The notes under the pieces were generated by a model. That model was not told the origin of the DNA and searched no databases. It saw only the letters and a list, made by a program, of their open reading frames with translations. 64,000 nucleotides of DNA from the human T2T-CHM13v2.0 reference genome, Homo sapiens. Shown one piece after another: positions 1 through 64,000 of this stretch; the first letter of the stretch is position 1, and each line of letters opens with the position of its first letter. The position numbers were made by a program, and so were the translations under genes. The stretch lies in the NCBI RefSeq assembly GCF_009914755.1, contig NC_060926.1, one strand, 5' to 3'.

Positions 1-348
1 TCCTTGCGATAGTTTGCTGAGAATGAAGCTTTCCAGTTTCATCCATGTCCCTACAAAGGACATGAACTCATAATTTTTTATGGCTGCATAGTATTCCATG
101 GTGTATATGTGCCACATTTTCTTAATCCAGTCTATTGTTGTTGGACATTTAGGTTGGTTCCAAGTCTTTGTAATTGTGAATAGTGCCGCTGTAAACATAC
201 GTGTGCATGTGTCTTTATAGCAGCATGATTTATAATCCTTTGGGTATATACCCAGTAATGGGATGGCTGAGTCAAATGGTATTTCTAGTTCCAGATCTCT
301 GAGGAATCGCTACACTGACTTCCACAATGGTTGAACTAGTTTACAGTC
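1..348 (-). mobile_element. L1PA (about PA4-PA5) 3' fragment, ORF2 C-terminus; 5'-truncated at ~348, continues off the window
   Basis: Matches the reverse complement of the L1 ORF2 end (CATGTCCCTACAAAGGACATGAACTC...GGTTGAACTAGTTTACAGTC); colinear with 55021-55390 but with older-type bases (AGTTTGCTG, TTTATAATCC). Confidence 0.93.
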
Positions 349-466
349 AATAAAGGGACATTCTAAGTAGCATTACCGAAGAGCTGGTGTCTCAGCAGCT
401 GGCTGCAGAAGAAAGAACAGGAAGTGAGCTGGGAGCACTGGCTGCTTTCCCTTCTTTGAAACTCAC

Positions 467-632
467 AACCAAGAAGCAGTAAGATGTTTCCAAATCCTGA
501 CAATCACAACAAGACCTGACTCGCCATGATGGCAATGACATGTCTCATTCACTCTGCAGGTCTGTGACAGCTTTACTGTGCTGCTTTGCTCCTCTGGAGC
601 CACCCAAGGACAGGGTGTATATGACAAAATAC
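467..632 (-). other. Candidate internal exon (166 nt)
   Basis: Acceptor TTTTGACTTTTGTCCCCTAG|; donor GTT|GTGAGT; upstream consensus donor AAG|GTAAGT at 717/716. Confidence 0.35.
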
Positions 633-820
633 CTAGGGGACAAAAGTCAAAATGACTATTCCCCAAAAAGAGATTTCTAAAAATTAATTAAATCACTGCC
701 TTAACTCCCCACTTACCTTTCTCAGAATAGCTACAGCACAGAGTACCATTATTTAAGCAACCAAGACATTTCATAGTATTATTAGCCGCAATAAAACTTC
801 CAAATCTCACACAACCCATC

Positions 821-1206
821 TGTTATGGGCTGAACTATGTCCCCAAAATATTCATTTGCCGAAGTCCTAATGCCCAGTATTTCAGAATGTGACAATATAT
901 GTTGATAGGGTTTCTAAAAAGGTAATTAAGCTAAAACGAGCTCCTTCCTCAGGGTGGGATCTGATCCAATATACCTGGTGTCCTTACGAGGAGAATGGGG
1001 TGGTGGGAGAGTTATGCGAAGACACAGAAAGAAGACATCCATCTACACACCAAGGAGAGAGGCCTCAGAAGAAACCAGCCCTGCCAACACCTGGACCTCA
1101 GACTTCCAGCCTCCGGATCTGTGAAATTTAAAAAAAAGAAAAAAAAATCCTGTTGTTTCAGCCACCCAGTCGATGGCATTTTATTGTGGCAGCCCTAACA
1201 AACTAT
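821..1206 (+). mobile_element. MaLR solo LTR, MLT1B-like
   Basis: Starts TGTTATGGGCTGAA...GAAGTCCTAA...CAGAATGTGAC; contains GGACCTCAGACTTCCAGCCTCC; ends GGCAGCCCTAACAAACTA; possible 5-bp TSD CCATC/CCATT. Confidence 0.85.
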
Positions 1207-4200
1207 CCATTTGCATTTAGCCAACCATGATCTAATGGTGCAGGTGTTTTACATTTCTAGAGTTAGAAATCCTGTGTTATCCCATAGCAAATATATCTGA
1301 GAGCCTGACCCAGTTTCTGTGCCCACATAGACGTGAGTTAGGTGTTTTTTATTATCATCAAGTTAATATGCTCAAGATAGAAACCAATTATGCTCTTCTA
1401 CCCCACATCTCACTCCACCATCACCTTTCTTCTTGTTTTCAGCTTGAAAATTATTTTCTGGTGTCCTTTCCAAACAATTAAACTCTGTTTCCCTCTGCTA
1501 ATTATTTCTTTGTGATCAAAGACTCAAGTAAATTCAAATAAACTCTAAGTACATCAGTATCCATTAAATTTTCTCTAACTGAAAAGATCTTTAAGATGAA
1601 GTTCAGTTCCATCTCTTTAGTCTAACACCTGCAAACTAAAACTTAGATTAAACATTGTGCATAAACTATCGAACTACGTAAACTAAGCACATTGCTTCCA
1701 TTCTGATCCTCAACTTCTTGTTCTATTTGTCCTCAATAGTCAAAGAGTTGAGAAAAAAATGTCTTTCCTCCATTCCTCCAGAGGAGAGAAATTAATTTTC
1801 CAGTCATATAAGTGGACACAAGTTTATGGCTTTCTGATTTATGAGTCACAGATCAGAAAACAGACTAAAGATGTTATAAAGTTATTATTATAGCTGTTGT
1901 TTAGATGTCTAGAAAATGGCATTTAATTTTGTCATTCATCTACTTCCAGCAGGGAAAATCATAAATTATATTTATAATAAAATGATATTTACCTCAGTAG
2001 AGTTTATTAGACTGTCATTCAACAAATTTTGATCAGAAATTGCAATTAAATTACCTCCGATTGCAGTCAAGGGCAAGTAACATTTTCTCAGATTTCAGTA
2101 TCCTGGTGGCAGGTGTCTTCAACTCTTGACTATTCCATGGGTGTTAATGATGAACTAGATTAAATTATCGGTAACAGTTCTAAATTTGTTTTATCTTTCC
2201 TTGTTGAAGTAAAATCATCAACATATTTTTGTACTCAAATATGAAGCCCTGTGTCTCCTTGCTTACTTTATGGAATGTGGTATTTGTTATTAGCATGTTG
2301 TATTTTAAATACTTTGTTCAGCCTTTAGAATATTACAAAGAAAAGGGATGCCTATAACCCATTAAATAATCCATTTCTAGAAACATCACCATTGCATCAA
2401 AGAAATTTGCTACATTTGTTTGGATAAGTTCTAACTACAATGCAGTCATCTTTTCTGACAAGAAGTCAGAAAGCATTGATAGTTATAAGCATTGATAGTT
2501 ATAAAACAAAAGCAGACAGTGAGAAGTCTACGGTGTACTAAGGGAATAATTTTTTCTTTGTGTGTTTTTGTTTATTACTGACCATGGAATAAACGATTCA
2601 ATCTTTCTCCACACTGTTGCAGAGTTAATACATACTTATTCTCAGAAAGATAAATCTGTACCTTGTTTAGCTCTAGGTTTAATATATCTGTTGAGAATTA
2701 AAAATGTGTTGGCACTCTTTGGGGAGAAACAAAGAAAGAGTGTTTACCGTGACATTTAGCTTCATATTTCCTTTTGCCAGTTGCCAACCAGGTCATTCTC
2801 TTACTGCATCGCCTGGCTAGGATTGAAAGCTTTGTATAAGTACCCCTTGCCTAAGTTAACAGCTCTTACCCTTCCTTTTTTCCCAGCATTTTTTTTAATG
2901 CATATCAATCAAGATTCTTCTTGTCACTGGCTGCTTTCTGGCAGGAGCTACTGCCATATGGTTCCACTTCAATTTGTAAAGGGTAGTTTGAAAGTTCATA
3001 AAGTCCTGAAGTCTTCAGAAAGAAAAAGAAGTTGTTAGAATTTTTACTACTATCTTGCACAGCAGCTGCCTCAGTTGAGGAAATTTGTGACTGCAATAGC
3101 TTCTACTGTGTTGAAAGGAACCCATAAATGGGTCTTAACTTTACATGATGCCAGACATAGCAGCAATCAAAATTGTGGTAGTCTGTTATCAATACAGCAA
3201 GTGTATCACCAAAATTATATCTAAGTTGAAGATAAGCCATTATCTTCATGACCTTAGGAAAATCACTGTTCCTCCATAAACCTCTATGTTTTAATTTCTT
3301 TAAAGTTAATTTCCAGCACAGGATGCTAAAATTCTAAGACCTATAGGAGAATTTTAAATTTCTTCATATAAACATCAACTGTGGTATTTTAATTCTGGAA
3401 TCTATCTTCTTTTTACTTGGAAGGTAGGAGGTGCAAGTAGATCTGATCAAAATTAGTCACTGCCTGGGAACAAAGAAAGGGCCAGATGTGTAGCAGGGTC
3501 TGCCCTGCCAGAGCTCTTAAACTGAGAATTTATAACCAAAGGCAATCCTTAGAATGGCTCAATGCACATAGCATATGCATAAGGATATAACCAAAATTTA
3601 CCAAGCATTCAAATTAAGCATATACAACTCATTACAAATCTCTTATACAACCATATGTACAAATAAACTATGTATACGTGAGTTTCATCTAGATTAACCA
3701 TACTTCCCCCAACTCGGAATTAGAAACAGAGTTGATACAGGTCTTTGTTCAGTTCCCAGCTAAGCTCACAGGAGTCTAGCTCAGTTGAATGTCAGGTTCA
3801 GTCACCGCACACTTTATACTTAAGACACAAGCAAAATGTTTCTTTCATCAAGCCATATAACAAATATGTGAGTAAAAAGAATTACAAACAGCAATATAGT
3901 GAACATGACCTATCATTCATAAAAATGTTTGGCATTTGAGACATGCACAATACTTATATTTGGAAAACACGGAAAATTCTCATAAACCCAAATTACAGAA
4001 TCATTTAGAACGGCCTGAACTTTGGTGGGCTACAGCTAAAGCTTTGCATTTTGTAACACCCTTTCTAACTCTGGCTTTCCTTTCAATGCTTTCTATATTC
4101 TTCAGTTCTCATCCACAATGGAAAATGCTATTTAATTCCTTTTCAGGAAACCAAGATGTTGCCATTGGTATAAAAAGCTTATCAAAAAAGATAATTTATC

Positions 4201-4319
4201 CAGGAAATAAATTTTTGGTTACAAGCATTTCCTAATTTTTGGGAACAGTGCCTTCTAATCAGTTATTATTAGAATATTACCAGTTATTATTGAATATTAG
4301 GAATTAGTATAACCTGTGC

Positions 4320-4767
4320 TGGGGGCACAGCTCACCTTGGAAGTCACCTGCAGCTTGCTAGGTACTTCCTGAACATACTAGTGGCTTCTTACCCCAAACA
4401 CTTGTGTCCTTCTGGGAGAGAGCTTTATCTGATCAAAGGAGAGTACACAAGGCAGACTAGATATGTCCAGTTAACACCTACTTAGTGCAAACCTCAAACC
4501 ATGAAGAATGGTTGGTAGATAACTACCACAACCTTCACATCTCATTACCTGAATGATCTGCAGTCTCTCAGAGGGACCCCCAAGGATTGAATCTCTTTCC
4601 CACAGTAGTACCCCAATCATGAACACACTCTTTTTTTTGAATTTCCTCTCTTCCCTGGCTCCCTTCCTAACTCCCTCCCTGTGCTTCCTGAAATCATCTT
4701 CCTAATTAACTTTTTGTGCCCAAATACTTGTTTCTGATCTGCCTTGGGGGTAACTCAAGATAAGCAA
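4320..4767 (+). mobile_element. Old ERVL LTR, LTR16-like; 5' boundary uncertain
   Basis: 3' end TGCTTCCTGAAATCATCTTCCTAATTAAC...CAAATACTTGTTTCTGATCTGCCTTGGGGGTAACTCAAGATAAGCA resembles the LTR16 terminus. Confidence 0.6.
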
Positions 4768-5408
4768 AGATAAACCTCTAATTGATTATGAACTTATTGA
4801 AAGTCAATCTGAGAGACAGAAGGAAAAGAAAAGATCTGTTCTAGAAATCCAGCTGCTGAATCAAGACAGGTGAAACTGACCATTGGCGGTAAATGTTTAG
4901 GAATGAGCCTGGTCAAGAACACAGATGACAGCACCAATAAGTGAAAGAGATGGACCTTCCTATCACTTAGTCAGGTGATTGAGGACCAAGACTGAGAGAT
5001 TAGAAGTAATTGTGGGAGAAGATGGATCAACTAACTGTTAAGAGGGCCAGTTCTGAGCAGATGGCCCAGGCAGAACAATGCTGGAGGCAGGAGCTAATTG
5101 AGGCTGATGAATTAACAGACAGGCTTTAAGTCTACATGTCAGAAACTAAAGATACTTCCAAGTAATGACAGTGGAGACTCTGCTGAAAATGGAGCCATGA
5201 AACTGATTTCCCCCAGGAAGTCAAGTTGCACCAGAGAAACTTCGTGTCTCATTTTGCTTTTGTCAACAAGATGAAGCCCAGGTTCATGAGTATCTCCCTA
5301 CTCAATAGGGCATGTTACTTCCAGGCCTGAGTAGACCAAGAATCTAGGTCTTCTGATTTACTGAGTCAAGCATGCTGTTAACTTACCTGAACACCTGGTG
5401 CTTTAAAA

Positions 5409-5413
<5 letters not shown>

Positions 5414-5441
<28 letters not shown>
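5414..5441. repeat. (CA)n microsatellite
   Basis: Direct reading. Confidence 0.95.
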
Positions 5442-7161
5442 CAGTCATATCTTAGGTACCTAGGCACATATCAGATGATTGAATGAAATTAGATAAATTA
5501 AAATAATAAAATAAAATTAAAAAGTACAAGACCACAAGTCTTCTTTTTCAAATCTACTTGTTCACATTTTTAAAATTTAGTTTTTGCGCTGAAAAACTAT
5601 TTTTACGTTTCTGTTATTGTTCAGTTTAAAAGCTAATAAAATAAAGATCCTAATTCCACAAGGGTGGAATCAACACATCAACTCTGCCAATTACATCATG
5701 GGTTTATTCCATCTTCCCAAGGCTTGCATTCTTTCTATTGAGTTTGATGTGCCAGGTCCCAAAATTGGGAATTGCATCAAGACAAATATTTTTAAAATAA
5801 AGTAAGTATTGTTGGTTTCAAATATGATTGTCTCAAATATAAACAACTACACAAATTTGAAACATGTTGGATGAAATGGTAGAAGGAAAACAGAGGAAGA
5901 GCCGAAGTAAAAATAGAAGTGATATACATGAGGGCATAGTGTACGAAGCAGAGGGTTTATTCTAGAATTATATGAAGCCAGTGAAAAAGAGATCATTTGG
6001 AACATAGTATTGTGCAATTCTAGTCAATGTAAGAGGCAATCAAAATGTTTCAAGGGGGCTGAAATGTTTGAAACATGAGGACAAGTATTGGCCCATTCAA
6101 TACCTTAGAGAAAAGAAAACTATGGGAAAATTTTTTTCTGAGAGTATATGCCTGAGCCAAATTCTTCACTCACATACTTATACATGGGACCTAATTCTGC
6201 ACTTGGATATTTGTGGCAACTCTGCATTCTGCAGTCTTGGTGCTTGTGTGAAACAGGAGTTAAGCATATGGCAAACTTCAGCTTTCATGGAAATGTAGCT
6301 TCTGTTAGCATTAAACTGCTCATTAGTATGCAGTGGAACTTTTTAAAAGGAAAACAACAATAGCGACTATAAGCCATTTGTAAGCTATTTTAAAAGTTGG
6401 AATTCAAAATAAGATGAACAACATAAACCGAATATGGACAGGATTCCCCCAACAATCCATTTATCAAGTCTTTCTAGTAGAGCAGATAATATAGGCAGCC
6501 CAGTTTAACCTAAGAAAGTATAAATCCAGCTTAGCCTCCTGTGATACATTTCTGAGAGGCACACCAGAGACACATGGGAAGAGACCTAATGACTCATGAT
6601 TTTATAACATCAGCCATCTTGCAGGGGGAGGGAGTTTCTGTCTGGGTAGGTGGTGTTCTCAGCCTCCCTGCACCTCCCAGGTAGCAAATGCTCTCCAACC
6701 ATTAGGAAAACAGCTTGCTCTTCTGCTGCAAATCATGGTTCTTCCTTATGTTTACATGGCTGCATTCTTCAAACTACAGTACAGGAAAACAAGCTCTAGC
6801 TTTAATATTCAAAAGGCTTTGCAAAGAAAGGAAATCATTTCCATGAACAAAATGGCACTGTGTTTTCAATATTCCAACTTCTTAAATGGGTGGATGCGGT
6901 GTTTCAGGCTACTGCACACCCATAATCTCCTTCCTCTTCTTCATGTGTTTTGGTGTACTTGACATTAACCTATAAAAACACATGTATCTGCTTGTGGGAG
7001 TTCCTTGGATCTTCCAGGCCTGTTCTTCCTTGGCAAAAATTTGATTTGACAACTATGGAGTATGCACAAGTGCTGAGCGGAAAAGCTTAGAAGAGAAAAG
7101 CAATTAGCTTTAGCCCAAGTTCATTTGGGGTTGTATGGGACATAGTTATAAAAGACAAGAT

Positions 7162-7373
7162 GGGAGGGAAACAACACTCACTGGAGCCTGTCGGGGGAGC
7201 TGGGAGGAGAGCATAGGAAAAAGAGTTAGTGCATGCTGGGTTTAATACCCAGGTGAAGGGTTGATAGGTGCAGCAAACCACCGTGGCACATCTTTACCTA
7301 TGTAACAAACCTGCACATCCTGCATATGTACCCCAGCACTTAAAAGAAAAAAAAAATTAAATAATTGTTTTAA
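7162..7373 (+). mobile_element. 5'-truncated L1PA (about PA8-PA13) 3' end
   Basis: GGTTGATAGGTGCAGCAAACCACC...GTAACAAACCTGCACATCCTGCATATGTACCCC plus A tail; TSD AAAAGACAAGATG at ~7150 and ~7374. Confidence 0.9.
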
Positions 7374-8769
7374 AAAAGACAAGATGTTAAAAAGGGAGAA
7401 ATCCACCCCTAAACTTAAAATAAAAGTTAAAAAAAATTAAAAATATATAAATAAAAAAGGAGAGAGAAGCCAGTGGACTTACAATGAGAGCTAAGGAAAC
7501 AATTGAAATAGATTAAGGATCGAGGTCTTCACTTATCTTTGTTTTTTTATTTGTTTGTTGGTTTTTAACAACAAATCATAAGAACATGGGACATGATGTC
7601 ATTTAACAGAAAAAAACCCCATACAGAGTGCAGCATAGGAATCACTTTATTTGGCTGAGACATTGCCTGACTGTACAAGGACAGAATTGCAATCAGAACA
7701 GAATTCCAGCTCACTTGAGATGCTTGCAGGAGAGTAGACAGGGAAAGATAATTGCCTGTTGGAGGACAGTAAATAGCACCCCCTTAATTTCAGAAACTAA
7801 AGAAGGAAAGCATATATACTAAGAATACGGTCAACAAAGCCCCATAGCCAGGGGAAAAAAACTACTGAAGGAGTGCTAAGCTGCTACACAAGCCACAGCA
7901 AAGCTAGATTATTTACTCAAGAGAAAGAGCTGAAGAAGGTACACAGAAACAGCAGTGGGAACAAAGAAACTCAGTCATTTAACATGCCAAGAGAAATAAG
8001 TGGTAGCAACAACATTTTAAAACTCTAATTTACGGGGCAAAGAAGAAAATGATTAGTCTCAGCCAAGGAAAATAATAGCTTCCCATATCTTTAGCGAACG
8101 AATTTTTGCATTCTTAAATACATGTCTGTGGTCTGTGATTCCCAAGTCATTTTGTGAGCATGAAAACTGACCTCCTTAAACTTCTCACTAAGCCATTTTT
8201 CTCCCACTGAAATGTGGATGAGGTATTTACTATCCTGACCCAGCAGGTGCTCTCCATAACACAAGAACATCATCATTTACTGTGAGAAACTTAAAAGTCT
8301 CTGAGAGCTCAGTGGGCATTTTCCTTATTGCAAATAAGCCTCTCCTGTAGATTCCTAGGAGGGGAAAAAGCATAAGAAAGGGAGTGAATGTTTGTCTGTT
8401 CTTTGACCTTAATCATAACAGATGAAAACCTGGAAATAAAATGAGAGCCCCAAAGGGTATATTTCAATATTGCCTAAAGAGTTTCATTTCAGCTACTAAT
8501 ATTTAAAAAGGACTCTGCAAATTTGATTAAATGTTAGCAAGTTTCAATGCTGGATGGTGGAAACACAGATGTTTATGTAAATTATTATTTTTCTTATTTT
8601 TCTAAATACTTAAATTTCTTTAAAGAAAAATTTAAAAAATATAAAGTGAGATTAGTAAGAGATGGTACGGTGCTAAGTTTAACAAAAGCATGTTTGTGTT
8701 GCATATTATCTAGAATTACAAAATGTAGACAAGAAAGGCATCAAATTTCAGACTTACCTGTTGTGTAAT

Positions 8770-8935
8770 ACCAGAGTGTTCCAATCCTAGCTGCAAATTA
8801 CCATCACGTCGGGCAGTTTTTACAAAATACTGGTCTTGTTTAAGGCTCACCCCTGGCCAATTAAAAGTGACAGTTGATAAGTACAGGTCCCAGGCATCTG
8901 TGTTTTGTAGAAGCTTCTCTGATGGTTCCAGTGTT
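8770..8935. mobile_element. MER5-like hAT DNA transposon relic
   Basis: CCCAGGCATCTGTGTTTTGTAGAAGCTTCTCTGATGGTTCC-type MER5 motifs, diverged. Confidence 0.5.
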
Positions 8936-9004
8936 TATGTCCAAGACGTACCTCTTGAAATATTGTTCTCTGCTAACATGGCATAAAATCAGAGGACAGG
9001 TGTC

Positions 9005-9140
9005 AACAGAAAGAGCACTGGAGCATAAACCAGGAGACCCAAAGTTCTAGACCCAATTTTATTACAAACTGAGCAACTTTACACAATCCATTTAACCTTT
9101 TTAGAATCCACTTTTCTTTTCTGGAAAATGAAAGCAATGT
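9005..9140 (+). mobile_element. MIR fragment
   Basis: GAAAGAGCACTGGA...CAGGAGACCCAAAGTTCTAGACCC...TTTAACCTTT...CTGGAAAATG MIR core. Confidence 0.6.
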
Positions 9141-11719
9141 AGTAAACAAATTTTTAAAAGTCGGTTGTTGTTTCCAAAATTTTATTAAAAATGAAAAGAA
9201 GGAAACAACTCAGCATGGGTGAATTAACAAGCAGTTTTTTCTACAAGTAGCATTTTCAGTAGAATAATAGAGTATGCACTCCTAATTGCAGTTAACTTAT
9301 ATTTGGCTTGCTTCATTTATCAAAGATTCCTACACGTGGCTAATGCAGGAGGATCCTTTTAAACTCACTGTTGAAAGAGGGGATTCCATCTCTTTATTAT
9401 CATGAACCAGTGGGTTACATCAGCCATGGATAAAGATGCCCAGCTGTGCTTAGCGGAATTGCTTGCCCTCTGTTAGATAAAGACGGATCTTGCATTTTCA
9501 AATGAAAATAGTACAGGGAGAGCCATATAAAAGGGATACTTTTATAAAGTAGTTACTGTCCCAGCAAATGATCTTAGGGAAACACTAAGGCCTTTGGATT
9601 TAGCCTTTGACAAACCACCTCCTCCACCTCCCTCACCTCCCAACCTTCTTTCTCCACCCTAAATCTGCATGGAAATGACCAGCTCATCCATATGTGCCCC
9701 GTGTGTACCTTAAAATCACGCGGGTAAAGCAGCCTGTGGCAAATTGGTCAGCTGCATTGGATAAAAAGGAAAATGCTCTAATTCACTCATTTTTTAAAAG
9801 AAGACTAGATGTCATAAGAGGAGCTGTTCTGTGGGTGATTAACTCAAAGGAAAAATATCACCTGAAGATATAAATATATATATATGTATATATAAATCAA
9901 ATTATAGTGTCCTGTGACATAATTTGGACAAATGAATTGGCAGCAAGGGGTTGACAAAGAGCAAGAGGGGCCCTGAGAACTAGAACTAGACAATGGAGGT
10001 AGGAGAAGGCACACGGCCAGGCCAACAACATGGTTTCTGAAGTAGATGATTGTAGATAACCAGTCTACTACCAAACCCAGCTGGGATCGGAAATAATTAT
10101 TCCTTCAGTTCTGCAAAATCAAAGAAAGACTCTTGTTCTCCTAGTCCTAGAGAACTGGGAAGAGCATCACAAACAAGATTTGGGCACAAGGAAATGTAAC
10201 AGGAACTCAGATGCATGTCCCAGAACTACCTAGTAGGACTCAAAAATACAACAGAGAGCATCCCCACTACAAGCCCAGCATCGCAAAGGTAGAGCAGAAC
10301 TAGCAGCAAGAATGACCACTTGCTGATTCACTTGGGTACAACCACAAAGTTGCCCTCTGACTAACACAAGTACTGGAGCCTAGGACTAAGCTGGCAGTTT
10401 TGGCTAAGAAGCCTTTCCCACAGAAATAGGAAAATAGCAGGGCAGCCAACCAACCAGGATAGTACAAAACCCTACTTACACCTTTAGTGATTTTTCCTGT
10501 TTTGAGAACAAGGCAGAAAAATTTAAATTGAGTCAATATATGGCAGAAGTAACTATCATTTCATGCTGTAAGAGTGTGTCATTTAACGGATATTGAACCA
10601 AAGTAATATATTTAGAGAACATAAAAAAGCCAAAGGATTAGAAGGAATGAAAGATACAGAAAGCCACAGGAAAAGAGACAATACTGGAGGAAAAAGAGAA
10701 AGAGCAGGAAAGAGAGGGGCCAACAAGTCCCATTTATGCAATTCACGTCCCTGAGACACGACTCTCCCACTTCACAATTTGCTCCTCTGACTTCTGTTTT
10801 AATGCCTTTCTTTCTACCTTCCTTGCTGAATGAATAAAACAAGATCTCTTTGGTATAGACCTACTGGAATTTCTCTCCTTGTTAAACCTTTTCCACTACA
10901 TTGCCAGTCAGGAATTCCCATCTATATCTCTAAAACTTGTTTCTACCCTTTAGGGCCACTGGTCCTTCTCCTTCACCCCTCCCCTGCTCCCTCCAGCCAG
11001 TTGTAACCCTTTAATCTATTTGGCTACTGCAGGATTTATGCATCCCCTAGGCTTTTTCCAGCTTCAGGGCTCCTAGAAGGTCTAAGCTCATCTTTGCAGC
11101 CCTGACAGTGGCCACTGCTCTATCACAGCCACCTTGAAAGATGTCTCTGCTGCTGACAATGCACCCCACTCTTTGGAGAAAGGGTTGTGGGAATGCCTGT
11201 AACTCAAACAAGATATAGGAAGGACACTTCCTCTACCTACCACTTAAAAACAGCCTGCTGCCAACTGTGCATTTCCATCACTCAGTTACATAGGACACAT
11301 TTTGCAGTACATTTCTGCCTTTCACATTGGTAAGGACTGCAACCATTCTGGCTTTGAGAGAGCAAAGTCATGTTGCTTTCAACAGTAAGATTTGTTGTGG
11401 AAACTCTGCTTAAGCTCTCAACGAAAGGTGAAAAAGAGACGGAGCAAGGACTCTTCTACCCCAACCAGATGCAACCTCTCCTCAGCTATCACTGTAAGGA
11501 TGTATATGTAAACCTGATGGGAGTTGAGGGTGGATGGTTCTTCTGTGACACCTGTTCTTTATAATAGCTTACATAGCCTTTCTCTTTGGTTCAGCACCCT
11601 AGCATGTCTCACCAATTCTTTCATCAACCCCAGAATCAATTACAGAAAGATAATTGAATCTCCATATTTCTTTATTATTTACATCGATGTTAACATAATG
11701 TAGTGACTTTTAGTAGTAA

Positions 11720-12069
<350 letters not shown>

Positions 12070-12739
12070 TATATTAATTCTTATGGGAAGAAAATCCAAG
12101 TGCATAAGTCTACTCACTATAAGCTATATTTTCCTGGAATGTGAACTGGGGGTATGACAAAGACCCCTTCACCCTGAATAATGGTGCTGTCCTTCCTTTC
12201 TGCTTCTCTGTGAACAAGCCATTCTTCCTCAAGAGAACTCTGTGAAAATTTCCTCAAGTCTAGATGGCATCTTTCCTGACCGCTGCTTAGTAAAGATTAA
12301 GCATGTTAACCTTTAAGCTCAAGTCTTTTCTCCCCAGAACGGAGGAGTACTCTTTCATAGAAGAGAAGAAGCATCCCTTCCTTACCAAAGGAAGTCTTGG
12401 GCATCAGCATGCCCAAGAGCAGGTGAGTATTTTCATTGTGCATCTCCCTGGTTGTTTACCTCTAGAACTTTATCTTACAAAAATGAAATAAAATTGGCAT
12501 TTCCAAGGACACTTCATTTTAGAAAAAATGAAGAGTCCAGATAGAATTGAACTGCCTTTAAATTCAGTTTTAAATTTCTTAGCTCTAAAAACTTTCTAGC
12601 ATTTCATAAGATTCAGAAGACATACAGAAAAAAATTAAAACATCAGAAAAATAAATATGTATGTGTGTGTAGGTATGTACATAAATAGAGAGTACAAAGA
12701 TAAATGATAAACAGAGACAGACAAGATTTCTAATCATAT

Positions 12740-13480
12740 ACATAGGCCTTTAACAAATCAATAAGAAAAGAATGAATAGCCCAATAGAAAAATGAGCAAA
12801 TACTATCAGTGGGTAGTTCACAGAAAACGAAATACAAAGAGCTAATAAATAAATGAAAAGATGCTCAGTTTTACACATAATTAAATGCATGCAAATCAGA
12901 ACAATGAGATTATTTTGCTTTTTCAATTATATAATAATTTGTTTTAAATATTGAAAAGTTTAATTAAAATGTGATGTGTCTAAATGGTGTTGCAGAAGCA
13001 GGTTTTTTCATTGACTGTTGAACATGTAAAATGGAAGCAACATTTTTGGAAGCTAATTTGGCAAAATCATTCAAAATTTTAAATATACAATTATTTTGCC
13101 CAACAAATACAATGGATATGGTCTTCTAAATAGGCAGATGTATATACAACAAAAACTAGAAACATTATTAATTCATATCAAGAAATTATGATACCTCCAT
13201 ATAGTAGACTATTGTACAGCTGTTAAAGAGACGAACTAAATTTTGTATGTTGTTTTGGAACAATCTTCTAGATTGGGGAGAGAAAAGCAAGGCATGAGAG
13301 ATATTTATTTTATAATCCCATTTGTGGAAATGAAGAAAAGAATAAGTATAGAGAAAAATATAGATACATACATAGATATAATTATAGATATTCACATGTG
13401 TTTTCATAAGCCTTTTCTGCAAGGATAGGCAAGAAACAGTTAAAGTTACAGGGCTCTTTCCACTTAAGCCACTGGATTTT
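12740..13480 (+). mobile_element. Old L1M (L1ME-like) 3' fragment
   Basis: Degenerate ORF2-end motifs: AATAGCCCAATAGAAAAATGAGCAAA, ATGAAAAGATGCTCA, ATGCAAATCAGAACAATGAGAT. Confidence 0.6.
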
Positions 13481-16354
13481 CCTTTTGCATCTGGCAAGTT
13501 TTGAGTAAAGGAAGTTTTCCCTGACTTTTCTAGTTGAGTTTGTCATTCCGTGAGCCCAGAGATGCTTAGAGGTTTGCTAGAAATTCTCCCCACACTTTTG
13601 TCATTTCTGCTTATTGCCCAGAAAAAAACCACTGTAATTTACTCAAGGTGATTTCTGATGGTCCCTTTATGAGGCTCATTTACATTGATTGTGACCAACT
13701 CTTCATAGGCCACAAAAAGCCCATATATCAGTGTCATCCACTAAGCCTCAGACACTGCAGCAGCTACTGTTGTAGTGAGGGTGGGGGAAAATGTCTCCGG
13801 TGACTTAGAATTTGACAGCACAGAAGAGGTAGCGGTATGACCAGCCATCACGGAAATGACCTTGTCAGGCCTGTACAGGGGCACAGAAGCATAAGAAGGG
13901 CCTGTCACTAGATGTGATTACTCTCTAGCATAAATCACTTTTAAATCCCAGCCTCTGAGAGTAGGGGCTAAAGGTAGACAGGCCAGAGAAGCTCCATTTC
14001 ATGAACATTTCAAAACTCTTTCTACAAATGTGAGTTATTTCCTTTGTCCTAACTGGTTAGCCATTTTTCATTCATTGCTTTCTGCCCCATTCCATTTTCC
14101 TCACCTCACGATCCTACTTTTTATTGTAGGATGAGTGCTCTTTCTTTTGTCTATATCAGTAGATGAAGGCTCACTGGTATGTGGATGACTTTAATGAATT
14201 TCCAGTTATAGTACTTGATGCAGTTGCTGTGGTCGTTTTCTTGGAAAAGTAGGTTATATTGTATTACGTCATTTTTTCAGCCCTGGACTCTGTTAATTTT
14301 CCATTCAGTGGTGTGGGAAAACAAATGAGTTGTAATATGCATTTTAATTTATGCCATATATAAATACTCATAGATAAAGGATTCTCCGAACTGGAATGGT
14401 GATGACTAAGCCAGATGTTTTTAAAGGAGGATTGTTTTCCAAAGAGTTTACAGAGAAACATTCCTGAAAAGACTGAGGATTTTGCACAGCATTAATTTCA
14501 TTGCACAAAGTTATTTTGGGTACACATTGTCAACAGATCCCAGTGGCTAGTTTATTTCAAATGCAGAGTTAGCATACTTCTCATACTAGGAAATAATGCC
14601 AAGAGAAATCATAACCAAGCTCATGGCCTCCAGTCTTGGTACCCAGGACTTGAAGAAGTCAAATTAGAATGCAAATGCAGCATGGTAGGGTTGAACACAC
14701 ATGATTTTAGAAGTCTGGAATTCCAGGCTATAGTCTCAACTTTTCCCATAACTACTGGTGAGACCATGCACGACCCAGTTAAACACTCCAGGCCTCATCT
14801 AGACAATAAAAGAAATGGGCTTGATGACCTTGGAGTTGCCTCCCAGCCATCCAGTTTTGTGAAGGTGGGCAGGGTTGTGTTTACTAAAACACCACTTTCC
14901 AATCAGAAAGCTGTCATTTCCTCCTCAGGCAGTTAAATTCATTTTACCTGAAAGTCAGTTTCAAGGTTAGTTTTTGTGCATAGAAACAGTACACCTAACT
15001 GTTTCAAACATCTCCTACTACAGCAGGATCTCAGACTGATCTCCACCTTAAATGTGCAGAGAATAACATTCCCGTTTTTCTCTGATTGGTTTTCATTATG
15101 AATTTTCATCAATCTGGTTTGTGAAGACATTTTATTTTAGTTTGATCCAATAAGTTCAGTCTGATTCAGTCATTTAAACATTCTCTTCAGGTAACTCTTC
15201 AGCCTCCTTCAGGTATAGCATGAATCCTGGTGTGATTTTGTCCCCTTCCCAGAATCTCTCTAAAATAATTGTTGCAGAATGACTGAGCTGAGCTGTTTTC
15301 TGAAGTTGTGGCTGCTGAGATGCAACTGGTACTACTGGCTTTTTAGTTGGCACACTGGCGCACACCATGGGATCCACAGTCCTGACCACTTCCCCAACAT
15401 GTCATAGTCCAGGGACAGTCCCACTTAGCTGATGCCAGGGCTCTGGCCATCCTCTGGCTACTCAGCACTTTGCATCCCCTTACCACACACCCTCTGGTCC
15501 TTCCCATGGATTCTACCGGCCAACACCCTGGGACTGTGAAAGTGGATCTTTCAAGAAAGATGCGCTAGACCCATTAGTCTCAGGCTCTTTCCATATGTAA
15601 CTGGGTACTTCCAAAGTCCATCTCATTTAAGGGTAAGCCCCAAGTGGGGGTCTTTGAGGAAGAGCATGTGATTGGCTGAGACCTTTGGGATCTGTCCTAC
15701 TCCTCTACCTCTGAGTTCCTTCTCACTATAATTCTCAAGGTCCAGAGAGGTGGGCTTCCAGTTTTCTACTTCCTCTAAGCCTCCCTCAGGTGCGGACACC
15801 ATAGGCAGGGCAGAAAAGGTGGTATTTGCCCTGAACTATGGAAAAACCTCAGTACTGGGTCTATGATCCATCTGAGTCCTCCAAGCTTGTTCCTGGTATA
15901 TTAACAGCAGTTAAAATAATCTAGACAATCCTTTCTCTCCAGACTAAGTCTTGGATTTCGAGATTATTGGCCTGCTGAAAAATCTAATTTGTGTCTTTGT
16001 CTTCACATTCCTCTGTAGCAATCCTAATCCTTCCCAAGGCAAATAAATGTGCATGTCCGGAAGAGTAGGGAAAGTGCAAGAAAAGGAAATGCAAAGGAGA
16101 GAAGCACATTAACATATTTCACAAAATGTATTCTCTATTATATTAACAATACGTTGTGTGGTAGTAAAGAGAGAGACGAGAGGAAAAGGAAATAAGAAAA
16201 GCAAGGAAAGATCAAATAACATAGTTTACTTTTAACATATTGGGGTAAAGTCAACCCAGCCTTCACTGATAGATCTGGGAGTATCTCTCACTCTCCCATT
16301 TGTCTTCTCTTGTGGTCTGGCAGTAATATACATACATGTGAAACCATTAACTTG

Positions 16355-17375
16355 TTTCAACAACAAGAAAACAAACAACCCAATAAAAAAATGGACCAAA
16401 CGCCTTAATGGAAGCCTCACCAAAGAAGATAGAGTGGGCAAATAAGCATATGAAGATATGCTCCACATCATACGCCATCAGGGAAATGCAAATTAAAACA
16501 ACGAGACGCCACTATGTCTCTGGGAGAATGGTTAAAATCTGGAACGTTGAAAACACTGAATGCTGGCAAGAACATGGAGCAACAACAACTCTCATTCATT
16601 GCTGGTGGGAAAGCAAAATGATACATCCACTTTGAAAGTTTGATAGTGTCATATACAACGAAACATACTTTTAACATATGATCCAGCACCATGCTCCTAA
16701 GCCAAGAGGGTTGAAAATATGTCCACAAAAATACTTGCACATGAATTTTTATAGCAATTTTACTCACGATTGCCAAAACTTGGAAGCAACGAACATGTCC
16801 TTCAGGAGGTAATGGATACTTAAACTGTGGTACATCCAGACAAGGGAACATGATTCAGTGCTAAAAAGAAATGAGCTATCAAGCTATGAGAAGACATGGA
16901 GGAAACTTAAATGCATATTACTAAGTGAAAGAAGCCCATCTGTAAAGGCTCCATACTGTATAATTTCAATGATATGACATTCTGGAAAAGGCAGAACTAT
17001 TGAGACAGTAAAAAGATGAAGTGGTTCCCAGGGGTTGGAGGAAGGGATGGATGAATAGACAGGGCACAAATGATTTTTAGGGCAGTGAAAACACTCTGTA
17101 TCATACTACAGTATCATGATGGATAACTGTCATTCTACATTTGTCCTAACCCATAGAACGTGCAACACCAAGAGGGAACCCCGGGGTAAATTATGAACTT
17201 TGAATGATAATGATGTGTCCTTGTAACAAATGTACAACTCTGGTGGAGGATGTTGATAATGGGGGAGGCTATGCATGTGTCAGGGCAGGGGACGTATGGG
17301 AAATCTCCATATCTTATGCTCAATTTTTCTGTTAACCTAAAACTGTTCTAAAAATATAAAGTCTTTAAAAAAATT
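16355..17375 (+). mobile_element. L1MC1-like 3' fragment
   Basis: ORF2-end remnant ([22 protein letters not shown]...IHCWWE) followed by 3' UTR GAGCTATCAAGCTATGAGAAGACATGGAGGAAACTTAAATGC. Confidence 0.85.
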
Positions 17376-17494
17376 TTTAAGTATAAACGTTAATTTGTGA
17401 CAAAAGATCACACCGCACTTTACCGGTCTAAACAACATCCATTTTTTGAAACTCTGCCTATCATCATCTTGGCCTAGTTTCAGGGGAGCTAATA

Positions 17495-18235
17495 ATTTTA
17501 ATGTAATTGATTGAAATATGCATACAGAAAAGTGCCCAAAGAAGTGTACAAGTCAATCAATTTTCACAAAGTGGACACACTTATGTAAGAAGCAACCACA
17601 TCAAGAAGCAGAATCTTAACAGCACCCTTAGAAGTCTCCAATGCTGTCTTTCACTCACTACATGTCCCCCCAACCCACCATCGTAACTTCCAGCTTGACT
17701 TTTACCACCACCAGTTATTTTATTTTTACTTGTTTGTAAGCTTTATATACACATAGTCATATGCCCTATGTACTCATGTGTCTGTTCTTCTATTAGACAT
17801 TGAGAGAGTCATCTGTGTTATTTCATATAGTTATAGTTCATTAATTCTCATTGCTATAAATTATCCCATTGTATGAATTTATTTATTTATTCATTCCACT
17901 GTAGGTGGACACTTGTTTTTTTTTTTCCATTTTGCTGCTATAGAAATCTTGGTACATGTCTTTTGATAAGCCTATGTTGGGTTTATGCCTAGAAACAGAA
18001 TTGCAAGGACACAGGTGACATATATTTAGCTTAAACAGATTCTGCAAATAGTTTTCTGAAGTGATTATGCAAATATGCACACTTACCAGCAGTACATGAA
18101 AGTTCCAGATAATCCATATTCTCAGCCACACTGGATAGTGTCTGCCTTTTTTGTTTTAGCCATTCTAGTAGGTATGTAGTGGTATTCCACTGTGATTTTA
18201 ATTTGCATTCAGGGAAATACTGTGTATACCTGTTT
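17495..18235 (-). mobile_element. Old L1M (L1ME-like) 3' fragment
   Basis: Minus-strand ORF2-end remnants (TTTAATTTGCATT, AGCCATTCTAGTAGGTATGTAGTGGTAT) and 3' UTR-like sequence. Confidence 0.7.
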
Positions 18236-18443
18236 GCACACATACATGCGTGTGTGTTTGCATCAAGTGCTTTGGAACAAAAACAAATGAATGTTTAGGT
18301 CCCAGCTCTGGGTCTTATTGTGTGAAGTTCATCAGGTTTCATTTTTCTTATTTATTAAATGAGATAGTGCTTGAAAATACAATGCCCAGCATAGCTAGCC
18401 ATCTTAATTTATATCAAGTTATCCATATACATAACTCATACGT

Positions 18444-18506
18444 AGATAGAGAGCTAGCTGAAGGATGAATAGGTAGATAAATAGGTAGATAGATAGATAG
18501 GTAGGC

Positions 18507-18554
<48 letters not shown>

Positions 18555-18555
18555 T
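18444..18555. repeat. (TAGA)n tetranucleotide STR, compound
   Basis: Direct reading. Confidence 0.95.
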
Positions 18556-18826
18556 GATTCAGTTTGCTTGGGCTGCTGTAACAAAAATACTATAGACCCA
18601 TTGCCTATAAACAACAGAAATTTATTTCTCCCAGTTCTGGAAGCTGGGAAGTCCAAGATCAAGGTGTTAGCAGACTTAGTGTTTGGCGAGGGTCCATTTC
18701 CTGGTTCATAGATGCCACCTCTCTGCTGCATCATCACATGGTAGAAGTTACTAGCTAGCTCTCTGGAGTCTTTTTTGTAAGGGAACTAATCCCATTCATG
18801 AGGGGTCTGCCCTCATGACCTAATCA
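18556..18826 (-). mobile_element. MaLR LTR fragment, MLT1A-like
   Basis: GGGCTGCTGTAACAAAAATAC...CAGAAATTTATTTCTC...GGAAGTCCAAGATCAAGGTG...CCCTCATGACCTAATCA. Confidence 0.85.
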
Positions 18827-19074
18827 TGAACGAATATCTTGGTACCCTCCTCAGGGAACAGGATCATCTCAAACAGCACCCATGTTAGGATAGAGTGCAA
18901 AGTGACCCCCAAGGAACCACGAGAAGTGACAGCATAGAACAGCCTGAGGACATATTGTGTCCTCAAACTCAATATCATTCTTGGCAAGCACTGAACGGGC
19001 ATCTGAAGATCTGGGAGTGACCAGTTCTGCTGTTTACCACCAGCTGATGAAAACGGGGAACTCATGTGACTCTT

Positions 19075-19370
19075 TTTTTATTTTTCTTGAAAGCGAGTCT
19101 CGCTCTATTGTCCAGGCTGACAACTGCAGGGGTGCGATCTCAGCTCACCACAACATCCAGCTGCTAGGTTCAAGCGATACTCCTGCCTCAGCCTCCTGAG
19201 CAGCTGGGACTACAGGCATGCACCATCATGCCTGGGTAATTTTTGTATTTTTAGTAGAGACAGGGTTTTACTATGTTGGCTAGACTGGTCTCGAACTCCT
19301 GACCTCATGATCTGCCTGCCTCGGTCTCCCAAAGTGCTGGGATCACAGGCATGAGCCACTGCGCCCGGCT
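19075..19370 (-). mobile_element. AluS (Sg-like)
   Basis: Dimeric Alu; TSD CTCATGTGACTCTT at 19061-19074 and 19371-19384. Confidence 0.95.
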
Positions 19371-19845
19371 CTCATGTGACTCTTATCAGTTCATCTGCTC
19401 AGTTGAAAATGAGGATCTAATGGCTGCTGTACTCATTTTTGAGGATCAAATCAGAAAATAATCTTGAAACTACCCGCCATTATGCCTTACTCAGTATTTA
19501 TAGGGATTGAATGAAGAAGTGAATGACAAGAATCAGGAAATCAAATATAAAAATTCCAAGTGATACAAAAATATAGGTCTTTTGATATATTTGTGTGAAA
19601 GAAAACTTTATTAATAGCTAGTACCCTTTCTTGGCTCCCAGTTCCTACTGCCAAAGTTTTCTCCACCATCTGTTCTTGAAAGGAAAAGAAGCCGCCATGT
19701 TTCCTCCTCAAGGATGTGGGTCGGACGCTAGCTACATCTCACCATATCAAACATCCCAACCAAAGAGCTAAATACTGCTGCCTTTTTGTTCCAAAAATTC
19801 ATATATTTGACATCTTATAGACAAAACGCTTGACTATTTGTCTGA

Positions 19846-20182
<337 letters not shown>

Positions 20183-20428
20183 GAAGTTATTGGTTTTCAC
20201 GTGGCTACTCAGCATTCTGAAATAGGCAGTAAGTACAGATTTGTTCCCTAACATTCAGGTGTAACCACGTTGCAACTTTTTGTGATTTGTGAGAGAGTAG
20301 AGATTCCATGGACTGCACTCATCTCTCTGGGTCAAATTTAGCTGCAGTGACATTTTCTGGGTTTGCCAAGGCTAAGGCACTTGGTGTTCTGTCCCTCAGC
20401 ATTTATGAGGCCTCACCAAAGATGAGGT

Positions 20429-20508
20429 CTCTGTGGCTCATGCCTGTAATCTCAGCACTTTGGGAGGCCGAGGCAGGCAGATAACTTGTGGTCAGGAGTT
20501 CGAGACCA
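20429..20508 (+). repeat. Alu left-arm fragment; inverted local copy of 20097-20175
   Basis: Shares non-consensus bases with the adjacent Alu (CTCTGTGGCTC, AATCTCAGC, GCAGATAACTT); no A tail; flanked by CAAAGATG repeats. Confidence 0.85.
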
Positions 20509-21014
20509 ACAAAGATGCTGCTACTTCCCAGATCACACTGTTGAACCATGACTCAGCTCCCTACCTTTAGGGTAGGCACCCTCTTCTTCTCTGCCCTTTG
20601 GGTCCTGCCCCCTCATTGGAACATTCCCAAATGGAAATCTTCATTCTCTCTTGGAGCCAAAAAATTCCTTCCATCTGACTAAGCCCTGACTCTTTTCTTG
20701 ATGTCAAAAAGGGAGGAAAATACCTCTCTTATATTAAAAATAAGCCGATAGCAAAAAACAAGAGTGCTCATTTTTCCATCAGATAATCCTTTTCCATGTG
20801 CATAGCTTTGCTTATTACATCACAGCTCTGCTTCTTCCCTAATGGTGATAGTGAACTGGGTGGGACAGATGCTGATGTTTGCAGAAAAGAACTAAGTCAT
20901 GGAAAGCAAAATGAACTGAGAGGCAGTTTGTATTTATCCAACTTATTTACCCAATTTACTTAGTCATGAAGTACAAAATATGGCTCTCGGTTGCAACAGA
21001 CTGTGGTCATCTTA

Positions 21015-21707
<693 letters not shown>

Positions 21708-21773
21708 TCATCAAAAGGCCAGAAGACCCAACTTAGACAATTGAAAAAACAAACACACAAAAAACAAGGATAC

Positions 21774-21789
21774 AGATAGATAGATAGAT

Positions 21790-21824
<35 letters not shown>

Positions 21825-21882
21825 GATATAGATATAGATATAGATATAGATATAGATATAGATATAGATATAGATATAGATA
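21774..21882. repeat. (GATA)n switching to (GATATA)n STR
   Basis: Direct reading. Confidence 0.95.
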
Positions 21883-22351
21883 TCTATATCTCCATAGGGA
21901 AAGATTTTTCCCAAATGGTGATGAGGGGGTCAATGTAAAAGAAAAGGTTAAGTAATGAACAAAAGTCTATTATAGATACTCACCAATTTTTGATCTTTAG
22001 TGGGTCTTTTCTTGGTCTCAGTTCATCATCTGCAAATAAGAGGATTGAACTAAATCATATATAAGATCCTCTCCATCCCTAAAAGACTCTATTACCTGCT
22101 GTCTCACTTCTTCCTCTGACAGTTGTATCTCTAAGCCAGCATTAAAGAGCTTATAAATGGGTAGCATCTAACCAGAGGTGAAAACACAAATGTTGAATGG
22201 GATAAGCTCATCATAAGGAAAAAAGGTCTGACATTTCATTGTTGTGTCTCTCTGTTTATCTGTATATTCTCAAGAACCACCATTTATTTTATTTAATCAC
22301 AAGGGAAAATGCCCCATTTCCTACCTCTTTTCTGCTGGGTTTCTTTCATTT

Positions 22352-22501
22352 ATTTTTTTAATTTATATTTACTTATTTATTCTTAGAGATGGGATCTCAC
22401 TCTGCTGCCCGGGCTAGTCTCAAACACTTGGGCCCAAGTGATCCTCCTGCCTCAGCCTCCTGAGTAGCTGGGACTACAGATGTGTGTCACTGCTCTCAGC
22501 T
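22352..22501 (-). mobile_element. FLAM/free Alu monomer
   Basis: Single monomer GAGATGGGATCTCAC...CAAGTGATCCTCCTGCCTCAGCCTCC...GGGACTACAG with T-rich tail. Confidence 0.8.
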
Positions 22502-24407
22502 CAGATGGGTTTCTTGAAACTACTTTTGCTCCTGTCTGTCCTTGAGACTCAAAACATTTGTTTCTCTGGAACTAAGAAATCTTACTGAAAACCTTGCTCT
22601 AAATCCTCCTCTTTGTGGCCTATGCACTTGAATCATCTGTCTAACCAAATGCAGAAAGCTCATGATTCGTTTATTAAACTAAAATTTAGTTGTTCCCAGT
22701 TGTCCACGTACTTTCCCCTTTAAAGAGCTAAATTGTTTAAAATCAATCATTTTAGCTATTTTAGATTTTTATTCTCTTAAGCATGCCTTGTTGTGTTTTG
22801 TTTTTAATTCCTGTTTTATTCTGGGTAGAAATTGCTTCCTCACCACTCTCCTAACAACTACCAATAATTAAAAATTACCAATTTTGATCGTTTCTGTCCA
22901 TTCTTTTAGCAAGAGCATCAGATAATTCTCCATATTTATCTTTTTCCTGCATAGCCCTCTTCAGCTTCCCTATCATTTTGATTTAGAAAACAGGACAATA
23001 GCTCTGTAATGACAGTGTTCCCTCTCTCAGATCTTTACACAGCTCTCCTTGTTTTCTCCACTATGTTATGCACTTACTATTTTTGTTAAGTCCTACATTC
23101 TTTTTCAGGATGACAGCAGTTCTTTGAGCTTTAATTATGGTGTCTTAAAAAATTCTTCTGCTGCTTTCATGCTTGTAAATTTTATACTTCCTCTTATTGC
23201 ATCTTATTCACCAGATTTCCTAATTCCCCAAAATTTACTTTCTTGAAATCTGATGCCTTTGTATAGCTGTATTGTTCAAACGTACATCTTATGATTTTCA
23301 CTGTGAGTCATCTGTGGACATGGAAACCCTTTTGCCTACCTGTCTGCTATTTTCAATGATGATGTTTTCATTTCCCCTCCACCCCACTGCAGAAAAAAAA
23401 TTGTGTTATTATCTCTTTCTTGCGATTTAGAATTTGTAAAGGTAATCAAAATTATAACATATCATTAAATCAAAATTTTTTATTTATAATCAAAATGCTA
23501 TAATAATTCTCATCCTTCCATTAATCCCTCAATAGAGTAAATACCTTTATTAGAAGGATCAAGCCATCACTACCTAGCACAATGCCAAACTTTGTTTTTG
23601 ACAATCAGGAATCCATTTCTTAGTGAGACACATCTGGTCTAGAAAGAAGAAAATATTGTCTGTGATCTCACCATGAGAATCAATTGAAAAGAATTAGGGA
23701 GAAGGTTAGAGTTCCAGACAAGTTGAAAATATGCACATTAAATGCACAAGGATCTATCTTTTTAAAATAATAAGTTACAAAAAAATACAGATTTTGAACA
23801 TGGAAGAATAAAGGTTGAAACCACTTCCTAGAACAAACTTAGTTCTTGGAATTCTTTTGGCTCAAATGTACAGTTATTATTGTAAAAGTCATCATGTGCT
23901 GCAACCCTGTACGAACTTCAAAGTAAAGTTTCAACAAAGACGATTGCTCTTAGACATGAGAAAGAATATCTCGATGGAGACAAAGCAAATAACATGAATT
24001 CTGGTTGATTTGAGTAGAAAGAGAACTAGTAATTGAGAAAAAGGGTTTAACCAAAAAGATTTGAGTTCATTTGATTAAAAGTATTTTGTAAAGTCTCATG
24101 TAAGCATCCTTGAATATTAGAGTTTCTGAGGTTTATCCATCACTACTCATTTTCCAATTAACTGTACATCCTAATACCCCCTGATCCTAGTTCAATAGCT
24201 TCAGGAACTGATAATTTTGCTTCTTTTCAGAAGACATTTAAAGCTGAAGCCTTAGGATTGTGATTATTATCATTTTGTGGGTTTGAGTTTGCAATCCTAA
24301 TACTTCAGATACCTTTTATTTCTTCTGGGGCATCACTTTGGCATCAGGTAGTTTCCATCAGGTAGATTTGGGTGCAACACTGCAGATCTACTAGCTGAGG
24401 TTTTCTT

Positions 24408-24859
24408 TTTTTTTTTAATTTTTTTATTTTACTTTAAGCTCCTGGATACACGTGCAGAATGTGCAGGTTTGCTACATAAGTATACATGTGCCATGGTAGT
24501 TTGCTGCACCTATCAACCCATCATCTAGGTTTTAAGCCCCGTATGCATTAGCTATTTGTCCTAATGCTCTCCATCCCCTTGCACCCATCCCCTGACAGGC
24601 TCCAGTGTGTGATATTCCCCTCCATGTTCCATGTGTTCTCATTGTTCAACTCCCACTTCTGAGTGAGAACATGCAGTGTTTGGTTTCCTGTTCCTGTGTT
24701 AGTTTGCTGAGAATGATGGTTTCCAGCTTCATGCATGTCCCTGCAAAGGACATGAACTCATTTTTTTTATGGCTGCATAGTATTCCATGGTATATATGTG
24801 CCACATTTTCTTTATCCAGTCTATCATTGACGGGCATTTGGGTTGGTTCCAAGTCTTTG
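24408..24859 (-). mobile_element. 5'-truncated L1PA7/8-like 3' end
   Basis: ORF2 end (NEFMSFAGT...LETIILSKLTQEQ) plus 3' UTR; TSD TACTAGCTGAG(G/T)TTTTCTT at ~24389 and ~24860. Confidence 0.93.
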
Positions 24860-24929
24860 TACTAGCTGAGTTTTTCTTAAAAACTGATCATTCAATCTCG
24901 TAATAGTTCAGTTAATTTATCCCTTTACT

Positions 24930-25635
24930 AAAAGTTATAAGCATACATGTGAAATAACTGCTGCATTTGCATACACATGTTTAAAATGTTATCTATACTA
25001 TTTATCAATGAAAATGAAAAAAACTACGAAAGATACAACGTGAATAAATCTTAAAAAAAATAATGTTCAATCAGATGAACAAGAAATGAGGAATGTTCTA
25101 TTTAAAAGAGAGGGGAATGTATTCATTACAGAAGTCAATATCACATAAAAAAGCAGGAATGGATGAGGAAATATTCCAGATTAAAATAAGCTAAAGAAAC
25201 ATGACAACTAAATCCAACTGACCCTGAATTGGATCCTATATCAGAGGGGAGCCCTTCACTTGAAGAGGGGAAATTTTATAAAGGGTTATTAGGTTAATTA
25301 ACAAAATTAACAAAATTAAATTATGGACATAGATTGAATTGGATCAACGTAAATTGATGAGGTTGATAACCATACCGTAGTTATAAAAAAGAATACCCCT
25401 ATTCCTAAGAAATACACACAAAAGTATTTATGGATGAAGTGCTATGCTGTATGCAACTTATTTTCATTTAGTTCTGAAAAACTATGTACATATGGGGAGA
25501 GAAAGCACACACATGATAAAAACAGTGGGGTAATATGTTAATAATGGGTAAATCTGGGTGAAAGAAGAAGGGGTGTTCTTTGTGTATGTTTATTTTTGTA
25601 ATATTTTTGCTTTAATAAATATTAAATATTTAAAA
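24930..25635 (+). mobile_element. L1MC3/4-like 3' UTR fragment
   Basis: GGAAATATTCCAGATTAAA...ACATGACAACTAAAT...AAGAAATACACAC...GCAACTTATTTTCA...GGGTGTTCTTTGT. Confidence 0.6.
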
Positions 25636-25641
25636 GGTATG

Positions 25642-26148
25642 CTACTCGTACACTTATTACAGCATTCATTTCCTTGCTTTTCTTTACAGTTTTATGACCT
25701 AATTATGTATGCTCAAAGAATATAGTTTAATTGCCTGGTTTTGAACTTTTTGTATAAATGGAATCACACAGAGTGTGTTCTGTTGAGTATGGCTTATTTT
25801 GATCAGTCTTTTATTATTTAAAAACTACTTAGAAACAAAATTTTTAAAATTTCTATATGTTTATTTGTAATATTTATTTTAATAAGTATTAAATATTTAA
25901 TAAGTATAAAGTAAAAATATTACAAATAAACATATACAAATTTTTAAAAATTCATTTCTAAATAATTTTTAAATAATAAAAGATTGATCAAAATAAGCCA
26001 GACTCAACAGAACACATTCTGTGTGATTCCATTTATGCGAAGTTCAAAACCAGGCAAAATTAAATGATATTCTTTGAGCATACATAATTAGGTAGTAAAA
26101 CTGTAAAGAAAAGCAAGGAAATGAATGCTGTAATAGGTGTGTGAGTAG
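25642..26148. repeat. ~507 bp imperfect palindrome with no spacer (fold-back inverted duplication)
   Basis: Left CTACTCGTACACTTATTACAGCATTCATTTCCTTGCTTTTCTTTACAG is the reverse complement of right CTGTAAAGAAAAGCAAGGAAATGAATGCTGTAATAGGTGTGTGAGTAG; centre TATTAAAT|ATTTAATA at 25887-25902. Confidence 0.95.
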
Positions 26149-26352
26149 TGTAGTCTTATAATAGGATATCATAATATGACAGTGGTTACCTCTAGCAGGG
26201 AGGGGAGATTACAAAAGGGAGGGGCATGCTTAGAAATTTGGAGTGCAAGCAACATTCTATTTTGCATTCTAGGTAAAGATTACACAGATATTTGTTTTAC
26301 AATTATTAAGCTAAACATTAATATTTTATGAGCTTCTTAGTATGTGTGTTTC
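25985..26352 (+). mobile_element. L1ME/MC-like 3' UTR fragment; supplies much of the right palindrome arm
   Basis: AAAATAAGCCAGAC...TGTGATTCCATTTAT...AGTTCAAAACCAGGCAAAA...GTGGTTACCTCT. Confidence 0.65.
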
Positions 26353-26374
26353 TAAAGACAGAATAGAAGAAAGA

Positions 26375-26490
26375 GGGAAGAAGGAATGGATGGAGGAAGG
26401 AAGGAAGGAAGGAAGGAAGGAAGGAAGGAAGGAAGGAAGGAAGGAAGGAAGAGAGGAAGGGAGGCAGGGAGGGAGGGAGGGAGGGAAGGA
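26375..26490. repeat. (GGAA)n/(GGGA)n purine-rich STR
   Basis: Direct reading. Confidence 0.93.
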
Positions 26491-27039
26491 AGATGCCAAC
26501 CTACAATATACAACCTGCCTTTATAGTCTTACGGACAAGTGTAGTAGTAGCAGTAGTCCTTGTCAAGATAAGAAACTGCCAGTGAATCTTATTTTAGAGC
26601 AGAAGCCCATTATTGCTCCCAGCTTTTTGACTTAGTGCAAGCCAGAACTTCAGAGCTGTCATACATCAGTTATCACTGGAGATGGTCCAGTTGACTATGG
26701 AAACAGGTAACTGACAGGAGCAAAATCAGTAAGGTCCAACTACAGACCTGAAGAAAGTCCAGGGTAAGAAGTAGCCAATGATATCAAAAGGATGAGACAA
26801 GAAACCAATAATAACCAAAGCCTCTTCTCCCGAGGTGTGCAGCTTGACATCAACTTGAAGGAGTGTTGTGTGGTTGGATGAGGCTGTCAACACATCCAGG
26901 AGGCTGTGTCCACCTCTCCAGCTGCAGCTCCACTGCCTCTCCCTGATCTGCAGGCCCTGACCAGGTGACATGCTGCCAAACGGGGAGAGGGCGGTCCTCT
27001 TTTCTGATGCGTTTAATGTGTGCTGTCCTCCCCGACTAA

Positions 27040-27355
27040 GCCTCCTGAACTACTGTGCATCTTCGAGGTCTCAGCTCAAAGTTCGGTCCTTGTAGAAGCC
27101 TCCTCTAACTCCTTAATCTAAATCAAATCCTCTTATGATGCCCTCTTATGGCAGTCCATCTTTTCCTTCACAGTATTTATCATAGTTTGTAACTGTATAA
27201 TTATTTGTGGGACTATTTACTTTTCCACCATCCTGGAGTTCCTGACTGCCATATAATACCTATTTGATGACAGTTTTCCCAGTTTCTAACACAGTGTCTG
27301 AAACACCATACTCATGTATATTTGTAGGCTCCTGAATGAACAAATGAATGACTCA
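27040..27355 (+). mobile_element. L2 3' fragment
   Basis: TCTCAGCTCAAA...GAAGCCTCCTCTAAC...ACAGTGTCTG...TGAATGAACAAATGAATGA terminus. Confidence 0.6.
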
Positions 27356-28110
27356 TTTGTCAATCAGCCTCTCTTACATATTTCTACTCTCTCCCAAAAT
27401 AGTAGTAAGATGACCAAGTAATTGCTTAAATAACATCATTACAAACCCCTTCACTAGCCATAGTGGATTTTCAATAGCATTGGTAGATTCAAGTGAGATC
27501 ATGTTTGCAAAAGCACTTCATATATGAATGTCAGGTTTTTTTTTTTCCGATTGTTTCGAGTTCCATACTGGAGACAGACTCATTTTTTCCTTCACTTGGT
27601 AATGCCTCCCATGGGGTCGAACACATGCTGGGTGTACAATTCATCTTTGTAGGATAAATGAAAATTTAGTTTCTTAAAATAACTACTTTTCTAAGGAATG
27701 TTTTAACACATATGTGAACAAAAAAAAGAAATTAAATAGAGAAAGTGAGGTAGGGAAAATATCTGAGCAAAACTTAACTTGCTGTTTCCCCTTAAGAGTC
27801 ACCAAAGAAAACCCATCTTCAGCTCTTAAATGCTGAAAGGATTTAAGAGGAAAGGATTTAGAGGAAATAGAAAGGACAGTAGGAGATAAATGGTCTAGAG
27901 TTTAGAGACCTAGATTTTACCGATGACTGGGTTAACTTTCACCTAGCCTTCCAAGCCTTGATTAATTGCGGTCACCAGAGTTTATTTCTCCAGTTCATAT
28001 TTTGCTCTTGGAAAGTTCTACTGTAAGCTCAATAACTTCTTTAAAAGTTGTTGAAATTTGAGATTAAAATAGTGTAACCAATAACTTGTTTTACTTTTTT
28101 AAAAAGTTTA

Positions 28111-28413
<303 letters not shown>

Positions 28414-29842
28414 TTAAAGGTAAGAACTGTTGATTTACTGTTTGAAGGGGAGATCTTTCTCCACAGGAAGTCTGGGCTTGTTCTTCAATATAAAAGATTT
28501 TTTTCCTGTGGAAAGATTTCTCACGATTTTACAGATTTGAATATAGATTTGTCACTGGCGCAAACCGATGAGTGTAGTTAACTTATAATTTAGGCATGAG
28601 TCCTGTCACATTGATAGGTGCAATATAAAGGGATTCAACAATAAAATAACAGCACATAGAATAAACTGGACAGTTTCTGAAAACCACCATCTGAGCAGCT
28701 CTGCATACAGAGCTAATTGAAGAAGGGAGTTCCAACGCATCAAGTGAAGACTTATATTTTAATTTGTGCAAATGCATATAGAAACCATGAAATTAATCTG
28801 TTCTGCATTGGGTGGTACCCAAATCCATAAATTCTAAGTAATACATGGCTAATATTTCTTTAAATTATACACACACAACAGTTGGATGACAGGTGTTCTG
28901 CTTACTGACTAGTTTTGGAAATATTTCGTCTTCCATTTAAAGTAATAATTATGGACTTTTCTCAAGACACAAACTTTCCTACAAGGAAGAAAGACATATT
29001 TGTTCTGGTCCTAAAAACACCCCCATGTGCAGGCAAGGCAAACAGCAGAGTGCTGGTTAACACGGACATCCAATCTTACTGCACTGCTGTCCTCAGTTTC
29101 CTTGATGCACATTGATTAGGGTTCTAGAAACCCACACATTTTACACTGGAATGGTGCTCGTGAGTACACTTAATGAAATCTTGAAAAGCAGTTTAGAAAC
29201 ACACCCCATTCATGTTTCTATCTGTTACTTGCGTATTTTCAATGTGGAGCACTCAGGAGGTTGATAAGGAAACTGGCTAAAAAGATGTGATTCAGAATCT
29301 AAAATGAGAAAGGAAAAAGTAAAGGTTTTGCCAAGAAATCATGTGTCTACAATTGCTTGTCTGTCCTAGGCAGGGTTTGGACTATTCTTCCTCACTGACA
29401 CCATCCCCCTACCACACCCATTTCAAACTTCAGAATACAGGGGACCGAATCCCATTACTGCCTTAAAGGAATTGAGCCCCAGAAAGTTTGCAGGTATAAA
29501 GATTTGGTCCAAGTGTCCTCCTTCTGCAAGCCTAATTATTTTAACAGACATCCCTTTAACATCTATTATTTGTAAAGCTTTGGGCTATACCTGAGGCTTG
29601 AAAAATAGGCACCATGTGGTTGTGTAGTTAGGTCCTTGACCACTGCTGGTTCACAAACCTAATTTAAAGCCTGTTTTTAGAAATGAAAGAAGTTATCTGA
29701 TTTGAATCATTTAAGAGATATTAGCAAGATGCAATGTGAAAGATCAAAAATGTGGATTTAAAAGGTCATACTTAGAGAATAGAAATCATAGCTTCCTAAG
29801 GGACTTTGGAAATGCAGTAGCCTCTCATTAAAAACATCTAGG

Positions 29843-30137
<295 letters not shown>

Positions 30138-30503
30138 ATCTTGGGATATCAAAGATTCAGGTGCACTGTGGATCCAACTTTGCCCCTGAGGATACCATCT
30201 TTATATGGTGATTGCCTCCAACTAACACAGGGCCATTAATCTTGCCTCCCAACTCCACTGTTTTAAAGGTGGTTCCTAAGGAGCACAGTACTTTAAAGAA
30301 GCAGTATGTCTAATTGACATCAACACCCTGGAATGGCATTTTCAGCTCCACGTCTAACATTCTGCATTATCATAAAAACTTGCTTAATTTCTCACTGTCT
30401 CAGTTTTCCAATGGATAAACTGAATATATTAATAACCACTTTTTCTCTCCAGTGTCTGTAAAGCCAGTTGTAAACTCTTTTAGCAAGACTCCTTAATAAA
30501 TCA

Positions 30504-30862
<359 letters not shown>

Positions 30863-31790
30863 AACACATGATCCATTTATCAGGTAATAGTAATAATAGC
30901 TTAATATTAATCCTTTAATAAGGTAAGCAGTAAACTAGGTGCTTTTAAAGCACCTATTATCTAATTTAATCCTCACAATTGTTGTTGTTAAAAGTAGGTT
31001 AATTACTATCAACTTTTAACATATGAGGAACATGACATTCTTAAGTTACTTTCCTAACACCATGCAACTAATTGCAGTGTAGACTGAATCCAAACCCAAG
31101 CCTATAGGACTCAAATGATAGAGTTATTTCTACTATACAATTATTATTAAGAGATTCTAATAAAATTATAGTTTACAAAACACTTCCATAAAATTTCTGA
31201 AGGATAAAATTACTGGTTTATCTATCTGGCTTAACCATGTAAAATCAACAATTGAAAATAATAAAGTTGGTAGTATAATTGGCACAGCAGCTAAGGCCAT
31301 ATAGTCAGTATTTACAAAACACAAAAAAAATTGTTAAAGCTGACTAAGCTTATCAAAGAAGTCAATTCATTAAGGCAAATTAGACAGTTCCATTAAAAAA
31401 GTCAAATTTTATGCTTTTTGTTTTAAATGTTGCAAATCAAAAACAGAAGTTTAATTTTTCATTTCATTTCTATATGGATAGAGAGAGAATACACTCACAA
31501 TCAGAGATCAGATCTTTTGTTTTTCTTAAAGGTAGTGTTGTAATGTAATGTGGGGGAGGGGCAAAGGTCTGAGGACTATTTTTAGCATTTCAAAGACTAT
31601 AACATATCAGATATGTCTCACAGATAAGGCAGTACAGTCTAACTAAATAATCATATTCCTAAGCTTTTTGCCAGAATTGCTTCAACTCAATGTAATAGTA
31701 CCAATGATCTCATCCTGATTAGAAAGACTGATCGAGAGAGCTGCATGTGTCTTTGATTAATAAAAGTGTTTTTAAAAATATAATGATTGC

Positions 31791-32155
31791 TGTATTAGTC
31801 TGTTTTCACACTGCTGATAAAGACATACCTAAGACTGGGCAATTTATAAAAGAAAGAGGTTTATTAGACTTATAGCTTCACATGGCTGGGGAGGCCTCAC
31901 TGTCATGTGGAAGACAAGGGGGAGCGTGTCACATCTTACATGGATAGCAGCAGGCAAAGAGAGGCCTTGTGCAGAGAAACTCCCGTTTTTAAAACCATCA
32001 GGTCTTGTGAGACCCATTCACTATCATGAGAACAGCACAGGAAAGACCTGCCCCCATAATTCAATCATCTCCCTCCAGGCCCCTCCCATAACATGTGGGA
32101 ATTATGGGAGCTACAAGATGAGATTTCAGTGGGGACACAGAGCCAAACCATATCA
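31791..32155 (-). mobile_element. THE1 (THE1B-like) solo LTR
   Basis: TGTATTAGTCTGTTTTCACACTGCTGATAAAGACATACC...GGGGACACAGAGCCAAACCATATCA; 5-bp TSD ATTGC/ATTGT. Confidence 0.95.
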
Positions 32156-34719
32156 ATTGTTTAATGTCATAAATGTATCTGTGCCAGGATGTTTATGCTT
32201 ATTGCAGTATTGCTCTTATGGTACAAAAGCAGGAAGAAAAGAAACTAAATGCTCATCAATAAAGGAATAACTATGTAAATTATAGTTAATTCATACAAGA
32301 GAATACCATACAACTATTAAAAGGACAGGACGGATGTACTTCGAGATGTCTAACAAACAGGCCACAGAACAACATGTACTACATGGATACTGCGTGTTTT
32401 ATGCACACAGTAGGATAAGATAATATGGATACAGACACGTATGTACATGAATGAAGACATTCATTTCTGCTATGTAACTTTTAAGTACACCAATAGAAAA
32501 AGAAATGGAAACAGAAAAAGTGAAATGATAATGGCAGTTACTGCCAGGAAGGAGAAGAGATGGGGACAGGTAAATAGGGTCTTTTACTTTTTCTCTAAAC
32601 TTTTCTGTGGTTTGAATTTAGACAATGAGCATTGATTGTTTTGCAACTTTTAAAATTCCTTAATAAGTGTAAAGGAGATTTTGTCTACCAAACTTTTTCA
32701 AACGTGGACTCAATATGGAAACAAAAAGAAAACTGGTCCTTGATGATGGCCTCGGTAACCTGCTTGTGTAGATACAACCTTCCAGTGTACATAGAAAACA
32801 CACACATCCTCTCTACCTGGGAGTAATCAGCTCTTGAAGACTTTATAAGGAGAGCTCTGTTTCTCATTGCCAGAATTCTGCACCACGCAATGACTCTCTT
32901 CTGCAGTCTTGAAAATACTGCAAGCTGGTAGCAACACAGTGTAAACAACTTGGAGGACCAACATGAAGACGCTTCAGAACCCTGGCACCTTCCTGAGACT
33001 TGGAAGGAGTCCTGCTCCTAATTGGAAACAGGCCGTGCCTGGAAGGGAAGCTGCTGTGTAAGTCTACCCCGTGAGGAACTGAACCAGCCATGCCATTCCC
33101 ACTAAAGGAACACGGACCAGGGCCTGCTCCGTCAGCTGTGGCACCAAGCAGCTTGTTGTCTGTCCAGCTCCACTCTCTGGCACAGCAGCCCAGCCCATAG
33201 TATGAACAGAGAAACCCATAATCTATGATTTGGTGTGTGCCGGGAGTACCCAAAAAGCTCTACTAAACATTGACGGTCTCCTAAAAGATGAAACCTGGTC
33301 TTGATAAGGCCTTGTAAAAATACACTTCGTGGGATATTCCAACATGACTATTTCAGACTGAGTTCAATGTAAGGCTCAACTGCATATTCAGTATCAGGAG
33401 TGAAGAGAGAGGCTTGGAAGAGCCTATTCTCTCACCTGCTGCACACTCAATCCAAGTCTTTTATTCCAAGTCTTAGTTTCATGGAATAACCTGACCAGCC
33501 ACGTATTTTTATGTGCTCTTTCAGCCTAAGCTTTGCCAAGAACTAGACAAGCACAGATCTATGCCAGTGTCAAAGCAGTCAGTGGGAGGGGTAAAAACAC
33601 ATCAAGTAAAGGACATGGACAAGGGGAAATTGAGGCAAAATGCCTTGGCAGTTTTGCTGAGCTCTTCCTTCCCTTCTGGTGAGGTTGCTATGGGATAAGA
33701 TGTGCCTTGGGTCTATCTTTCCCTTCTCTGATAAAGCAGAGATGTTGAGACCAAAAGAGGTAGGTATTGGAGGGAGCAGGTGAGTGTCTGTGTGTGTGTT
33801 GGTTGCCGGGGGTGGTTAAAGAAGCCAAACATGCCAAGATCAACCCAACCCTATGTGATGAGAGCAGGAAAAGATACCAGGTAAGGGGATGTCTTCTGGG
33901 TGACAGGGAGAAAACTGAGAAACAAAATGACACAAGAAAGAAACTAATAAGGAGGGACTGAACATCTCAAAAGGCACAAACAAACGGACATACCTGTTTC
34001 TTCTTTGCTCTCAGATAGTGGGGTCTTTTCAGCATCTTAAATTTTATATACAATGAAAGAGCCTTTTGAAAAGCTTTGATCAAAAATGGAAGGCACGAAT
34101 TTAAGCAGCCTTTGCTTTTTCTTTGGAAAGCACTAAGCTGAGATCATGAATAGCCAGCATCTGTCCACTGAGAGCAGGTGCTTTCGCGTTGGATGGTGGG
34201 GAGTGGTGGAGCAGAGAACAGGCTTCTGGGTGCTCCGTGGAAGCATCCATCCCCGGTGGCTTTTTCCTCCCTGGCTCTGACACCTGAGGCTCTGAACATC
34301 AGACTTGGTTGCCCCCACCAAATGTAGCTTACAGCAGCACGTGCTCCCCATAAGGATCCATCCTCGTTTACTGTCACCTGTCACCTACCTAGAGTTCAGA
34401 GTTGATCACCCTCTCACTGAACCCAAAGCCCACTCTCATCCATGCCTGGGATCCCCTTTCTGCTCACCTAGGGTTTCACTACCAGGGACTCTGTAGCTGG
34501 CTTCCAAAGCATAGCTCTCACTCTGAATGTGTCTGAAAACTCACGTAATACAATCAAGTGTCCTGAAAAAAAAAAAACATGCATATCATCTTGAGTCAGA
34601 AAACATAGGTTTAGTTCTACCACTTACAGATTATCATCACACTGAAAGACAAGTTTGGTGTCAACAGAGGGTTTGTCTTGAACACTTCCACATCCTGGAT
34701 GCCTAGAGACGTGCTACCT

Positions 34720-35191
34720 AAAACTGTGACCAATGTGCAGCTGTACTCAACACTTGAATAGTGGCTCCTCTCAGTTGGGGTGTGCTGTAACCTTTGAAAC
34801 TGGATTCCAAACATGTAGAAAGAAAAGAATCTGATAGATCTCATTGATAATTTTTATCTTGACAACTTGTTGAAATCATATTTTCAATATACCAGAAAAA
34901 ATAAAATATTGTTTAAATTAATTTTACCTGTTTCTCTTTCTTTTTAAAATACGGCCACTAGAAAATTTAAAACAACCGAGGATGGTGACACACTCCTATA
35001 GTTCCAGCAACTTGGGAGGCTGAGGCAGGAGGCCAGGAGTTTGAGGCAATAGCGTGCTATGCTCACACTGTAAATAGCCACTGCCCTCCAGCCAAGGCAA
35101 TATAGGGACACCCTGTCTCTAAGATAAATTAAATTAATTAAAAATTTAAAATCATTTATGTGCCTGCATGCTATTTCTATTGGGCAGTGTT
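34720..35191 (-). mobile_element. MER33/MER3-type hAT element interrupted by a FAM
   Basis: AATTAATTTTACCTGTTTCT...GGCCACTAGAAAATTTAAAA...TATTTCTATTGGGCAGTG. Confidence 0.7.
34975..35140 (+). mobile_element. FAM (fossil Alu monomer, 7SL-derived)
   Basis: GGGAGGCTGAGGCAGGAGG...GTAAATAGCCACTGCCCTCCAGCC...ACCCTGTCTCT; TSD AAAATTTAAAA. Confidence 0.75.
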
Positions 35192-36275
35192 AGCCTAGAC
35201 TTTTGCCAGGTACACTATCGGAGACCAATACTTATTACATGAATAAATGTATACACACAATATAAATACTGTAGCTGCTTGGACCCAGTGTTTAAACTTG
35301 CTAAATCTCTTTGTATTTTTACTCTTGGATATGAGAATAAAAATATTGATCCCACCAGATTTGTTGTGAGGACTAATTGAGATAATGCTGCCCAAAGGTT
35401 AAAATATTACCCAATGATAGGTTATTTTTATATTTTTATTTAAAGCTTGTTGAATGCTTAAAGAATGAGAATACAGTGTAATTGAATAGTTCCCTAATTA
35501 TTGACATTCTTATCATCAGAACATGTAAGCATTGAGTACAACTACTTTAAAAAGAGACAAGATTAATACTCTAAAACCACATTCATTATTCATCTCATAC
35601 ACTCAGAAAGCAGACTTCAGCAGAAAATAAAAGATATGCCAAAATTACAGTGGAATAGATTTATTTGACAGCTTAGTGAAAATGTAAATACACAATTGTT
35701 TTGCATTTTAGATTTAGGCCTTGGTAGGCTGTTTCTCATTTGGGGTAATTAACCGTTTGGTTTACTAAAGTATATTTTACATTTTCCAAGTAGGAAAATG
35801 GCTTCAAATAGAATAATAAGGTGGGATAGTGAATGAAAAAATTGTCAAATTAGGAAGATGCAAACCAACATAAGAAAATCACGGTGTTTCTGACTTACGC
35901 ATCCCTGAACATCTGCCGGCAGTAACCATATTCTCAACTCTAATACAATTGAAATATACAACTTAAAGGGGAAAGCAGAACAAAAATCCTGGGTTTCTTC
36001 CTTATCACAGATCAGGTTACTCAACTATTAGTGCTTACGCTGGTTAAAAATTCACCTACTTTGAAATGCAGTGACTATCATATAAATTTAAGGGGAAAGT
36101 GGCTATTGATGTTTTATGCTCCAAATTTAATCAAATGAAATGCATTCTTAAGCACTGACACATTCATGCTTTCTTAAAATGTGCCTTTTCATAGGAAGTC
36201 TGGGTTTTGTTGTCGAGATAGAAATCTTCATTCTTTTTCCACTCTCAGTCTTTACATATTTATAATATACTAAAG

Positions 36276-36495
36276 CAGTGGTTCTCCACCCGGGCTGATT
36301 TTGTGCCCCAGAGGACATTTGGCAATGTCTGGAGACATTTTTTGTTGTTGTTGTCACATGGAGGAAGGGATCTATAGAGTCCTGTGGGTAGAGGCTAGGG
36401 ATGCTACTAAACATTCTGCAAGGTACAGGACAGCCCCCAATAACAAAGAATTATTCATCCCAAAAGGTCAATACTACCACTTTTGAGAAACACTT
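36276..36495 (+). mobile_element. MER20 DNA transposon
   Basis: CAGTGGTTCTC...GGACATTTGGCAATGTCTGGAGACATTTTT...GGGATGCTACTAAACATTCTGCAAGGTACAGGACAGCCCCC. Confidence 0.9.
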
Positions 36496-36974
36496 TCCTA
36501 AAATAAATGCCTATAAAATGTTTCAGGAGGGTTTTTTTTAAGTGCTTTGTGCTATACACAGCAGATGGAAGAAAGTTGGACATACACTTAATGACCTAAG
36601 ATGTCCATAAATGTATGATTACAGGGATAGGGCAGCATAAATATTTCCCTTGCAGTGAATAAGATAGCTCATTATAGAAAAACTTAGGGATAAGCCATGA
36701 AATCAGTCTCTAAGAATTGATCAGGGGAAAGAACAATGCTGGCCACCTGCTTAATATAACTGAAACAAAGTTTATACCAATAAAGCACTCCTTGGCACAC
36801 TTTATCCAACATTTATCAACTCATTGAGCCCCTGGTATCTAAGAGGGCTGACTAGAAATTTTGGAGGATGTAAAAGTAGGAAATTCCATTGTTACCCACC
36901 AGCAAACTTACTATAGACTTAAGATAGCCCTTCAAAAAATATCTCTGGAATTAAAATCTAGGAGGCATTACACC

Positions 36975-37200
36975 ACAGAAAATAAGAATCCCAGCTTTGG
37001 AATCATCAAAAGACAAACCTAGATTTGAATTAAGGCCTGCCCTGGGAAGAGTCTCTTAATTTGAGTCTCAGATTTCTCATCTGTAAAATGGGGATGAAAA
37101 TACCCACTCAGTGGGGTACTTGTGAAGATTATGTGCGATGGTGTATGTAAATTGTCTAGCAAGGTGCTTACGCCACAGCAGTTACTCAATAAATGCCAAT
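36975..37200 (+). mobile_element. MIR
   Basis: GAGTCTCAGATTTCTCATCTGTAAAATGGGGATG...CTCAATAAATG core. Confidence 0.75.
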
Positions 37201-38019
37201 TGCCTTGCTTCTTAAAGTCCCTAATGGTGTTTTCTTCTTTACACCTAAGTAATCATGGTGAGGTGAAATGAAATGGAAGACGTTTTGGGAGATATTATGG
37301 AAACGTCAACTTTTTAAGAAAAAGCTAACTCAAAGCAAGTGAACAAACAAACCCTTAACTCCAAAGGACTACTATGAAATAAAAAAGTGATAGAAATATT
37401 TGGAAACCTGGTTACAATACTGCTTACAAATGTTAGAAGAAGCCGAAGTCTGTTAATGATGGAATATTCCCAGTTGAAAAGTACACTACTCAAGAACACA
37501 GTATGACTTATACTATTCCAATAAAATAAGACAGGACCTAAAATTTGAAAAAGAACTTGATATCTATACCTAAATAGAAATCAAGAGCTGTTTGTGAATG
37601 TCCTCAGATCAAAATTCATTTATAAAAATCTTAATTTTTTGTATTGCACATATTTAAAAATTTTCCACAGAAATCCTATTGATTTCTTTGGTGCTGTCAT
37701 CAACAACAAATGTCTGTAGTTCTCAATATTTTTCAAGTATTTTCATATCTCTATTTTAAGTTTTTGTCACCATTCTATAAGATAAATAGAGCAGGTCTTA
37801 ATATTCCTATTTTGTTGAGGAGCATATGGAGACTGTGAGATTAAGTAATTTGGGGCACTTTCCCACAAATTCATGGCAAAATTGGCTCTAAGTCCCTAAC
37901 ACTCTCTCCAGTCTTCCTTCCATATAATAGCTCTTTCTTGTCATATACGTAGTTCTATTTAACAAGTAATTTTGAGCATTTAGTCAAGAAAGATAAGTAA
38001 CCCACAGCCTGCCTCAAAC

Positions 38020-38940
38020 ACCTACAACCCAGTATTGCACATAATTATAACATGGGAGTGTTACATGATATAAAAAGTGTAAAAAAATGCTCTGTGAATG
38101 GAAAGAAAGGGGAGACATCTCAGGCAGGCAGGAAAGTAGAAGGTAGTATTCCAAGTAGACGCTGATGTGTAAATGGTATTTTGACAGAAGATACAGAGAA
38201 GAGGGATCTGCAGGAGAAAAAGAGAACAGAATACTTGGTGGCACTTGCAGGAATCAGAGAGGAAGAATTTGGCTGGAGTACGGGGTGCCATATATCCATT
38301 GGAAGTGGGAGATTAATTTGGAAAGTTAAATTGATGCCACATTGTAGAAGCAAGTGCATGCTTGGGTGAGGAGTGTGTATTTAATTCTGTAAATACTGTG
38401 GAAACTTCATAGAATGAGGGAGATCAGTTTGGATTTCTACAACACCTCCCAGTGGGACAGCCCTGCCTCTGTCTCCCATTGAGTTCTGAGTACAGCTCTT
38501 TATATACTGGTCATGCATGCCAGTTTCTAAGATACTCAAGAATAAAGGTTGTATCTTAATTATCTTTAAATTTCTGTGGCAAAATTACTCTGCAAATCAC
38601 ACGCTAAGCACCCCACAAAGGCTTTCAGAAAAAAACAAGTAAATATGAATGAATGAATGAATGAATGAATGACCAAGCTAAAGAAGTGAGCATGGAAAGG
38701 AAGGGAATAAATATATAAAATAATGTGGAAAGAAACCAGCACTGATTGGTCCACATCGACTCAATAGGAAGCAGTGGAAATGAAAAGAGTAGACATGACT
38801 TTGAGCCCTGGTTTTGGGGCAACTGAGAGAATGGTGGATACCAAAAACAGGGAAGTTAGAAGATAAAGCTGATTTAGGGAAGGAGATGATGAAGGTAGAG
38901 AGAACATCAACAGAGAGTTTCATACAGTTAGTTGAGAATC
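38020..38940 (-). mobile_element. L2 fragments, interrupted
   Basis: Degenerate purine-rich L2-like segments and a (TGAA)n run; boundaries approximate. Confidence 0.4.
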
Positions 38941-39363
38941 CCCACCTGCGTATCTGTATTTTGGTGTAAATGTAACCTGGATTGAATGCTTTAGCAAGGT
39001 GTGTTGAATATTCTCTCAGTGAAGGAAATGTGTGGTCATTTTAAAATTGTACTTTGGTAAAAGCCGGAGGTTTTAAAAATCTTGATAATTAACTACCTGT
39101 GAAAATAGTGGCACCTTGAGAAGAACACTAGAGGTCAGGAAGACAGCTCAGAAAATGAGCATAATTCATGTTTGCACAATCCCAGCACAACACTTAAACA
39201 GTGCAGAGACTGGCAGAAGGAACCTGCCCTTAAATAGCCGTGCTGTATGCAATGAGTGCCATACAAGAGGCATAACCACACGGTAGTCAGCACAGCACCT
39301 GAAACACACTCAGAGACATTTTTGAGTGCTTGAATGAATGAGGGAATAAATTAGTATATGGGT

Positions 39364-39709
<346 letters not shown>

Positions 39710-40689
39710 TTATCTGTTTTGTCTATTTGATGTATTCCATATTAATCATATTTCTTAAAATATGTCTAGACAATTGAGATGGGTATAGGAGAAGTGTTCC
39801 TTCCCAAGTATTTTGAGATATCTTACATTAATATGACAGAATTGAGCAACCTCCTTTTCCTCTTAAAGAACTAGGTAACAGGCGAACTTGGCAAAAACAA
39901 AGTAAAGAATGGGTAGGTAATTTCTTACACAACATCACTGTACCTAGAGCAAACAAGCCCCACAACCATCACATGTACACACACACACACATTTAAACAA
40001 AAGTCAAGTGCTTTGAGTCCAAGGTTGCTAAGCAGAAGGCAGAGCCAAGGCTGAAGCCAACACAAGAAACCATGGCAGTCCTTAATGAGGAGTAGCAAAG
40101 CAGAGAGAAAGGATGTGATGCTAGAGGAATTCCCAAGCCACTGGGGGCACCCATCACAATTGCTAATGGGGCTCCTAGCCACTTGGATGGGCCTACCAGG
40201 TACATGCAAATGAACCAAAGGAGAATAAATAGAATTTTCCTGATACAAAGTAAGACATTCGTAGAGGACATTACAGGCAAATGCATAGCGTTTTCATCTT
40301 TGTAAAAGACCATCTGCAGTTTTACACCAAAATTTCTTTTCTTAATTTGTCTTCTATTATAGAAACATGTACTTAGAGATTTTTGAACTTTTCATCATAT
40401 AATACACTCCAACATGCTTTCATGATGATGCATTGGTTTAAAAAGGTTCCAGTAAGAGTCAAAACAATCAAAACATATAGAATGCAATTTAGCATTAACG
40501 TTTCTGATTTTGTAGAAATTTTAATTTCATTGGATGAGGTGCATATAAATGGTGCTTCTATAATTAAGGATTCAAATAACAGAACATATACTTGTAAGTT
40601 CGTATATTATTATATATATATAACTAGGATCTCAACTCAATTTTCCTTGAATTGTATACCATTAGACATGAAATATAGCTCTATTGCAT

Positions 40690-40815
40690 TCTGTTTTTAT
40701 TTTTTAATTTTTATGAATACATAGTAGGTATATATATATACATATATTTCTGAGGTACATGAGACATTTTGATATAGGCATTCAATGTGTAATAATCACA
40801 TCAGAGTAATTGGGG
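40690..40815 (-). mobile_element. L1MA-like 3' terminal fragment
   Basis: ACATAGTAGGTATATAT...GGTACATGAGACATTTTGATATAGGCAT...AATAATCACATCAG. Confidence 0.75.
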
Positions 40816-41841
40816 TGGGGGGTATCCTCTGCAGCATTCTTGCCTGATGGCCAATCTTATTATGGTTAAGAAGCTGACACTTCAACTGCCTAGCAGATAT
40901 ACAGCCTCAACAGAAACTATGAAGCAAGAAAACTAAGGAAGACATGAGCTGTTTAATGTTAAGATGATATTTTCACATTACAGGAAATTTGTGTATGTCA
41001 TTTGGGCTTTATGAATACAGATATTGAAGAAGTGTAGGAACAAGGGGAGGAGACAAAAAGGTACATTATGGAGGAATATTTAAAAATGGGAATTGGGGAT
41101 TTTTAAAAAGTACTTTGGACTTCAGATGATAATGATCTAATACTAAAATGTCCACCCTGGCAATAACATTTGGAGCAAGCTCTATTGCAACCAGTTTGAA
41201 GGAAATGATCGAATTAGAATTTCATTAAATCAGAATATCTAGAAGTCAATGATTTCTAATCTGGAAATTAAAATCTAATCTAATCTGGATATAAAATCTA
41301 GAGTCAGAAAATTAATCTAACCAGATACTCCTGGGGCTTCTGTTCTTCTTTTTATTGTGAAAGAGAAGACAGCTGATCCCTAAGCTCCATTCCATGAGTC
41401 CACAGTGCTGCCCATGTCAACCACAGGGGGAAATGTCTGCCCTACGGCTAAGTGGTTGTCTGACCTAAAGAAAGGTCTTTTGTTCCATGAAAGAGGCGGC
41501 TTATCCTCACCATTTGATTTCTTAACATTTAGAATGTTCATTACGGGTCTAATCAAGGATGCACTAGCTGTCATAACATCTTAATTGCTGTAGATAATCA
41601 TCAAGAGCTTAAAGGCACGGATGTGCATGCGAAACATTTGCTGGGGTCCTGGTTCCCAGGCAAGAACAAGGCCACAGCTGTCTCACTGGAGTTTAAGTTT
41701 TATATTTAAGGGAATATGCTATTACCAAATCAGATCTGATGAATTAACTTTCATAATAAAAGTTGTCCTTTTGTAGTAACACAGAGCAAATGCTTAATCA
41801 AACCAAATGCTGGAGACAGAGAGAATCTTACTCAAATTAAA

Positions 41842-41890
<49 letters not shown>
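41842..41890. repeat. (GT)n microsatellite
   Basis: Direct reading. Confidence 0.97.
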
Positions 41891-41891
<1 letters not shown>

Positions 41892-41989
41892 TGGAGGGAG
41901 GGAGGGGTGGAGAGGGGCAAATGTGTTTATGCCTTTATGGTATAAGATGAGGAAAAAAAACTTTTCAAGACAAATCATTACTTTTACTA

Positions 41990-43245
41990 TCTTTCTCGTT
42001 ATTACTGGTTTTCAGCAATTTCATTGATATGTGCTTTTTCTTCATGTTTCTTGTGCTTGGAATTTGTTGATCTTTTTATATCTGTGAATTTATAGTTTTC
42101 ATTACACTTGAAAACTTTCCAGCCATTGTTTCTTCAAATAAAATTGCTTGCCGCTCTCATCCAGTATCTTTTCACATGGGCACTGCAATTAGATATACGT
42201 TTATCCATTTGAAATTGTCCCAAAGTTCTGCCTTTCTTTTTTTGTCTTATTTCTTTCTGCATTTCATTGTAAATCATTTCTATTGCTATGTTTTCAATTC
42301 ATTAATTTATTTTTCCTCTAAAGTTAATTTATGGTTAATCCCATCTAGTATATTTTTCATCTCAGACACTGTGGTTTTTATCTCTAGTCATTTGATTTGG
42401 GTTATTTGTATTTTTTCCACTTCTCTACATGTTCAATATTTCTTCCATTTTCTTGAACATCTGGAATACAATAATAATATCTGTTTTAATGTCCTTATTT
42501 AATAATTCCATCATTGGTGTCATTTCTGAGTCAGCTTTTATTGATTGATTCTTTCCTCTTCATTACTGTATTTGCCTGCTTTTTTGCATGCCTGATAATT
42601 TTTTACTGGATGCCAGAAATTTTAGACTTGACCTTGCATGTTGGATATTTTTAATTCCTATAAATATTATTGACTTTCATTCTGTTGAACTACTTGAAAA
42701 TGGTTTATGTCTTTCAAATCTTGCTTTTAAGTTTAGTGAGGCAGAATCAGAGCAGGTTTATTGTAGCTTTTACTCTCTCTGGTACTGAGGCAAGACCCTT
42801 CTTGGTTCTCCAACTGATAGTCCATTAATTATAATAAAACTTTCCACACTGGCTATTGGGAACAGCCATTATTCCTGGTCTTGTGTGACCTTCGGGCACT
42901 GTTCCCTCTATCCTGTTGCGTGGTTCTTTCCCCAGCCTGGAGTAATTTCCTCATATATATGTGCCGATTACTGCTCAACTGAATATTCAGGGAGACATTC
43001 TGCAGACTTCTGGTGTTCTCTCTCCGTACAGCTCTCTGCTTTTTGGTATTTCACCTTGCTGACTCTAGCTGCCTTGTCTTGCCCAGACTGTCTCCTCAAC
43101 TCAAAAACCGTGTGCATCTTTCTGTGTTCCCTTCTTTGTGCTGTAGTCACAAAACTTCCTTTTAAGTATGATCACTTCATTTTCCAGTTTTTTTATTGTT
43201 ACAGGTGGGAGAATAAACTCCACCCCATCTTGACTGGAAGTAGAA
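41990..43245 (-). mobile_element. Old L1M 5'/ORF1-region relic
   Basis: TTTTCAGCAATTT...TTCATGTTTCTTGTGCTTGG...CAGCCATTGTTTCTTCAAATA pattern; T-rich strand typical of antisense L1M. Confidence 0.6.
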
Positions 43246-44062
43246 GTCCTCAAGTCCAATCACTACTAACACTACTGATAATTTATACAGCAACAGATAT
43301 CAAGGCATAATACAAAATTTGGGGGTGACATTTATAAGAAAAAAGAGAAATAAAAATAAACTTTTAAAGCCTACTGAAAAACTTAAATCTCCCAAGAGAA
43401 ATTTCATTATCAAAAACTGACAACACTTTATGGTTAAAAAAAAAATCTTCTTATGTGAGTTAACAAATCTCTCTATTGTTTGAGCTATTTTGACTTGGTT
43501 CCATATGTTACGTGAAGCTGAGAGCATTCCTACTAATATGCTAAGTGGTGAACTGGTGTTTTTCATGCATTCTTTACCTTTCATCAAGAATTCTATGAGA
43601 CAGATATTATTGCCATTTTTCAGAAAGGACATACAGCTTTAAAAAAGGTCAGTAACTTGTACAAGTTCATGAAATTAGAAGTACTGGTTTTAGGATTCAA
43701 ACTCATTATGTTGGACTACAGAGCCCAGACATGTCCATATGATAAACCATGTAATAGAATCTTTTTCAAATGATGACTCTGTCATCATGGGATCATTGAA
43801 AGTTATTTTATTGCCTCCATTTTATCTGTGGCTTCAGTGAGAATCAATGTATTTTTCTTTTCTCTCCAGTCCTCAGACAGAGTCCTTCAAGGCAAAATTC
43901 CTGCCTCCTGGTACTCAGCAATGTGTTTTATCATAAACATTACCTAAACACTAAGGTGGGACACACGTTTCCTACTCTGAGGGAGTGCTTTCTAACAATA
44001 AGATGATCACAAAGAAATGAAGGGACTGTCTTAGGAAGTAATTTCCTGTCACAGACGTTTTT

Positions 44063-44366
<304 letters not shown>

Positions 44367-45150
44367 ATAGAGGTTTTAACATAGACTGAGGATGGCTGTA
44401 TAGTGAAGATGTGGCATTAATTTAACAGGTAGCTCGGCAAAATAATCCATTCTTAATCAACAATAATAAGGTTTCATGGAACTCGCAGGCTTTCTATGGA
44501 ATAATTTATCTGTATCCATTCTATTTGTCAACTTTCCATTTCACTTCATCTCTCAAAAGATTGAAAGGATAAATGAGGAAAAAACCCAAATAACTTCTAG
44601 CTTCTCTAGGGAAAGATTTCACAGGGTGCAGTGTAAATATTGGCATTTTATAGCCTGTCGTTTATTTCAATCTGCAAATACTAAGTTTCTGCTCTGTGTA
44701 AACCACTTTGCTAGGCATTTTCTAAACAAAAAGAAAAGGATAATACATATCCCTTTCCCCTGAAGAATTTTCAACAACTTACTTGATCAAACACATGCAC
44801 ATAGGATGTTAAGCAAAATATAAGGCAAATCAAGTCATGATATTTGACAAAATAAAATTATGGGTAAAACTTAATGGGGGTAAATGTTAGTGGGTCTGGG
44901 TCTTTAAAAAGGAGATACAACCTTCTTGTACTTTTAAAGAAATAACCTCAAGTCAAACAAATAAACCATTTGCCAGTTGTTGTTGTTTTTTGTTGTTGCT
45001 GTTTTATTTTTAACCTCTTTGTAGTGAAAACCCATGTGGTAAATACTACTCACTGGCTAAAATAACCAAGATATTAGACAAAATCTTGACCAAAGGCAAA
45101 TATGTGAAACTATACATTTATGGCCATGACCTTGCATTGTACATTTACAT

Positions 45151-45592
45151 CAGGGCTTTCTAACCTACGTTCTTCAGATTCCATGAAGTTGAATAGAAAA
45201 AAATTATATCTTCAATTTCACTAATCTTATCTGAAATGTAGCATTTCTTTCAACAAACCACAGTATTACTAGCAGTTTCTATCACATTGCCAGGAATAAA
45301 AATTACAGACACTTTCATATCACATTATAACTTTGCAGATATTTCAATGTATCATTTATGCTCATCCTACTTCAAAAAGGAGTCAATATCAAGCCTCCTG
45401 TTCATTCTTGCCTTTTATAGCATTAATAAAGACACAAATATTACTACATCACAAACTTGGTATTTCTTTAAATATTGTGATCAACATTCATTTCCATATG
45501 ATTGATTTTCTTTATAAGCCTGTGTTTTGTTTTATTAGAAACGTTAGCCAGACTACCAAAGGGTCCATGGCATGAAAAAGCTTAAGGACCTC
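45151..45592 (+). mobile_element. hAT-Charlie non-autonomous element, Charlie4a-like
   Basis: Terminal inverted repeats CAGGGCTTTCTAACCT and AGCTTAAGGACCTCT; internal CAACAAACCACAGTA and CAGACTACCAAAGGGTCCATGGCA. Confidence 0.7.
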
Positions 45593-45848
45593 TCATTCAG
45601 TCACATTCACCTTCTGCTTGAATTTTGGTGAATATTTTGCTATTGGCAGCAGATATTCATTACTGCTCTATGTTTCAAGGTTTGCTCCACATTTGACTTT
45701 TGGATTTTCAATAATTGAAAAGTTGGATACATTAGAGATTATTAGTGTTAAACAGAACAGAATTTTTAAATTAATTTTTAAAATTTGTCCCTCACATATG
45801 CTTTGGGCATTTTTATCTCTATTCAGTAAATGAAAGGAAACCACTCAC

Positions 45849-45954
45849 AAGTCTCTCTCTATGACAGCAGTGTCCAGGTATGATGCATGAAGTCTTGGAT
45901 CTGGAATGTATTTTATGGATTTCAGAAGTCTCTACCCTGGAAATGAGCCTCTTC
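45849..45954 (-). other. Candidate internal exon (106 nt)
   Basis: Acceptor CTTCTCCTATGGCAG|; donor CTT|GTGAGT; in frame with the 46958-47089 candidate. Confidence 0.35.
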
Positions 45955-46957
45955 CTGCCATAGGAGAAGTACAATCTTTTTCTTTCTTTTTTACCTTAAA
46001 CTTCCTGAGAACAATTTAACCTCAATGAACTCAGTTCTTAACATTCAGATGCTTGCTCTTTGAAAAATCTGTATCTCTTTTGTACACAAGTTAATTCATA
46101 TTACATAAACACCTTTTAAATCATATATGTAAAACTTTTTGTCAAAACATACAAATTCACATTACTTCTGATGACTGTTTGCTCCAAAATAAAATGTAGG
46201 GTGCATTTTGTTTCAAAGAAATAAACATCAAAAGATGACTGTTGGCCATTTAAACTGAGATGGCCAGTTTATTTTGCTCTCTTCATGATGTTATCTAGTA
46301 TTTAGGTGAAGATTAATAAAAATTAAATATAAGAGAGCATATTACAAAGAGATGGCTGTTACGCTGTTTTATTTTATGTCACTTTGAGAAAATAATTTTA
46401 AGATGTCACATTTCAGAAAGAGTTTTGTATGTGTGGAGTGTTTTAAATTTATGAATTTCTTAAAACACTCCCATTACAAATAGCTTCTGGGCATATGTAC
46501 ACATTGGATAAATAAAAACAAGAAACTGGCCACAAACAGCAGCCCCATGGGAAGTCTTGGTCCAACCATGACATTCTCGGCCAGAACCTCGTCTACAGCC
46601 TGCTAATTCCCATGGAATTCCAAGTCAGAATTTAACCATTTCTGCATATGTTGATTTGCTCCCATAGCCATCTGAAAACATGTTTCTTAGGGAATAATTA
46701 GGACAATGGGGGTTACCCAACAAAACTTATCTCTATCTTTTTTTATTTCCATGTGACAAGTTCATATGAATCTCAACATAGACAAACAGTGCTATTTCGA
46801 GTACTTAACTCTAAAATTAATGAGGGTGGTTTAGGCCCCAAGGAAATTTCACAGATGATGTGTTCTTGAAACAGTTGTTCCCATGAGACTCATTTTCATC
46901 ACTCACACAGTTTTCTATCTATAATTAGATGACATTATTTCATTTTCAAAGTCTCAC

Positions 46958-47089
46958 GTTGTAACTCTATTTACAGGTTTTTTGGTCACATGTCTCTTCA
47001 TAGGAGATCCAGTATGAAAATTAGGATGAGTCAGATGATGTGAGTTTTCAAGATGCATTAATAATACCACTTTGGGTATCTTCTTCAAG
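46958..47089 (-). other. Candidate internal exon (132 nt) of an unidentified spliced transcript
   Basis: Long poly-T then TTTGAAAG acceptor; donor AAC|GTGAGA; non-repeat sequence; one open frame. Confidence 0.35.
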
Positions 47090-47832
47090 CTTTCAAACAC
47101 AAATATACCAAAAAAAAAAAAAAAAAAAGAGTCAATTTCCATTTTTAAGCCCTACAGAATCTACTAGAGAGATTATGATTATGAGATTGATTTTCGGATT
47201 TGGTGCTCCATCTGAAAATGAAAAACAAGGTTTGTCTTGAAATCAGTTTGCCTTGAAATCACTTGGGCCTGCATAAAGGTGTGTCTCACATTGGATTAAG
47301 GAAGATGGTGACACCTGATATGCTAATGACTCACAAGCAGTAATGGAAGGTGCAGAGTGAGTGGAGCTTCAAGGCTGCAGTAATTCACGCTCACTTAATT
47401 TATCTGGAATGTGGCTATGGTTATTACCATGAAATTCTCCAAAGATGAGTAATTTCCACAATGAGATTCTTAAAGCTTACTGACAATTCCACATTTTGAG
47501 TAGGTAAGGAAAACAGACTTAAGAATCCTTTTTTTTTTTTTCAAAACAAGAACTTAACTATTTATATTTGGGAAAATTGGAATGAATGGCAGATTTTTGA
47601 GAGAGAAAAAGGAAAATCTTTTTCATGGGACTCATAGCATTAAAAATGATCCTCATAAAAGGTCTTGCTCAGAAATTGGAAACAATTCTTCACATTTGAA
47701 TTTGGAATATCCAACTAAACATGTTCTGAGGTAGAGATTCTCAGATAAAATACGTCTTTCATAATGCCCTTCTGAACACTATCATCCAGCTTGATTATTG
47801 CTTCCCTCCAGGTTGATGAAACCACCATTTGG

Positions 47833-48308
<476 letters not shown>

Positions 48309-48639
48309 TTAGTTTTCCTGTGTAATGAAGATACTAACTATATAACCAGGCTAATTTTGAAATACTTTCTAAGAAAAATTAAATGATTTGGTTTTATAAA
48401 TATATAAAAATTCAAGTTAAAACATCAGCCCTAATATGATCTGTGTACTCTGTGTAAGATGTGGCATATGCAACTTGGCCCAAATGCAGGAAAAATCCTG
48501 AAGGACAATTCAAAACAATGGATTCAAGAAGACATACTGTTAGAAAAACATGAATTTGCAAATCAACTTTAAAAATTACTGTATTATCCCCTCAAATTTT
48601 TAAAGTAATCTCATAAATCAATTGTAAACATTCCAAAAG

Positions 48640-48870
48640 AACAAGCCCTGGAAAGAAATAGATCAGAATTAACATTTCAGTATGACTTTGAACAAATTAC
48701 TTAACTTTTCCAAGCTTCATTTGGCTGCAAAATAGAACTAGTTAAATACCTATCTCATGGGGTTGTGTGAGAATTAAATAAGCAAATGTCTATAAAGTAC
48801 TTAGCAAGACTCCTAGCACTCAATAGCACATAAGCACTCAGTAAAGGATACCTGTAATTATAACAGTACG
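48640..48870 (+). mobile_element. MIR
   Basis: TGACTTTGAACAAATTACTTAAC...ATACCTATCTCATGGGGTTGTGTGAGAATTAAAT...AAAGTACTTAGCA. Confidence 0.75.
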
Positions 48871-49226
48871 TGACACTTTACTACTATTTGATTCAAGGTA
48901 GCTTACAAATATACATGAAATACAACACAATAAAATAAAGACACAAGTAAATTGGCAGAGAGGAAAAACAAGGGTAGGAAAAATAACATGAGGCCAGTAA
49001 AGAGGTAAATACACAAAACATGTACTGCTCCTGCAGTCCTCCAACAAATATTTACTGAGTGCCTACTATGTGCTCATTTCTGTACTGTGAAACCCTGCAG
49101 TGAACAAGATACATGATCCTGCATTTGTGGAATATCTGTCCTGTATCTGGTAAAGATGAGAGACATAACTATAATTGGTATTAAGGCATTTTCACATTTT
49201 TAGCCCATTTCTTAATATTTCTTTTC

Positions 49227-49453
49227 TTTTTCTTTTTCTTTTTCTTTTTTTTTTAGATGGAGTCTCACTGTGTCACCCAGGCTGGAGGATTACAGGTACA
49301 CATCACCATACGCGGCTAATTTTTGTATTTTTTTGTAGAGATGGGGTTTCACCATGTTGGCCAGGCTGGCCTCAAACTGCTGGCCTCATGTGATGCACCT
49401 GCCTTGGCCTCCCAAAGTGCTGGGATTATAGGCAGGAGTACCACACTTGGCCA
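49227..49453 (-). mobile_element. AluS with ~80 bp internal deletion in the right arm
   Basis: CCCAGGCTGGA joined directly to GGATTACAGG; TSD AATATTT(C/A)TTTTC. Confidence 0.9.
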
Positions 49454-50099
49454 ATATTTATTTTCAAATCACACGTATATCAATATAAATTATTAGGACA
49501 GATTTTCTTCCTTGGGCAATTTATAAAAAATCTGCAACACTGTAAGAAATGCAGAAGACAGTTCTTCCTCTATCAACATGCTTAGGATGATGGGAGTACA
49601 GATACACACAGAACTCACGCAGAGTGAGTGTAGAATGCTTTGTACTATGTATCTCAGCCTGGCCTCATGGACCCCGGTATGGACCCAGAGGGTGAGGGTT
49701 GGATGTCCTGCATCTGTCTGTCCTGACACTGTGAGCACTGTCACCAGTTATCCACTGAAGGTCCCATCTAGATAGTGGTGATACATGAGGATGTTTCAAG
49801 TGATTACCAGGATAGAGGAAGACAATTTTGGACATTCTACTTATATTTTATAATAATAATAATAATAACATAAATTATGCTTTACTAATATTTAATGTGT
49901 GGGTGGATGCTAGTGACCTCACTCAGCCTGCATGTCACATCAAGTGTGACCTGGCATGTGGGGTAACCTGAGAGAGGAACAGAAGCTCCTACCAGTGGGC
50001 TCAACAGCAGCCCCTGCCCTCCTCTACTTACTGCATTCATGCAGAGTATATTAGGAAATTCTGCAGTTTACATATGCCAGACTGAAAAGTTGTCGAGTT

Positions 50100-50447
50100 T
50101 GTATTAGTCCTTTCTTGTACTGCTATAAACAAATAGCTGAGACTGGGTAATTTATAAAGAAAAGAGGATTAGTTGGCCGACGGTTTCACAGGCTCTGCAG
50201 AAAGCATGTTGCTGGTATTTGCTCAGCTTCTTGGGAGACCTCAGGGAACTTGTACTCATGGATAAAGGCATTGCCTTAAGCAACCACGTCTTGTGAGAAC
50301 TCACTATACAGTACCAAGGGAGGATGGTGTTAACCATGAGAACCTCGCCCCCATGATCCAACCACGTCCCACCATGCCCTTCCTCCAACACTTGGGATTA
50401 CAATTCAACATGAGATTTGGGTGAGGACACAGATTCAAGCCAAATCA
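50100..50447 (-). mobile_element. MST (MSTB-like) solo LTR
   Basis: TGTATTAGTCC...GAGACTGGGTAATTTATAAAGAAAAGAGG...CATGAGATTTGGGTGAGGACACAGAT; TSD GAGTT at 50095-50099 and 50448-50452. Confidence 0.92.
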
Positions 50448-50579
50448 GAGTTTATATTATCTGGTTTTAACTGAATGTGTAACAAAATGGACTAGTGACT
50501 TAAAAAGAGTCTGGCAAGGAAAACATGCATGAAAGATAATAAAAATAACAAAAGTACAAGTTAACAATTTTTCTAAAAA

Positions 50580-51347
50580 AATTGTCAGGGAAATCCAAAT
50601 TAAAACCACAATGAGATACCACCTTACTCCTGCAAAAAAATGGCCATTATTAAACATCAAACACAATAGATATTGCTGTGGATGTGGGGAAAAGAGAACG
50701 CTTTTACTCTGCTGGTGGGAATGTAAATTAGTACAACCTCTATAGAAAACAGTATGAAGATATTTTAAAGAGCTAAATATAGAACCCCCATGTGATCCAG
50801 CAATTCCACTCCTGGGTATCTACCTAAATGAAAAGAAGTCACTACATGAAGAAGACACTTGCACATGTATGTTTATAGCAGCATAATTTGCAATTGCAAA
50901 GATGTGGAACCAACCTAAGTGCCCATCGATTAACGAGTGTATAACAAAAATGTGGTATATGTACACCATGGAATATTACTCAGCCATTAAAAGGAAGGAA
51001 ATAATGCCTCTTGCAGCAACTCGGATGGAGCTGGGGGCCATTATTCTAAGTGAAGTAACTTATGACTCAAAAACCAAAAACCATATGTTCTCACTTATAA
51101 GTGGAGGTAAGCTATGAGTACACAAAGGCATACAGAGTAATATAATGAACTTTAGAGACTCAGAAGGGGGAGGTTGGGAGGGGTCTAGGGATATATAACT
51201 ACATATTAGGTATAATGTATGCTACTCAGGTGATGGGTGCACTAAAATCTCAGAATTCACCGCTATATAATTCATCCATGTAACGAAAAGCTCCTTGTAC
51301 CCCCAAATGCCATTGAAATAAAAATTTAAACAAAAATAAAAATAAAA
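50580..51347 (+). mobile_element. L1PB-like 3' fragment
   Basis: ORF2 end (WNQPKCPSIN...MEYYSAIK...LGAIILSEVT...HMFSLISG) plus 3' UTR and A-rich tail. Confidence 0.9.
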
Positions 51348-52358
51348 TTCATTCAGACCCAACCAAAAAATAAATTAAGAGGCAGAGCTGAGACTTCTTT
51401 TGTCCCCAAAACAAGCTTATATTATTACAAAATAGAAGTAGAATGTCCAAAATTGTTACATCAGTAAAAACAACGACAATACGATCAGGTCTGACAAAAG
51501 GATGACCAACCAAATTAAACATTATCAAAACTCTCTGAAATTTGGGTTTTTGTCCACTTTAACAAATAATGACCTCACCCAAAGCATGTGGTGTGCTTTA
51601 AGATATTATTTAATGGTAGAGTTCAGTCATCATGATTAGCAAGACATTTAAAACCTAAGCCTCAAGAACATAAAATCAAAGCTGTGATTTTTTTTTTTCA
51701 AGCAATGTTTAAAGTCATGTAATAGGGCTTTACAAAATTTTTCTGAAACGGAGTGGAAATTGTCTTGAAGTCATTTTGGAGATCCCTTGCATAATAACGA
51801 AACAAAAAAATCTTTGGCACAATTTCAAGCTAAGATTACAGAGATATAATCGCACTTGAAACTCATACCCCACCTCTCTTAGAGCTATTGCAATAAAGAA
51901 GTGAAAGCCAGAAGTGCACAAAGTTCCTCAAGATGCCATTGAATTGTTTGCTTTTCAAAAAAAAAAAAAAAAAAAAAAACCAGCACTTTTGTAGAGAAAA
52001 TGGCATCATTCTTTGTCATCAGATGAGAGTAGTCATGAAGAGCAGAGGTTCCCTGGTTGTCCCTTGATTAAGTTACTAAGGTAACTTACTTAATTTAAAA
52101 AATCAAGTACTTTTTAAAGTATCTCCACTTAATAATGAGTTGCATGTTTTTCTTTTATTACAGCACGTGTTCTAAATTTGCCATCATTTTTTGTCATAAG
52201 TATCTCTCAATTGCATGCTGTCTAGCAGATCTAAATCTATATATCTGTATCTATTTAAATTTCCCCTGTTCCTTCAAAGTAAAGGTGATAATTCAACAAT
52301 AACTTAGAAAAGATACTGCTTTTAGAGAGTAATACAAGATATAAATCGCAAGCATTAG

Positions 52359-54406
<2,048 letters not shown>

Positions 54407-54994
54407 AACAAGATTAGAAATATTTTCATTGCTACATGACTTACAGAAGGAAAAGCTGTATGTCACTACAGAAATTCAGATTTATGCAGTCAAATCTAGA
54501 AAAAACTTTCTAATCTGTTTTGAAATCTTCCAAATGAAGAGTTTCAATTTTTTTTAACCAATCAGTTAAAAATATTTAAAAATCAGCATATTCTGATTAA
54601 TTAAAAATAAAACTAAATGACCTCCAAGAATATGAAAACTTACCAGCCAAATTCTGGTAAAAAATATTACATGATTGATGGATGACATTTAAAAATGAGT
54701 ACTATAGCTTAGAAAGCACAGTCCTAGATACACGTCTTTCATTTGAATCTACGCATCTTTGTTTTTGTTTTTTTGTTTTTTTTTTTTTTATTATACTTTA
54801 AGTTTTAGGGTACGTGTGCACATTGTGCAGGTTAGTTACATATGTATACATGTGCCATGCTGGTGCGCTGCACCCACTAACTCGTCATCTAGCATTAGGT
54901 ATATCTCCCAATGCTATCCCTCCCCCCTCCCCCGACCCCACCACAGTCCCCAGAGTGTGATATTCCCCTTCCTGTGTCCATGTGATCTCATTGT

Positions 54995-58822
<3,828 letters not shown>

Positions 58823-58885
58823 TATGATGTTAGCTGGTGATTTTGCTCGTTAGTTGATGCAGTTTCTTCCTAGTCTCGATGGTCT

Positions 58886-59902
58886 TTACATTTTGGCATG
58901 ATTTTGCAGCGGCTGGTACCGGTTGTTCCTTTCCATGTTTAGCGCTTCCTTCAGGAGCTCTTTTAGGGCAGGCCTGGTGGTGACAAAATCTCTCAGCATT
59001 TGCCTGTCTGTAAAGGATTTTATTTCTCCTTCACTTATGAAGCTTAGTTTGGCTGGATATGAAATTCTGGGTTGAAAATTCTTTTCTTTAAGAATGTTGA
59101 ATATTGGCCCCCACTCTCTTCTGGCTTGTAGGGTTTCTGCCGAGAGATCCACTGTTAGTCTGATGGGCTTCCCTTTGAGGGTAACCCGACCTTTCTCTCT
59201 GGCTGCCCTTAACATTTTTTCCTTCATTTCAACTTTGGTGAATCTGACAATTATGTGTCTTGGAGTTGCTCTTCTCGAGGAGTATCTTTGTGGCGTTCTC
59301 TGTATTTCCTGAATCTGAACGTTGGCCTGCCTTGCTAGATTGGGGAAGTTCTCCTGGATAATATCCTGCAGAGTGTTTTCCAACTTGGTTCCATTCTCCG
59401 CATCACTTTCAGGTACACCAATCAGACGTAGATTTGGTCTTTTCACATAGTCCCATATTTCTTGGAGGCTTTGCTCATTTCTTTTTATTCTTTTGTCTCT
59501 AAACTTCCCTTCTCGCTTCATTTCATTCATTTCATCTTCCATCGTTGATACCCTTTCTTCCAGTTGATCGCATCGGCTCCTGAGGCTTCTGCATTCTTCA
59601 CGTAGTTCTCGAGCCTTGGTTTTCAGCTCCATCAGCTCCTTTAAGCACTTCTCTGTATTGGTTATTCTAATTATACATTCTTCTAAATTTTTTTCAAAGT
59701 TTTCAACTTCTTTGCCTTTGGTTTGAATGTCCTCCCGTAGCTCAGAGTAATTTGATCGTCTGAAACCTTCTTCTCTCAGCTCGTCAAAGTCATTCTCCAT
59801 CCAGCTTTGTTCCGTTGCTGGTGAGGAACTGCGTTCCTTTGGAGGAGGAGAAGCGCTCTGCGTTTTAGAGTTTCCAGTTTTTCTGTTCTGTTTTTTCCCC
59901 AT
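58886..59902 (-). CDS. ORF1: L1 ORF1p (RNA-binding chaperone), intact 338 aa
   Basis: MGKKQNRKTGNSKTQSASPPPKERSSSP...REKG...ARREW...YPAKLS...QNHAKM. Confidence 0.96.
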   Translation of the reverse strand: MGKKQNRKTGNSKTQSASPPPKERSSSPATEQSWMENDFDELREEGFRRSNYSELREDIQTKGKEVENFEKNLEECIIRITNTEKCLKELMELKTKARELREECRSLRSRCDQLEERVSTMEDEMNEMKREGKFRDKRIKRNEQSLQEIWDYVKRPNLRLIGVPESDAENGTKLENTLQDIIQENFPNLARQANVQIQEIQRTPQRYSSRRATPRHIIVRFTKVEMKEKMLRAAREKGRVTLKGKPIRLTVDLSAETLQARREWGPIFNILKEKNFQPRISYPAKLSFISEGEIKSFTDRQMLRDFVTTRPALKELLKEALNMERNNRYQPLQNHAKM

Positions 59903-60808
59903 CTTTGTGGTTTTATCTACTTTTGGTCTTTGATGATGGTGATGTACAGATGGGTTTTCGGTGTGGATGTCCTTTCTGTTTGTTAGTTTTCCTTCTAACA
60001 GACAGGACCCTCAGCTGCAGGTCTGTTGGAATACCCTGCCGTGTGAGGTGTCAGTGTGCCCCTGCTGGGGGGTGCCTCCCAGTTAGGCTGCTCGGGGGTC
60101 AGGGGTCAGGGACCCACTTGAGGAGGCAGTCTGCCCGTTCTCAGATCTCCAGCTGCGTGCTGGGAGAACCACTGCTCTCTTCAAAGCTGTCAGACAGGGA
60201 CATTTAAGTCTGCAGAGGTTACTGCTGTCTTTTTGTTTGTCTGTGCCCTGCCCCCAGAGGTGGAGCCTACAGAGGCAGGCAGGCCTCCTTGAGCTGTGGT
60301 GGGCTCCACCCAGTTCGAGCTTCCCAGCTGCTTTGTTTACCTAAGCAAGCCTGGGCTATGGCAGGCGCCCCTCCCCCAGCCTCGCTGCCGCCTTGCAGTT
60401 TGATCTCAGACTGCTGTGCTAGCAATCAGCAAGACTCCGTGGGCGTAGGACCCTCCGAGCCAGGTGTGGGATATAGTCTCGTGGTGCGCCGTTTTTAAAG
60501 CCGGTCTGAAAAGCGCAATATTCGGGTGGGAGTGACCCGATTTTCCAGGTGCCTCCGTCACCCCTTTCTTTGACTCGGAAAGGGAACTCCCTGACCCCTT
60601 GCGCTTCCCAGGTGAGGCAATGCCTCGCCCTGCTTCGGCTCGTGCACGTTGCGCACACCCACTGGCCTGCGCCCACTGTCTGGCACTCCCTAGTGAGATG
60701 AACCCGGTACCTCAGATGGAAATGCAGAAATCACCCGTCTTCTGCGTCGCTCACACTGGGAGCTGTAGACCAGAGCTGTTCCTATTCGGCCATCTTGGCT
60801 CCTCCTCT
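59903..60808 (-). promoter_or_regulatory. L1 5' UTR with sense and antisense promoters; YY1 site intact
   Basis: CpG-rich 5' UTR; YY1 motif CAAGATGGCC at 60788-60797 on the minus strand. Confidence 0.88.
60358..60498 (+). pseudogene. ORF0: L1 antisense ORF0, truncated at 46 aa by TTA>TAA
   Basis: MAGAPPPASLPPCSLISDCCASNQQDSVGVGPSEPGVGYSLVVRRF* matches the ORF0 N-terminus (normally 71 aa). Confidence 0.85.
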
Positions 60809-61174
60809 ATCTACGCATCTTTGAAAGGTACCTCTTTCATCTATGAAACCCATTACAACCAAGTATCAAAATAAACTGAACTATGAGACAGACCTTCAAA
60901 TAATGGCTTCATGATATATTTAACCCATATTTTTGAAATAATAGAATGTGTCTGATCACACTACTCTTATCCAAATATAATTAGTAATAACTATACAAAT
61001 AATATTTTAGTAAGAGAAAAATAGTGTGTGTAATTAATGAATAAAATAGATTGTTAATATTTATAAAATATTACTTCTTGTTCTTGAGAGCATCTTAAAA
61101 TGTTGAGCTCCCATTCTTACATGTATTTTACAATACACAGAATGTTTGTATATATTTAAAAATTAGATCAGATA

Positions 61175-61499
<325 letters not shown>

Positions 61500-61621
61500 T
61501 TAGATCAGATCTATAATTTACAAATAAATAAGTGTTAGAGATAAGTTCACAAACATGTACTAATGGGAGTTTCAGGTTAAAAAGAAACATGGGGTGGTGT
61601 GCATAACACTGCTTCACATGA

Positions 61622-62125
<504 letters not shown>

Positions 62126-63276
62126 CCTCTACTCCAGAAAATTATGCCAGAATCAAAGCCATGATACACTCCATGCTCCCAGAGACTATATATTGAGTGT
62201 AAAGGATCCATTCCCTCCTGAGTTGACAATGATAAGCCTATTAACCCATTCTCAGACTTCATAAGCAAAATAATTATTGGGGAAACTGGCATCTTTGTGG
62301 CAAGGAAAAAGAGAACACATTACCTTTTAGTGTTTGTTAGAGGAAAGAATTGAGTTTCTTAGGAATTTTTAACTGTTCTAGGACTTTTCATCCTTAAAGT
62401 TCATTGATGTATAGATATTAACTTCTTTTACCGCACAAATCCCTATGGCACGGTCAGGGGGCAAGATTACAAAATTCTGAATATAAAACTAAATAAAGAA
62501 TAAAACGGGAAATAAAGGTCCATGTTTAAATAGGCATTTTAAAAATAAGTGCTAGTCTATCTCCAAGTCAAATTACATGGGGAAAAAGTGTCTTTTATAT
62601 CAAAATTTCTGAGAACTTGTAAATACTTGTTTTTACCCATTTTAACGATAAAGAATACTTTGCTTCAATAATACAAAGCCAAGCATAGCAACTCCAGTGC
62701 TTCCTGAGTCCCTCCCTGGCCTTTTAACCACAAAGTCATACGCTCTTTGTATCTTATCTTACAACTTGAAGGACCATCTCAGCTTTCCTCGTCAAGTAAA
62801 GGCTTTCTACATTTTCTTAGTCCTGTTCTGTGTCATCTGCCTGTCAAGAAAGCAGTTGCTTGTTTGATTGTTAATTGCCCCTGTTTTTTTATTATAGAAT
62901 GCATTCAAATTTTGGTAAGCAACATGTTCTTTTTGTAATTAGATATAGTGGTTAAAATATCTTCCAATTCACCATGCCATTTCCCTTTAATCAGCATACC
63001 AGCCAGGCTTTAAGATGATGTTGGAACCATATCTATATTGTTACCACAGCAGGACTGCTCAAAGAAAATTGTGTTACAAATACACTTTGCAATTGAAATG
63101 AAATTCGGAGGTAGGAGTGCTTTTATTTTACAGTCCTGAAATGTGTAAATGAAATGAAAGTAAAATGTGGATATTTCAATCATTTGTATCATCAAGATTC
63201 AAAGATTTTCTGTGGATCTTAGGGTATCTATGGCTACAGTTACCTAGTGATGCCGTTTGGAGTGCCTATAAGAGGA

Positions 63277-63585
63277 TGTATCAGTCAGAGTTCTCCACGA
63301 CTTTCTCTGTAAGGCAGACAGGCTGAAAACTGAGGCAGGAGCTGATGCAATGGCCTGGAGGCAGAATTTCTTCTCCAGGAAACCTCAATTTTTGTTCTTA
63401 GGCCTTGAATTGATGAGGCAAAGTCCACCCACATTATCAAGTGTGATTGCCTTTACTTAAAGTCAACTGATCGTAGATGTTTACCACATCTAGAAAATAC
63501 CTTTGTACTAATTCCAAGGTTAATGTTTGATTAAATTATGGGTATTGTAGCCTAGTCAAGTTGACACCAAAATCTAAGCATCACA
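63277..63585 (-). mobile_element. MLT2 (ERVL) solo LTR, internally deleted
   Basis: TGTATCAGTCAGAGTTCTCCA...CCACCCACATTATC...CTTAAAGTCAACTGAT...GCCTAGTCAAGTTGACAC...ATCACA; TSD GAGGA/GAAGA. Confidence 0.85.
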
Positions 63586-63599
63586 GAAGACAAGAATGT

Positions 63600-63770
63600 T
63601 TTAAACACTTCCTCTTTAAATCCTCTTGGAGGGAAGTTGTATTAGCTCCATTTTATAGACAAGGAAATTGATGATTAGAAAGGCTAAATGATTTGCCCAA
63701 GATCAACCAGGAAATAAGGTCAGCCAAGCCCCTCCAAATCCAAAGCACAGGCCATTTCCTGGAGCATAAC
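63600..63770 (-). mobile_element. MIR
   Basis: CCATTTTATAGACAAGGAAATTGA...AGGCTAAATGATTTGCCCAAGATCA. Confidence 0.7.
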
Positions 63771-64000
63771 ACAACCTGTGCAACCCTCCCTCTCCTCTAC
63801 CAATTCGGAAGCTATGTAGAAACAGGGCTCGATCATCCTGCCTCCTGCGTTTATCTTCTGGTGAGCTTGCCCCATGTGACCCTCTTTACCTTCTCTTAGA
63901 ACCAACTCATTTATGACTGATGGATCAACTCCAGACAAGCCAGAATATAAGGGATCATTTGGTGGCAGGGAATAAAAGAGGTCTGCAGCCAGACCCCAGA

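What the first reader, a model, noticed from the sequence alone, without database searches (positions are those of the whole stretch)
25579..26148. ~500 bp spacer-less AT-rich palindrome made by fold-back duplication, with a third partial copy
Seen: 25642-25894 is the imperfect reverse complement of 25895-26148 around a perfect 16-bp centre TATTAAAT|ATTTAATA. The right arm continues into old L1M 3' UTR sequence while the left arm stops abruptly, so the left arm looks like the derived copy. In addition 25579-25614 (TTTGTGTATGTTTATTTTTGTAATATTTTTGCTTTA) is an inverted match to 25907-25940 and is followed by TATTAAATATTTAA, so the central block occurs three times. Established: long AT-rich palindromes such as PATRRs can extrude cruciforms and cause breakage. 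Inference: multi-step template switching seeded by the short palindrome. If transcribed it would give a ~250 bp dsRNA hairpin (ADAR or Dicer substrate).
Basis: partly seen in the sequence, partly recalled or inferred. Interest (0 to 1): 0.7.

Follow-up and report, generated by a model that had tools for sequence, protein, structure and literature searches.

The report
Stepwise-grown palindrome in old L1 remnants
A 507-base stretch of human chromosome 2 is a mirror-image duplication of an old jumping-gene remnant with no gap between the halves, likely made when the DNA copying machinery doubled back twice at the same AT-rich spot tens of millions of years ago, and it is probably a decaying relic without a function.

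Summary
The palindrome is real: arms 25642-25894 and 25895-26148, with 228 matches, 22 mismatches and 7 gap columns. It is a local inverted duplication, not two insertions or a MITE. Over 150 L1-derived columns the arms are 94% identical, while the best of 28 genomic paralogues reaches 74.5%. One correction: the 'third copy' (25579-25610) is the native 3' end of a second old repeat inserted into the L1, so it is the source of the central block. The 16-bp centre is the junction of two direct copies of a 16-nt micro-hairpin. Best model: a fold-back first made a ~50-bp-arm palindrome; a second template switch (2-3-nt microhomology out, homology back) added the ~250-bp arm. One multi-switch event is not excluded. 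Arm distance is 0.094±0.021, roughly 30-45 My at a recalled rate. It is not a PATRR: 75% AT, 89-91% arm identity, and the central 51 nt fold no better than shuffles. No gene, functional element or Rfam match supports a dsRNA role. This is a known mechanism class; the modest interest is a readable record of stepwise palindrome growth, longer than catalogued short-range switches.

The parts
24995..25067 (+). Element B (old L1 3' UTR), upstream piece; interrupted here by element A
   Evidence: Profile of 28 paralogues matches model positions 531-605 here, weakly (E 0.003), and resumes at model 597 at 25977
25069..25610 (+). Element A, an old repeat with an L1-like 3' end inserted into element B (L1MC-like is a recalled label, from no call)
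   Evidence: Profile of 29 paralogues, E 1.4e-85; terminus profile matches 25484-25610 to model 41-168, E 3.4e-14
25579..25610 (+).
   Evidence: Collinear with the element-A profile; keeps the five-pyrimidine run of the paralogues that both central copies have shortened by 2 nt
25611..25640 (+). Micro-hairpin H0 (25611-25626, 7-bp arms, 2-nt loop), TA, and a partial second hairpin copy; direct duplicate of 25878-25907
   Evidence: 25627-25640 matches 25894-25907 at 12 of 14 positions, and the reverse complement of the right-arm extension at 8 of 14
25638..25641 (.). Outer junction of the long inversion, 2-3-nt microhomology (TA) shared by both templates
   Evidence: 25638-25639 match both the direct continuation and the reverse complement of 26151-26152
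25642..25894 (-). Left arm (derived): inverted copy of part of element B, the putative end of element A and the central block
25878..25910 (.). Centre: two direct copies of the micro-hairpin (H1 25878-25893, H2 25896-25910) joined by TA; the perfect 16-bp palindrome 25887-25902 spans their junction
   Evidence: both loops read AG on the + strand, so they mismatch in the long hairpin
25911..25940 (-). X3: inverted copy of X1, product of the inferred first fold-back
   Evidence: (I3, I5)
25941..25976 (+). Probable displaced remainder of element A's 3' terminus (modest support)
   Evidence: best placement for model 169-201 in 25600-26000 (9.5 bits; 8 of 500 shuffles as good); with model 172-198 it is third (7.4 bits; 16 of 500 for the region's best); score directly after X1 is -1.2
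25895..26148 (+). Right arm (largely native sequence)
25977..26368 (+). Element B, downstream piece, running beyond the palindrome to its 3' end; carries about 37 extra nt at 26138-26175 (L1ME-like is a recalled label)
   Evidence: Profile E 3.1e-52; 7 of 28 paralogue loci have L1 ORF2 homology upstream on the same strand, 0 of 28 elsewhere; extra bases

Best explanation
This is a 507-bp spacer-less imperfect palindrome made by local inverted duplication inside nested old L1-type repeats, likely by two successive replication template switches seeded at one AT-rich micro-hairpin, and it is probably a neutral, decaying relic. Shown: the arms, their local common origin, the nesting of element A in element B, the native status of 25579-25610, and the junction sequences. 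Inferred step 1: near the 3' end of element A the nascent strand folded back at the micro-hairpin, copied 30-45 nt of itself and returned, leaving a palindrome with ~50-bp arms. Inferred step 2: a polymerase that had just passed that centre jumped on 2-3 nt of microhomology to the opposite strand at about 26152 and copied about 240 nt backwards. It then returned to the forward strand through the homology of the small palindrome, upstream of where it had left (a '4 before 1' event). This gave the long left arm plus the 60-bp direct duplication 25579-25640 / 25850-25907. Since then both arms have mutated about equally, and interruptions near the centre would hinder cruciform extrusion.
For: Arms are 94% identical over 150 profile columns; best paralogue 74.5% of 28; paralogue pairs median 60.7%, maximum 75% (378 pairs); 11 shared non-majority bases; each arm matches the paralogue majority at 122 of 150 columns. 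Only the right arm continues in the profile. X1 is collinear with element A and the profile's last ~33 positions are missing after it. The two central X copies share a 2-nt deletion absent from X1 and from the paralogue columns. The hairpin loops read AA, AG, AG in direct orientation, as expected if the return switch fell before the loop. Published four-point template switches mostly make single inverted repeats, include many '4 before 1' events and sit in AT-rich DNA (PMC7954356). Inverted CNVs with one repeat-homology junction and one microhomology junction are described (PMC10766186). The central 51 nt fold no better than shuffles (z +0.56 and +0.60).
Against: The three X copies are about equally diverged (4-6 substitutions per pair over 52-58 columns), so no long interval between the steps is shown and one complex event fits too. 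The displaced element-A terminus has only modest support and loses top rank with a shorter model. The upstream piece of element B is weak (E 0.003). The AG loop could also come from a later 2-nt spacer inversion, a known outcome (PMC8604942, seen there only with arms over 9 bp). The outer junction lies inside an unexplained ~37-nt locus-specific insert. 'Inert' is not shown: in yeast, Alu inverted repeats at 94% and 86% identity are only 15- and 58-fold less rearrangement-prone than perfect ones, and at most 2-fold less in long single-stranded DNA (PMC10164571). No orthologues were available.
Confidence: 0.68

Rival explanations
1. One complex replication or repair event (MMBIR/FoSTeS-like, three or four switches in a row) made all junctions at once, with no stable small-palindrome intermediate.
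For: The three X copies are similarly diverged. All junctions lie within about 600 bp. The shared 2-nt deletion could be a slip during the first copying that was then recopied.
Against: It needs more switches in one pass. The stretch beyond the right arm does not look like a copy of the left junction (7 of 14 matches at 25628-25641), against about 91% in the arms. The homology-based return is most simply explained by a pre-existing small palindrome.
Confidence: 0.2
2. Break-initiated fold-back or ODIRA-like inverted triplication at the small palindrome, later trimmed by deletion to the present inverted duplication.
For: These routes start at short inverted repeats and leave palindromic junctions (PMC10766186 passages). 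The 60-bp direct duplication flanks the inverted segment.
Against: No third copy of the 200-bp element-B segment turned up in the own-genome search or the local repeat scan. The scale is far below the kb-Mb cases described. It needs an extra, precise deletion.
Confidence: 0.08
3. The hairpin is kept for a function (dsRNA or small-RNA source, or a structural element near PAX3), with gene conversion between the arms, so it is older than it looks.
For: Very stable predicted hairpin with a 40-bp perfect run; 9 of 13 transitions remain G-U pairable on the + strand; template switches have made new miRNA hairpins in primates (PMC10710096 abstract).
Against: The G-U bias is not significant (p 0.27). 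Changes fall on both arms and include CpG-decay patterns. No gene or functional element in the supplied annotation, no Rfam match at E 0.1 or better, and PAX3 ends about 79 kb away.
Confidence: 0.03
4. Two independent head-to-head L1 insertions, or a MITE with long terminal inverted repeats.
For: Both arms belong to an interspersed family (41 other matches). A TA dinucleotide lies at both outer ends (25638-25639, 26151-26152).
Against: 94% between arms against at most 75% between family copies. The arms share non-family sequence (the central block and part of the locus-specific insert). A search with the centre found only low-complexity TA-rich hits elsewhere (4 candidates scored). The right arm runs on as L1 beyond the palindrome. 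TA is itself palindromic.
Confidence: 0.01

Closest known systems
Short-range template-switch mutations, four-point model (Walker et al. 2021, PMC7954356; Monttinen et al. 2023, PMC10710096)
   Same: Local reverse-complement copy that creates an inverted repeat in AT-rich DNA; step 1 resembles a 3-2-1-4 fold-back and step 2 a '4 before 1' event
   Different: The copied tract of step 2 is about 240 nt, against median 12 and maximum 128 nt in their 1503 gold-standard ape events; two nested events at one seed; probably older than the ape comparisons
PATRRs (PATRR11, 22, 17, 8, 3; review PMC7999016)
   Same: Several hundred bp, no spacer, AT-rich centre
   Different: 75% AT rather than over 90%; 89-91% arm identity rather than near-perfect; interrupted 9 bp from the centre; built from L1 3' UTR sequence; no translocation found in the one paper search made
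Recombinogenic long inverted repeats (Lirex definition, PMC5414712)
   Same: Arms over 30 bp, mismatch plus gap rate 11% (under 15%), GC 25% (over 20%), spacer 0
   Different: Arises from local duplication rather than from two repeat insertions; recombinogenicity is only predicted
DUP-TRP/INV-DUP and ODIRA inverted CNVs (PMC10766186)
   Same: Inverted segment with one junction at a pre-existing inverted repeat and one at microhomology; flanking direct duplication
   Different: About 300 bp gained rather than kb-Mb; no triplicated segment; intact palindromic arms; in the reference genome and old

Membership tests
PATRR | Several hundred bp long, spacer-less | tested here: met
   507 bp, spacer 0
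PATRR | More than 90% A+T (PMC7999016) | tested here: not met
   75.3% over 25642-26148; 90.1% only over the central 131 bp
PATRR | Near-perfect arms | tested here: not met
   22 mismatches and 7 gap columns; first mismatch 9 bp from the centre; longest perfect run 40 bp; 32 bp long under an ungapped rule allowing 4 mismatches
PATRR | Cruciform extrusion and recurrent translocation breakpoints | not testable with these tools
   The centre folds no better than shuffles; a paper search for 2q36, PAX3, palindrome, breakpoint gave 0 papers
Local template-switch inverted duplication | Reverse-complement copy of nearby sequence, closer to its neighbour than to any paralogue | tested here: met
   94% against at most 74.5%
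Local template-switch inverted duplication | Switch points with microhomology or a pre-existing inverted repeat | tested here: met
   2-3 nt at 25638-25640; central hairpins and X homology
Local template-switch inverted duplication | Pre-event allele seen in an outgroup | not testable with these tools
   No primate genomes are held (no relatives); the ancestral state was inferred from paralogue profiles only
MITE / DNA transposon | Dispersed family of copies with the same terminal inverted repeats | tested here: not met
   Other matches cover only the L1 part of one arm; the centre search gave only TA-rich low-complexity hits. The search skips common words, so absence is not absolute.
Independent inverted L1 insertions | Arm divergence like that between family copies | tested here: not met
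   6% between arms against a median 39% between paralogues
L1 3' UTR (element B) | ORF2 homology upstream on the same strand in paralogues | tested here: met
   7 of 28 loci, mostly the C-terminal part; 0 of 28 elsewhere; the profile also matches the young L1 3' end at 24852-24725 (E 2e-18)
L1 3' UTR (element A) | ORF2 homology upstream on the same strand in paralogues | tested here: inconclusive
   3 of 35 loci upstream, 2 of 35 elsewhere, within 1.5-kb flanks; the subfamily label is recalled
Recombinogenic LIR (Lirex criteria) | Arm over 30 bp, mismatch under 15%, GC over 20%, arm/spacer ratio at least the mismatch rate | tested here: met
   against the criteria read; Lirex itself was not run
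miRNA / known structured RNA | Match to a curated RNA family; transcription | tested here: not met
   0 Rfam matches at E 0.1 or better in 24500-27000; transcription not testable

The most novel reading that the evidence does not exclude
The locus is a readable fossil of palindromes growing by repeated fold-backs at one AT-rich seed (7-bp arms, then ~50-bp, then ~250-bp), the route by which PATRR-like fragile palindromes could be born, followed by preferential loss of symmetry near the centre; primate orthologues would hold the intermediate stages and date each step.
Probability: 0.3. Interest if true: 0.55.

Novelty: new member of a known kind. Interest (0 to 1): 0.3.

Why it matters
Long spacer-less palindromes are rare and unstable, and their origin is usually hidden. 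Here the repeat context lets the ancestral order be read, so each switch point can be named and tested against primate genomes. The inferred ~240-nt copied tract lies between catalogued short-range switches (at most 128 nt in PMC7954356) and kb-scale inverted CNVs. It would matter more if many such loci showed nested growth or faster decay at the centre. As a single locus it has no shown function or disease link.

Tried and rejected
Chance: rejected (0 of 100 shuffles in each). Assembly or fold-back read artefact: rejected by inference, since the arms differ at 9% with CpG-type changes (TG/CA at 25953-25954). Independent insertions and MITE: rejected. Right arm re-synthesised past the left junction: not supported (7 of 14 matches). 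Source of the ~37-nt extra in element B: no convincing match within 23000-29000. Faster decay at the centre: 10 of 80 against 12 of 170 mismatches, p 0.16, not significant; adjacent mismatch pairs 5, p 0.025, uncorrected. G-U bias: p 0.27. Plain nhmmer did not place element A's last 33 positions at 25941-25976; only a targeted score did, modestly (22 of 34 paralogue ends kept after an identity and coverage filter). Background: in 204,881 bases of other fetched loci, 12 loci had near-spacer-less inverted hits. Of the 9 inspected, 5 were Alu-type pairs, 3 TA-rich low complexity and 1 a 52-bp 74% pair; L014 and L050 were not inspected and are 50 bp or shorter per arm. These loci are not a random sample, and no genome-wide frequency was measured. 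Paper searches listed nothing naming this locus; one search gave no usable primate rate, so the rate is recalled. Supplements and databases that might list the locus (S2 Data of PMC7954356, the catalogue of PMC7680136, LIRBase) were not read.

Full report
Observation. The reverse complement of 25642-25894 aligns to 25895-26148 with 228 matches, 22 mismatches and 7 gap columns and no spacer. The region folds at z about -35 as DNA or RNA, with 0 of 100 shuffles as good. It is the only spacer-less inverted repeat with arms of 60 bp or more found in the window. The third copy exists, and 25579-25640 is also a direct repeat of 25850-25907. The palindrome is 75% AT overall and 90% AT in the central 131 bp.

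Origin of the arms. An own-genome search with the right arm gave the left arm at 89% and 39 other loci at 69-88% over short stretches, the best being 84% over 107 bp. On a profile of 28 of these paralogues the arms are 94% identical over 150 columns. Either arm matches its best paralogue at 74.5%, and paralogue pairs have a median of 60.7% and a maximum of 75%. The arms share 11 bases that depart from the family majority, and each matches the majority at 122 of 150 columns, so changes fell on both about equally. This is a local duplication. The family (element B) is an L1 3' UTR: 7 of 28 loci have ORF2 homology upstream on the same strand and none elsewhere. Subfamily names (L1ME-like, L1MC-like) are recalled and come from no call.

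Ancestral order. The element-B profile matches 24995-25067 (model 531-605, weak, E 0.003) and 25977-26368 (model 597-962) on the + strand, and 25808-25657 on the - strand. The last ~33 positions of A's terminus are missing directly after it (score -1.2) and fit best at 25941-25972 (9.5 bits, 8 of 500 shuffles as good). With a shorter model that placement is third and the region's best is reached by 16 of 500 shuffles, so support is modest. The inferred ancestor is: A body, X, end of A, rest of B.

The centre and junctions. The centre consists of two direct copies of a 16-nt micro-hairpin (7-bp arms, 2-nt loop; 25878-25893 and 25896-25910) joined by TA; a third copy lies at 25611-25626. The 16-bp perfect palindrome is their junction. 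The loops read AA, AG, AG on the + strand, so the two central loops mismatch in the long hairpin. Bases 25627-25640 match the direct continuation of the centre at 12 of 14 positions, then the sequence switches to the inverted arm with 2-3 nt matching both templates. The two central X copies share a 2-nt deletion that X1 and the paralogue columns lack.

Mechanism (inferred). Step 1: a fold-back at the micro-hairpin inserted a 30-45-nt inverted copy of X, giving a palindrome with ~50-bp arms. Step 2: after passing that centre, the polymerase jumped to the opposite strand at about 26152, copied about 240 nt backwards, and returned through X homology upstream of its exit point. This explains the long arm, the 60-bp direct duplication, the shared deletion and the loop orientation together. 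A pure inverted copy followed by a 2-nt spacer inversion is an alternative for the loop (PMC8604942, passages). The three X copies are similarly diverged, so the steps were close in time or part of one event; only orthologues can decide. The outer junction falls within ~37 nt that paralogues lack (anchor distance 51 against 11-14 in the four paralogues with both anchors in register); this is unexplained.

Age and fate. The Kimura distance between arms is 0.094±0.021. At a recalled primate neutral rate of about 1.1-1.5e-9 per site per year this is roughly 30-45 My, with wide error, and older if the arms converted each other. The arms are more alike than Alu pairs in the window (mostly 77-85%) and less alike than its young L1 pair (96%). 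The first mismatch lies 9 bp from the centre, and the central 51 nt fold no better than shuffles on either strand, which would hinder cruciform nucleation. Against full inertness, yeast data show 15- and 58-fold lower rearrangement rates at 94% and 86% identity, but at most 2-fold lower in long single-stranded DNA (PMC10164571, passages). Nothing indicates function: no gene or element in the supplied annotation, no Rfam match, no significant G-U bias.

Comparison with known kinds. It works like a four-point template switch; such events mostly create single inverted repeats, include '4 before 1' cases and favour AT-rich DNA, but the gold-standard ape set has a maximum copied tract of 128 nt (PMC7954356, passages and first part of section 8). 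It fails PATRR membership on AT content and arm perfection (PMC7999016, passages). It meets the Lirex criteria for a recombinogenic long inverted repeat; that paper reports 4 such among 656 repeats in a 7.08-Mb contig and 'over 100' genome-wide (PMC5414712, part 1 of 2 of the text). Under the ungapped four-mismatch rule of PMC7680136 (passages) it would count as only 32 bp, so that catalogue's 718 palindromes over 200 bp would not include it. Inverted CNV models share the junction logic at far larger scale (PMC10766186, passages). PMC10710096 was seen as abstract and outline only. The one search aimed at the locus gave 0 papers; supplements were not read.

Verdict. Real, uncommon and mechanistically legible, but a new member of a known kind with no sign of function. 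Interest 0.3. No genome-wide frequency was measured, so its rarity rests on the window, 205 kb of non-random loci and the papers above.

Noticed in passing
window 52372-54400 (+) and 54760-60807 (-): Two young L1 copies lie tail to tail: a 5'-truncated 2-kb copy and a full-length 6-kb copy, each with flanking direct repeats, 1949 of 2031 columns identical (96%), about 350 bp apart. The full-length copy has open frames of 374 aa (58886-60010) and 1137 aa (55400-58813). As an inverted repeat this pair is longer and more alike than the finding's palindrome.
   Followed up: partly
window 24389-24878: A 5'-truncated L1 3' end on the - strand (about 24401-24862) with a 19-bp target-site duplication at 24389-24407 and 24860-24878 (D6).
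   Followed up: no
window 26138-26175: About 37 nt in element B that paralogues lack, containing a 7-bp direct repeat (26131-26137, 26159-26165); the palindrome's outer junction falls inside it; source not found nearby.
   Followed up: partly
window 26376-26492: GGAA-type purine microsatellite, 29 copies, about 230 bp from the palindrome's right end; such tracts can form triplex DNA (recalled).
   Followed up: no
window 61255-61418 and 61839-62002: Inverted pair of 164 nt, 92% complementary, 420 nt apart, in masked repeats; probably two Alu copies.
   Followed up: no
L072:882-985: A small non-Alu, non-simple inverted pair with ~52-bp arms (74%); possibly another local template-switch product.
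   Followed up: no
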